64,000 nt of DNA from assembly GCA_964106915.2 (NCBI GenBank), contig OZ066918.1, one strand, 5' to 3'. Under the pieces are notes generated by a model, which was given only the letters and a program-made list of their open reading frames with translations, searched no databases and was not told the DNA's origin. Shown piece after piece: positions 1 through 64,000 of the stretch (positions are counted from its first letter, which is position 1; the number at the start of each line of letters is the position of its first letter). This stretch comes from Podarcis gaigeae (lineage: Eukaryota). A program made the position numbers and the translations under genes.

Positions 1-1593
1 GTTATTGTTAGGACATTTTGCAGATTCACCAGGCTTCGTGAAGTATGTGCACTTCATCTATGAAGTGGGAGTTGTGCGCATTCCTGCACATTGTACGCTA
101 TTTCTAACAGACCTTGGAGAATGTGCATATCTGAACTACATTTTGGGCATTCTCCAGCCCATTAGCTTAGTCCCTTTTGTACATTCGCTAGGTAACAGTC
201 ACATTCTCTGGCCAGTGTGCATTGTCTCCGAGAAAATGCATTTCCCCCTGTTTCTAGTTCAGGGATGTGCAGTCTCCCCACCTCAATTGCTTCTGACTCC
301 CTGCTTAATCTTACATGGCCCACAACGTATTACCCAAAAGCTAAAATTTTCAGTCTCCTTTTCACCACTCGTAATTGTATCCTACAGTCCTCTCCGTAGC
401 ACAAGGAGGTCTCTCGCCCTCCTACAATCCAGATGGAAGTAGTACCTGGCCTCACCAAGGACACCTGGCTGCTATCAAGCTGAGGAGCAGGGGGGGGGGT
501 GGAGAGAAGAAGAGCACAAAGCCCCTCTGGTTCCACTCAGAACCATTTCTGTCCTTGTCCACTGCTGGCAGCTCACCTCCAAGAAAACAGCACTTGATAG
601 AAAAGAATGGCTGTCAACTTCTCTGAGGTATTTTCAAGGCTCAAAGATTGGATGTTGAAACACTGGCTATGTACGCATAGTCCAAGCTGAATACAAAGCA
701 TGCCTTATTTTTAAAAAAAGCATAGGTAAGCTGCATATGCAATGCTCTCTAAACAGCAAACAAAAAGATGCAGAAATTAACAGATGCAGAAAGTGGCTTA
801 TTGCCATACTGTTCTCCAAACAAGTTTCGAACATGCCTGTGCTTCCTCCAGAATAACCACAAAACTGCAATCTCAACAACAATATGCTAAATCCATTAGC
901 ACAGAAACAGTAATACATACTCGTCACGTAATACACTCCACTCAGGATGGACTGATTTAAATCAAAACAATTTAAAACCAGTTACTTAATTCAGTCCATT
1001 CAGAGTGAAATTACATAAGCAGGCAGTATGTGCTACAGTTTCTATGCAAATGGGCTTGTCATATTGTTGAATTTGCAGTTTCGTAGTTCCCCAGAGGAAG
1101 GATTGCTGTGCTGTGTCAGGAGCTAGTTAATTTACATTATTATGATCAGCATAGACAAAATATCAGTTCAAATCATTGGTTTTAATTACTTTTCCCACTG
1201 TGTAATTCACACATTTCCTAAAGAGAAATGAATACCGAAATCCTTGGATGTACAGTCCACATGTTTTGCTGAGAGACAAAAAAGGGCAATTGTGAAATTA
1301 ACAGCTCATTATTTGACTCCCAAGTCCATCATACGCACTCAATGTACTCAGGCAACTCCGGGCCCCCCACACCCAGACATTTCTCCCAGCATCCCGTTTC
1401 CCACAGCATGTGGCCATCATGACTAGCAGCTATTGAACAGACAGACTGATCTCACTGAATGTGTCCCATCGCCTCTTTAAAGTCTTCTAAGTTGATTACC
1501 ACCACCAAACTTTGTAGCAGGAAATAGTTTGGCTTCGCTGTGTACTGCATGAAAGGCTCCACAGGTAGGATCCACAAGGGTGAATCAGAATAA

Positions 1594-1937
1594 GTAAAGG
1601 TAAAGGGACCCCCAACCATTAGGTCCAGTCGTGACCGACTCTGGGGTTGCGGTGCTCATCTCGCTTTACTGGCCAAGGGAGCCGGCGTACAGCTTCCGGT
1701 CATGTGGCCAGCATGACTAAGCTGCTTCTGGTGAACCAGAGCAACGCACATAAACGCCGTTTACCTTCCCACCAGAGCGGTACCTATTTATCTACTTGCA
1801 CTTTGATGTGCTTTCGAACTGCTAGGTTGGCAGGAGCAGGGACCGAGCAATGGGAGCTCACCCCGTTGCGGGGATTCGAACCGCTGACCTTCTGATCGGC
1901 AAGTCCTAGGTTTAACCCACAGCACCACCCGCGTCTC
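1594..1937 (-). mobile_element. Sauria SINE (Squam1)
   Basis: (ACCTTT)n tail, B-box GGTTCGAATCC on the minus strand; homologous to 11412-11781. Confidence 0.92.
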
Positions 1938-2245
1938 AAATCAGAATAAACTAAGCCCCAAATTCAGAAGTAAGGCAGTTGCTTATAAAGTTTATTTGAA
2001 ATTAGTTCTAATTTCACAACTCTTGGCCCCAGCTTTGACCAATACTCTGTGCTGCTGTTTGATTAACTGGATGCTTTCATATATGACATCAAGGACCAAA
2101 CTGGACAGGATGTCAAGAGATGTCCTCTCACAGCTTGGGAACATAGGAAGCTGCCTTATGTTGAATTGGTCCATCTTGTCCAGTGTTTCCTACACTGACC
2201 GGTAATGGCTCTCCAGAGTTTCAGGTGATTCTCTCCCAGCTTTAC

Positions 2246-3296
2246 ATCAATAGCATGGTTTCTGCCTGGGCTTCTAGAGGGAAGCGAGGTGCAGGTGGGG
2301 CTCATACGCCTGGGAAGGTAGCCCATCTAGGACAGGGGCGCCAACTTATAAAAAATATTGGGGGGGCCCATACCGGGGTCCTCGCCACAAGATCCTGGCT
2401 GCGGGGCGCAATTCGGGAGGGCTCGGCTGGCCGGGCCCAGGCCCGCGGGGCTCCTCCGCGCTCCCCTCCCCCGGCCGGGCGGCGCCTGCAAAGGCTGCGG
2501 GTTCCGCAGCACCTCCGTCTCTCTTTCCACTGGTAGCGAGAGCGGGTGGGAGGAGGCCACCCGGGAGCCGGAACCGGGCACCAAATAAGGAGAGCGGGGC
2601 GGGCCTGGATACTGGCCTTGTTTGGCGCTTCCCCTCGGCCGGCGGCCCAGCCAAACCCGCGGCAGCGGCGAGGCGATGCCCGCGCAGGGGGGCGCCCACC
2701 CCTCGGCCCCCGCCCGGCGCTGCCGCCCCAGCACCTGCCCGCTCCTCCCAAGGGGCCTCCTCTCCCTCCCGCCTCTTCGCAGCAGTAATATAATTTTCTT
2801 AAATTATTGGGGGGGCAGAGCCCCCCCAAACGAATTTTTGAGGGGGCTCGGGCCCCCTCAGGCCCCATGGAGTCGGCGCCTATGATCTAGGAGAAGAAAC
2901 ACTGCCTTGCAGGACATCTTTGGGAGAAGAAAGGGCTAAGGAGTAAACCCGACACAAATCCAGAGTCCCTAAGACGGTTGGATGGTGCCTTGTACGTCCC
3001 CTCTCAGCAACTCCTGCAGCCAAGCTGGTGCCAAACGTCTTGCTCTCCTTTCCTTTGGACCACATCAGGGTGGTCTTCTCATCTGGACAACCCAGGACCT
3101 CCTTACACACTGCCCAGTTTTGCACCCTGGGGAGGTCATAAACAATGTGGGAGGCAGCAGTTACAAGCGACTAGTCTCTGCAGCCACAGCTGATATTGAG
3201 ATTCTCCAGTAGTTTGACTTCACCCCTAGAGGTGCACTCCATTGTCTCTCAAGACAGACAAATGCCAAGGATGATGACAACAATGACAATAACAAT
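2246..3296 (+). mobile_element. Non-autonomous retroelement (RTE-related, tentative) interrupted by the hAT at 2333-2884
   Basis: Sequence is continuous across the hAT TSD (GCCCATCTAGGA|GAAG) and ends in a (CAA)-like simple-repeat tail. Family assignment is from recollection only. Confidence 0.45.
2333..2884. mobile_element. Non-autonomous hAT element (Tip100-like termini) with a GC-rich 400-bp interior
   Basis: Imperfect TIRs CAGGGGCGCCAACT / AGTCGGCGCCTATG and perfect 8-bp TSD ATCTAGGA (2325-2332, 2885-2892). Termini are shared with 19947-21873. Confidence 0.9.
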
Positions 3297-5005
3297 CTTG
3301 AGATGCTGGGGATTGAAACTTTGGCATGCAAAGCAGATGCTCTGTCACTGAGGTATGGCTCTTCCCATAGCATTGTTGCATGTGTCTGGGGGAGGGTATC
3401 AAATGAGTAGCATCACAAGGTGAGATGCAGTCTGGCCTTTCCTTCAGTCTGTCAGTCCTCTGGAAGGGTAACCTTGTTCTGGGTTGCGAGACACTCAGAA
3501 GCCATGAGGAAGTTTCTTGCTGCTTCTGAATGTGTCCCAACCGGACATGAGATGAAAGGAGGACTGTGGTCCTGGTCTGAGGGACAGGCTCAACATCTCA
3601 CTTGGTATTGATCTGGGAGGCACTATGTATTCTATAACCCCAGCTTCTCAGTTTTTCTTTCAAACCATGTGATGGAGGTGACTCCGTTTCCTCTCCTCCC
3701 GCCACTCATCCATTCTCCGCAGCTGCTGCTCCCCTTGGGTCCCTTCCAGCTCTAAGATTCTATGATTCCCTCAACCCCATGCCTGATCTTCAATTTCAGA
3801 CATCGTTATATATCAGAATATTATTATTATGAGTAGTAGTGGTATTAGAATTTATATACCCGGAGGTCTCAGGGCGGTCACAGAACAAAATCAAAATACA
3901 AAACCACAAAATACACACAACACCCCAATAACACCCTCTCCCCATATTGTGATGTTTAGCTGATGATATATCGCAATGTTGAAAACCATATGACTTGGCT
4001 TTTGAAAATTAGGTGGTCCTCAGTAGCTAATAGGGAACCACTGTGCGGGAGGACTGGGGGAAGGTGGAAGTGACCACAAATAGGGAGTTGGCTCCTGAAG
4101 CTCGCCCAGATGGTGGAGCCCATGCTGATCTCAGCACTTTCATAGTTGACATATAATGCTATTTAGCACTGCAAGTTGACAATTTAGGAGATTTAATAGG
4201 TGATTAATTCCCTGATTAATTTCCATTCCCTGCAAAGAATGAAGATATCAACAAGTCTGAATGACTTTGAGTCTGAAGTTTGAAATATAGCATCACATCC
4301 AATATGCTATTTCAGATTTTGAGTTTGGACTCATTTAAAATTTGAGGCACAAGATTGGAAGCAAAGCAAATTCTAAATATTGGTGGATAGTTCACAATTC
4401 AGTCCTAATTAGAAACAGCACTGATACTATAAGCACACTCAAGTAGAAAAAAGTGTGTGATTTTTAATGCTATTGGCACATAGGGATGCTTATATACCAA
4501 TTAACAGTGTCATCGAAATCTCACATCAGTCAAGTCAACTGTTTCAGCTTCTGCAGTTCAGAGGTTGACTCCCAGATGTGCTGCAGTGTGGATCATAATT
4601 GGAAATATATGCCAAAGTTCACCAGGTTAACACCTGCCTGCCCAAGGTAACAGCAGCCCTCTGGACCTTGTGGGTCTATAATGACTTTCAAACGCTGTTT
4701 CAGCTCTTTGTGGAGCAAACCTGAGCAACCTATTTTTAAAATAAGAATAATGATAATTCTGCTGTGAAAATAAGCAGATATGGTTCTGGAGGTAGCACAG
4801 GGAAAGAAAAGAATGAACAAGCTGAAACTTGGGGAAACCAGATGGGGAAACCAGAATCTCTGAATGGAGGTTTACAAGTCATCTTGAAGGTCTCACGTTC
4901 CCCAAAAGACCAAGCTCAGAGTTTGGGAGGTTCAGGTGGTGGCAGCAGTCAGTCACTGGCCCTTTCTTAACCCCTTCAGCTGGTACACCAGCAGCGATCC
5001 TGTCA

Positions 5006-5085
5006 CTTGGCAGGAACAGCCTCACCCTCGTCATCCATGCCCTGGTCATATCCAGACTAGACTCCTGTAATGCATTCTTTGGAGA
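5006..5085 (+). mobile_element. Short L2 LINE fragment
   Basis: LTLVIHALVISRLDSCNA motif. Confidence 0.7.
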
Positions 5086-6133
5086 CTGTCAGGTGGTATT
5101 GTGGCAGTGTGAATGCACTCAGAATACCCACAGTATTGCTTTATGGCTCTTGCTATCACTGACTTTTAGGAGAGATGGCTTGTATTGTGCCCCAGCACCC
5201 CAAGTCTAAAGAAACTCCTTAGCTCAATACCCTGGAGAAATGTTGTCTGTGTGTGTGTGTGTATTCTAATAGAAGTGCCGATTGTAAATAATAGTAATAG
5301 CCAGCAGAGGTTCCCACTTGAATAAAATATTTGGGGTGGGGGCAGATAAGCCCTGCTCTACATAACCGATCACATGATGAGGTGCACCCATACCATTTCA
5401 ATGGAAATGCCGATCAGCTTGGGGGGCAGCCCCCTAAATTTCTGGGGTGGGATGAAGGGAGTTGGCTTCTATGGTAGCCAGATGGTGCGGTTTTTTGTTC
5501 TTGATAAAAGACGGTGTTTGGAATCTTGCAGCCTGCATCTCCACCCAGCCAAGTCCCCATGCTCTCTGGGTGCTCATCCATATCCTAGAGGGAGCGGGGA
5601 TAATGAGTTTGCTCATCCAGCGCATGAGAAGCAGAGGATGTACAAAGTATGGCAGGATGGGACAGCAGAACAGAAAGTGTGTAAAAGTATCAATTTACAT
5701 CATAAATGTTTTAAGAGCACTGTTGCAATGGGGAGATAAAACTGTTGTTTTGCTTTCTGACTTCTGGTGGTCTTCTGTCCAAACTGGGGCAGGTTGTTGT
5801 TCAGTTGGCAAAGCCCCTTCTCTGAATTAAACCTGACAGCTGAACTGAAGTGTTGCTTAGTGTAAGCTGTTTAGAGAAAAGTGAAGAAAAAAATCTTAAG
5901 AATGAAAAAGATTTTGCCAGGCTTCAGAGTAACAGCAGGATTCTAACCTAAATGCTCTTGTTGTTCTACTGTTTTATTGCATGTTAGAATAAAAATGATA
6001 GTTCTAATGCAGCTTTCTTGCTATCATGGAAAATGTTTTAATACAACATTATACTTCCTGCATCAGCTGTGGCTGAAATACACATTAAGAATCAGTGTGG
6101 TGTATTTTCCAAGACATTGAGCCCTTTGAAGTC

Positions 6134-6137
<4 letters not shown>

Positions 6138-6188
<51 letters not shown>
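6138..6188. repeat. (GA)n microsatellite
   Basis: Direct reading. Confidence 0.98.
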
Positions 6189-6190
<2 letters not shown>

Positions 6191-8524
6191 CGAAGCAGCG
6201 CTCCACTTTTCACACTCATCATAACAGTACTGGGATACTATTACAATAAAAAGTGTAACCTATTTCTCAGAATCACAACCCAACTATTTATTTCAGGGAT
6301 GGTGGAAATGTGTTCTGGGGCAATTTCATACTCACTCGAACACTGTGGTAGGAAATTTCCTGACAAATTCAAAGCTCTTGAGGTTTTGGGTTCAATTTAT
6401 TAAAAAATGTGCAATGATAGGAAGGCGTGGGGCGGGGGGGGGGGGGAGAGCCAGAGTGATGCCTTCTCCCTCTCTCCATGGAAATTGCAGCAAATTAATT
6501 GAGTGACAACATAAGGAAAGTGAAAGAAAGTGGAATTAGCAGGACTACTGTTAAATAAATAAATGTTTTGCCTATAAGGAGGATTCATGAAAATTCAAGA
6601 AATACTTTGGAGTGCAAAGATTCATGGAACATACAAGGTATTGCACACACAGAATGCATGGTGGGGGAGTGTAATTGCGCACCTGTGCCCTTTAGCCTTA
6701 CCTGCCCCCTCCCCGGGGCTTATCCACACCTTTCTTCCACTTTTTCCAAGCACAGGCCACAATTTACAGCTCTGTGTCCAAGTATCCTTCTTTCACTCCA
6801 GAAAATTCCCTGCAAAAATCCATCAATTAAAGCTTCATTGAAGCAAACGTCAGTCTGTGGGAAAAGTGGATTGACTTTTGCTCTGATTCAGCTTTAAAGA
6901 GCGGGTTTTCATGGGTAAACAAACAAACAAACAAAAATCCTCAGACATGGAGCATTAAAGCGCAGACCTCTGCCTGGAAAGAGCTGGGCAAAAGGTAAGG
7001 GTGGAAAAACCCAAAGGTTCACACATGTGTCCTAGCACCTCAAAGCCTGTTCAAGCACGGATGTTCAGGCCTTTCTTGTTTCTCAGCACTTGGTGATTAA
7101 CTGCCGAATGCGTGCAGTGGCTCTGTGGACAAAGACAGCATTTTACAAAGGTCTGTCATCCCTTGTTGCTGAAGTTATCAAGTGCAGGCAGGTGAAAGGT
7201 TAGGCAGAGGATGATACAGAGGATGATTTGTGATCTGATTTAGCATGTTCATATTATCTGTAAACAAAGCTAAAATATTTGAAATTTCTTGAGGTGGCCT
7301 AGTGTTGTATTTGCCGAAGGCATCCATTCACTAATGAATCTAGGAAACAGAAGAATAAAACACTGGAAAAAGCCATCACTGGAGTACATGCAGACATTCA
7401 AAGACACACAGGCCCCAGGTCCCCAATCATGAGTCTCATGCCATTGGATACGGGCACATTGCAAGGCGCATGTTGCCACTGAGGCCATAGTATAAAGGTG
7501 GCCCTGTGCAGTTTCCACATTCCTGCGTTTGGTGTGTTCCAGTGTTTACTGCTTGCGAATCTGTGAAAAGGCCTTAACTGGAGACCATTCTGAGAAAGTG
7601 TGTAGAGGACACAAGGCACTCTCTCAGCACAGACTGAATAACTACAAATGTTTGTGTGTGTGGATGTCCTTGTTAGTGCAGGTGAGAGGAGAGAGACTTT
7701 CTGCTGCCCATCAGGCAATGGCTTTTTCTACCTGCCTTGCCCCCCCCCCCCTTCAGCCCCAGGAGCCTTCAGAACAGAGCTGTTCTACTTATTTGTAATT
7801 GTTTTACTGCTGATTTCTTGGTTATTCTATACAATTTATGTTATAATGGTGATCTATTATGTTATTGTTATTATTTGTGAGCTGCTTTGTGTCTCGTGTG
7901 AGTGAAAAGCGGCATAGAAATATAAGAAATGAAATGAAATGAATGGTAGCAGCAATGCTGGGCCTGGGTTTATTTTGTTGCTGCTATTGGTATTGTTATG
8001 AGTTTGTGGGGTGCCTGGACTCCCCTTCCAATTTCTGGGTGCCAGATGCAGGATCTAGTGTGTTAAAATACAAGCCAGGAGCCAGGCTGGTAATGGTCTG
8101 CTAAAGATTAGTTTGTTAGGCAGTGGTTTTCAACCTTTTTGAGTCCATCGCTCCCTTGACCAACCACATTCTTTCAGTGGCTTCCCTATAGGATACGGGG
8201 AATCCATACGTGTGTTCCATACGAGGCCCATTCTGCCCCCCCCTTCTGCCCTTGCCCATTTTTGGCACGCATGTAAGTGGGAGCACACAAATGGAGATTC
8301 CCCTTTCACTTCTTTTTACTAGCACTTGCCAAACTAAAGCATCTTTCCATATTGCTTCATTTTAAATTTAAGTGTGAGACACGGGTGCAAGAAATTCAGG
8401 AAGAAGAAGGAATAAAATAGCAGGCAACATTAGGCCAACAGAGACCCTGGGAAACTGCCTGGAACTTCCTGGAATCTCACACTGCTCGGAAGGGCGTGTA
8501 ACAATATTAATGTGGAAATACAGG

Positions 8525-8768
8525 ATAAGACGCACCAGACCACAAGACGCACCTAGTTTTTGGAGGAGGAAAACAAGAAAAAATATATTCTGAATCTCAG
8601 AAGCCAGAACAATAAGAGGGATCGCTGCACAGTGAAAGCAGCAATCCCTCTTGCTGTTTTGGCTTCTGGGATAGCTGCGCAGCCTGTATTCACTCCATAA
8701 GATGCACACACATTTCCCCTTACTTTTTAGGAGGGAAAAGTGAGTCTTATAGATCAAAAAATACAGTA
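8525..8768. mobile_element. Tc2-like MITE (left TIR eroded), related termini to 32332-33542, with an internal hairpin
   Basis: ATAAGACGCAC repeats, right end TCTTATAGATCAAAAAATACAG-TA, and an internal inverted repeat CAGAAGCCAGAACA...TGTTTTGGCTTCTG. Confidence 0.7.
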
Positions 8769-11411
8769 GTTCAATTTGGCTGTGTACTTTTTCATGTGTT
8801 TTGTTTATTGTTTGCAACTACTTTTGTTATGTTTGTAATTTTGTAAATCTTCTCCTGTTGTAAGGTGCCTTGAGCACAGTTTTATCAATGGGAAGGCAGC
8901 ATTGGCAATGAGCCACAGCCCTACTCAGCCACGAAGCTCACGTGGCCCAATACAGCATGAGTCACACACCCCAGCACAGCTCATGCCTTCTGTTAATAGA
9001 ATGACTTTATTTGTTACATGCATAAATAGTTTTAGTTCACTACTAAGGGCAAAAGTCCTCTCATGGTGTCTTTTATCTGTAAGTCAGTGTTTAAATCAAC
9101 ACCAGTGCAATTAAATGAAAAAGACCAGCCCAGTTGCTGCTAGACCAAAACAAACAGCTCAGTCTCAAAATAATCCACCATACCATGAAACATTGAAAAA
9201 TATATGCTAATCTGACATCCCTATTAATGATTTGGAAGAGCAAGAAGCAGCGGAGAACGGAGCAAATATTTAAATGCAGTACATTTTACAAATAACGTGA
9301 GTTGTGCAGCATGGTGTCAGCCATAGAAAAAGCTGAATATGGATCTGAAAGAGGCAACAGACATTTGGATACAGTATGGTGACTCCTCTAAGCCCAGACA
9401 TCTCTCCACCTTCAACTGCAACAGCACAGCAGGATTCTAAAAGCACCTTTTCAAAACATTTTCACTTTGTTAACTAATGCTGCCACTGGATTTTCAGTTC
9501 TGTTTTATCAATATTATTGTGTTTTCACTCCCCTTAGTCTTATCATTTTAATTTGTATGCTGCTTTGAGACGGATTGTGACAGGCAGCAAATAAACATAT
9601 ATCACATTTTGGGGAAGGCAATTCAAGAGATGAGTGTTGTTTGGAGAGGCTGGCAGGCAAAGTGTTAAGCACCCTTCCTGCTCAAAATTTCAGCTTCCTT
9701 GTGCAGCTTTTCATTAAAAAGAAATGCTTCATTACACACATTTGCATGTAATGGTTAGTTTGCCCCAGAGTTCAGGAATTACAGTGTTAGAAGTGAGGAT
9801 CACCACCAGCCGTTCTATATGGATGTATGCTTTGTCACAGGACACCGCAGAGCAGGTGTGCAGGTGTGGACTTGTCACATATGATGAGCAAGCGTCTCTC
9901 TCTTTCACTGCCCATGTTAGGAGGCCCTGTGTGGCAGCAACAGCATCCCTCAGTGTGTACACACAAAACCAAACGTGTTTCTATACACATGCATGGAGAA
10001 AGAGTGATAGCAGTTCAGTGGGGCTGGGGGATTTTGTTAGAAGTATGTTTGTGGACCCACAACCTCACCCCACCCCAAAGCTGCCTGTTAACTGCCTGAT
10101 TCGAAGCCTGTGCTGGGGGGGGGAGGTGGGGGCTGGCAGGAGAAGTAAGAGCTGCTTTGGGCCTTTTGAAAGCTTCGTATTGGGGGTGCCAGATGGCGAG
10201 GCAATGATTTCACCCAGTCCAATCATGGTGGGAATGTTTAAGATCAGGCATTAAAGATGATGCAATGTGGTAGATTTTACTGCTTCTTTTTATTGCCCCA
10301 TTAATTAACAGGATAATGTTTGCAGGAGGGGAATATGAGGCAATAAACTGCTTTTGTGGGTGATTAAACATTTCAATGAAACTAAGACATTTGATGGTGC
10401 AAAAGCAGTTTATTGAAAAGCACATTTCCACTACGTATTAAACAAAGACCAGATTGCAAAGGCGAGGTGGGACGAGGAGGACCAAATTCTGAACCACAGG
10501 CAGTTTCAGCATTTTCCAGACAAGCAATAAGGGAACAGATTATTTTATATAGGAATTTACTATCAATCACATGGTATATGCAAGTAATGGGAGACGGGAA
10601 GGATCCCATAAGCACTCCATAAACAAATCAGAGTGAATGCTTAATAAAGCCCGGACACGGTCAAACTGCTGTGTAGGCTTTGTGCCAGCAATCAGGATGA
10701 ACGCTCAATAAACAGATCTAGGGGAGCCCAAAGATAAGAAGAAACCACTGTTTAGATAATTTAAAGTTACAGAACGAAATGGAAAGCTGCCATCAACTTT
10801 AGCTCAATAGGGTCGTCCCCCCCCAATTACATACAGTACATTGAAATTTACATTTTAGAGTTGCAACCAGAATTTAATGTCTAAATTTGAAAGTCACCCT
10901 GCAAATCCAGGAGGTGTGTTGGGGCAGCTGTGGCTCCGCAATGGTGAAGATGAGACAATTCTGCATCTGGTCATGGCATTTTCTTCTTCATTTCAACACC
11001 ACACATTCTAGAGTAGATTAGTGGCACCGTAACTATGTTCTCACTTGCCATTAGATGTGCTTTAAAGTGTGGGCAAATAACAAGCAATGAGTATTCAGGA
11101 TAAGTTTTCAGTGCTTTATATTACATATGACTTCATAGATGCCAGGAAAAGTTCTAATGGAAATAAATGCATTCAATCTTGGAGAAAAAAGAGCCTTGGT
11201 CCATATACAAGTACGTATAAAGAATAATAAATTTCAGATATATCTTTAAAAAATCTGTAATTATTTCAGGAATTAAATACTGCTGCTTCAAGTCTTCTAT
11301 TTTTACTACCTATATTAATTACAACTCTTTATCCAAATATATTATATTAAACTTTACGATTGCAATACTAAGTTTATTTATGCCAACATTTTATACAGTG
11401 CTAATACTGTT

Positions 11412-11781
11412 GGGGACGCGGGTGGCGCTGTGGGTAAAACCTCAGTGCCTAGGACTTGCCGATCGCATGGTCGGCGGTTCGAATCCCCGCGGCGGGGTGA
11501 GCTCCCGTCGTTCGGTCCCAGCTCCTGCCCACCTAGCAGTTTGAAAGCACCCCTAAGTGCAAGTAGATAAATAGGTACCGCTTTATAGCGGGAAGGTAAA
11601 CGGCGTTTCCGTGTGCTGCGCTGGTGCCGGCTCGCCAGAGCAGCTTCGTCACGCTGGTCACGTGACCCGGAAGTGTCTTCGGACAGCGCTGGCCCCCGGC
11701 CTCTTAAGTGAGATGGGCGCACAACCCTAGAGTCAGACACGACTGGCCCGTATGGGCAGGGGTACCTTTACCTTTACCTTT
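11412..11781 (+). mobile_element. Full-length young Sauria SINE (Squam1)
   Basis: A-box GGTGGCGCTGTGG, B-box GGTTCGAATCC, (ACCTTT)n tail, TSD TAATACTGT (11402-11410, 11781-11789), CpGs retained. Confidence 0.95.
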
Positions 11782-14640
11782 AATACTGTAGTATTGATAT
11801 GGCATCCATAATTAATCTACATCCTACTATGCTAGCATTTTTTTGGGGGGGGGAAATACCTCAATTCAATTTTTTCTTTTGGAAATCTCACCAAATATAT
11901 CTAAATTTGGTGTTATCTTGCCCATTTTGGTGCATGGCTGAGCAAAAGAGGTAAGCAGAGCCTTTCTTTGGTAGGGTAAAAGATTTCCTCCTCTTTCAAA
12001 TATTCTGATTATTTCTACTTTTAGTTAAGCATTTTTATTTATTTACTTGATTACGGGGGAGGACAGCTGCCCCCCTCCCCCCGGCTACGCCCAGGAGCCC
12101 AACCCTACACTTAGTTACACAGATGAAAGTCCAGCTGTGGTCAGCAGGCTACAAGCTCAGACACTGTAAAGACTAACGTATTTATCGTGACAAGCTTTTA
12201 TGAACTCTGTTCAGAACTCTTGATGAACCCATGACTATTTCTTGCATTTGCTTGGCCTTTAGGCCCGACTGTGTAAAAGATTGTTTCTTACCCCCCCCCA
12301 TCTCCCCCCCCCCTAGTCTGCCCCCATCTTTCTAGATCATGTCATGCTTTTTACCAGTGGTTGGTGGGTGGAGGCACACGATTCCCTTTCATTTCTACTG
12401 CAACATACTACTCAGGATACTCTTCAGGAATCACATTTCTGTCTATCCTATTTGAACTCACAACACAAAAAACCCCACTACCATTTTGGTTCTAGTCTTT
12501 TCTAACTGCAGACACAGGTTTTGAAAAGACTGCCTTTTGTTTTCCTTCAGAGAATAGTAAAAGTGTGTGATGTTTTTTCTTGCTGGAAGCATTTGAGGAA
12601 CAGACAACTCTTGTGAACAATTTAAAAGCTGCAACAGTTCAACTGAACTGCAATATTTAACCCATTTTATTCTCTGCCTATCACCAACATTAAAGGCAAA
12701 GCTTTGATTCCACATTTTATGATTCCATTTGTTATTGTCTTAAGCCTGATTGCAGCCTGTGTGTTTCCAGCAGATTATCTCTGGTAATCACTTTCTTTTC
12801 TGCAATGGAAATGATCTGAAAATTGCTCTTTGATAACCAGGGATGGGTTCATTGAGGCCACGATGCACAAAAGCAAGAATTGTGCAATAATCATTTGTAA
12901 AGAGAAACCGTTATCAAAGGAACTGTGGGGGACACCTCCAGGACTTCTCGGGCGAGTTGTTGAAATTTGAAACATATATTTCTCACACAGGAATTTTGCT
13001 GTAAACTCTTCTGAATAATGCATGAGACTTGATTTAACGTCACAGTTAATCCTGGCATTTGCCGCCAGAAAATAGTACTCTTAGGGTACATCAGATTGGG
13101 GGTAGGGGAGAGGAGACGGGAGCAGCGCAGAACTAAAATCTGTTAAGATAGTTGTGGCGGAATTCCAAGCAGCTTGATAGGAAGATGCTTTTTGTTGGTA
13201 AGAACCTTCCTTAATGAAGCACAATAACCAGCTGCTCCCATAACAGGCAGGAGAAAAGGGCACTCAAGTCTGGCTTTGCCGCTGACTGCACCAACTCAAG
13301 AAGGTTCTGCTGTCTCCCTGACTAGAGACTGTGTATAAAAAACACAATTGTCACATTCACATATTTTTAAGAGTGACTATTGATGCTTTGCAGCCGCGGA
13401 GTACTTTTCGGAGTTCAAAGCACCTATACCTTCACAACAGTCTTGCATTTGTTTATTGTGCCGCAACACATCCATTGGTGCAGCACTTCTGGCCACAATA
13501 CAGTATGTATTATTATTTTCATGATGCAGGTTGGGAACTAAGCGTAACAGACACGGCCTTGCCTGAGCTCTGCGTTTGTGGTTGAAAAGAGACTTCCCCT
13601 GGTGTATCCTCACTTCCTTCTTCCATGCGTCTCCCCCCAATATGCTCTAGTTGGTTGGGGGACCCCCTGGAGCAGATTGGGGGGGCATGTTGGAGTGCAA
13701 GGGGAAGCAGACATTCCACCGTGTGAGCAGAAATTGGCTCAGGTGTTGTTGGATATCACACATGGAGCTTAAATGCACTAGGGACTTTCTGCTACCCCAG
13801 AGTAATGCTGCTGCTTTGATTATGTTGAATTTAATTTATTCACATTTTGATCCTGATCTATTCCTTTGCTGTCTGCTACGTATTAATTCATGAAAGCTTT
13901 CTTAGTTAAGCAAACATGAATATTTTTTCATTATAGTCATTCTTAATTTATGAAAGGAATTGCTTTTTTATCTATTCAGAAGAAGTTTAACTGGAATGTT
14001 TGCTAGCTAGTTAATGTGGATATACATTTACGGAATGTATCTAATCAGCTGAGTATATTTATGTGTTGTTTTGCTGCATCTACATGTTGATTTGTTTTAC
14101 TCTTTCCATGAGTTGCTTTGAGTATATTTATGGGAAAGCAGCAAATAAAGACACAAATATAATTAATAGCAAACAGGCACCTGATTCCTGCACTCCTTTG
14201 CTGAAATCAGAAGCTCTTGGCCACACGGAAGACCCTGCAGCAGATGTCTCCTATGCCAGCATTACTCGGGTTTTGATCAATGAGTGCAAGCTATAGTATG
14301 GGCTTTTCACATTACCCGATGGCATGGGAAAGAATCACATTGCAAATTGCTTTTTCCACCTTACAAACATGAGCAATGGGCCCTAAATTACCCCTAAAGA
14401 TGTAACATGTGAAGTGGCCCTGTATTTACAGCTGATGCAGTAAAAGGATGAAGTTCATCTTAATCAGAAGTTCTACTTATTCCTGCTCCCACCTCCTACA
14501 TGGGATCAAATTGGAGCAATTCTCAAAGAACAAATCTAATGTCTTCTTGTAAAAGATTTAGAAATGGTAGGAAAATCCAATATATCACTGTAACTTTGCA
14601 AACACAAAACGCAAACCCTCACAAAGATTAATGGGTGGTC

Positions 14641-15990
14641 AAAGTATATCAATCAATTTTTTATTGCAGTCCTAAGACTCACCAATAGATTCCAGTACAT
14701 AAAAAGACATAAAACATACTTACTATTTTGACATCAGATAAAACTAAGCTTCTTTCAGACCTTTAACTAATACAAAGTGCTCTCTGATCCTGTCCGCCTT
14801 AGAATGAAACTTGGCAATTGCCAAAGATACACTGGGAAACCTATCCTCTAATAGGTACCTAACATAAAATTGTGCAGGTCTTCCTGGAAGGTTTGCAATT
14901 AAAGAAATTACCTTTTGTTGTCGGACCTGCTTGTATAGTCTGCAGGACAGTAGAATATGCTGCATAGATTCTACTTCCTGAATTGTACAGGGGCATAATC
15001 TAGCAGAGTAAGGAAATACCCGCAAATCTGCCTTGGAGCATTTTAGAAGGAAACACATTCAGTCTGGCCTTGGTAAAAAGTCTGCGGTAGTTGACCACTG
15101 TCAAGTTCCCGACATACTGTAAACTCACAGCTCTTGGTGAGCAGGATGAGTATGAACAGGTCTGCAGATCACCATAGGCAACGGCCCACAGTCTTTGCTT
15201 TAGTGATTTAAAGGCTATGTTGAAGCCCAAGTGTTCAAGAAGAAATGGGGACAGCCCAATTGAGGGAGCTTTTTGGGCGTTGCACTTGGACCAGAAACTA
15301 ACATACTCATTCTGAGCTAGATGTTGTAGTACTCCTGTCCCCAATATGAAAACACTGACTTTAAGCCAGTATCTGAAGGCTGCCCACCAGGCCCAGGTCA
15401 GTAGAGGGCATTCCCAAGTTTCCAAGAAATGACTGAGGTAGGTACATCTGGGGATCTGGAGGACAGCCCTCAAGAATTTAGCCTGGAGATCATGCAACTC
15501 AGATGTTAATCCTCCACTCCAGATATTAGAGGCATATAGTAATTCGGCAGCTGTCCTGAATATTTTGATGGCAGGTGGAATATACTGGCCCCCTTTAGTA
15601 AAGTGGCTGATTGACTAACTTGTGCTTTCTGAGGGCTGCAGATCTATGGGTGATCCATGTCGTTATGTGATGGAATGTCAGCCCCAGGTATTGGATGCTT
15701 CTAATCTGATTGAGGGCGTGCTCATCTAGTGACCATTTGCAGTGGGATAGATTCTTTTCAAAAACCCAAATTTTAGATTTCCCAAAGGTAATTTTTAGGC
15801 CATTCTGTACACAATAAGGCATGAACCTCTTTAGTTGATAATTTAGACCTGGTCTGGAACATGAGAGAATGGCTGCGTTGTCAGCATACAATAATAATGG
15901 AGTCCTCCAGACCCCAAGTTTGGGCGGGTGGCCAAGTGGCTCTAGGTCATTTATAAATATGGTAAACAATGAGGGTGCCAGGATACATTT
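14641..15990 (-). mobile_element. Degenerate non-LTR LINE (RTE-X-like), 3' RT and CCHC region
   Basis: Fragments FINDL..HPPKL..LLYADN, YLGLTF and CPC..ESMQHILLSC with frameshifts; homologous to 55805-56980. Confidence 0.85.
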
Positions 15991-16806
15991 ATAATTATCT
16001 AGTGGCAGCTAAAATAGCAATATGTACTTGTTGCTAGGCGCCAGTCAGTAGGCTGTCAGCCATCAGTTTCTGAGCCACATGATGAGAGATCAACTGAATT
16101 TAGATTTAGACCAAATCCATCTTTCTAGAGGAGGACTCATGTGACTCCCCTCTATCAACCCATGCCCATGAACCCTTGGAGGAGGGATTTCACATACAAT
16201 AAACACTTACTATACAAAAATCCATATATACACAGTTTATACAGCATTGGATTCATAAATGTATAAAGTGTTCCTGAGAAAACATAGCAAAAAATATTAC
16301 TTATTAAATTTATATAATGACCTTCATCCAAAGGTCACAGGTGGGCTCCAGTATCAGTAATTTAAGACTGTTTGCAACCTAAATGCTTCAAAAGGCAGAC
16401 ATTACTAAAGGAATGAAATCTAAATCAACTGTTACACCTTGCTTCCTCAAAATTACTTTCTAAGATTTTTTTGTACTGATAGCTTTGTAGATGTTACACA
16501 GTCATGTGTTTTGAAAAATTTAAGAGAAATTTGACTGGGAGCACAGCTCAGTGGAAAAGTGCCCTGTCTCGTATGTTAGTGGTCCCAGATCCAATCTCTG
16601 GCATCAACCAAGGGAACAGAGGTAGCAGATTTGGAAGACACACACACCTGGCACCTGGAGTTGCCAGTAGGAATAAGCCTATTTTGTACAAGGCTTCTTC
16701 ATGTGAAACAATTCATTTCTGTATGCACTGAAAATAGATTCAATGGAGTCTAGCGCAGAATAATGAGTGTTCTTCCTAGGGGTGCATCCCAGTACTGTAT
16801 GCGTTT

Positions 16807-17004
16807 TCAAGGTAACTGCTCACCAGGTACACTTCGAGAACTGAAGATTGTGGGGTAGAAATCTATCAGTAACCCAATGAAAATATTTATCGGTACCAGA
16901 GTACTGAAAGAAGGAGTGCCTTTGGGTGACCAGATTAAATTCAGGCCGAAGACGCAAGCCAGATTGGAACCAGTCATTTTGTTGAAAATGCTTTCCTGTG
17001 ACAC
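16807..17004 (-). CDS. ARHGAP8: ARHGAP8 last coding exon ([25 protein letters not shown]...GEQLP*)
   Basis: ttccag|GTG acceptor, RhoGAP C-terminal NKM...NLA.VF motif, TGA at 16807-16809. Confidence 0.95.
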
Positions 17005-19946
17005 CTGGAAAGAGGCAACACATGCAGATCATTAAGCACAAAACACACAGAGGACCAAACTGCTAACTATTCAAAACTGGAGGCACAGCTGCCTCCACTT
17101 GAAAGATTTCATTCTACACTCTGCATCCCTGCCAAGAAGTCTGCCCAGCCTCTGAACTGGCTTGCAATAAAATAAGATAAACAATTGATGCAGCATTTGT
17201 TTACTAGCAGGTACAGTGGAACAGGTATACATAACTCTAACAGTTATCTGATTCCAACTCTGAACAGCAAAGTAGAGATGGAGTTAGGGGAGTTTGACCG
17301 GTTTGCCTGCCCATGAGGGCAAATGCAGGGAGCACCACAACAATGACAAACAATGGAAGGCGGGGCGGGGGGCACTGAATTTTGGGGTTGCCCGGGATGC
17401 TGCTGAAATTTGGAAACCCAAAGCACCACAGCCAGGATACGAACTCCGCAGATTAAGTCAAACCCATTTCCAGCCCTGCCCACCTGCCCCAGGCTAGTCC
17501 CAAGAAGGTTGGCTCATGGAGCCCAAAAGGTTCCTTAGCCCTAGACTATGGGGATAGAGAGCAGGGTTGGCCCATGTGAGCCAGGTCCATGGGTGTGTAC
17601 AGCAGGCAGAATCCACATTCACAAGGGTGTAAGTTGCTGAAATGCCAAGGAGCTCTTTGGGTTCTCAAGAGAGAAGAGACATGTGGTGTTATGTGAGACA
17701 CCAGGGGAAGGCTCTTTCAGAAGCATCAAGCTGCCTCATCCCTTCTCCTCCTTGGGGGCCAGGGATGGTGGCCAGAGCCAGGCCCTCAGCTTTCTCCTAT
17801 CCCAGGGGTTCTCAAAGTGGGGGTCCATGGACCACGAGTGGCCTGCTAGCTTTATTCAGGTAGTCTGCAGTAGCGATCCCCATGGATGGGGGTCCCTGGG
17901 ATAACTCAGTCAGTAAAGATTCTTAATCTCAGGGTCATGGACCGAGCAAGAGGACTAGATGACTTTCGTGGTAGCTTCCAACTCTACCATTCCATGCTTC
18001 TATGCTGGTTATACTTTTATGATGTCTGTTAAAAATTTAGTAAATTGTGGTGGTAGTGGATGTTTACTTTTCAGTGTGCCTGCCAATAAAATATATTCAT
18101 TACAAGCCAGATGTGCTTGTACTGATCTCATTTGTAGCCATGCTCACCAAGGTAAGAATGAGATTTATTAGTAGGCTCTAGGACTTGTGGGATGGGAGTT
18201 GTCTTTGGAGCAAGAGACACTCCTAAGTAGGTGAAATCCTTTTCTGAACTGAGACAATGTCCAACGTTTCCATCATATATATCAGGAACATTCCGCCCCC
18301 CCACCACCTGAGTCCACTGCAGGGGACTTGCAGCTTTTCATTTCAAACAGCTGTGCAAGAGAGGCTCCCTCTCTCTCAAGCCTTCCCACATGAGTACCTT
18401 CACAGCGTCCCTTTTGCCTGCCTCAGACTTCCCCAAGAGCCCTGCTTAAGCAATAATGCCCACGGTGCTGGTGTGGTGGCGTCCATACCCATCCTTTGGC
18501 TTGAAATGTCTAACTTTATTGACCACCAATGTTGCTGCCACCAGCTGAACTGCACAAAGCTGCCTGATGTTTATGTCAACTGAAAATCTTCAGCTGCCCT
18601 CCCAGGATGTTCACACTACCTTGACCTTTCCAAATGTAAAGTGTTCCCTCAGACAGTGAAGATGAAAAAAACAAGGATCAGCAAAAACTGCAGATCTGAG
18701 CACCAAAATCAACTCAGGTCTGCACTTTACATAATAAGGGACACTCAAAAATAATTCTATGTTCTGTTATCCAATTACCAGAGGCATCACAGAGTACTTT
18801 TGCACACCTCATTAACACCTTGAGCGTTGAGAAGTGTGTTGAAACGGCATGTCTATTACTGGAACAAAAAGTCACTTAGATCCATAATGCTGAGGAGAGA
18901 TATTTGTAGCTAAAATAATAGCAAATGAGGTGAGGATTTTCATAATAGCTTCTGGAGATTATATTAAGCAATGACAGATGAAGGTATCTGATGCATTCTG
19001 TAGTACTGTGTAAGCAGAAGTGGCTCTATTATAAGGGAAACTGAGGCAGAATTAAAGAATCACCTTGCTGCGTCACTGAGGCAACTTAGTCTAGTTTTAT
19101 ATATGTTTTATATATGTTGTGAGCCACCCAGAGTGGCTGGGGAAACCCAGCCAGATGGGCAAGGTATAAATAATAAAATTATTATTAGTAGTAACCCATC
19201 TGCAACATGGTCCAGGCACTTCTGCTTTTTAAAAAGGTGCAGCCTCTCTGGGCTCAACAAAAGCAGAGGCCATTACAGAATTAGGACTGGTGTTCAATGT
19301 GATGAAGGAGGCAGGTTTCAGTTATCATTACAGGCAACAGAGTGAGTGATGGATATTTTTGATCTATGGGGCACCAATACGTTTTCCGGAGCAGCTCTCA
19401 CTTGGAATGAATGGTGGCTCTTTTCAGTGAGGCCTGAGCATTAGAGATTCCAGACGGACTGTGCTCCAGCTTATTAGCCTTCCCCCCAATAACAACAGAG
19501 AGACAAACCCCTCAGAGCAATGTTAATATTATATCACATGCAGCTGAATAAATGTGTATAGAAATGGTGTGCATGCTCTGGGCAACTGTGATGAACTGGA
19601 GCTTCACAGCCACGTGTATTTGCAGCAAAACTGTCCCTTGCTATGATCAACATGTGGATGTCATTCTTTTTTGAATGTGAAAAGACTTCCCACGCTGGAA
19701 AAAGTGGTCAGAGTGCAGCAGATGTAAAAGATAAGCACACATACTTCAATAGGTGCCACTGAAACTGGATGGTTGCAGGTCTCCAGACTGCTGTTATTTT
19801 GTTATTTGGCTAAATGTGGCTTTGAAGCTGGATTAAATACACATTATAGTAGTGGTCACAAGGAGGTTGCTGAAAATGATAGTCGCACAGTGAGTTAGTT
19901 CTCCATCCACCACTAGCAAGGGACTTGCTGTGCAGTTGGCCACTGT

Positions 19947-21873
19947 CAGGGGCGCCGACTTATAAAAAATATTGGGGGGGCCCACACCGGGGTCCTGCCC
20001 CGGGAAGTTTTCTAAATTTTAGATGAAAATTAGTGAGTTTTAAAGTTTTTTAAAAGTATTTTAGAGTCATATGATCAACATTAGAACCCCGAAAACTCGA
20101 CTCTCTATAACTCCACACTCCGGGAAACTCGACAAGCCTGAAACACTTTTTGGCTTTGAAAAAAGAAGCAAAACAAAAACACGCACGGTATTTTCGTAAA
20201 AAGCTAATTTAATTTACAGTAACAATTATGCTTATAGACTATTACAGAGCAGTGAATATATAGCTCTGAAAAGACTGAAATGATATTTAAATAAATCCTA
20301 AACTATCATTAAAAGAATAAAACATAAAATATTGCTGTCGCACAGTAATAGCACTTTGATTAATAAGTGAAATAGCTAATTTAAGCTTACTTTGAATAAG
20401 GCTGAGGGTTCATTAAATAAATATAATATCTCAAAGTTAATGCTTTAATACAGTTAATAAAGTTAATACAGTATGCCTAATACTGTATGTAAATACTGTA
20501 ATACTGTATGTAAATAACGGGCTTTAATTGGGTCTTACACCCTAAAAATATTTAAGTATTTGAAAATAACTAATACAGTACTATAGTAATATAGAAATAC
20601 AGTACTAAACTAGTACTAATATTTCAAAACTGAAAATTTAACATTCTGTATGTATTTAATTCTCTATTTTATAAAGATTTTTAATATCTGACAGTGAGTT
20701 TGGAGTAGCCCAATGCAAAAATCCTGAGGATCCATGTGGATCCATGCTTTGTAACCACGTTTTTGCACCACTGTGACCCTAGGCAACAGTGGGTGCGTGA
20801 TTTTTTTGGTGCAAGATGTAGCCATGGACATGCTATGTGATCTGATGGTGAATTTGGGGTGACCCAATGCAAAGATCCTGAGGATCCATGTGGATCCGTG
20901 CTTTGTAACCACATTTTTGCACCACTGTGACCCTAGGCAACAGTGGGTGCATGATTTTTTTGGTGCAAGATGTAGCCATGGACATGCTATGTGATCTGAT
21001 GGTGAATTTGGAGTAGCCCAATGCAAAAATCCTGAGGATCCATGTGGATGCGTGCTTTGTAACCACGTTTTTGCACCACTGTGACCCTAGGCAACAGTGG
21101 GTGCGTGATTTTTTTGGTGCAAGATGTAGCCATGGACATGCTATGTGATCTGATGGTGAATTTGGGGTGACCCAATGCAAAGATCCTGAGGATCCATGTG
21201 GATCCGTGCTTTGTCACCACGTTTTAAATGGGGAGGGAAGGAAAAACACAGAAGGGACAAGAAGCACAAGAGGGGTGTGCGGAGAAGCAGCTGGCTAAGA
21301 ATGCAGGGGAGGAGTTTAACGGGGTGGGGGGGAGGAAAGGAAGGCAAAAGTCCCCCCCCCCCAAGCCAGCCCTCTCTCTCTCTCTCCCACCTGCATCCCT
21401 AGAGCACGGAGAGGAGGAGGTGGTGGGCTGGAGCCTGCACGCAGTGTGACTAGGAAAGAATTAGAAGGAAGGACTCGATCCTTTCCTTAACCCTCTGCTT
21501 GCCAGGAGGGCAGGGGATTCCCTGCTCTTTGTTGAGTTTGAGCAAACGCAGCAACAGAAGCCGGTGGGCAGTAAGACCCTGAGGCAGAATGCAGGAAAGC
21601 AGCAGCTTCCGCCTTCCCTCCGCCCGACCGCCCGATCTGATTTTTGCCTGATTTTTGCTCCTGCGCTCCGGCGAGTCAGCTCCAGGGACCACACATTCGC
21701 TCAATAACACGCACAGACATTTACCCTTACTTTTTAGGAGAAAAAAATCTGTGTGTTATAGAGCGAAATTTACAGTAATAATTTTGTTACATTATTGGGG
21801 GGGGCGGAGCCCCCCCAAACGAATTTTTGAGGGGGCTCGGGCCCCCTCAGGCCCCATGGAGTCGGCGCCTATG
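19947..21873. mobile_element. Non-autonomous hAT element with the same termini as 2333-2884 and a different interior
   Basis: TIRs CAGGGGCGCCGACT / AGTCGGCGCCTATG and perfect TSD GCCACTGT (19939-19946, 21874-21881). About 50 bp (left) and 100 bp (right) are nearly identical to the first copy. Confidence 0.9.
20693..21225. repeat. 154-bp tandem repeat (about 3.5 units) inside the hAT element
   Basis: Recurring ATGTGATCTGATGGTGAATTTG...GATCCATGTGGAT. The identical ORF ends at 20833, 20987 and 21141 are 154 bp apart. Confidence 0.95.
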
Positions 21874-22505
21874 GCCACTGTCCCATGGGAAGACAGCACA
21901 CCCCTTTTGCCACCTGAAGCTTAGGTTTTAGGAGGAAATATCTTGCCACAGAGACACTCTTCCTTGTGGCATCCTTGCAGCAACTTTAACATGCATTCCA
22001 GATCTCAGTCCAGATCTTCTGAACGTACTTAACAGTAGAGAATAAGTAAAGGCAAGGCAAGGTACACCTGGCCATACTTTGCATTGTATAATTTAGGCTG
22101 AGGCATCCTTTGACAGACATTATAGTTTTGTTTTCACAGTGTAAAAAAGTAATATTTATGTTCACACGTTTAAGGATCTAGCCTACAAATCAAGGGAAAG
22201 CTTTAAGAAGTAAATAAGAGAGGCTTGTAAATGCTTCTTTTAAGCGGTTCAGTGGATTATTTGATTTTATTTGGATTTACATGGCACTATGGGTTATTTA
22301 TGAAAGGGGTTTATACTAAAGTTATCATTGGGGTCATTAGTCTGCTCTGACTTTTATTATTACTGGAGACAGCAGCAGTTTGTAACTGCTGTTTTGGCAA
22401 TGAATGTTTCACAGCCTCCTTGCAATTTTTAGAATTAAAACCAGTTGTTACACAACAGCTTCAGAATTAAACAGCAGCAATCATGAGGATTTAATTCCTA
22501 CTCAC

Positions 22506-22609
22506 CATATGGAGAAAGCATATAAGAAACTTCAGAACAGCATAATTTTGCTCAGGAAGTCCATGTACAATTTCTCTGCAGTTCATCACCCGTAAGCTAC
22601 TTTCTACAC
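22506..22609 (-). CDS. ARHGAP8: ARHGAP8 exon 12 (SVESSLRVMNCREIVHGLPEQNYAVLKFLICFLHM)
   Basis: ttgcag|GT acceptor, ATG|gtgagt donor, 104 nt; needs phase-1 entry. Confidence 0.93.
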
Positions 22610-23632
22610 CTGCAAGAACACAGAATTTATTATAACTAATGTTGATAAAGAGTCAAAGAGGTGCATTGCCAGAGAGGAACAGTATGTCTTTGTTTGATCC
22701 CAAATGATTTTATCTGTCAAGGCTTTTGTCTGGTACAGGCTAATAAAGGAGGACAAAATGCACTTGCAGTTCCAGTTTACACCCTCTAATGAAACTGCCT
22801 GGGAACCCTTTGTCCAAACCCAAATCTCTTCCATATCCAAATTCAATCTAAACAAGACTGCACCACTTCTCCATTAGCTAGTGGGAACCTGAGTTCTAAT
22901 GTGATCTTACCAAAACACACACAAACACAAGCTGCAACCCAACACACCCCTCACCCTACTTCTCCACACAATGCAGAAGACTCAGAGGTTCACTTCATGC
23001 CAAGAAAGACAAATGACATTCTTTCCTCTAATCAGTTGGCAGATGCAGGGCACTTGGCACCAAGAAGGGATCAGCTTCTAATTTTGTACCACCCTTTGCA
23101 GACACTTTGAAACAGCAGGGATAGAGTTTGGTAATCTTTTGTAATATGGCGCCCTTTGTGAGGCCAAAATTTGGTGTCCCCAAATGTCTCTTCTCCATTT
23201 TGTGCCCCCTTGGTTTGGTGCCCTGTGCAGGAAAAGCATTTGCACTGCTCTAAATCCAGCACTGGGAAGAGCAAAATATTCTTGCTTCTCCTCAGTGTCT
23301 GCACAGTCCCGTGTGAAATGGTTGACTCCTTCCCTGTATCAAGTTCCACAACACTTGAGGGAGGATCAGGGCTGACTATAAAGCCCAACCAAAATATGTG
23401 AACCCCTGCAATGGGAACTTTGATTCCACTTGTAGGCCTGCAAAGTCTTGAAAATTCTAGGTGTCTGTAAAAGAAAAGCATGTGTCTAACTCTCATGGTT
23501 CATGCAGACAGATGTGAATACTGCATCGCATGTCAACTCTTCTACAGAAATCCATGGGACTTGCAAGTGCTCAGTTCTGGCAGTGTTTTTTGGACGGCAG
23601 AAATCACAGATAAATCAGAACCACATTATTTA

Positions 23633-23666
<34 letters not shown>

Positions 23667-23667
<1 letters not shown>

Positions 23668-23908
23668 AGTGGCACCTTGGGTTACATACGCTTCAGGTTA
23701 CATACGCTTCAGGTTACAGACTCCGCTAACCCAGAAATAGTGCTTCAGGTTAAGAACTTTGCTTCAGGATGAGAACAGAAATCGTGCTCCGGCGGCACGG
23801 CAGCAATGGGAGGCCCCATTAGCTAAAGTGATGCTTCAGGTTAAGAACAGTTTCAGGTTAAGTACGGACCTCCGGAACGAATTAAGTACTTAACCCGAGG
23901 TACCACTA
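23667..23908. mobile_element. Tigger/mariner-type MITE, copy 1, inserted in a (TTA)n microsatellite
   Basis: TIR CAGTGGTACCTCGGGTTA family, TA TSD, about 240 bp; homologous to the other two copies. Confidence 0.9.
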
Positions 23909-23960
<52 letters not shown>

Positions 23961-23967
23961 TACTCAC

Positions 23968-24107
23968 TAGTAATTCCATAGTAATTCCAATGATTTGATC
24001 ATAGGGTTCAAAGGTCAGTAAAGGCTCTGGGAGTTCCCTGAGTAAAGTCTTAAGTATGACAGCAGGAATATGGATATCTCCATAATCATCGAAATTAACA
24101 GATTTTC
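23968..24107 (-). CDS. ARHGAP8: ARHGAP8 exon 11 ([42 protein letters not shown]) with an 11-nt tandem duplication at its 3' end
   Basis: catag|G acceptor, A|gtgagt donor. The exon is 140 nt (129 + 11); TAGTAATTCCA occurs at 23968-23978 and 23979-23989. Confidence 0.92.
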
Positions 24108-25101
24108 CTATGTTAAAAAAAAAAGCCAAATTAGCAATATAGTTTTACAACCTGTTTACGGCCTGTAGGCAGACCAACACTGCATTATGAAGATGTCTGC
24201 AAACATAACATGAAGGCTGGCAACATTAACCCTGCACGGTGGGAATTTCTTGCAGAGGATCACAGCACCTGGAGACAGTCAGGTGTGACCAGAGGAAGAA
24301 TGATCGCTGGGAGGAATGCAGAGAGAAGAAACCAGCTGCAATAAAACATGTCTCTCCTGTATTGGTCTCTATGGCCACAATAGGTGCTGTAACTCCCCAA
24401 CCAATTGATTTCATCCCTTTCATGACATCAGGTAATTATTCAGTGTTCAAAACATTTCAAATGCCTACTGTTATTTCACAGGTTGTTGCTGCCTATCTTA
24501 ATGTTAGGATGACATATTGCCCTTACTTCAACCAGTAGATTTGTCAGCTATAGCCTGGACCCACAGAACAGCTCTTCCCAATTTCCAAAGAGTCTTTCGA
24601 TTTGTGTTTATGCAAAAGCAGCCCTCATGCACTTAAGAAACATAGAGGACCTTCAAATGGGTTTGTGATATGGAATGTAACTTTGCCATTCAAAGGCGGA
24701 GTAAGTCAAGATAGAGAACTGCCTTATAGTCAGACAACTGATTCATCCAGAACAGTACTGTCTACTCCAGGGCTAGCCAGCATCTTGTTGGGCTACAACT
24801 GCTATCATCCCTGATCATTGGCCATGCTCACTGTTGCAGTCAAACATTTCGAATTAGCTAGTCTGTGAAGTAAGGGATCCTCTTAAGTGACGATTCTAGG
24901 GACCGAGCCTGGGACTTCATGGATGCAAATCTTGTGCCCTAGCAAGAGGCTGCCTAAATCCAACTCAGTACACTCATTGTAATTCTTTTGAACTTGGCTA
25001 AAAGTTTCAGTTGATTAACTAGCATGGACCAATTTCAATGGGTAAGGCTAAAAATTAAGATCCTGCTAGTTTATCTATTAATTGTTTGTTATTATGGTTC
25101 T

Positions 25102-25350
25102 GGTAAAGGTAAAGGTAAAGGTACCCCTGCCCGTACGGGCCAGTCTTGCCAGACTCTGGGGTTGTGCGCCCATCTCACTCAAGAGGCCAGGGGCCAGCGC
25201 TGTCCGGAGACACTTCCGGGTCACGTGGCCAGCGTGACATCGCTGCTCTGGCGAGCCAGAGCCGCACACGGAAACGCCGTTTACCTTCCCGCTGGTAAGC
25301 GGTCCCTATTTATCTACTTGCACCCAGAGGTGCTTTCGAACTGCTAGGTT
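25102..25350 (-). mobile_element. 5'-truncated Sauria SINE
   Basis: (AAAGGT)n tail on the plus strand; body homologous to 11412-11781. Confidence 0.9.
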
Positions 25351-25702
25351 CGGTTAGCGTAATAGCGAATGGGAAAAATAATTAAGGGTAGCCTTTACTC
25401 ATAACAATGAGCTATAATTTATCATTAATTTATCATTTACTATACAAACACAATCTCAAATTTCTTTCAATTTCCCCAAAGGAATCCATATCTGGTAATA
25501 TGCACATCTATTTAAATGTCATCAATTAAAAGGCAGATGATTAATCAACTACTCACTGAAGACAGCCTTACACAACATGACATTTCAGGTTACAAATCAG
25601 CTTATCATTAACCAATAGAGTAATAAGGAATCCATGCTCACCAAAATAAACAATATTTTAAAAATCATTATTATCTTTTGATTATAGCAGATGAAAACTT
25701 AC

Positions 25703-25780
25703 CCTGATTATAAAGTTTCTGAATCTCCTTAATACTTTGTATGCTAGCTGACCGTCTAAACAGTCCTTCTGCTTTGAGTC
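25703..25780 (-). CDS. ARHGAP8: ARHGAP8 exon 10 ([26 protein letters not shown]; arginine finger)
   Basis: ttacag|G acceptor, G|gtaagt donor, 78 nt, GLFRRS RhoGAP catalytic motif. Confidence 0.95.
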
Positions 25781-26199
25781 CTGTAAGGAGGTGGGGGTGG
25801 GGAAGCATTAATAGGATTCCTCGTAAAATTGCTGTTCACAAACATCTTTGTGCTGGTTCGGATCTCTAAGTCTCCAGTGCAAAGAGAAAGGGATGTCTGA
25901 CTAAGTATGCTCACAAACACAGGAGCTGCACCCTGGTGGTGGTTCACGTGAGTACAGGAGTGTATTTTTCAGTTGCTCTGCTTAGGTACACACTGCTGTC
26001 AGGAAGGGTTAGGTTTATTTATTATGACCTGGTTTTTTGGATATGTACCCTCACAAGAAAGTTTGCAACATAATGACATAGCAACTATGCCCTAAAATTC
26101 TGAATCCTAACAGTTAAAATGATGTTAAAAGATGGCAGCAAGAGATAAAACATTTGTTAAAACACAGCATCATAAAATTACTCAACTGGATGAAAGAAC

Positions 26200-26470
26200 T
26201 CTTTAAAGCTTTCCTAAAGGCCAAATATACAGTATCAAACCCATTTCCGGTGTGGCGGCGGCTGTGTTCTGCAAATGTGGGGTTGTCACGGAAAAGGCAC
26301 CATCCCTGGTACTCACTAATATGACAGGTCTCAATGGTGGACTACAAAGCAACGTCTCAGATGCTAATATTAAGGCAGGGTCATAAGGGTGAAGATGGTC
26401 CTTCAGAGAGGCTGCCCCAAACTTTAGGGTATTCATAGGATAATGCCAGTACCTTAAAATGAACCTGCAA
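26200..26470 (-). mobile_element. L2 LINE fragment
   Basis: VHFKVLALSY...LKDHLHPYDP...TRDGAFSV.P.L motifs. Confidence 0.7.
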
Positions 26471-26579
26471 GTGGGTCAGATTTAGCCGGGGAATTGTTGA
26501 ATCAGCATGCCATGCGATGCCCACCAAAGCCTTGCTTACCCGGGTTGTGCAACTGCAACTTCCAGGTTCCAGTGAGATC

Positions 26580-26859
26580 CACTGGCACCATCTCTGCGGG
26601 GCCGTGGGTGCCAAGAGACCCACAAAATTTTCAATGAGGGGGCCAGGCCTCCTCAATATTCCTCAGCTACGTGGGCTCCAGTGGGCCCTGTCCTGGCTGC
26701 ACCAGGCTCCCTCTACTGTGAGGAGGGCAGCCGTAGCAGGCCCCTCTGGCCTTTCGGAGGGTGCCCCAGGGCTCCTCCCAGTGTGTGACATCATGTGCAG
26801 CGTGCGTGACTTTGTGCGCACCAGGCACCCACAATATTGGGTGGAACCCGGCGCTCCTG
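26580..26859. mobile_element. Old hAT (Tip100-like) MITE
   Basis: Termini CACTGGCACC / GGCGCTCCTG. Flanks GTGAGATC and GCAAGATC are both derivable from GCGAGATC by CpG decay. Confidence 0.65.
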
Positions 26860-27348
26860 GCAAGATCACACAAGAGCCCCATGAGATCACACAGAGGCTT
26901 CCGTTTGATTGGGTGGGGCTGAAGTCTCGCCACAACCCAGAAGCTGTCATAGCTGTTTCTCCTCACTTCTGTGGTAGTGGCAGCAGTGGGCATGCCTGCG
27001 TAGGCACCCCTTTAATGTTGCAGTCTGATACAGCTGCCTCAGTCTGCTTCATGGATGGGATGGCCCTGACTGGGAGTTGTCTCCACGTACTTGGCTCACT
27101 GGGCTGTTCTAAATGGACATCTGAGTTGACCCATAAATACAAGAGCATTTCCATTGGTCCTTAAAAGATTGTGAACTGATTCTGATGAGCATGAGAAGAT
27201 TCAGTTGCATGAAGAAGCCACTCACACAACCCATCTATTCATGTGAGCTGTGCAGCACTGGAACCATGAGCTCAGCAACATTGCAGCTCCACCATGCATC
27301 TTTTAAAAAGTAGAAGTTGGAAGTGATTTTGTCACCAACACACAGCTC

Positions 27349-27349
27349 G

Positions 27350-27393
<44 letters not shown>
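27349..27393. repeat. (TTG)n microsatellite
   Basis: Direct reading. Confidence 0.98.
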
Positions 27394-27394
<1 letters not shown>

Positions 27395-28099
27395 ACAAAT
27401 GAGTTCTCTTTCAGATTTCCTTGCTCGGGTCCAAGCTTTCTTTCCCAACTATCTGGAAAATGTGGCCTTATTCTTTTTCCTGTCCCAAACGACAACTTTC
27501 ATTCTCATTCTCCCAATTTTGTTGTGGGCAGAATAGTTTGCCCTTATCTTCTACAGCCTAGATAAGTTTCACTTGGGATAGATTTTCAAGCAGTCAGTCC
27601 TTCGGTTCACGAGAGTTTATTTAACAGTTAATGCTCTTGTCTGTTGAAGATCTCCTTGTGTAAAGTGCTGCATAATAAATGTTTCCTTTTAGCAGGCTGG
27701 GTTTTTGTTTTGTTTTTCCCGGTATGCTTTAGTTTAAAGTGACTTGCAGCAAGCCTTAATTGAAGACATTAATCTGAATTACAGACAGCAGCTGTGCTTG
27801 TCTGGAACGGTTGTTTGAGACTCACATCTTTCTTACTTTAGCAGTGCCATAGCACCAAACCTTTGCCGGGTAGCCTTCCTGCCAGTCTTGAGGACAGAGC
27901 AACATTTAACTACAGCATAGAAATATGAAATAATGGTCTGACCTATTATTCATATCAGAGATCGCATTAATCAGGCAGCCTGAGATGTGAGTGGATATCC
28001 CTTGGTCTTTTTGGAAGATAAATATACAAAATGGTTGATTGGTTATCTGAACACAAGTTTTTCCGGGTGTGGATTTTAGAGGTCTGTGTTCAAATTCCT

Positions 28100-28815
28100 G
28101 GCTAGAGATACAGAATAGCCTTGGGTAGTTCAGCCTTCTGCCTTAGCATTATACGTATTCCAACAAACCCAAGGTAGCTGAAACTATCAACATAACTGTA
28201 TGGAACAACCTTACATTTACAGAGCAAAATATCCTCTTGAATATTCCAGCCCATGGAACCTTACAAAAGGACAATACGAGTGGACTCTCTGTGCAATTAC
28301 CACAGCAAAAAGACTGATACTGATGAATTGGAAAAATAAAAATGCAGCTCCCTTCTATGACTGGATTGAAGACTTATACAAACTCACATTTGAACAACGT
28401 GCATATAAACACAGACTTGCCATGGACAAATTCAATGATATTTTGAATCCATTCTTACAAATATTGTAATAGCTTAAGATCTGGTGAGGCACAGTAACAA
28501 CTTTGTAAAGTATACAGTTTTGGGTCCCCCCTTTATTTCTTCTTCTTCTTCTTCTTCTTCTTCTTCTTCTTCTTCTTCTTCTTCTTCTTCTTCTTCTTGT
28601 TTAGTCATGTCCTTCATGACCCCCTGGACCAGAGCACGCCCGGCACTCCTGTCTTCCACTGCCTCCCACAGTTTGGTCAAACTCAAGTTGGTAGCTTCAA
28701 GAACACTTGTCCGCACGGGTGGTATTTCTTTTTGTCTCATCATGTTTCGTGCACATATAATTATGTACTTTTTGAACTTTCAGTAAAGAAGTCTGGGAGA
28801 AAACAAAACAAAAAA
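28100..28815 (+). mobile_element. L1-clade LINE 3' end (ORF2 C-terminus plus 3' UTR)
   Basis: ORF 28200-28469 AKRLILMNWK...P...W...KF..I..PF is typical of lizard/fish L1 C-termini; A-rich tail near 28800. Confidence 0.75.
28538..28722 (-). mobile_element. RTE-BovB-like LINE 3' fragment with an (AAG)n tail, inserted in the L1 3' UTR
   Basis: SVLEATNLSLTKLWEAVEDRSA.RALV.GV resembles the BovB C-terminus; (TTC)n at 28538-28598; possible TSD TATTTCTT. Confidence 0.75.
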
Positions 28816-29630
28816 CCCTACAAACACACCCAAACATTGAAATCCTGTTGAGCTCAGTGTGATTTACTCTCAACTGCATGTTCTAGTTCCAGCTCTGGAT
28901 ACGGACAGAATACTGGCATAAGTTCTCACGCATTCAAAGATAATAAGGAATTTTCAAAATGTACATTTAAGAATGTAATTTCAAATGCTTACCTCCCCCC
29001 CCAATCCTTGACATAGGAAAGGAAAATAAATATTTACGTATATGCAATCCAAATCCTGCCTGCCCTAAGACTGGACATGGATGAGAGTGGATGAGGCTTG
29101 AATCTCCCCTCTAGCCAAAAGCTCACCGGAGATTGCCAATTTTCAAGTATGAATGTTGATATTTGCCACATTTTGGATACTCAAAGCATTGAGTGGAAAG
29201 GCAGCTTCCTACTACACCCTTGGCGGGGGGGGGGGAGGGTAACCGCTGAGCTGAGTGATGCCCTGGGATTTTACCTTGATAGCAAAGGGATGGAAGGATT
29301 CCGTGAGATTGGCAGAAGGTTGACTGAAACTGCTGATATGCTGGAGGCAGTGTTTTCAGAAGTATGAAAGGGTAGCAGAGAAAGAATGACAGTGTTGGCT
29401 CTGAGAAGGAAGGCTCAAGGAGGAGGCAAGCACCTTTCTAAATAACCAGCGGTGGTCAGTGGGTGTGGTAGTCCCTGCTCCTTTCTAAGACAAATGTTGT
29501 GGCTTGGATGCAAGGGCCAAGAGAAGAATGAAAGCAAGGGTGTGCTACTTAATAGCACATGAGCAGAAACTAACGACTTGGGAATGGCTCCTGTGTTTAA
29601 TCAGCAATATGCACATGAAAAACACATATA

Positions 29631-29888
29631 CAGTGGTACCTCGGGTTACAGACGCTTCAGGTTACAGATGCTTCAGGTTACAGACGTTTCAGGTTACAGA
29701 CTCTGCTAACCCAGAAATAGTACCTTGGGTTAAGAACTTTGCTTCAGGATGAGAACAGAAATTGTGCTCTGGCGGCGTGGCAACAGCAGGAGGCCCCATT
29801 AGCTAAAGTGGTACTTCATGTTAAAAACAGTTTCAGGTTAAGAACAGACCTCCAGAACGAATTAAGTTCTTAACCCGAGGTACCACTG
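29631..29888. mobile_element. Tigger/mariner-type MITE, copy 2
   Basis: TA-CAGTGGTACCTCGGGTTA ... TAACCCGAGGTACCACTG-TA. Confidence 0.92.
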
Positions 29889-30419
29889 TACATATTTTAC
29901 AATACTGCATTAACAGAGTAGTCAGGAACCATAGTCCTAAGTCCAACTGACAGGTATGTGTATGTAACTCTTTTATTTAAAAGCATATGCAAAGGGAAGG
30001 GAAGGGAGAGTTGGCTACAGGCATTTCTATTTTGGAAGCAGAGTTCCTCATTGATTCTGACGGGAAGTTCTACTTAATAATCAATGGAACAATTTAGCCC
30101 AGGATGTGAAGAGAGCTTCACTTGCCATTTCCTGACCTTATAAGCAAAAAGTCACTAGTGCATGGTGTGTGGGTAATTGTGTTGTATAAATATTCAGACC
30201 ACTGTAAATATAGGGCCTTTATTCAAGGAAGCAGTGAAGCTAGATGCTTAGAACAGAATGCATTTTGGGTTCTTTCATTTCACCCACGTGGCTCTGTGGT
30301 TTGATCCACTCCATCCCTATAGCTGCTTTTCACCCAGGAAACTTACTGCTGGAATTCACTCCCCATCCCAGATATTTATCACAAAATCTTTTTTGTCTAA
30401 AGCCAAAGTAAATCCTTAC

Positions 30420-30493
30420 CTTTCCTTTTTAGATAAGACACCGTCTGCTTCATTACTGGTGGGATTAATTCACCTTTGTTTTTAGCTTTGAGA
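30420..30493 (-). CDS. ARHGAP8: ARHGAP8 exon 9 (LKAKNKGELIPPVMKQTVSYLKRKG)
   Basis: caacag|T acceptor, G|gtaagg donor, 74 nt. Confidence 0.93.
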
Positions 30494-31710
30494 CTGTTGG
30501 AGGAAAGAAAAACAAATCTGAACAATTTTCTCACAGGGTTTCCATACCATTTTCTTACAGGGACAGCTCATATTTGAATCAACTGCGACATTGTGTCCTG
30601 TGTGAATAAGCCATCTCAAATAAATTACAAATGAATGAAAATTCAGAGCATTTCCAAGCACCATGCTGCTCAATGGAGTCTGTTCACACGCTCAGCCATG
30701 ACTCAGCAAGCGATGAGTAATCAAACTATAACCCAGCTCATCTCTGAAATGTTCCTGATCCGTTCTGTAGTATCCAGATACCAGGAACATTTCTGTAGTT
30801 AACTAATCTTGTATTCCACAGGGGTCCATAAACGTCTTTCCAAGAAAGCAAATCTTTACTACCACCTTGCGGTAAAAAAGAATGAATAGGAAGTAAAGGG
30901 GTTTTTATCCAGTGTGGCGTATGAATTGTGGCAGTCCTAGATGAAGACAGAGGTAAGCCCCCTCATCAGTGATGGATTTCTGTGGCTGATCCAAACCTGC
31001 AAAACAGCATCTGTTTTCTGGTTCTTTACAATAAAAAGAAATTTGGTTCTGTATAAGGAAGGCAGGGGCAGATCTGCCTTGAAACTAATGAAGCTTAAGC
31101 TTCAGGCCCCCAGAAGTGACTATTCCACGTTGTTTACAAATTTTGGGTCTAGTAGACCCAGTTAGTTGCATGACTCAATTTGATAGGTTCCTCAGCAAAT
31201 AAGTCCATGTGGAAAGGATGCTTTCAGGATCTGGCAATGTGGCATCAAAGCCATGAACCCAATCCAAACACAGTCTGAAATCCGGTTAGGCCAGACCAGT
31301 TCCAAAGTCAGCTGGGGTTGGTCCACACATAATTAACAAAATATACTAGTGTAAAAATGATTTTGCCTCACATACAAATGCATGGGATTGCTCATTCCTA
31401 TAGATTGTATTCTACAGATTACTGAATGATTTCATTCAGTATGTAGTCATTTCACAATAATTAAGAACAGGCTTCCTTATCCTTCCTTTCTTTAACGTCT
31501 CAAAAATAAATCTGTTTCTGAGAAACCGTAGACCATGAATGTTCTGAGTTCTCTGTTGTAATGTAGGCACTCATGACTGAAGGAGTTTTAACCATTGTGA
31601 GGAAGAGAGACTGAGAAAGAGAACGAAGAAGCACATGGCGACTCATCCAGATTGAGTAAAAAGAAAGCTCCTTTTTTCCAACAACATGTGAAAGAAATTG
31701 TGTGGCTTAC

Positions 31711-31821
31711 TATTGGAGGCTGACACCAAACTGCTGGGTTGGAAGAGGGGGTCTTGGTGGAGGGATCTTCACTGCAGTAGGTGGCTTATTCTTTTGTTTT
31801 GTCCGAAGATTTTCATCATGT
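31711..31821 (-). CDS. ARHGAP8: ARHGAP8 exon 8 (HDENLRTK...[18 protein letters not shown])
   Basis: actag|A acceptor, TA|gtaagc donor, 111 nt, proline-rich motif. Confidence 0.95.
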
Positions 31822-32331
31822 CTAGTGGAGAAAAGTACACTTAATATTCAAGAATGATGTTGAAATCACTCATGTTTCTCAAGAAAAACTTACAAAGATG
31901 TATAACAAGTTCTAGAAGTTCAATCACATTGAAATCTTAATTTCAGACTGTAATCTCTTCACAGAATATTAAAACATAAAATATCAACAAAATGTACCAC
32001 GTGCTATTCTCAGTTCCCCACTTGCTGGAGTACACTTCATCTTATCCGATAGCTGACATCACTTGGTATTCTTCTGTATTGCACCAATATGGAATACCTT
32101 AACATTGCTGTTTATCTTCAGGTAGGGTTTTTATTTTTTGTTTAAAGAACATATTTTAAGGAATATTTGTGAGACACACCTTAGATTAGGGCTGGCATAT
32201 TTCAAAAGTGAAAATCCCTGGACACCAAAGTTGTTGAGCTTTTTTTGATTTTAATCTCAACAAAAAATGAAACTTCTGACATGGGTTCAGACACTGTCCA
32301 GACACTGTTTCTGATGGCCGAATCCGAATTA

Positions 32332-33542
32332 CCGTATTTTTCGCTCTATAACACGCACCTGACCATAACACGCACATCGTTTTTAGAGGAGGAAAACAAG
32401 GGAAAAAACATTCTGAATGAAACAGTGGATGTATAATTTTTGTGCTTCATGCTGTGGCCACAGACATGTGATCTGATGGTGAATTTGGGGTGACCCAATG
32501 CAAAAATCCTGAGAATCCCTGTGGATCCATGCTTTGTAACCACGTTTTTGCACCATTGCAGCCCCAGGCAACAGTGGGTGTGTGATTTTTGGGGGGCAGG
32601 CTGTAGCCATGGACATGCTATGTGATCTGATGGGGAATTTGGGGTGACCTAATGCAAAGATCCTGAGGATCCATGTAGATCCATGCTTTTTAACCACGTT
32701 TTTGCACCATTGCAGCCCCAGGCAACAGTGGGTGTGTGATTTTTGGGGGGCAGGCTGTAGCCATGGACATGCTATGTGATCTGATGGTGAATTTGGGGTG
32801 ACCTAATGCAAAAATCCTGAGAATCCCTGTGGATCCATGCTTTGTAACCACGTTTTTGCACCATTGCAGCCCCAGGCAACAGTGGGTGTGTGATTTTTGG
32901 GGGGCAGGCTGTAGCCATGGACATGCTATGTGATCTGATGGTGAATTTGGGCTGACCCAATGCAAAGATCCTGAGGATCCATGTGGATCCATGCTTTTTA
33001 ACCACATTTTAAGTGGGGAGGGAAGGAAAAACACAGAAGGGACAAGGAGCAGGAGAGGGGTGTGCAGAGAAGCAGCTGGCTAAGAATGCAGGAGAGGGGT
33101 ATAACGGGAGGGAGGAAAGGAAGGCAAAAGTTTTCCCTCACCTACCCACCCAAGCCAGCCACCTCTTGCGCGCTCTCTCTCTCCCTCTCTCCCTCCTGCA
33201 TGTTTTCAGCAGCACCGGAGCACAGAGACGACACTCTGCTTTCCCCTCTGCTTGCCTGGAGGGGAGGGGCTTTCCCTGCTCTTTGTTCCGTTTGAGGAAA
33301 CACAGCAAGGAAACAGAGGAGGGTGGGCAGTAAGACCCTGAGGCAGAATGCAGGAAAGCAGCCGCTTCCTCTTTTCAGGTTTCCCTTCTCCGAGATGCGC
33401 GATTTGATTTTTGCCTGATTTTATTTGCCTCCCCTCGCGCCATTTGGCTCCAGGGACCACACAATCGCTCAATAACACGCACAGACATTTCCCCTTCCTT
33501 TTTAGGAGAAAAAATCTGCGTGTTATAGAGGGGAAAATACGG
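32332..33542. mobile_element. Tc1/mariner-superfamily (Tc2/pogo-like) MITE carrying a 154-bp tandem array
   Basis: TIRs CCGTATTTTTCGCTCTATAACACGCA / TGCGTGTTATAGAGGGGAAAATACGG, with TA on both sides (32330-31, 33543-44). Confidence 0.88.
32466..33010. repeat. 154-bp tandem repeat (about 3.5 units), homologous to 20693-21225
   Basis: ATGTGATCTG recurs at 32466, 32620, 32774 and 32928. Confidence 0.95.
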
Positions 33543-33675
33543 TATGTCTGGGAAATTCTGTACGTATGGTAACCCTACCTTAGATGAGATTAACCACCTA
33601 AAGCATGCAAAAGTACAGCCATATTGGGTCTATATGGATTCAAGGCCTTCAGGTCTAAATAATGTTTTTGTTTTA

Positions 33676-33906
33676 CAGTGGTACCTCGGGTTACATACTC
33701 TTCAGGTTACATACGCTTCAGGTTACAGACTCCGCTAACCCAGAAATAGTACCTCAGGTTAAGAACTTTGCTTCAGGATGAGAACAGAAATCGTGCTCCG
33801 GTGGTGCGAGACCCCATTAGCTAAAGTGGTGCTTCAGGTTACAAACAGTTTCAGGTTAAGTACGGACCTCAGGAACGAATTAAGTACTTAACCCGAGGTA
33901 CCACTG
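33676..33906. mobile_element. Tigger/mariner-type MITE, copy 3
   Basis: TA-CAGTGGTACCTCGGGTTA ... TAACCCGAGGTACCACTG-TA. Confidence 0.92.
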
Positions 33907-34865
33907 TAGTTTGAAAGCTGCAGCACTAATGCTGGAATCTTGCTTCTCGCAATGACCTTGAGGAGGGATAGTGTTGTATTTTGCCTGTTTATTTTGACAT
34001 CCATTGCCCTGAGCTCTTTTAAAGGGGGGAAGATCTATAAATATTCTGAGTCAATGAAAATAATAATAAAATAAAATAAGATGCCTTTAGCCCTTTTAAG
34101 ATCATGAGAAAGAGAGCACCAGGAATGCAACAGCACAACAGTGTCCTGCTTCTCTGGTTGTATGGCAACTGCGTGTGTCCTGCCCTCCCTCTTTTCTGTC
34201 ATTAAAGCTACACAAGAGTAAGATGAGAAAGAATTTAAGAAGAGCCCTGCTAGATCAGACAAAAGCCGCATCTCCTCCATCATCCTGTACTCAGGGTGAC
34301 CCACCAGCTGCCCACAAGCAGGATATGAGCACAACAGCTGGTGCTCTTCAGGAACTGATATTCAGAAGCATATTGCCATTGATCCTGGAGGTAAGGATTA
34401 GAGGCCACTGATAGCCCCCATCCTTTAAAAGCCATCCTGGTTGTCCACCATAACCACATCTTGCAGGAGCAAATTCTTTTGTTTAACTAGGCTTAACTAG
34501 TCAGCTTGTGCATCTTGGTTCAGAGACTTCTAGTGCTGGATTAAACCCTGTGGAGGTCCCAAGGCAGACAAAATCTTGGGGCAGGGGGCTGCCAAATTAT
34601 CTCCTGATATATTTTTGTAATTTTCTGTCAATATCAAATCAATATTCTTTGGGGTTTTTTGTCACAGGGCCCCTAAAATGCTGGTGCCTACTCTGGCAAC
34701 CCGGCACTGGAGGCTTCTAACATCAATACATTCCAACTCTCCTCCAAATGCAGTACCATGGCAGCTGCAACTGCAATTCTTAGCACTCTTTGACTCTATT
34801 CCTCTGACTTTATGCCCTTCATACACCTCACACTATTGAACATCAAGAAGAGTGAACCTCTAGAC

Positions 34866-37657
34866 CAGTGTTTCCCAACCTTTTTTGGGCAAAGGCACAC
34901 TTGTTTCATGAAAAAAATCTCGAGGCACACCACCATTAGAAAATGTTTAAAAAATTAACTCTGTGCCTATATTGACTATATATAAAGTAACTCTCTTTAA
35001 TAGGAATCAAATAAACACAAAGAAAGTATTTTATAATTACTTTATTATGAAATAGTAAGTAAACAGAAATATGAAAAATTATAAAATACTTTATTCAGTG
35101 CGCAACCTGGGCCTGTTTGGCTGAACACAAAGCTGATATTCTGGCTGGAATCGAAGAAAGACACACACGTAGCTCTTCGTCAACAGCTCTCAGTCTCTCT
35201 CTGTATTTAGTTTTTATAGCAATCATGCTTGAAAAGCTCAACTCACAGAGATATGTAGTGGAAAATGGGAGCAATGTCAAAATAGCTTTGTTTGCCAGAA
35301 GGGGGAACTCCTTGGCAGTTTCCAACCAAAAACTGTCCAAAGGTAGATCAGCAAATCTTAGCTTGAAACCACGATTTTGTCTCAGTTCAGTTAGTTCCTC
35401 CTGCTCCTGTAAAGTCATGTCCTTTCCACCAACTGATGCTGAGCTATAAGGGTCCCTAACCCAGTCAAGGCATTCAGTGGAGACTGAAGAGAAATAAAAT
35501 GACAACTTCCCCTCGAGAGTTTTAAAATGTTTACCTATTATCTCACACAGTGCAGCAGTGTGAACACCTTGCCATTGCTTGGTGAGTGTGAACATTTCAA
35601 GATTGCCACTTTCCACGTGTTGATGCCAGAGTTGCACCTTTGAACGGAATCCATTTATTTTATCTGTACTTGTAAGCAGGTTTTCATTTCGGCCTTGCAT
35701 TCGTGTGTTCAGTTCATTCAGATGATGAAATATATCTGCCAGGTATGCCAGCCTTGCACACCACTCATCACTTGCAAGCAGCTTTGCGTAATCTGACCTC
35801 TCATTTGTCAGAAACACTTTAAGTTCCTCCCGCAGCTCATACACACGAACCAAGACCTTGCCACGCGACAACCACCGGACCTCCATATGAAACAGCAAGG
35901 TTTTATGCTTCGCTCCCATCTCCTCACACAAAGCTGCAAATATGCGACTTTTCACGGGTCGTGACTTTACAAAGTTTACCATGCGCACAACATCATCCAA
36001 CACATGAACTAGGTCTGCTGGTAAAGTCTTGGCTACGAGGGCCTCACGGTGCAAAAAACAATGCGTAACAATCACATCTGGATTTCTTTCCTTCACTCTG
36101 CTTACAAAGCCTTTGGTGTGTCCGACCATGGCTGCAGCTCCATCGGTGCAGACACTTGTGCAGTTTTCCCACTTAAGTCCTCCTTGTTCAAGGTATTCTG
36201 ATGTGACCCGAAAAATTTCTTCTCCTGTTGCTTTTTCTGGCAATGCCTTGCAGAAAAAGAAGTTTTCTCTAATTGCATCACCATCAACAAAACGCACATT
36301 GGCCAAGAGTTGAGCATGTCCACTGATATCAGTAGACTCGTCAAGTTGTAATGCAAATTTCTCACTGCTATGGATCTTTTCCAAAACCACACTTTCAATG
36401 TCTGCAGACATGTCATTAATACGTCTGGAAATTGTGTTGTTTGAGAGAGGGACTTTGGCTATTTCCTTAGCTGCTTCAGGTCCGAGCATCTCCTCTACAA
36501 TAGCTTTGTAGGCGGGAAGTATTAATGTCTCTGCCACAGTGTGCGACTTTTTTGACTTGGCTATAAGTTCAGCAACGTGATAGCTAGCTTTAAGACCTCT
36601 TTCATTTACCTTTGAGGTTTGTCTCATGAAAATTGCCTGTTTCTCCGTGTTTTCACGCAGGCGAACAAAATAGTCCGCATTCTTGTTTTGAAGCGAAGGG
36701 TGTTTCGTTTGGAGATGGCGTTTAAGTTTGCTTGGGACCATAGCACTGTTAGCTAGCTTTTCACCACACACCACACACAGTGGAGTTGGTTGGTTTGCAT
36801 CTCCGGTGAAAGTAAATCCAAATGAAATATAGCTTTCGCTATATTGCCTTGTGCCAGAGGATTTGCTTGAGCTAACCATCTTTGCTTTCTTTTCATGCCC
36901 ACTCATACTTGGACTCTCATCTGGCTCCAAATTTTGTTCAGAGTCCAGTTCTTTTCTTTTCAAAAACTTTTCCATCACTGCAGTATCCGGCCATCCAATT
37001 GCCACTGACCATCGGATACAGACCCCTTTTTTTTACAGCACAGCTCGCACAAATGTACACGGAACACCCTTTTCGAATTAAAACACACAGTCTCACGAGA
37101 GCAAGGAGCAGCGATTTTATATTTTACGAAAAGAAGTCGCTAGTCCTCATGGTGACAGGGTGGAAAATATTTAAAAGCAGAACCACCTTGAGGAAGGTGG
37201 AGCCATATCACATCCCGGCAGGAGGCCTAAATTGGTGGAACGCTCAGGCCCCGCCTATTCAAAGAGGACTATTAATTTGGAGAGCTGCTATCTTCCAAAC
37301 TGTGAGACGATGAGGCAAAAGGGGAGCCCTGAATGGAACTTTGCATTTTTGTCTCAACGCCGGTCTCGCGCTGCCGCTTCCCGCGCTCTCAAGGACCCGG
37401 GAGGAGGAAGGCGTGAAGGGAATCCCGAAGGCGCGAAAACCTCGCGCATGCGCAGGCCTTCCGCCTGCGACAGCCCAGTAGGCCGGCCGAAGCGAGCGGT
37501 GATGGGATGTGGGAGGGAGCTCGCTCGCCGCCCCGTGTGTGCTCGCCGCCGCCGCCCCGCCTCTCGCCGCCCGACTCGCCCGCCTCCCTCCCACGGCACA
37601 CCAGGCAACGTCTCACGGCACACTAGTGTGCCGCGGAACACCGGTTGGGAAACACTG
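34866..37657 (-). mobile_element. Full-length autonomous hAT transposon, Buster/Charlie group
   Basis: Perfect 15-bp TIRs CAGTGTTTCCCAACC (34866-34880, 37643-37657), 8-bp TSD CTCTAGAC (34858-34865, 37658-37665) with the central TA typical of Buster, GGCACAC subterminal repeats, and an internal transposase ORF. Confidence 0.97.
35095..36975 (-). CDS. hAT (Buster/ZBED5-like) transposase, 626 aa from the first ATG (MEKFLKRK...)
   Basis: BED zinc finger CVVC...[10 protein letters not shown]; catalytic [16 protein letters not shown] and CELSFS (DDE); CxxH (HCFLH); RW motif (VRWLSRG). No stops. The ORF-track start at 37005 is a GTG. Confidence 0.95.
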
Positions 37658-38439
37658 CTCTAGACTGCACACGGCTCTCTCATTTCCTCAGTTGTGGAAG
37701 GTCAGCTTCTGGGCAGAAAACCTGGGAAGGTGACCACTGTGCAAGGCTGGACCAAAGGGCCATATCATACACCGCCATTGTTTAAGTGGACAGCTAAGAT
37801 ACGGTACACATACATTTGAATATTTAAAGCCGTAACAACAAGCATGCATGGGCATACTTGTATTTACAAATACACTTAGCACACATAGACACAACGCTTG
37901 CTAGGGAACCAGATTGGCAGCCTCTGTTTGCAAAACAGCTCTGAGTTAAAATCGTAATTCTGTCACTTTTACAAGATGGAAGTATAACTCCTCCTGTACA
38001 TTAACTGCATGGTTATTTATTAAGCAGGGAGGCATATATGAACGTTTAATTGTTATATATTTACGTACTGGTGTACAAAAACCCATTTATATAACAGTGA
38101 TGCAGCACCAGTACATTGTGTTTTATTTTATTGCTATGGCTAGTGGCTGATTCAAATAAAGATTCTTCTGATCTGATCTGCAACACCAGCTTCTGTCAGT
38201 CAACCAAAGCACATGTAAAATACTGTCACGAAGCATTTTATAGCTACTTCCCTCATCCGGAGATTCAAAGTACTTTAAGGAAAATAACAGTGGCTGCAAC
38301 TGGGAGTTCTGGTGACACGAGAATTGCTGGAACACTCCACTGGTAATCTATTGAGGCTTCTGGCCTTTATGGCTGGATAGGCTTGAAAGTGTGAGTGATC
38401 CCTGCTGAAAAACCAGAAGTCAGAGAAGAAGCTGGTTGC

Positions 38440-38922
38440 CAGTGGTTTAATGCAGGGGTTTAGTGTGCTCTGCAACTCCCCTACAAGGAAAAGTTGCTGC
38501 ATTTTGGACTTTTTAGTTTAAAGAGAAGACAAGTCAGAGGTGACAGGATAGAAGTTTATAAAACTACGCATGGCATAGTGAGAGTGGTTAGAGGAAAGTC
38601 ATTAGCATTAGAACTTGTGAAGCCGATGGCCGGAAGATTCAGGACAGATAAAATAAAGAATTTCTTCGCCCAGTGCAGTGTTGAACTAATGGAAGATAAG
38701 GCTGTCCACAGCTACTAGCCACGTTCTGCCTCCAGGGTAAGAACCATTATACGTCTGAGCACCAGTTGCTAGCGATTGCAGGTGCGCAGAGTACTGTCAT
38801 GCTCATGCCCTGCTTGTGGGCAGCCCACAGGCATCCATCCGGTCAGCCATTGCAAGAACAGGATGCTGGACTAAATGGGCCATTGGTCTGATCCAGCCGT
38901 CTCGTCTTACATTCATATGTTA
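38440..38922 (+). mobile_element. CR1 LINE 3' fragment
   Basis: GLFSLKRRQVRGDRIEVYK...GRFRTDKIKNFF followed by a CR1-type 3' UTR. Confidence 0.85.
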
Positions 38923-39357
38923 TCATAATGAAGTAAAATAAGTAAAGTAGGAACCCATTTTGTCAGTTCACATAATTTGAAGAAGTTGCAGAAACCAGCT
39001 TTTCTCGGTGCACAGTTTGCATTGCTGGAGGCAGAATTTCCTTTTCCTTTTCAACGCAGAATAAATACTGCCCAAATGATATTCTGGTGTATAACGTACA
39101 AGGCTGGTCCACGTGTAACCCCTGCAGATACCTATTTACTTTCTCTGTGGTGAATCATTCAACATTTCTTAGATGTTATTACTGGTGCCAATGCACTTTG
39201 TACGATAACATGTAGCCAAGAATAGATCAGGTATATCAAACATTTAATCAGACAGAAATTTAGTGAAGTTGTCTGAAAAAGGAAAACAATTTAATATAAG
39301 ACCTCCCCCCCCTTTTTAAAGAAGAACCTTAAGGACTGTTTTGAACGTGTTACATAC

Positions 39358-39456
39358 CGAATAACTTCTTGAGGGATCTTAAGTTGGTCGTATTTAAGAT
39401 GGTCTCTCAGGTCACTCAGGTAATTCAGATACATTACCTTTTTTCCAAACTTGTGA
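39358..39456 (-). CDS. ARHGAP8: ARHGAP8 exon 7 ([33 protein letters not shown])
   Basis: ttttag|T acceptor, CG|gtatgt donor, 99 nt; lies within ORF 39291-39482. Confidence 0.95.
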
Positions 39457-40524
39457 CTAAAAATATAAGAAAATTTATACAAACACAGGAATTAGGAATA
39501 TTTCCTGAAAGTGTTACTTTAATATTATGAAACCTAAATGTCAACGTGAGTGCCAAAAGTGGACTATGATTAAAGCAGCCAAGGCAAAAGATGCATTCAT
39601 TTTCATTTGATCGAACATAAACATACCATGCTTGAGTCTAATTTGAATAAAAATGACTGTCTTCCATCCTAATATAACTGCTATTTGCATAGATATAGAA
39701 ACCATTGTTTTGAGAGGGAAACAAAAACCTTTATTTTAATGCAGCATTAAAAATGTATGGAAAGAGTATGTTCTGTTAAGCTTTCTATGTCAATAGTTAA
39801 GTGAAAAAAAATAGACCTTGTTGCTGGCAAAGCAATTTGTGCCTTGCTTTATATGGAAAGATTAAATTGTATGACAGCAGTTTCCATAGGTCCAATTCTT
39901 CACTGCCTTGACAGAATGGAAACCCCCTGCTCCTGCTAATATCTGGATGTAGGTGTCAGTGTTGGTTGTGTAGTTTCTATTCTGCTGCAGCTCGGATTCC
40001 AATGCAAACCAATTAATGTTGCTATTATTAGGATATTCCACTCTATTCTTTTCAATGCAAAGGAAACCCAATGCAAATTAGGGGGGAGGGGAATTACCAA
40101 TTATATATCATTTGTGGAATGAAAACAGCAATGAACACCAACTGTATTCACTGGATTGATTTCTGTTCCAGATGCATGATGAATAAGTAAACACTGGGAA
40201 TTTCCACTCCCATTTCCATTGGAATTCTCTGACAATCCCACATGTGTCGCAGGAATAATTTGATGTTGTTGTTTTTCCGGCGAGAACTTTGATCCCTACA
40301 AAGGGTTACACTTCCCAAGCAGAAATGATCTTATCTGCCCCTTCCACATGGTTCCTGCAGTCAGAGGGGCATGGGAAAGAAGCTTGGAAGCTTTTCCCGT
40401 ATTGCTGTGATAACATACGCTACAGACAAACTTGGTGCAGCACAAAACAGTCTTCTCTCTTTTTTAAAGATAGTGTCAGAAGCAGTTCGTCCAGTATTCA
40501 ACGGGACTGAGCTGAAATTGTTCC

Positions 40525-40975
40525 AAGAAAGATGATTAAGGGTCTGGAAACCAAGCCTTATGAGGAACAGTTGAGAGAGTTGGGTGTGTTTAGTTTGGGA
40601 AAGGGGAGGCTGACAGGAGATATGACAGCCATCTTCAAATATCTCAAGGAATGTCACATGGAAGATTGAATAAGCTTGTTTTCTCCTGCTGTAGAGGGTA
40701 GGAGCTGAACCAAAGGTTTGAAGTTGCAAGAAATGAGATTCTGACTAAACATCAGGAAGAACTTTCTGACAGCAAGAGCTGTTCAACAGTGGAAGAGTCT
40801 CCCTCGGAAGGTGGTGGACTCTCCCTCGGAAGGTGGTGGACTCTCCTTCCTTGGAGGTTTTTAAGCAGAGGATGGATGGCCATCTGTCATGGATGCTTTA
40901 GCAGAGATTCCTGTATTGAGAGGTTGGACCAGATGACTCTTGTGATGCCTTCCAATTCTACAATTCTATGATACT
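40525..40975 (+). mobile_element. CR1 LINE 3' fragment
   Basis: MIKGLETKPYEEQLRELGVFSL..RL.GDMTAIFKYLK and an ATTCTATG-type tail; internal 20-bp duplication at about 40798-40840. Confidence 0.9.
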
Positions 40976-42783
40976 GGGATGATTCACATCAAAATTTGAG
41001 AAGGTGTTTGCCTATTTGTTTCCATTACATTCACTCAGGACAATAATAGCCTCAGCACTCCACTCCTGTATGGTGTGTGCTCACTAACTAGACATTTACT
41101 CACTGATATTTGGGGTCTGTAAATCAGCAGAATTAGCTCCCACTGCTTTTGGGATCAATATCCCAAATTATCATGATGCTTTGTCCCTCCCACAGTTGTC
41201 CCTATGCGCATGGGACTCTGCGGCTGGCAGTCTGTGCAAGAGCATTTCACACAGGGAAGCACAAATCTCTTTGTCTCTTGAACTACACATCCTAGATTAA
41301 CAGCACACTCTCCCTTTTGTAGAGAAGGATTTGGGCCAGAAACTCACTGTTCAAAATATTGATCATTCAAACTCTGCTTCTGATTGGCTCCAGCACACCT
41401 TACAAGATCCAAACACTATGAACATAGGATAGGATATCCATAAGCATAATCAAGCATGATCTAGAACTTAATGGTAATGGGGGTAAAGTCTCAGATCTCT
41501 CGGCCCCAGAGAGAGTACCCATTCATGTATCCCTTACTTGGACCCTGAAAATAAGACACAAATTGGGCTAACATACTGTTAATATTATTCCCATTTCTGT
41601 AAATTATTCTACAGAATAACATTGAAAGTCCAGCTCTGCATGCACCAGCACCCTCTAGTGGAAGACAGCAGAAATTTTAATTAGAAGAAATTAATTAACG
41701 CAAAGAGTTGGCTTCTGCTGTCAAGGAAGTACTTTTACAGAATTAACACTCAATGTGTACAAACCTAGTTAGGCCTTCCAGGATGTTCTTCCATGATAAA
41801 ATGAAGCATTTATGCCAGCCTATTAGCGAATTCCAAAAGAAAAACACACACGAACAACCAAAAACAGATTGTGTTACCCATGGAAGCAGTGCCTTAAATA
41901 ATTTGCTCTTCACCTCAGGAGGGCTTCCTGTTCTGCAGAATCTGCTACCTTGACATCAACGTTTTATGGTTTTGCTGCTTTCTAATGGCATGGAACCCAG
42001 CCCTTTCACTCTCTCCCTGACTGGAAAAAGCCAACTTCAAGGATGGGGTGGAGATAAACATGAGTGTTTCCAATCACTACTTCAGGAAAAGGCACCCAAC
42101 ACCTACTCCTACGCCCATGAACCTCTAAACTATTCTTCCTCTCAGCTTGAAACAGAAGAAAGAAAGCAGTTCTTCTCAGGTGCCTTGTAAGTTCTTGGAT
42201 TTGGAAACATCTTGAACATTAAACACACAAACACACACACACAAATGTTCTTTGAATCTCAGCCCACCAGCTGAAATCTAAGGGAGGGGACTTTGGGAAG
42301 GAGGTGTAAGGCTCTGGCAGGGTCCTAGAGCCCTCTCACCTCCCCCCCCCCCCCAGCTAGGAAAGTGCTAACTAGGCTTTGGGAAGGAGGCAGGAGTACT
42401 CTAGGATGCTGGGAAGTTAAGTCTTATGAACTCACTGAGATTTAGTTCCATCAACACATGTTTAGGATCAGACAGCAAGTAACAGAGGAGAAAGTATCTG
42501 ACATCAACAGAGTGAGCACAATGGAACAGAGTGGGAAGAGTGAGAACTCTGAACACAGTAGACAGCAAAGTTAGGAGGAAACATAAAATAAAATAATTTC
42601 ACGTACTCATGCCTAGTCCTCATCACCCATAATATACCGGGTATTTCATTGGCAGGCTCCCCAAGTATTTTTACCTTGTGATTTCTATAACACAGATGTT
42701 TCTAGAAATCCACTTAACAATAACAAAAAAGCAAACTACCCTTCAGCTAAGCACAAAATTGTCTTCAGCAAACCAATATGTAC

Positions 42784-42870
42784 CTGATTAGAGGTTTAAA
42801 AATGTTCCAAATAATTTTTATGAAATTGGTTGGATGTACAATGTAGAGCGCTTTCAGATTTTTCTTATAC
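42784..42870 (-). CDS. ARHGAP8: ARHGAP8 exon 6 ([29 protein letters not shown])
   Basis: ctgcag|G acceptor, AG|gtacat donor, 87 nt. Confidence 0.95.
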
Positions 42871-44418
42871 CTGCAGAAAAGAAAATTAAATTGTTAGGAG
42901 ACTTCTGAACGTTACATGCTGTAGTGGAGTGGAGCTGCAATTGAATGTGGGGGGAGTTTTTATTACTGGAACATTATACAGTATTCATTTCAAGTACATC
43001 TAATTCAGAGGAATTGAATGTAAAATGAAAAGAAGAAATGGTCAGTCCTGATGGAACTGAAGTAGGTGAAGATTATACAGCGATTACATTACAAACCAGT
43101 ATCTGAATTGTTTTGTGGGTATAATAATGGTGGGGAAAATCTCTCTAAATGGAAAAAAGTGTGTGGGAAATGGAGAAAGAAAAAAGGTAGCAAGAAGGGA
43201 GAAGATCTTTAGAAATTCAAGAGATGGAAACCATTATTTGATTCCAATTTCTGTTATTCATTCATTAAAAAAGAAAGTTTCACACTGAAATGAATTTCCA
43301 ACTTAATCATTTTCCTTTAAGTATTTTACTTCGCATTCTTAAAGATACCCGAAGTATGGCACTGGCCATAATGATATATGATCAGCACAGCCCCTGGTGG
43401 AAGACCTTTCTCAAGGTCTCAAGACCTTTCTTTATAGTGACATGTTGGAGGCAGCCAGAGCAGCTCATTAGGATGCCCACACAGCCATATGAGGAGCAAG
43501 TTGAACAAGTGCCCTTCCTTGCCCTGCCCACTGCTGCTACTATCTCCCAAAGTATTTTAAAACCAAGTTCATAGTAGTCACAGGGGTTGCTGGGTGGGCT
43601 AGGTGCACCCCCACCCTGAATATCCTTTGTTTTATCCCTCTTCTGTCTAGACCTGTCACTCCTGAGCTATGCAAGATGTACTGACAGTTGAGCTGTGGGT
43701 GGTTGGAGGCAGGAAAAATTAGGTTAAAACTGTTATTGATGTGGTGCTATGCCAGTGCGAAAGATTTCCAGGACTTTGTAGCACTGCAAGGCAAATCGAA
43801 AGGAGTGAATACTCCTTTGTGCATTCTAAGTTCATGGTGGTCGGGATTCTAATAACAGGTGCAGGTTGCCTTAGAGTTTGACCGATTTGCCAGGCATATG
43901 GAGCTTCCTGCTTGTTCACTACTTTTCTGCATGAGGACAGGGACAAACAGGCGAATTTCTTGCAGAAGTGAAAACATCACTATGGGATCCAGCAGCTTGC
44001 ACTCCATCAACCCAGGGAGACTAAAGACAGCAATTCTCCCTCTCCTCGCAATGTTATTTCTATCCCATGCAACAATTGTGAAGTCAGAATGCTTCTGATA
44101 TGCCAAAAGCCTGGTAAATATTGTTAATCTGTTTTAAATCATGCCACCCTAATCATATAGGACAGAGTTCATCTAGATCTCCTCCCTTCTGTGAATGAGT
44201 GCCACAGGCCTTTCTGCAAAGGCAGCTTAAGCTCTAGGTTATTGTGATGACAAAAATAGGAAGACCAAATATGTGCTATGACGTGCGCCAGGAAGGGGCG
44301 GGCAGGATGGAAATGCAATCAATTTTTAATTAAAAGTGGGAAAAACCTGGCCAAACGATGCCTTTATAATGGTGATTTTTTATTTTTATTTTTAAAAAGC
44401 ATAATTTAGAAAACATAC

Positions 44419-44550
44419 TTCCTGTCAAATTCTTTGTAGGCGCTTTGCAACCAACTCAGGGAGGGTTTATTCTTACTGTTCAGTCCATAGTGAAAGTAGA
44501 CCACTGTGTAATCATTTTCCACATACTGGTCCAGTGCATACTTTAAATAT
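44419..44550 (-). CDS. ARHGAP8: ARHGAP8 exon 5 ([14 protein letters not shown]...YKEFDRK)
   Basis: ttccag|A acceptor, AA|gtatgt donor, 132 nt. Confidence 0.95.
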
Positions 44551-44882
44551 CTGGAATAAAAGCAACATAGAACACATCAATAAATACACCGTATTTTCAC
44601 TGTGGTTCTTTAGCTCTAAAGAAGAGAAGGAATACAGGTGCCCAATGGCCTGATACATACCATTTTCATGGTATGCTTAAGCCCAAACACTGAACATCCC
44701 CCACAGGACTTGCTAGTATTAAAAGCTTGTTCAGAGATCATTCAAATACAAAGAAAGAGCATAATTCAATGATGAAGTGAATGATGCTTGATTTTACGGC
44801 TGACGATTGGAAAGCTATAATGGATGTAGCCCCCACCCTGCCCTGCCTGTTGACACATGAGTGAAAATAAGAAAAGACTTAC

Positions 44883-44970
44883 TCTAATAAGCGTCTGTGA
44901 TTAAGTTGATAGGAAGGAGGCAAACGGCAGCAACTGAAAGCAATCACTTTTCTCCCCAAATTATCATCAC
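44883..44970 (-). CDS. ARHGAP8: ARHGAP8 exon 4 (DDNLGRKVIAFSCCRLPPSYQLNHRRLLE)
   Basis: ccag|GT acceptor, GA|gtaagt donor, 88 nt, BCH domain. Confidence 0.95.
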
Positions 44971-45702
44971 CTGGTAAACCAACAAGAGTTTAGTTATCAG
45001 GGTGATAATTTCACTCTAAATGCACATGTTTTAAACGCAAAGCTTTACATGCTGGAGGACTAAAGTTTAATAGGAGGATGTAAGATAAAATGAGAGTAGA
45101 TCAGCAATTATTAAAAACAAGCTGTTGTGGGGAGCTACTTCTCCCCCAACTCCTCTCCCAAATACCATGCAGATAACCATGTTCACAAATGGGGCTTCTG
45201 GGCTGCACTGACACAAAACCACTTGTTGCTAGAGCTTCTGAATCTATTGATGGGCCCCTGCACTCCCAGCCTGGTTTGCTCCTCCTTTGGGGTGGGATGA
45301 GGAGAGGGAGAAAAAAAGAAATGAAAGAAGTGAGATGTGGTTTCTCCCAATGCCTGCCCTATAGGAGCAGGGGTGGGCATTTGGAGAGGATCCCTAACTT
45401 GGGGCGGGGGGGGGGGAGGCTAGCAGGACAAACTGTGTTCAATAATCAATACAGGACACAGCATTTTACACTGAAATATGGGAAGATGCCGTGTTGTTAT
45501 ACAGGATGAGTGGCAGAGATCAGTCCGAGTGAGGGGCTGATCTGGTCACCCATTTGCTTTCCCTTCTACTTGCAGGCTTCTATTTTTGCCCTAACCCTCC
45601 AAGGACTGTATTTCTTTATTACAGGTTAAATAACTTAAAGCAGAAAAATTAAATGATTTGCAAATACAAAGAAGATGCCAAAGAGGTTTTCAGCAAACAT
45701 AC

Positions 45703-45843
45703 CTACAAGGTGAAGTATATTATGTCTGGCCACATCATAATATGGGTGTGTTGGGCTTATTTCAGCATCACCATTTGACACAGATGCAAATGATACCTGG
45801 CTCCCTTCAAGTTCTGCATTTTCTGCCTCATCTTTCCTTAATT
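45703..45843 (-). CDS. ARHGAP8: ARHGAP8 exon 3 (ELRKDE...HPYYDVARHNILHLVG)
   Basis: cttcag|AA acceptor, G|gtatgt donor, 141 nt, conserved HPYYDVARH motif. Confidence 0.93.
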
Positions 45844-46407
45844 CTGAAGCAAAAAACATATTTAGGTACATTTACAAAAAAACAACAACCCAGTAACTCA
45901 GGACCAAATAATTAAAAAAAGAATACTGTTCTTTATTAATATATTCCAGTTATTCAGATGCCAAGTACTTCTAGTCCAGATTCCTGTTTGCTGGCAAGCA
46001 AATCCATCTGGGCAGCTCACAACTGGGGCTTGAAGACTGCCACTCTCCCTTGCTGGGGTTTCCAGTATTGACAGGTCTGTGACCACTGCTAGATGGTGAA
46101 ATTGCCCACTCCCCCTTTAAAGCCATATAAGCTAATGACAATCACTGTGTTTTTATGGCAGTGAATTTCCAGTGATGGGTTTTTAATTTTGTCTATTTTA
46201 CCTTTTTTAATTTATAAAATTTCTATACCGCCCTCATTCGAAGATCAAAGGGCAGTTTACAATACAAAACACAAAAATACATACAAGAATAACAAACAAA
46301 ACCAATAAACCTCCCACACACAGTTATTTGTTTTTATTGAATCCGTGTTCATACAACAGTTATCCAAAATGCCTATGTATTTGTTATAAAACACTACTGT
46401 TTGATGT

Positions 46408-46553
46408 TGCGATAGCTCAGTCTGTAGTGCATGAGACTGGTGCATGAGTGCATGGTTTGATTCCATGTTGGACAGACGATTCCTGCATTGCAGGGAGGTT
46501 GATTAGACAACCCTTGTGGTGTCTTCCCACCCTGCAATTCTAAATCTATGATG
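46408..46553 (+). mobile_element. Degenerate tRNA-derived SINE with a CR1-type tail
   Basis: TAGCTCAGTC A-box, GGTTTGATTCC B-box-like motif, and a TTCCCACCCTGCAATTCTA...CTATG tail. A related copy lies at about 17895-18005. Confidence 0.55.
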
Positions 46554-48216
46554 CTTTGCATTGAATATGGCACTAGTGAACCCGTGCTGATATGAACAGC
46601 TGAAAGGGGTGAAAGCTGTGAGATGTATCAGGAGTGGGGCAGGGGACAACTTCACTCTAGTAATGGGAACACATCCTTATTGAGATTTTCAAAATGTGTT
46701 CCTGGAGTTCCCTAGAAACTCATTAAGGATTTCTTCTGAATGAGAAGACTAGCTGCTCTGAAAAACAACAGTCTGCAACTGCCTGTCTCTGTACTTTGTG
46801 GCCACAGGAGAGAAATGGTGAACCCCCGAATTCAGTCCATGGCCCTGCAAACTGGCTACACCTGGTGTAGGAATCAACAATGTGAGTAGAGTGGACTGGA
46901 TATATTTTCTTAAGACGACAGCTTCCAATATATTTTCCCATAATGAGGGAAAGCCTTCCTGGAGAGAGAAACCACTGAAAACTGCTCCTTTAACATAGCA
47001 TTATAATAGGAATGTGTACAAATTAATGGAAAACATTGATGTTACAGTTGTTACTGTGGAGATTTTCTGCATATCTGGTGAAGAGGCCCTCTAAAAATTT
47101 TTGGAAGGAGATGGTTAGCATTAACAGCACTAATGCTATTGGCACATCACATTTATCAGAAAGTTTAAAGAGCAGTGTAAAGATCCTGGATAACAAATTA
47201 ACCATTAACTTTTAATTAATAATTCATATAATTATTAATACAGAAATAGTTAACTATAACAATGCCAATTTTCACATTGCATAAAGCATAAGCCATTGCA
47301 CTTATGTTAAAAGTGACCTATTTTAATAGCAAGGAAGAAACAGTTTTATACTATTTTGTAAAGTTAAAATGTAAAAATGATCAGGCATTAACTCTAATGG
47401 AAATCTATTAATATTAAATATTAGCTTATGTCATTATTTATCAAAGTGAATAGGCAATGCTTTCTTAATGGACCAGTAAACACTGTTAGTATGTTTAAAA
47501 AGTAAGAATTATATTATTTCTGTGTCACATTAAGCATCCCTCTAGTCCAGCAGCCAACCAGATGCTTCTGGAAGTTCATGAGCAGGGTAAGGGGGTGCCG
47601 GCAACCTGCTGTTATTTGTTCCAGGCACCCAAGCACTCAAAGGTATACTGCTTCCAACTACAGAGGATTGTTCTTACATGCAATGATTTGTGTGCAATTT
47701 CCTCCCTTTTATGTATAAGTGGTGAGATACAATTTATGTTTTCTGAATAAACAGGGTTTTCAAAAGTCAAATTTCTATATTATTATATGTTAGAATTGAT
47801 CCCCCCCCCAAAAAAAATGATGGGCCCCCTAATGAGTTGGCCATATGGTTATGTTCATTGGAACATCTTCAAAAGATAACACACAATCAGGAGGTCTCTA
47901 GCCTCATTCAATACTTGTCTGTTTAGAGTAATGACTCCCATTTGTGCCACAATATGTGATGATAGCATTATTCCAATAGCCTAGAATTTCACTGTGAACA
48001 CATGCCAATAATTCATTTAAACTGTGTGTATTAAACTAACCTTCAACCTTAATAGCTTTTGATAATAAGGTACATGCCAGTGCAGCGGTTGTAACTCAAA
48101 AATATTACACTATCCTGGCAAAAGTTTTTCACTTAGGGAAGAATGTCTTCTAAATCATCTGGAAATATATAGAAGATACCACTTGATGGGCAGTAATAGA
48201 TCTATCTATAATTTAC

Positions 48217-48262
48217 CTATTTCAGCTAACTTTTCAAAATCGATTTCTGACATGCCTTCCAT
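48217..48262 (-). CDS. ARHGAP8: ARHGAP8 exon 2 coding part (MEGMSEIDFEKLAEI-E); whole exon 48217-48321
   Basis: Acceptor tttttcag|GG at 48322/48321, in-frame upstream TGA, ATG at 48262, donor ATAG|gtaaat. Phase 1 joins exon 3 in frame. Confidence 0.75.
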
Positions 48263-48673
48263 ATACAAAGCTATCCAATGCAGAGAATGTTGTCTTCTAG
48301 TTCTTCAGTCCTTGATCAACCCTGAAAAACAACACGAAAATTATTAGAATCAGAGAGAAGGAGCATATTTTTAGGGCTCAGTTCCAGAGACATCTTGTTG
48401 CAGCTGTGCTAGGCACTCAGCATTGCATGACCTTTCTGCTCGTTTCTCTTGTAATAAAAAGAAGGCACCTATCTGCTTATTTCTTATTAAATTCATCAAA
48501 ACCTTTCCAAGAGTGGGCAGATCAGTATGGATCTTCAGGAAACTGTCTGAGTGATCTGCAGTGGATAAGCAACTGTTTCCAGCTCACAATGCTTTTAGCA
48601 GTGGTGATGAGAAAAAGCATTATTATTTTTTTTCTCTCTCTCTGCTAAATTAGGCTGCTGGAAACTGGGACAG

Positions 48674-48716
48674 GAGAAGAGAAGAGAAGAGAAGAGAAGA
48701 GAAGAGAAGAGAAGAG
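48674..48716. repeat. (AGAAG)n pentanucleotide repeat
   Basis: Direct reading. Confidence 0.95.
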
Positions 48717-50544
48717 TTCTGGTGTTGCAAGGAAACTCCTGGGCTGACAATGGGCTCTGAAGCAACTTGTTCTTCCATTCTATGTCTCCCTTCCTGATCC
48801 ACTTGGTGTAACTCAGAATTCTAGTGGGAAAACAAAATAGATTCTGCAATCCTAAAGTCTGCCCAGTCCTGATGCACATAAAAACACCATTAAAACCCTA
48901 AGCTGCAGCAAAAAGAGAGCAGGTATGGGAACAGCAGAAAAATCAAATATCTAAATCACAGCCCAAAGTGGACTTAAAACAGAAATGTTCTTGCTTGTCT
49001 CCTTGTAGTGGGATGACCAAGGCTAGGCAAATGGGAGGTTAGTTTTGCCGACCCACATGGGAATGGACTCCGGAAGAGTCAGGAAGTGGGTCTTTTCCTC
49101 AGCACCAAATTGACCCTGTGTGAGTAATAAGCAACAGGCAGATAGGCAGGCAAAAGCTCTTGGGAGGCAGAGCCCCCTTACTGCCTCCACCCACTCTGCC
49201 CCACCAAAGGTCTAGGTGAGCAAATCCTTCAGCCTAAGTTTATTTCGCAGATTTTCTAAACAGTGCCAGAATGCCCCTGCAAAAAAATCAGAAACAAGTT
49301 AAAACGCGAAGGGAGATGGGATCATGAAAAGAGAACATCTGCCCAGTTTTCAGCATATTGTTCCTGAGGGGCTCCAATTAGAAAGTTTCCATTTACAAGA
49401 AAAAAATTACTGTAGCACCCTAGGAAATTAATTTACCCCTGACCATAGCATTCTCTGTTCCTAAGAGATAACATAATCTCCTTAATAGCATTTGACGCCA
49501 AGTCTTACTGTTTATAGTGAACTGCCAGAATTAACTCTTCCTCAATGCCTAATGAAGGGAAATGTTCCACAATAAAAATTTGGAAACCTTCTACAATAAA
49601 GCCCAATTTGTATCATTCATGAGTACTACCTTTTGACAGCCTAGAAAGATTGTTGCCATGTAGGCATTAAAAAAAAAATGAAACTGCAAACACAAGTTAA
49701 AAAAAAATAAAAGAACCTGCATCAATGGATAGATGAAACAAAGCCAAAGGATTCCTTGCAATGTTTGTTAACTCTTTGATGCTTTCCCTTTGTTCCTCTG
49801 GCTGTCAGCTACACCTCTTATTTAAATGTAAAGCAGAATGCTATTGATCTGGATCTTTAAAAGGGAGGGAGGTCCCTATCTCCACACGCATCTGCCCTCC
49901 ACCAATAACTCTTTGTTTCTTCTAAGATGCAACATGAAATATCAGGCTACTTTAATATGCAAAGTACATTTTGCATTCTTTAACATCTTGAGAGGAGCTA
50001 AAGTTTCAGAGAACTTTTTTTAAAAGATAAAAATATCAATATTAAATTAAACCTGCATGCTTACTATAGGGTACCAAGAAAAGTAAAATGCAGCCAGTAA
50101 CAGTTGGGAGAGAGCAAAAGAGCTTGCATATCATTTTTATGAATTCTCTAATTAATGTCTAGGTTTCCCGTGCTGTGATCCTCTGGCTCCCGTGGCAGTT
50201 TATTTCCTGAGTAAAAATCCAAAAAATATCTCAACAACATCAATCCTAAAAAAGTTCAACAACTTCAATCCTAAAAAAAGGTTAACAACTTGGGTCAGCC
50301 CCTTTCACTTCAGCAAATCTGGCCCTCTTTGAAAAAACACACCAGTGCTCTAGATCTCCCACTCAAAGGTTAGGCAGAGAAGAGAGAAAGACAGCTCTGG
50401 GAGGTCTCTCCCTGCCCCATGGAAACCTCTGTGACACTTGCCTCGCTGGCACTGGAGCTCTGGCATCAGTCGTCCCTGTAACCTCACTTCTCACACTGAG
50501 GGAACAGCCAGAAGGCTCTCGGAGCTGGACCTCAGAGTATGGGC

Positions 50545-51005
50545 TCAATGACATGCTCCTTTAGGTATGCAGGGCCAAAGCCGTTTGGGGTGTTAAAGGT
50601 CAGCACCAGCATTTTGAATTGTGCTTGGAAACATACTGGGAGCCAGTGAAGATCCTTTGTTACATGGTCCCAGCGGTGCTCAGTCAACAATTCCGGCTTA
50701 GTTGTAGTTTCCAGGTCACCTTCAAAGGTAGCCCCATGTAGAGCGCATTGCAGTAGTCCAAGCGGGAGATAACCAGAGCATGAACCACTCTGGCGACACA
50801 GAGCACAGGCAGGTAGGGTCTCAGTCTGCGAACCAGATGGAACTGGTAGACAGCTGCCCTGGACACGGAATTGACCTGTGCCTTCAATGGACTGTTGTGA
50901 GTCCAAAATGACTCCCAGGCTGAGCACCTGTTCCTTCAGAGGCACAGTTGCTCCATTCAGGACCAGGGAGTCCTCCACACCGGCCCACCCACTGTTCCCT
51001 CAAGT
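50545..51005 (-). mobile_element. L2 LINE fragment
   Basis: VPLKEQVLSLGVILDS, LVRRLRPYL, VVHALVISRLDYCNALYMGLP and LHWLPV motifs, frameshifted. Confidence 0.9.
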
Positions 51006-51393
51006 TTCTGAGGTGTGCAACCAGGTGCCCCCATGACAGGCATCCTCATCGAGGCTGGAGCTGCGGGGAACCAAGCCACACCTGGGCCTTCGAGGCTGGC
51101 ACTGTGCTTCTTTCTCCTTGGGGTCAGCAAAGGGACGCGTACCCCTGGGCCAGTTGAGAGGGAGGAAGGGAGAGCTCAAGTGACCACCATTTTACGCAGA
51201 CTCCTGCCATATTCTCAGGACACGCTGAGGGAGCAGAGAAGGGGCAGCTCTGCAACTTCGCACCCCTGCACCATCCTCCGCGCCAGAGCCCTTTTGCGCA
51301 TCATTCATCATCCCTCTCCTGGCGCCACCAGCCAGTCACCCCCTACACAGGTCAGCAGGCACCGGGGCTCCCCAGGCTGTGTGGGAAAGGGAG

Positions 51394-51396
<3 letters not shown>

Positions 51397-51440
<44 letters not shown>
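51397..51440. repeat. (GA)n microsatellite
   Basis: Direct reading. Confidence 0.97.
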
Positions 51441-51443
<3 letters not shown>

Positions 51444-52976
51444 AAGAAAGGGAAAGTCAGTCAGGGGGGCAAAGAAGGGTCCCTAAGAGGAGAAGGTTCT
51501 CCTGAGTAGAAGGCAGCAGGCAGGGAGAAATAGGGGGAGAGTGGGAGGCTGCCTGGTGCCCAGCTGGTTCTTGCGGGGTGGGAGCTTGGATCAAAAAAAG
51601 AGGCAGATGGCAGCGGGCAGCAAGAAGCTGGCAGGGTGCTTCTCCTGGCCATTAACCACTCTGCACGGCAGGTCTCCTAGTCCCATGGAGTAGAGGGAAG
51701 CAAGGAGAGACCCCATAACTCGTGCAGCCCTGCTCACTACTCGTGCCGGCCCTCTCCTACTAAGGGCTCAAGCTGCCTCATTGTCCATGTGGCAGTGCCA
51801 TCCATTGGCCACGAGACGCCGCCAGGGTGGGGTGGGACAAGTTGAGGAGGAAGAGAGGAAGGAGCAGGGTAGCCGCCAATGCCAATGTGGCTGCCCAGTG
51901 TGTGCCTCTCCCCCAGCTGCCTAGTCCACCAGGGGGTGCAACACTTGGCACCACCCTGGCAGCCCGTAACCCACACTATGCCCTGATGTATAGGCGTAGT
52001 CAAGGGAGGGCAGGGGGCAACTCCCCTCCCCCAGATCAAGTAAAATAGAAATAACTAACTGACCAATCATGTTGGTTCTGCCCCCCCCAACAAAAGTCCT
52101 GATGCCAGGTCTGGGTTGGGCATGGATCCCAGGGGACAGAGCAAGGTGTAGCCTCCTCAGTCCTCTGATACACCCTCCCCTTGGAGGTGGGGCTGGTGGC
52201 AGCTATAGTTCAACATCTGGAGGCATATTGCTTCAAGGTCCTATTGATTTAAATGAAGAGTTAACTATATGCTTACATTTCTTCTATTGAAATCAGTGGG
52301 ATTTAAGTGCTTACCTTTGACTTTTGAGGACCCTTTATTATTATTTTAAAAGCAGAAATTTCACATTACACCAGAGAAAGATAACAGGTTTCTTTCCTTT
52401 TTTTTTTAAAAAAAAATTATGTTCTTTAAAAGCATCATGTTAGATATTTTGTGGATTCTAAGCTTTGGCTTTTGGTGATAAGATACAGGACAGAGAGGGG
52501 CACACAGAAAGGTTAATTTCTGAGATGGACTGAGATGCAGCCTTGGGAAAGTCAGGATGAAAGCAAGACAGACGAGCTTTTGTGTGCTATCATTCCAGGT
52601 TACACACTGATCAGACAGAGCAGATATTTTGGAAACCAATTTTCTCCCAGTCTCATTCATTCAACATTTGAGTTGAGAGAGAGAGAGAGAGAATGCTGTT
52701 TTATTTTCAAGAAATATATACTATCCAGAGCCAAGGAAGAACTCTTGCTTGGGCATTGATATTTCAGTTTAAACTCAAGCAGTTACAGACACCATCCTGA
52801 AATGCCTTCTTAATTATTCTACGCTGAAACAAGGGCTTCTTAAAGTTACATTAATATCCCTCCATGATGGTGTACACCTAGAGACACATTTTCCTTAATG
52901 CTTGAGGTAGAGGACACATACTGTAAGAGTGTGAAGCTAATGTACCACAGTGTCCCAACGCAAGCACACACTAAAG

Positions 52977-53263
52977 CATGGGTAGGCAAACTAAGGCCCA
53001 GGGGCCGGATCCAGCCCAATCAGCATGTTTTTACCTGAGTAGAATGTGTGCTTTTACTTAAAATGCATCTCTGGGTTATTTGTGGAGCCTGCCTGGTGTT
53101 TTGACATGAGTAGAATGTGTGCTTGTTTTGAAAATGCACCTCTGGGTTATTTGTGGGGCATAGGAATTCGTTCATTATTTTTTTTCAAAATATAGACCGG
53201 CCCCGCCCATAAGGTCTGAGGGACAGTGGACCGGCCCCCTGTAGAAAAAGTTTGCTGACCCCT
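52977..53263. mobile_element. hAT-Charlie MITE with an OC1-like right end
   Basis: Termini CATGGGTAGGCAAACT / AGTTTGCTGACCCCT, TSD (C)ACTAAAG, GGTCTGAGGGACAGTGGACCGGCCCCCTG end motif, and an internal duplication of about 70 bp. Confidence 0.75.
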
Positions 53264-55804
53264 ACTAAAGTCATATCATATTATTATTGTTGTTGTTATT
53301 ACTATTATTCTAAAGTTTAAAATGGAAAGATTGGGGGATGGCATCATGGTATCACAACAAATGACCAATAGGAACAGCCAATTAAAAAAAATAATAATTA
53401 GTCACTGCTCACAGGCTAAATACTTTTTTATTATTCGTTCTTATTCCTCATTTCTGCTGACATAAAGTATTTTATGCTACAAACTGTGATTTTATAATAT
53501 TAGTTTATGTGAACCACTCAGAAAACAATAGTACTGAGCAGTTTTATATAAACACAGTAAATAAATAATAATAATATAAACAATGTATTGTATTAAAAAT
53601 GGAATATGTGAAATGGTCTTCATAGAGAAAAACGACAGTTCAAAGATTTTCAGGGAAGACCAAGGTGATGGCATTAACTCTCCCAAGGGCTCCTCAAAGC
53701 ATCCTAATAATGGGGGGGGAGGGGAGGGAGAGAAAGGAGTTGGGGAAAGTGTTAGGCAACTCATTCTATCAACTGTCTACTCCCTGGTTCAGACTGGGAG
53801 ACTCCTCATACTTTACCCTCTGATGCACTTTGAAAAGTAAGAGAGCTGCAGGCTACTATTTCAGTTGTTCTGTCATGCTGCCATGTGTCTCCTAATGGTG
53901 CAGCAATAAAACTGCTAGCACCTTTGCAAAGCTAAGCAGGGTCCAGAATCGTTTCAAACTGGATGGGATTCCTGCACCGCAGAGGATTAGATTAGATGTC
54001 CCTTGAGGTCCTTTCCAACTCCATGAATCTAGTTCAGCTCACAAAAATTGGCAGTGTACTGGTCATTTTTGGCACACAGACACTCCAGCAACTTTCAAAA
54101 CCATCTCTGCCTTGTCATCTAGAAGCAATTTTATTTGCCACAGGCAACCAGGATAGTAGTTACTGGTACTACCTGGTACTACCTAGCCAGCTCCATTCTA
54201 GTTTGAGACTGCAGAGTTGTGGATAAAAACAGTTGCCTCTTCACACTTCTGAAAGGTGATCCCTCCTGGTCACAAGACCAAGTATCAGTGCCACTTTTAT
54301 TTTTATTTCACTAAGTTTTTGGGTCATGTGAATGGGCTCTTAAATAAGTCTAAATGGTGGCTGGATTACAGCCAGAGCTTGGCATAAAACAGACAGCAAA
54401 ATCTTATATTCGCTTGAAGCAGTGCACGTGTTTATTGGGTAAGGATGATTAGCTGTTAATCGCAATAAACATTAATGATCAACCGTTTTATGAAATCTGC
54501 TTTCTATTAAATTAACTAACTGTAAAAGGAAGCAACAACAAAGAATTATGTTAGGCTAAATCCACACTCAAGCAGAGATTATATCCCAAGAGTATAATGC
54601 TTTGGATCTTAGACTGAAATATATTTTAAGATGGCAGCTTTAATTGAATTAAGCTGGCAAGCTAGTGGACAACAGTCTGGAGTGTAGTAACTACATATTT
54701 TTAACTGCAAGAATGATCCACAGGGAATCATTCAGCTCAAATAAATTAGCTCTTCATAAAGAATATTAATATATTAAATAACACAGGCTCGAGTTTCTTA
54801 AGCATAGCACACAATAGAAGCAAAGAAACACAGAGCAAATGAGACAACAATGGCAATCGGCACATTGAAACAATGCAGATTCCCACATCAACAAGGACAT
54901 AGAGAGGTTCACCCAGTTCCCAGTGCACCCTATGAGATGAATTACATGTGGGTGGGAACAGGCACCTTGGTCCAGGGCTACAAATTACCCACAACATAGT
55001 GTGACTACAGCTAGATCAAGACCCTTACCTTTATTTCAATCAAGTGCTGTTTAAAATGGTAAAATGATTCTAAAATTGTGAAAAGACCTTCATGCAGCTT
55101 GCCTGCTCAGGAAAGGAACCAAAGATAGCCAGTGTGCCAAGTCACAGTATTTCCTCTGGGTTTCCTATGACCTTCATCAAGCTATGCAGATAGAAAATTT
55201 AAGTACCAAAATGGAAGAAGTGAACTGAAGCAGAAACACGTACTGATCTTAACAGGACTTCAAGTATGTGTAGGAATCTAGTTTTAATGAGATAACAAAC
55301 ACAATAAAACTTCAACCGGCTGTTCAGGTAAAAAGCAGGAAATGTTTGTCAGCACCACACAGGCACCATGTAAAGCTGTTGTGTTGCAGAGAACAGGGAA
55401 GAAAACGCAAACACAGTGGAGCCATTCTTTTAGTAAAACTGAAGTAAAGGGTACAAAATAAGGGTCTTCCCGCTTGCATGAGGAGAGAGGAGGGTACTTG
55501 CCCTCCAAATCTCCTCTGGGGTGTCAGCTAACCAAGGACATTTTTAATCTGCTTTCTTTCCAGGTCCTTGGAGGAAATCCTGCTGGACAGGTAGAGAGGG
55601 TGTGTGTGTGTGTGTATATATGTGTGAGATCAGCATACATGGTTAGAGGTTAAGCACATCCCTTGCACACACCCCTTGCACTTCCTATGCCAATACCCAC
55701 CCCACCCTTGCAGTTGTCTGATGTGCACACACCTCCCACTGTCACTCCTTCCCTCTCCTTCATCTTACACAGTACAGGAGATGAAGGTTTGAGAATACCT
55801 TATT

Positions 55805-56980
55805 TGCTCCATTAATTATGAAAATTCTAAAATTTTAGTTTTCGAAAAAAGCTTCTTCCCGTCTAAATGGGTGCTGGATGGCCATAACCTTGAACGGATC
55901 AAATACTTCAGTTATCTAGGGCTCACATTCCATCATACAGGATCTTGGAAGCACCACTGGCAAACCTCCCTTCAAAAGTCGGAGATCACAAAGCTAGCCA
56001 TACTCAGATTCTTTTTCACAAAGGGCAGCAAATATGTTCCAGCAGCCTTAAGGGTTTTCAACGCAAAACCCGTTTCCCAACTCCTGTATGCTGCACATGT
56101 CTGGCATAATGGGGACCTGCCAAAGCTAGATGGCTTTCAGGCAAAATTTCTACGATCTCTGCTGCAGGTACCCAACTGTGTCCCCAACTCCATACTTCTG
56201 TTAGAAGCTGGTGAATGCCCAATTTCAACTAAAGCGTGGTGGGCTGCCCTAAAACACTGGCTCAGGATTTCAGTGTTTGATCTAGGGAAGGGTTTGTACC
56301 AACACCTGACCAATGAGGAATTTGTCAGCAAATGGCAGAAAACCATGGCTAAAAAAGCCACCTCTATTGGTCCATCACCCCCCAACTGTATTAGCTGGGT
56401 TATGAAGGTGCCCAAAAGATGTTATAGCAAAGATTATGGGATAATGCACACAGTGACTTACGATCTCAATCACACGCAGTCTGTAGTCTGCTGGCAGTAG
56501 GAGTACAATATGGGCATGTCTTTAAGTTAACATCTTTAAAACCTGACAGTACCAAACTATCGAAGGCTTTTCACCAAAGTCAGACTAAACGTCTTTCCTT
56601 CTGCAGTGTTGGACGGCAGGTTGAGAGGAGTTCCCTACCAGGACAGATTTTGCTCATGTGCTCAAGACATCGATTCCATAAAACATATTTTGTTGCACTG
56701 TGCAAATTATGAGCAAGCCAGGGCTGAACTGATAATACCCTTGCTGTTACCTTTCCCGGGAAAATCAGAGGCTCACTATGTCAGGTTCCTATTGGAAGAC
56801 CAGACAAATGCTAGAACATTAGCAGTGGCAAAGTTTTTATTGGTGGTTGCAAGAACCAATGATCCCTATATTCTGAACAAAATGCTTGTTTAACCTGGAG
56901 GTAGGCTGTATGAATTGTGTATTGCTTTGTAACGATTTGTTGGGTCTCTGGACCGTAATAAAGATGGTTGTTGTTGTTGT
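55805..56980 (+). mobile_element. Degenerate RTE-X-like LINE, 5'-truncated
   Basis: ORFs 55871-56500 (FSYLGLTF...FQAKFLR) and 56606-56893 (CSC..DSIKHILLHC), AATAAA and (GTT)n tail. Confidence 0.87.
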
Positions 56981-58729
56981 ATTTGCTCAGGTAACATATA
57001 ATTATTTTCTCAGTGCCAAGCTAAATGATAAATATGTGTATGCACTCAGATGTCTTGTTTTTACTTTGAAAATAATAGCCCGGGGATAACCCATACTGGG
57101 ACCATGGCAGGCAAGAAGGAAGGGTTTAACCTTCTTTACCTATAGCACAGTAAAAGCACCCCCCTGAGCTGCTGCTTTTCCTGGGAGAGAAGCAGGTACA
57201 ACACTCCTATGCTATATTCAGCTATATCTCACCTAAAGCTGAACTGAGTAGGCTGTTCAGTGTTTATAGGCCTTGAGGTTGTTGCAGGAGGACAAAGTAT
57301 TACCTTTCAAAGTGTCCTTCTTCCTCTTATTCTCAACCCCTTTTTGTCTGCCTAGAATCCTCCTTGACAGGCTCTCCATTTAGGATCACCACCTACATGG
57401 TTCTCCCAAGCAACTCCAAATACCAGTTCACACTGCATGTGATTCCTCATGTGTTTTGTTTACCATATCACACAAGCAGCACCTGGCCTCCTGGGATGTA
57501 TGTTTCTTGTGTGGTAAGGAAATCGTGACATCAGAGGAACTAGAAGCCTTTCAGTCTACTGAACTTGTACACAGCAAACACTGAGGTAGTAACAGTGGTG
57601 GACTTGGGGCTTTAAAATTTCAGCAGTGCCCTGTGCAATGCTAAAATTTGGCGCATGCCCTACCTCTTGCCTTCAATTACTCACCACTGTTGCAGTGTTA
57701 CCTGTGGCACCTCTCAGCTTGGCGCCCAGTGTGGGCAATCGGGTCTCACTCCCCTAAATCCACCTCTGGTGGTAATAATCAGAGTGGTTTGGGCAAGAAT
57801 GATGGGTCTTTTGCACAGATAAGAATTTCAGCAGTCATGCATCTAGTGGAGTCATGCATCATCATGGAGGTCTGATAAACACCACCTCTGTTGAATTTTT
57901 CTCATTCACACCACCAGTACGTGTATAGGAAGCCCTGTCCTCCTTTCCATCCAGGGCCTCTAAAATGGACACGAATCTGATTATCAAAGGATCCAACTTC
58001 CCAGTAAGTATGTATAGGTTTACAACCTTACAGCACAAACTGAACATATTTAGACAGAAATCTTGCAGGTCAATGGGACTTATTTGCAAGTAAGTCATGT
58101 TGAACTCAGTGGGACTTGCTTCTAAGTAAACTTGCATTACAGACAAATTCAGACACTGAGGTAAACACCACTTTGCAGTTTACCACAACCAAAGAATAAA
58201 TTTGCAGTCTTACAGCCCTGATTAGTAGTTACCTGGAAGTGTAGTGCCATTAACTTTGATGCACTTTGCTTCTGAGTACCTTGAGGGCTGCTTATTCTGA
58301 AATAACTCCCAAGTAAGTTGAACAGGGCTTATTCTGAAGCAGAGGCCTACAGGATGACAGCCTCATGGGCTAGTCATATAAATGTTAACTAAGCAGTAAG
58401 ACCCATTGACTTTAGTGTGACATTCTCCCATTTAAAGCTCAGGTTATCCTGAAGGAGATTCCAGAGGGTCAGATGTTTGCCAGAAGGAATGGAGAGCAGT
58501 CTGTAGCAGCCCTGGTTGACTTGAGAAGAGACACACGGGCATCAACTGGGTTTAAGTTAGTCATAACTCTTATTTTATTTCAATGGTTCTACTCTAAGCA
58601 GTCAGCCTCCTTGGAGGTGCAATGGCCATCTGTCATGGATGATCTAGTTGAGATTCCTACCTTGAAGTGGGTTGGACTAGTAGTGGGTTCCAATTCCACG
58701 ATTCTGTGGTTCTATAGGAAAGTCCCTAA

Positions 58730-59510
58730 GGAAGAGCGGAGCGGATTCCCCTCGCTCGTGTGCGCAGCAATTCCCAGCGCGCATCCCGGGTTCAGGAAAG
58801 CCTCCCCAATATTATTGGAGGACGGGCTCAACCCAAACGCACAGATTCCTTCGAAATTGTAGCGCTGCTGCTCCCAAGACGTGGGTGGCAAAGGCGGCGA
58901 CCCCCCGCAAAGAACCACCACCGCCTCTCAGGTCCCGAAGCCTACGGAGGCCTACAGAGGAGTAGGCGGCCCCGTGCCCTCAGTGGGACTTCCTCCCCGG
59001 CCTCTGGGGACCTCCGTCCAGGCAGGGCGGCCGCGGGGGAGGCTCCGCTCGCCCACCTGAGCAGGAGGAGGAGGAGGAGGAGGGGAGCGGGGCGCTGGCC
59101 CACGTCCCTCCCTCGCTCCTCTCCCCGCTTTGGGGGGCGCGGCAGAGGCGACCCTCCCTGCTCACCTGGCGTCTCGGGCTCCCCTTCCTCTGGCGCTGCT
59201 CCTTCCGCCTCTCCCGGGCTGCAGGAACCGGCTGGGACGGGCCTGGTCCCTCGGGCAGGAGGAAGCAGCCTCGCCGCCCCCGGCCGGGAAAGGCCCTTCT
59301 GGGGAGGAGCCCCGGCAGCGCCGAAAGAAAGGGGGCTCTTCTTCGCACCTCAGACTCCTCACGGGGGGGGGAGCCCCTGAGGGGCCACAGCCTCCTGGCC
59401 CCCCTCGCCCCCAAACCCTGTCCGTGCCCTGGAGAGACGGCAAGGGACTCGCCACCAGGCGCATCTTGCTAGAAGCTGCTAGGGGCGCTTCCTGCGCGCT
59501 CCTTTGGGGA
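58730..59510. promoter_or_regulatory. CpG island / ARHGAP8 promoter
   Basis: Strongly GC- and CpG-rich against an AT-rich background, upstream of the first coding exon, and contains a minus-strand splice donor. Confidence 0.8.
59166..59300 (-). other. ARHGAP8: Probable ARHGAP8 non-coding exon 1 (5' boundary approximate)
   Basis: Consensus donor CCAG|GTGAGC at 59166/59165 inside the CpG island, on the gene's strand. Confidence 0.6.
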
Positions 59511-59553
59511 CAACAGAATTTACAAGTTACTATAATTCTGACTCTCCATGTTT

Positions 59554-59646
59554 TTTTGGGACTACAATTCCCATCATCCCTGACCACTAGGGATGATGGG
59601 AGTTGTAGTCCCAAAACATCTGGAGGGCCCAGTTTGCCTGTGCCTG
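59554..59646. mobile_element. hAT-Charlie MITE 3' fragment with a near-perfect 28-bp hairpin
   Basis: TTTTGGGACTACAATTCCCATCATCCCT ... AGGGATGATGGGAGTTGTAGTCCCAAAA, followed by CATCTGGAGGGCCCAGTTTGCCTGTGCCTG, a common squamate MITE end. Confidence 0.7.
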
Positions 59647-61709
59647 GATTATTGTGTAGGAAATGCTGCCTTGTTTTTAGGCGGGACAGTTTTGGTTCCA
59701 GGTTGTTAGGTACTCAGCCATCGCAGTTCACCGTGATGCCTTTTCTAAAAGGGTCAGTTTCTTTTTCCTGTATCAACAGTTGTAGTTTCAGGGAGGGGAT
59801 CGAGGGGGGGAGCTGTTACAGGATACATTGGAGATGGGTCTGATGAACTAAGATTAAGGGGGCACTATGTATGATTAGCATGTTCTTAATATCAGAATGA
59901 AGTTTATCACAGGTGCACCACCTGACCCCTCACAGGAAGGGACATGTTTAACATGTTTTGCTGAAAGAAAAATGGCCTCTGCACAACCACATGCATACCA
60001 GCTTCCCAACCTATTCGTTCACAGCATCAAAGAAGCAGGCTTTGAGCAAAGTTTCAGCCTTGGGGCCTGTAAGAATTGTAGAGTGTAATTTACTCTGTTA
60101 GGGGTGGCAAAGAGGGAAAGTATGACTCTCCAGAGAGGGAGTTTTACCCCAGAGGTGTCTTGAAACAGAATAAATCAAATAAGCTGTGACATTTTTTAGA
60201 ACTTATTCTGCTGTGTGTGGGTTTTTTCCAGCTGAGAAAAGTCTAGCAAAAGGGTGTATGAAATGCCCAGGGGTAAGAATTTGCTGTATATAATCCACCA
60301 TTTTGAAAAATCCCCTAGCTGCGTGCATGATAACAAAACACTTAAACATAGGGTGATTCTTATGCTTTGTCACAGCCAGCTCTCCAGGCAGGTAAAGACG
60401 GGGCGCTGAGGCCCATGAAGGAGAATTCAAGCAAATCATCTCCACCCATGCCCCCTAGCACCATCAAGTGATAAAGTGCTTGTTGGACTCTGCCCATGAG
60501 TGTACATTGGATAGCAAGGCGCAGCGAAGCTACATGTTTGTCACATTCATGCTTTGGTTTATTTATTTAATACCATTTTATATCTTCATAGTATCACAGT
60601 GAAGTTTAACACAACAAATACATTAAGGCAGAAACAAGTGCAGATTCATGAAGCACTAAAAACTCAGCCATATGTGACCTTCGATGAGTTGACACCTCTC
60701 AGCTGAATGTGCCTCACTGGGATGGATGTTGTGAGGATAAAATGGGGAGGCCACTTAGGGCTCCTTAGAGAGAAGGTGCAATATAAAACATATAAGTAAA
60801 TACATAAATAAAAATGTACTTGTGAAAAGGCTACTTTTCATTTCAATTGACTGAGTGCTGCCTTTTTGCTTCATAAACAGAAATGTTTATGAAGTTACAT
60901 TTTACTAGATTTACTCAAGAAGAAAATTCTGCAGTAGCTAAACTTTAAAAAGGAAAAGCAGCCCTCTTTTGTCACAAGCTTATCCCCCCCCCCCCGAGAC
61001 CCTCTTACCTATTACATACCCTGAGGAGAATTCTGAGTTCCTCTAAAACTTTGCAGCTTCATTTGCTTTAATTCCCTCAGATGAGCACACATGAGAAGAT
61101 ATATCTGTTGTGTTGTCAAAATAGGTTTTATGGGAAAGAATAGGGTAAGCAATAACAAGACAGTAACCCATCAGCAATCTATGCTGATCAATGTAGCCCA
61201 AAGCCAACCCCTGCCCACTGCAGAAAAATAAAATAAAAAATCATTGTGCTGGCTAAGGCAGGACCTTCAACTTATCTCATGATTTGGGCAGGCCAGCAAG
61301 TGACAACAGTTCATTGCTCTTTGGGTCACTGCTGGGCTCATTTCATGGGACTTGTGCATGAAAATACCAATAATGTTTAATTAACTTTGCTTCATATCTC
61401 ATTCTTTGCACACAGTTAAGCTACAGAGAGAAACTTGTCTTTCTCCTCTCTGTGATCATATAAAATCTTAAGCACGTCATGTAAATGAGCAAAGGTTCCT
61501 GTCCAGCTGGTTGGGGAAATGGCGAGGATCCAAGAAGGCCTGCAAGGAGTGATAAAAGAAACTGATTGCAGCCGTCAAATGCAATGCTGTTCATCTTTCC
61601 TGCTGGCCCATCAAACAGTAAGTATCCTTTCTGAAAGAAAAGATAAACACAGAATGCCCATATTTTTCCTTTCCCTAAATAGACTTTTGCATGGGCTCAC
61701 AGGAAGGCG

Positions 61710-61711
<2 letters not shown>

Positions 61712-61737
<26 letters not shown>
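61712..61737. repeat. (CA)n microsatellite
   Basis: Direct reading. Confidence 0.95.
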
Positions 61738-61740
<3 letters not shown>

Positions 61741-64000
61741 CCTGGTATCCTGGCATGTGTTGTTGTTTGAAGATCCCCAAATGCAGAGGCTTTTTTCCCC
61801 TCCTTGAGCAAAGGCAGCTGGTGAACTATAGGAAAAATATTAAAACTTTTCACAGAAAGGGCTTAATCCACAATCTGAAATTCACAGAAGCATTAAGTCA
61901 TTATTCAAATGAAAAGCTGCATTTGCCCATTAACATATTTTCATCAACCAAAAAGCAAGATGCTGATACGAGGGATGATCTATGCATTCCTATTTATATG
62001 GTAATTGACTGGTTAGGGAGTTTTCTCTGTTATTTTCCTAGGATGTGCTACGTGTCAATTAAAACAATGTTTTTAGCTACCGTTCTAATGAAACAAGACA
62101 TAGTTAAGAAACCATTTCTTATGTGTAACCACTGATGGAGAAGTGGGGGACATCTAAAGTCAAGCATTTTGTGCAACCTTCATAACTATCAGCTTTTGAC
62201 TTAACTATGAAGGAAAATGGCTAATTATTATTTTTGCCTGGTCAATGTTTTCTGCCTGTCAAATTTGCTGTAAATAAGCATAAGAACATTGCCTCCCCTC
62301 CAGTGCATTTACATACTGAGAACATCTATTTCTTTGAGAACCCCCCCCCCACCAACTCCCCCCTCCCACAAAAACAAACAACCCCCCCTCATATCCAAGA
62401 TGTAATAGTTCAGTGGCTTGAGTTCTTTTGCTGTTGTCAATCAGGCTTCATTTCAAGAGGGGAAACATCTTTTGAGAACAGATTTGCAAGTGAAATTCCA
62501 TCATGTTCAAAGCTTTGCTTCAATTCATCATCATGCAAGAGATGAAACATGGCATCCAACATTAATTAAAGTGGGCACATTTTATCAGTGTCATACTACT
62601 GAGGGATGTGGCTCAAGCATGACCAGGAGTGATGCGTGGCACAGGGCAAGGAGGAGCCCTGGATGCTGCCTCCGAGTGCCCATCCAGGAGTTATTCAGAA
62701 AAGAAAGGGGTGGGGCACATATCAGGCACATATCGTCTTCCATAACTTCTCTGCTCTTGGAAACCACAGTCTTTTCCTCCTCTTTGCTTCATATGTGGGT
62801 ACATGTTTCTCTCCTATTCTGCATGTATTTTTTTCTAAATAAATAGATTCTACAATAAAACACTACATGCTTCTAGAACACTCTTCACCTATGGAAATTA
62901 GAATTAAGTTCTTTTAACTTCACTTAAATAAACAAGACAGAATTATATTATAACTTCTTGTAATGTGGATGAGGTTTCCTATAGTTCATGCTGAAATATG
63001 TGCTTAATATGTGAGCCCCAAAGCAGACTAGAAACCCCACTCAATTCTTTGTCTGTCACCTTGCAACAATAAATGAAGCACTCCACTTCTAAGTGGAAAG
63101 GTACTGGTACATGTTTTTAATAAAAACCATCACCATTTAAACTTAAAGTACTGATCAATTACATTTCTTGCTGCATTGCCACATATCCAAAACATTATGG
63201 CCTGATTTCCATATGCATGCATATCACTTAATATGGGCAAGATGAGGCCATACAAAAGTTCTGTCTGTGATGTAATATCTATGACAGCCCATTCATATGT
63301 GCAGATCATCATCATAAATGCTGCAGTCATCCAAATATGACCAGCTGTGAGCTATATAGGCCTTGCTATAATGCTACAGCGACCAATCATTTTAAGAGTC
63401 ACAGCATTTATCTTCCCATGCAATGTAAACAATTCTAGTCACTTCCAGCGCAGGCAGTGTTTTGATAGACACAGAAATTTAACCCCAAGAGTTAGGTTAA
63501 GGTTTATGCTGTTTTGATATGCATTCTGTCAAATTCCAAGGTGTAGTTGGAAACCAAAATTACTTTAAGTGCTGCTTATTGAGTTTAAACACTGTTCTGT
63601 AGACTGTTTTTTTTTTTTTTACTATCCTCATTGCAGCGATGAATGCTGAACAGAAAAACTGACAAGCAGATGAAAAGACTAACAGAACCTAGGAGTCAGT
63701 GAAAGCAAGCTGGTAATTGATGGTCTGATTGATATACACTTGAGTAGTCCAGGCTGTTAATAGGAACTGCAATCACAACAAATTGGCTTTGTGACCAGCC
63801 AAAAATAATCTGCTGGTCTCAGCAAAGCAAGCTCATTGAATTTCCCTCCACACGCCTAGGAACTCGTGCCAAACACAAGTATACATACCAAGAATTGTGG
63901 GTGGTTGTTAAAGAAAGTGCAGAGCTGCAAATCTCGCACACTTATGAGGAAATTATGCCTTTCGCTAAGGTTGTCACCTTTTGTTTCTGGCAGGTTTAGT

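What the first reader, a model, noticed from the sequence alone, without database searches (positions are those of the whole stretch)
2333..2884. Pack-type hAT element whose interior looks like a captured host promoter (serum response element module)
Seen in sequence: a TIR- and TSD-bounded 552-bp hAT element whose 400-bp interior (2383-2782) is an undecayed CpG island. It contains CCGGAA (2568-2573), a perfect CArG box CCAAATAAGG (2581-2590), a GC box GGGGCGGG (2596-2603) and a second CArG-like CCTTGTTTGG (2616-2625). The sister element at 19947-21873 has the same ends but none of this interior. Established knowledge: an Ets site next to a CArG box is the TCF/SRF serum response element of immediate-early and actin-cytoskeleton genes, and Pack-MULEs in plants capture host gene 5' regions. 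Inference: this lizard hAT family transduplicated a real gene promoter and may spread signal-responsive enhancers. SRF acts downstream of RhoA, and this copy lies about 14 kb past the stop codon of a RhoGAP gene, though that may be coincidence.
Basis: partly seen in the sequence, partly recalled or inferred. Interest (0 to 1): 0.8.

Follow-up and report, generated by a model that had tools for sequence, protein, structure and literature searches.

The report
Small lizard hAT transposon carrying CpG-island DNA
A 552-base cut-and-paste (hAT-type) transposon in a wall-lizard genome carries 400 bases of promoter-like, CpG-rich DNA that its neighbouring sister copy lacks; this kind of cargo-carrying transposon is already known in vertebrates, and where the cargo came from could not be traced here.

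Summary
The element at 2333-2884 has perfect 8-bp target-site duplications and imperfect terminal inverted repeats. It shares only 50 bp (5') and about 102 bp (3') with the element at 19947-21873. Its 400-bp interior is 76% G+C with CpG observed/expected 0.77, and it holds the stated CCGGAA, CArG, GC-box and CArG-like motifs.

The interpretation (a captured host gene promoter) could be neither proven nor refuted. The interior has no second copy in the window, no Rfam or Pfam match and no protein relative.

Indirect evidence favours acquired foreign DNA. The two interiors are unrelated and diverge at the same sharp junctions. The sister copy carries a fragment of an unrelated TA-flanked MITE. 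The sister continues a GC hairpin that this copy interrupts.

A serious rival remains. An intact Buster-type hAT in the same window has its own CpG island about 57 bp inside its end, so the interior could be the unknown parent's own promoter.

The scan has noted this before on other DNA of the same genome (Podarcis): two unchecked notes describe 523- and 568-bp hAT elements with ETS+CArG+GC-box cargo, and other hAT captures have been followed up. Verdict: a new member of a known kind (Pack-TIR/Pack-hAT), of moderate interest.

The parts
2325..2332 (.). Left target-site duplication ATCTAGGA of element e1
   Evidence: Identical to 2885-2892.
2333..2382 (+). 5' end of e1, shared with the sister copy. 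It holds the TIR (2333-2346, CAGGGGCGCCAACT) and the subterminal motif AAAATATTGGGGGGGC (2352-2367).
   Evidence: 96% identical to 19947-19996. The motif is repeated in the 3' end at 2801-2816.
2383..2782 (.). Cargo: 400 bp of CpG-island-grade DNA of unidentified origin
   Evidence: G+C 76%, 44 CpG, observed/expected 0.77. No other copy in the window. No similarity to the element's own ends beyond shuffles. No Rfam, Pfam or protein match.
2568..2625 (.). Motif cluster: CCGGAA (2568-2573), CArG CCAAATAAGG (2581-2590), GC box GGGGCGGG (2596-2603) and CArG-like CCTTGTTTGG (2616-2625)
   Evidence: Positions and shuffle frequencies. These are motif matches only; binding was not tested.
2783..2884 (+). 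3' end of e1, shared with the sister copy. It has two GC-run hairpins (about 2807-2829 and 2839-2860) and the terminal repeat (2871-2884).
   Evidence: 94% identical to 21773-21873. DNA fold -26.7 kcal/mol, z = -4.65, with 0 of 200 shuffles folding as well.
2885..2892 (.). Right target-site duplication ATCTAGGA of e1
19947..21873 (+). Sister element e2 (1927 bp): same ends and same orientation, unrelated interior, TSD GCCACTGT at 19939-19946 and 21874-21881
20686..21779 (+). Inside e2: the right-hand part of an unrelated TA-flanked MITE with 154-bp satellite repeats. It ends exactly at the MITE terminus, next to the TA that starts the shared hAT 3' end.
   Evidence: 81% identical over 1.1 kb to 32471-33544. 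The full MITE copy at about 32330-33546 is flanked by TA.
19987..20003 (+). Hairpin CCGGGG-TCCTG-CCCCGG in e2, straddling the point where e1 and e2 diverge
   Evidence: Predicted in the minimum-energy fold of e2's 5' end and absent from e1. This is weak evidence: the z-score of the whole 70 nt is only -1.3.

Best explanation
e1 is a young non-autonomous hAT-superfamily element that moved by cut-and-paste, as its 8-bp TSD shows. It consists of a minimal family backbone (a 50-bp 5' end and a 102-bp hairpin-rich 3' end) around 400 bp of DNA foreign to that backbone.

The cargo is a fragment of an unmethylated CpG island carrying an ETS-CArG-GC-box cluster. I infer that it replaced the previous interior in one event of template switching, either during repair of an excision gap or during replication (the Pack-TIR, gap-filling/FoSTeST type of capture). 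The chimeric element was then mobilised in trans by a related transposase.

The donor is unidentified. A host gene's promoter or 5' region is the most likely source, and a promoter of another transposon is the second.

Shown: the element's structure, the TSDs, the sharp junctions, the unrelated cargos, and the CpG-island and motif content. Inferred: the foreign origin, the capture mechanism, multicopy status and any regulatory activity.
For: - Structure and TSDs.
- e1 and e2 share only the outer 50 bp and about 102 bp, then diverge abruptly on both sides.
- The family backbone demonstrably carries foreign DNA. The interior of e2 contains 1.1 kb of an unrelated TA-flanked MITE that also exists as a free copy at 32330-33546.
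- Just past the shared 50 bp, e2 completes a 6-bp GC hairpin of the same style as the two strong hairpins of the 3' end. e1 diverges inside it, which suggests that 2382/2383 is a true breakpoint.
- The cargo has no similarity to the element's own ends.
- The cargo is of CpG-island grade, and its CArG+ETS pairing is rare under composition-preserving shuffles.
- Published precedent (PMC8277862): 370 Pack-TIRs in 100 animal genomes, 208 of them hAT. The multicopy cases tend to capture high-GC DNA, for example a 291-bp 5'UTR captured by hAT-N8_XT in frog.
- Unchecked leads from this scan: hAT captures of 5' gene regions in the same Podarcis genome, and two other 523- and 568-bp hAT elements described with ETS+CArG+GC-box cargo on other chromosomes.
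Against: - No donor locus was found, because none could be searched for.
- Only two family copies were available, so the native interior of the family is unknown. Either e1 or e2, or neither, could be collinear with the parent.
- The hairpin argument is weak: a 6-bp stem, and the fold z-score is not significant.
- The 3' junction coincides with the MITE insertion site in e2. It therefore says nothing about where e1's native sequence ends.
- An intact Buster-type hAT in the same window has a CpG island (observed/expected about 1.0) starting about 57 bp inside its transposase-proximal end. This is the same layout as e1.
- The cargo shows no exon, start-codon or protein signal.
- 92 kb of other Podarcis DNA held no copy of the family, so nothing could be learned from further copies.
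Confidence: 0.5

Rival explanations
1. e1 is an ordinary internal-deletion derivative. The 400-bp CpG island is the autonomous parent transposon's own promoter and 5' UTR, kept next to the 5' end when the transposase gene was deleted. Nothing was captured from the host.
For: The intact Buster-type hAT at 34867-37657 (626-codon ORF, TSD CTCTAGAC) has its own CpG island at about 37340-37600, roughly 57 bp inside the end nearest the transposase start. e1 has the same layout, with a 50-bp end followed by a CpG island. Deletion derivatives are the commonest kind of non-autonomous element (established knowledge). The cargo shows no host-gene signal.
Against: e2 diverges from e1 only 50 bp in, and it continues a family-style hairpin that e1 interrupts. 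The Buster element in the window is a different family and shares no sequence with e1. No parent element was seen.
Confidence: 0.27
2. The cargo was captured, but from another repeat or from non-promoter GC-rich DNA, for example the CpG-rich 5' region of a different transposon or retroelement, or an rDNA spacer. The motif cluster would then have no host-gene history.
For: The only cargo whose origin could be traced in this family is a fragment of another transposon: e2's MITE piece. No exon or protein signal in the cargo. No RNA family matched, but that search does not cover spacers.
Against: The cargo has no second copy and no repeat relative anywhere in the 64-kb window or in 92 kb of other Podarcis DNA. 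The ETS-CArG-GC-box arrangement is typical of RNA polymerase II promoters (established knowledge) and is unlikely by composition.
Confidence: 0.12
3. Beyond being captured, the cargo acts as a working SRF/TCF serum-response module. This hAT subfamily spreads it through the genome, and it influences the neighbouring RhoGAP gene.
For: A perfect CArG lies 7 bp from a CCGGAA core, followed by a GC box and a second near-CArG. The decamer's reverse complement, CCTTATTTGG, occurs 16 times in a paper on a synthetic radio-responsive promoter (PMC4601673, seen only in the search listing; I did not read the paper). CpGs are largely retained. Two unchecked notes report the same cargo elsewhere.
Against: CpG retention is expected for any young insertion, and e1's termini already show two CpG-to-CpA changes relative to e2. 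The element lies about 14 kb beyond the 3' end of the RhoGAP gene, and nothing but proximity links them.
Confidence: 0.08

Closest known systems
Pack-TIR / Pack-hAT elements of animals (Tan et al. 2021, Nat Commun 12:4280, PMC8277862), e.g. Pack-hAT-N8_XT of the western clawed frog, which carries 291 bp of the CAPSL 5'UTR
   Same: A non-autonomous hAT backbone with TIRs and 8-bp TSDs encloses a few hundred bp of GC-rich, 5'-region-like DNA unrelated to the transposon. It is probably multicopy. The proposed mechanism is template switching during gap repair or replication.
   Different: A parental (donor) locus defines a Pack-TIR, and none has been identified here. The cargo shows no exon. The species (a lacertid lizard) does not appear in the main text of that survey ('lizard' and 'Anolis' each occur 0 times).
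Pack-MULEs and Pack-TYPE elements of plants (PMC8903248)
   Same: TIR elements that pick up and amplify gene fragments, with a bias towards GC-rich 5' regions.
   Different: A different superfamily (Mutator, CACTA and others) and kingdom. Plant elements usually carry exons with recognisable coding similarity, and this cargo has none.
Ordinary internal-deletion derivatives of hAT elements (Ds-like elements and hAT MITEs)
   Same: Short ends sufficient for trans-mobilisation, an 8-bp TSD, subterminal repeated motifs and hairpins.
   Different: In a simple deletion derivative the interior is collinear with the parent. Here two copies with identical ends have unrelated interiors, one of which is partly a different transposon.
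SRF/TCF serum response elements of immediate-early gene promoters (c-fos and EGR1 type)
   Same: A CC(A/T)6GG box with an adjacent Ets GGAA core and nearby GC boxes, inside a CpG island.
   Different: Only one perfect CArG. There is no evidence of binding, inducibility or conservation. The resemblance rests on motifs alone.

Membership tests
hAT superfamily, non-autonomous element | 8-bp target-site duplication | tested here: met
   ATCTAGGA on both sides of e1 and GCCACTGT on both sides of e2.
hAT superfamily, non-autonomous element | Short terminal inverted repeats with a YARNG-type terminus | tested here: inconclusive
   The 5' end, CAGGG, fits. The reverse complement of the 3' end, CATAG, departs at one position. 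The TIR matches at 11 of 14 positions.
hAT superfamily, non-autonomous element | TSD consensus of a hAT clade (Ac type nTnnnnAn, or Buster type nnnTAnnn) | tested here: inconclusive
   e1's ATCTAGGA fits the Buster-type central TA. e2's GCCACTGT fits neither. The consensus patterns come from my own knowledge (Arensburger et al. 2011).
hAT superfamily, non-autonomous element | Mobilised by a hAT transposase from an autonomous relative with matching ends | not testable with these tools
   No element with these ends and a transposase lies in the window. The Buster hAT at 34867-37657 has different ends.
Pack-TIR / transduplicating element | Bounded by the TIRs and TSD of a known TIR family, and non-autonomous | tested here: met
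Pack-TIR / transduplicating element | The interior is homologous to a parental non-transposon locus elsewhere in the genome | not testable with these tools
   There is no DNA search of lizard genomes. Indirect routes gave nothing.
Pack-TIR / transduplicating element | The interior is unrelated to the autonomous element of the family | not testable with these tools
   The parent is unknown. The only facts available are that the interior is unrelated to the sister copy and to the element's own ends.
Pack-TIR / transduplicating element | Several copies with the same cargo and different TSDs (the multicopy class) | not tested
   Only unchecked first-reader notes of 523- and 568-bp hAT elements with the same motif description on other chromosomes.
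CpG island (Gardiner-Garden and Frommer criteria) | At least 200 bp, G+C above 50%, CpG observed/expected above 0.6 | tested here: met
   400 bp, 75.8% G+C, observed/expected 0.77.
SRF/TCF serum response element | A CC(A/T)6GG box with an Ets GGA(A/T) core close by | tested here: met
   CCAAATAAGG at 2581 and CCGGAA at 2568, 7 bp apart.
SRF/TCF serum response element | SRF and TCF binding, and serum or Rho-actin inducibility | not testable with these tools
   This needs ChIP or a reporter assay.

The most novel reading that the evidence does not exclude
A recently active hAT subfamily in wall lizards captured the SRF/TCF-responsive core of an immediate-early or cytoskeletal gene promoter. It has scattered dozens of still CpG-rich, signal-responsive copies over several chromosomes. 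That would be a vertebrate case of a DNA transposon distributing a ready-made inducible promoter.
Probability: 0.08. Interest if true: 0.7.

Novelty: new member of a known kind. Interest (0 to 1): 0.35.

Why it matters
Capture and amplification of host 5' regions by cut-and-paste transposons is well documented in plants. In animals it is catalogued, but multicopy cases are rare: four in 100 genomes (PMC8277862). If the donor is a host promoter, wall lizards would add a young and probably multicopy vertebrate example. Together with the other hAT captures noted in this genome, that would point to a lineage in which the process is unusually active, which would make it useful for studying how template-switch capture works. 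It would also allow a test of whether dispersed promoter fragments seed new regulatory elements. If the cargo is instead the parent transposon's own promoter, the element is an ordinary deletion derivative.

Tried and rejected
- Second copy of the cargo in the window: none.
- Cargo derived from the element's own ends: no similarity above shuffles. A similarity I thought I saw by eye was chance.
- RNA families: none.
- Coding content: six ORFs have no Pfam match. The 188-aa minus-strand ORF has no relative in the word-index protein search.
- Representative search with the plus-strand ORF that holds the only ATG of the cargo: it found nothing for the cargo part. It did find a Podarcis muralis SCAN-box gene model that has exonised the family's 3' end. 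A second hit, P0001 (4040 aa, matched in 38 short stretches at 34% identity), I took to be low-complexity and did not follow up. No DNA is on record for the SCAN-box model.
- Sampling Podarcis DNA through annotated SCAN genes (P. muralis, P. raffonei, P. lilfordi; 92 kb): no copy of the family.
- The window's Buster transposase as a handle for more loci: not on record.
- Two metagenome scans, for a cargo 30-mer and a 3'-end 33-mer: no matches, as expected.
- Guessing the donor from the CArG decamer in the literature: the hits included a synthetic radio-responsive promoter paper and an Egr1 paper.
- Last word-index protein search (hAT transposases, to hunt for the parent): left unused, because the chance of hitting the right family was low.

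Full report
**What is there**

- It is 552 bp long and flanked by identical 8-bp duplications (ATCTAGGA).
- Its termini are CAGGGGCGCCAACT and, on the other strand, CATAGGCGCCGACT.
- A second element at 19947-21873 lies in the same orientation, 17 kb away. It has its own perfect 8-bp duplication (GCCACTGT) and the same ends.
- Both terminal patterns occur exactly twice in the 64 kb and never in shuffles.
- The flanks of both elements are unique in the window.

An 8-bp duplication with short, CAG-initiated inverted ends is the signature of the hAT superfamily. Neither element has a transposase.

The 3' end folds into two strong GC-run hairpins (z = -4.65). A motif AAWWTATTGGGGGGGC recurs in the same orientation in both ends. 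I infer that it is a transposase-binding subterminal repeat.

**The two copies share only their extremities**

BLASTN and alignment show 96% identity over the first 50 bp and 94% over the last ~102 bp, with nothing in between.

The interior of the long copy is partly traceable. Positions 20686-21779 are the right-hand 1.1 kb of an unrelated transposon, a TA-flanked MITE with 154-bp satellite repeats. A free, complete copy of that MITE lies at about 32330-33546 (81% identity). In the long copy the fragment ends exactly at the MITE's terminus, next to the TA that begins the shared hAT 3' end. This family's backbone therefore demonstrably carries foreign DNA.

**The 400-bp interior of the short copy**

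- G+C is 76%, with 44 CpG and observed/expected 0.77, against 0.29 for the window. It is one of three CpG-island-grade stretches in 64 kb.
- All four motifs sit where stated.
- A perfect CArG box is unlikely in so GC-rich a sequence (0.5% of 20,000 dinucleotide shuffles). A CArG with a CCGGAA core within 25 bp is rarer still (0.01%). These tests are post hoc.
- The interior has no tandem or long internal repeats and no similarity to the element's own ends.
- It has no second copy in the window.
- It has no Rfam match and no Pfam match in any long frame. All six frames are fairly open, as expected for GC-rich DNA.
- It contains a single ATG on the plus strand (2676) and none on the minus strand (read from the sequence).

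**Where did it come from?**

This is the crux, and it could not be settled.

No tool here searches a lizard genome by DNA. 

I then tried indirect routes.
- The 188-aa ORF spanning the cargo has no relative in the word-index protein search.
- The exhaustive representative search with the ORF that contains the only ATG found nothing for the cargo part. It did find a Podarcis muralis SCAN-box gene model (UniRef A0A670HQ04). Residues 18-46 of that model are 90% identical to the translated hAT 3' end.
- That hit names the species and shows a third copy of the family elsewhere, exonised through a donor site inside the transposon end. Its DNA is not on record.
- I fetched 92 kb of Podarcis DNA around other SCAN genes. 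None of it holds a copy of the family.
- Two metagenome scans were blank.

**Weighing the readings**

In favour of acquired foreign DNA:
- The interiors are unrelated behind identical breakpoints.
- The sister copy proves that the backbone carries foreign cargo.
- Just past the shared 50 bp, the long copy completes a CCGGGG-TCCTG-CCCCGG hairpin in the style of the 3'-end hairpins. The short copy diverges inside it. This suggests that 2382/2383 is a real breakpoint, but the evidence is weak.
- Published precedent: 370 Pack-TIRs in 100 animal genomes, 208 of them hAT. The rare multicopy ones tend to carry high-GC DNA such as a 5'UTR. The proposed mechanisms are gap-filling and fork-stalling/template-switching (PMC8277862).

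Against:
- The intact Buster-type hAT in this very window (34867-37657; TSD CTCTAGAC; 626-codon ORF) has its own CpG island (observed/expected ~1.0). The island starts about 57 bp inside the end nearest the transposase start. A 50-bp end followed by a CpG island could therefore be simply the unknown parent's promoter.
- The 3' junction coincides with the MITE insertion site in the sister copy, so it is uninformative.
- Only two copies could be compared.

My estimates are:

| Reading | Probability |
|---|---|
| Cargo captured from elsewhere in the genome | about 0.5 |
| - of which from a host gene 5' region | about 0.35-0.4 |
| Parent transposon's own promoter | about 0.27 |
| Captured from another repeat or from non-promoter GC-rich DNA | about 0.12 |

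**Earlier notes of this scan (unchecked leads)**

The same genome has two other first-reader notes, on other chromosomes, of 523- and 568-bp hAT elements with 'ETS + CArG + GC-box' CpG-island cargo. If they are the same subfamily, the element is multicopy and its position near a RhoGAP gene is coincidence. I could not see their sequence.

Follow-up agents also reported hAT elements in Podarcis carrying PKD2 exon 1 and other CpG-island fragments. That raises the prior for capture in this genome. It also means the phenomenon is not new to the scan.

**Function**

Nothing beyond motif content supports SRF/TCF responsiveness.
- CpG retention is what any young insertion would show.
- The element's own ends already carry two CpG-to-CpA changes relative to the sister copy. 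This suggests that it is methylated like other repeats.
- A RhoGAP-domain exon fragment lies at ~16.9 kb on the minus strand, so the stated distance is about right. No evidence links the two.

**Verdict**

I classify the element as a new member of a known kind (vertebrate Pack-hAT-like element), with the ordinary deletion-derivative reading not excluded. A genome-wide BLASTN of the 400 bp would settle the question.

Noticed in passing
window 2783-2884 (family 3' end); protein P0002 (UniRef A0A670HQ04): A Podarcis muralis SCAN-box gene model has an N-terminal segment (residues 18-46) 90% identical to the translated hAT 3' end. It then continues into a SCAN domain. This implies that another copy of this family has been exonised through a splice donor inside the transposon end (around GA|GTCGG).
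   Followed up: partly
window 32330-33546, 20686-21779 and 8525-8770: A TA-flanked Tc1/mariner-like MITE with TIR CCGTATTTTTCGCTCTATAACACGCA carries three to four 154-bp satellite repeats and a GC-rich right half. There is a full copy at 32.3 kb, a right-half fragment inside the long hAT element, and a short relative without the satellite at 8.5 kb.
   Followed up: partly
window 34867-37657: A structurally intact Buster/Charlie-like hAT: TIR CAGTGTTTCCCAACC, perfect 8-bp TSD CTCTAGAC and a 626-codon ORF on the minus strand. It has a CpG island (observed/expected about 1.0) at about 37340-37600, just inside its right end. The exact product is not on record in the gene-position index.
   Followed up: partly
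window 2333-2884 and 19947-21873: Two copies of the same hAT family lie in the same orientation, 17 kb apart, while 92 kb of other Podarcis DNA held none. This is compatible with the local hopping typical of hAT elements, or with chance.
   Followed up: no
window 1594-1910, 11448-11782 (minus strand) and 25104-25350: Three copies of a SINE beginning GTAAAGGTAAAGG (Sauria-SINE-like, from memory), 80-92% alike.
   Followed up: no
window 15000-15969 (minus strand): ORFs with reverse-transcriptase-like motifs (FTIFINDL..., YADN). They look like a LINE fragment between the RhoGAP gene's last exons and the hAT element.
   Followed up: no
window 58701-59200: A third CpG-island-grade stretch in the window (G+C 65-69%, observed/expected 0.65-0.71), unrelated in sequence to the hAT cargo. 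It may be a gene's 5' end.
   Followed up: no

Follow-up and report, generated by a model that had tools for sequence, protein, structure and literature searches.

Probable capture of host DNA from upstream of POU3F4 and TFDP1 by a transposase-coding Buster element in the lizard Podarcis gaigeae

Among the Pack-TIRs described in animals, four cases (1.4%) are multicopy, including Pack-hAT-N8_XT, which carries the CAPSL 5′ UTR and is present in three copies, and the microhomology at Pack-TIR breakpoints has a median length of 2 bp (Tan et al. 2021, PMC8277862). HelibatN3 Helitrons of bats carry the promoter of NUBPL (Grabundzija et al. 2016, PMC4778049). Buster hATs have been reported to generate 8-bp TSDs with the consensus nnnTAnnn (PMC3517528) and to have undergone horizontal transfer across phyla (PMC12637253). 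How horizontally transferred DNA transposons are transcribed in new hosts is an open question; the "blurry" promoters of Tc1/mariner elements are weak, AT-rich and work across taxa, and the hAT element hobo is described as having no such promoter (PMC6446368). In the open papers searched, we found neither a description of TFDP1 capture nor a case of an autonomous TIR element that uses a captured promoter.

Here, we analyzed a 64,000-nt stretch of contig OZ066918.1 from Podarcis gaigeae, hereafter the window. It contains a Buster hAT element of 2,792 bp at 34866-37657, in which both ends and the ORF are intact. The features of the element are as follows.

34858..34865 and 37658..37665, no strand: TSD CTCTAGAC, 8 bp, with TA at positions 4-5
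34866..34880, no strand: 3′ terminal inverted repeat (TIR), 15 bp
35095..36975, minus strand: uninterrupted transposase ORF of 626 aa with D212, D278, E578, CxxH and RW motifs
36976..36992, minus strand: remnant of an earlier leader; homology ends at 36992 against subfamily B and at 36987 against older copies and a contig of another organism
36990..37354, no strand: DNA probably captured from upstream of POU3F4; TIR-free donor at G000:C33:29710672-29711033
37115-37121, minus strand: TATA-like box TATAAAA, inside the POU3F4-upstream piece and identical in the donor
37353..37542, plus strand: piece probably captured from the TFDP1 CpG island; donor at G000:C8:29368178-29368384
37430-37439, no strand: E2F consensus site GGCGCGAAAA, identical in the TFDP1 donor
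37443-37454, no strand: NRF1 consensus site CGCGCATGCGCA, with 11 of 12 bases as in the TFDP1 donor
37543..37590, no strand: GC-rich stretch with three GC boxes, absent from the TFDP1 donor and from older copies
37589..37657, no strand: native 5′ end, with GGCACAC subterminal repeats and a 15-bp TIR

The native 5′ end is common to all subfamilies; its GGCACAC repeats lie at 37595 and 37617, with an inverted copy at 37626, and the ends of distant Buster relatives are 71-89% identical to those of the window element. Among 30 loci of the window element's own subfamily, designated A, both ends were visible in 18, of which 17 had a TSD, all with TA at positions 4-5 (17/17), and TSDs were likewise found in sister families (9/9, 4/5 and 18/18). 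In the alignment of 18 transposases, D212, D278, H309, R367 and W368 were invariant and E578 was present in 17; we take these residues to be the DDE, CxxH and RW motif positions of the transposase. Pfam returned only a sub-threshold Spin-doc zinc finger, and searches of PDB sequences with the window transposase and with its alignment gave no match, while homologous proteins carry the annotations ZBED5-like or SCAND3-like. On its TSD, TIR and subterminal repeats and its DDE, CxxH and RW motifs, the element would be classified as a hAT of the Buster family. It resembles the Buster hATs described in PMC12637253 in its short TIRs, nnnTAnnn TSD, ZBED5/SCAND3-like transposase and patchy, near-identical distribution.

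Proteins 92-98% identical to the transposase occur in lacertids, a gecko, a snake, several frogs, a salamander, a caecilian and two spiders, and such identity across lizards, snake, amphibians and spiders points to horizontal transfer. The preliminary description of this DNA had proposed comparing the element with its closest relatives; the closest one from another organism, a contig of 2,171 nt, matched 34866-36987 at about 95% and carried a different leader from 36987 onward. Older copies in the same genome (94-97% identical) break at 36987 and 37589, with a different leader between these points. In metagenome and prokaryote-genome contigs we detected 83 distant Buster loci (at best 71-73% amino acid identity), in which alignment at the 5′ end was limited to the first 45-69 bp. 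The NRF1 core was present in none, and an E2F-like word in four, of the 46 distant relatives with at least 150 bp of upstream sequence, and three metagenome relatives had short AT-rich leaders of 275-292 bp that contained no CpG island. The viral contigs searched yielded no relative of the element. RNA-contig runs of other organisms had no cover over 37035-37604 in 4 of 4 cases, a result that is by itself no evidence. Some relatives of the Buster transposase lay within prokaryotic MAG contigs (L141-L143), likely as eukaryotic contamination.

The leader of the window element is of mixed composition. The segment 37350-37590 has 73% GC and a CpG o/e of 1.11, against 0.29 for the window, and qualifies as a CpG island (GC >55%, o/e >0.65, >200 bp), whereas 37140-37349 has only 48% GC and an o/e of 0.34. 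This agrees with the preliminary description, which had a GC/CpG-rich segment starting at about 37350 and had also placed the E2F and NRF1 sites, the minus-strand TATAAAA and the GGCACAC repeats where we find them. An E2F site arose in 7.5% of 20,000 dinucleotide shuffles of 37350-37590, an NRF1 core in 0.8% and both within 30 bp in 0.03%, for motifs that were picked after being seen. The TATAAAA lies 140 bp before the ATG at 36975 and is not unusual by itself, with 22 matches in the window. The leader holds seven upstream ATGs, and its translation matched none of the 172 proteins compared.

A TIR-free donor at a gene, the search for which had been proposed with the first description, was found in the CpG island 5′ of TFDP1, where the start site is inferred. 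Positions 37353-37542 align to G000:C8:29368178-29368384 with 8 mismatches and 2 gaps in 207 columns; both motifs fall within the alignment. The donor island spans 600 bp (66% GC, o/e 0.98), and no TIR or other element sequence occurs in 40 kb. Downstream on the plus strand follow a CRE, a splice donor near 29368454 and a start exon at 29370698, and the exons there match the E2F/DP winged helix, with DP-2 as the nearest solved relative; the N-terminus is presumably of the TFDP1 type. Upstream lie exons for a Na/H-exchanger domain, which we take to be a feature of TMCO3. In the human gene order TMCO3 is followed by TFDP1 (PMC2815550), and by synteny the DP-family gene is most plausibly TFDP1. 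Its first exon and start site are predicted from sequence, and the donor is likely a promoter. The sense direction of TFDP1 in the captured piece runs toward the TIR, with the transposase on the divergent side, so only divergent activity could reach the transposase. Separately, minus-strand acceptor and donor signals at G000:C8:29367930-29368010 (L241) suggest a divergent non-coding exon upstream of TFDP1, and it is this acceptor that subfamily B captured.

The adjoining piece of the leader has a different source. Positions 36990-37354 align to G000:C33:29710672-29711033 at 94.3% identity, with 14 mismatches in 367 columns. This second donor, which is free of TIR and ORF and has no other element sequence in 40 kb, lies about 8.65 kb upstream of the start codon of a single-exon POU/homeobox ORF, for which the exact protein is annotated POU3F4. 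The TATA (37115) and CCAAT (37231) words both fall within this piece. The two donor pieces meet at a 2-bp microhomology (37353-37354), and the junction on the ORF side has a 3-bp microhomology (36990-36992). Rfam gave no match on 60 kb around both donors, and no source of 37543-37590 was found by pattern search. The preliminary description had given the segment as 37140..37590 and had proposed that a host promoter was acquired. The segment does consist of acquired DNA, but its extent is wider (36990-37542, possibly to 37590), with the TATA box included, and it comes from two different donors. The second claim, acquisition of host promoter DNA, is supported by a donor that lies 5′ of a DP-family gene, has no TIR and holds both motifs, and by the different leader of the closest relative from another organism. 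The description did not foresee that the leader is a mosaic, that its TATA box derives from POU3F4-upstream DNA and that the TFDP1 piece is directed away from the transposase.

Three members of the family each contain a piece of the TFDP1 island, and these pieces are adjacent and do not overlap: 29367986-8175 in subfamily B, 29368178-8384 in subfamily A and 29368399-8518 in family C. The DNA therefore passed from host to element. The reverse would be that the GC-rich segment belonged to the horizontally transferred element from the start, or that the element gave it to the TFDP1 locus; the presence of the segment in all subfamily A copies would fit this. Against it, the donor lacks TIR and other element sequence over 40 kb and carries on unbroken into DNA that other family members contain, including the splice donor, and the segment is absent from the older copies, the 95% relative and the 83 distant relatives; this reading is largely refuted and we regard it as highly improbable. 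Capture of host DNA by the element is, conversely, close to certain. The POU3F4-upstream and TFDP1-island pieces were likely copied into the leader by template switching during the repair of a broken element. Since subfamilies A and B and a Pack family all have TFDP1 DNA in common, its capture was likely the first, and the divergence from the donors (1.7-6%) leaves the order of captures unfixed.

The A leader occurs at about 30 loci in this genome, most 97-99% identical and many internally deleted, and the copies lie at distinct TSDs, that is, they spread by transposition. The ORF is whole in 3 of 8 full-length copies examined and in the window copy. Exact E2F-NRF1 pairs number 27 genome-wide, of which 19 belong to subfamily A, 7 to subfamily B and 1 to the donor. 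Two TIR-free donors, junction microhomology and distinct TSDs are the marks of a Pack-TIR, here a multicopy one. As in the multicopy Pack-TIRs reported in PMC8277862, the host DNA is interchromosomal, the microhomology short, the cargo GC-rich and the TSDs distinct, and template switching followed by transposition fits the models given there. Among the examples in that paper, hAT-N8_XT (by its name) and FB4 are non-autonomous, whereas in the window element the cargo replaces the leader and the transposase is intact. Because the transposase ORF is kept (in the window copy, 3/8 A copies and 5/8 B copies), the element falls outside the non-autonomous definition of Pack-TIRs, and it works like a Pack-TIR in transposase-coding form. 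Compared with the three-copy example of that paper, subfamily A has about 30 loci and several donors; copy numbers in the sister families are 8, 9 and at least 39. The family shows serial capture from multiple donors and has amplified the captured DNA to tens of copies, far more than in the multicopy vertebrate Pack-TIR cases compared (PMC8277862), and DNA of the likely TFDP1 promoter and first exon has been scattered over the lizard genome.

Subfamily B is represented by a 4,172-bp element on G000:C30 (L196:508-4679) and by L198, L199, L200 and L202. Its ORF of 626 aa is 98.8% identical to that of the window element, and 5 of 8 copies are intact and flanked by TSDs. B departs from the common sequence at 36992; its leader of 1,712 nt is made of host pieces, it has an inner TIR, and its 3′ end contains an insertion of 340 bp. 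Close to the 5′ end, B keeps an E2F/NRF1 module of 28 bp, and the element carries two E2F sites and an NRF1 site. All 8 B loci have retained NRF1 together with one or more E2F sites, and likewise a splice donor captured from host DNA (position 456 of the leader, counted from the 5′ TIR) and an acceptor derived from TFDP1 (1575). Splicing between these sites would join the kept module to the ORF, and the inner TIR and every one of the 20 ATGs 3′ of the NRF1 site would be lost. The predicted spliced leader of 313 nt is ATG-free, as were 2.2% of base shuffles, for a start chosen by hand.

Family C (L243:1431-2424) is a non-autonomous element of 994 bp with 120 bp of TFDP1 DNA at 98%, comprising a CRE, a likely first exon and a splice donor, followed by further GC-rich DNA with a second CRE. 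It has at least 39 copies (39 matches besides the donor, with 40 of 45 candidates scored), a 16-copy variant carries a shorter TFDP1 piece plus intron DNA, and each RNA run contained 47-188 reads across the family C junction. A Pack element of 1,607 bp (L145:1178-2784), present in nine copies (L162-L170), contains a coding fragment of a CDK5 activator (donor L172, Pfam CDK5_activator), which is presumably CDK5R2, a piece of 555 bp from donor L171 that includes a splice donor, and the TFDP1 module in repeated copies that have lost the E2F site. Like HelibatN3 (PMC4778049), the Buster family of the window element is a vertebrate DNA transposon that captured and amplified host promoter DNA, with a likely first exon and splice donor in family C; HelibatN3 differs in being rolling-circle and non-autonomous, and its promoter is described as driving neighboring host genes, not its own transposase.

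Whether the captured leader works as a promoter was assessed from CpG decay and from RNA. Across 30 copies, CpG transitions were found at 60 of 1595 sites in the TFDP1 piece (3.8%) and 34 of 1144 in the ORF (3.0%; Fisher p=0.29), with the TFDP1 donor locus (L059) left out and mutations in common counted per copy; in the 11 long copies the counts were 22/576 and 24/812 (p=0.45). Non-CpG C/G transitions amounted to 0.33% in the 30 copies, and the CpG rate was about ten times higher. Decay at the rate of the ORF suggests that the island is not protected in the germline, as expected for methylated DNA, and methylation is the probable cause. NRF1 binding is sensitive to methylation.

The RNA comprised four raw lizard runs (6-12% of each examined, tissue not stated) from animals other than the source of the genome; they belong to the organism whose DNA runs contained the leader best. 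The transposase ORF was covered, with a sense-strand depth of 22-86 in two stranded runs, and at position 35782, 769 of 773 reads did not carry the subfamily A allele. Reads leaving the ORF at 36992 entered the B-type leader (58 and 34 reads), which places the ORF-proximal junction of subfamily B in RNA. Over 37077-37274, three of the four runs had a depth of 0 and the remaining one a depth of 2.5-3.2. In the motif region (37374-37472) reads were found on both strands, and donor and copies are indistinguishable there by short reads. In one run, 42 reads exited at 37353 with a mixed consensus like the upstream donor DNA; they may come from a divergent TFDP1 transcript that is spliced, or from another subfamily. 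In these runs the transposase is transcribed from family members other than A and almost never through the A leader. The expressed copies differ at many sites from the genome copies examined, so these runs bear on other animals' copies and are no test of the window copy or of the germline.

We favor the reading, with a probability of roughly 0.6, that the captured leader in subfamily A is a mostly methylated, near-silent passenger of host DNA, and that A is mobilized mainly by the transposase of sister copies, such as those of B. The preliminary description had proposed proliferative or germline expression and had suggested RNA as a check; with CpG decay equal to that of the ORF, and with RNA that traced the ORF to other family members and was near zero over the A leader in four runs from other animals, such expression is not supported so far. 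Three points weigh against a silent passenger: the earlier leader is nearly all lost, yet about 30 young loci exist and the ORF is whole in several; E2F and NRF1 are enriched in bidirectional promoters (PMC10887517) and reads cover both strands of the motif region; and the RNA runs represent the copies of other animals. Given the young loci and kept ORFs, expression could come from a few master copies that are unmethylated.

In a second reading, the captured TFDP1 promoter fires divergently and drives the A transposase in proliferating or germ cells, with copy gain in S phase. Cut-and-paste elements such as Ac gain copies by moving in S phase, and human TFDP1 is reportedly an E2F target, as named in a paper title. 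Both E2F and NRF1 sites are kept in the two young subfamilies with intact ORFs, and the non-coding Pack family lost E2F; the reads on both strands of the motif region also speak for this reading. Since hAT promoters can be host-restricted, as in hobo (PMC6446368), a local promoter could be of advantage to a hAT that arrived by horizontal transfer. The window element, like the blurry promoters of that paper, bears on how a horizontally transferred element is transcribed in a new host; its candidate solution, as opposed to theirs, is a stolen host CpG-island promoter. However, the piece is oriented opposite to the TFDP1 sense direction, its CpGs decay at the ORF rate, the leader is nearly absent from RNA and holds the upstream ATGs, and 6 substitutions in 190 bp give no sign of selection on the motifs. 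We consider divergent firing in subfamily A rather unlikely.

In a third reading, the transposase gained a promoter by chance from the POU3F4-upstream piece, through the TATA (37115) and CCAAT (37231) words there and a GC-rich box close by, the TFDP1 piece being at most an upstream activator. The spacing of the TATA box to the ATG and, in one run, a minus-strand-only depth of 2.5-4 over 36978-37274 speak for it, but the donor is remote from the POU3F4 start codon, TATAAAA is frequent in the window, depth was 0 in three runs, and in the run with minus-strand depth 39 of 39 reads lacked the A allele at 35782, so the few leader reads may stem from the donor locus or from deleted copies. We judge this reading quite improbable.

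Subfamily B extends the question to the whole family. It is possible, if doubtful, that after horizontal arrival in lacertids the Buster family rebuilt its transposase promoter for cycling cells from the E2F/NRF1 core of TFDP1, a gene whose product is itself the partner of E2F, together with the B splice sites that would skip the ATGs. Captured TFDP1 DNA could tie jumping to dividing cells, though the switch of the window copy looks mostly silent in the data examined. One family in one genome has at least three different leaders, with host donors identified and young intact copies; with several leaders of known origin and intact copies, theft of a cell-cycle promoter for the element's own transposase becomes directly testable.

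Some further arrangements were observed. An intact copy 99.5% identical to the window copy (L204, G000:C9:3503718) lies about 130 kb from it in the opposite orientation; the two have private alleles in common, and a local hop is possible. Chimeric derivatives (L151-L159) have hAT ends joined to a GC-rich tandem-repeat element, presumably mariner-like, with a breakpoint in common at window position 37481. At about 2333-2884, the window also contains a different small element, probably the other capture case mentioned in the preliminary description, with repeated ATCTAGGA on its flanks and a GC-rich interior.
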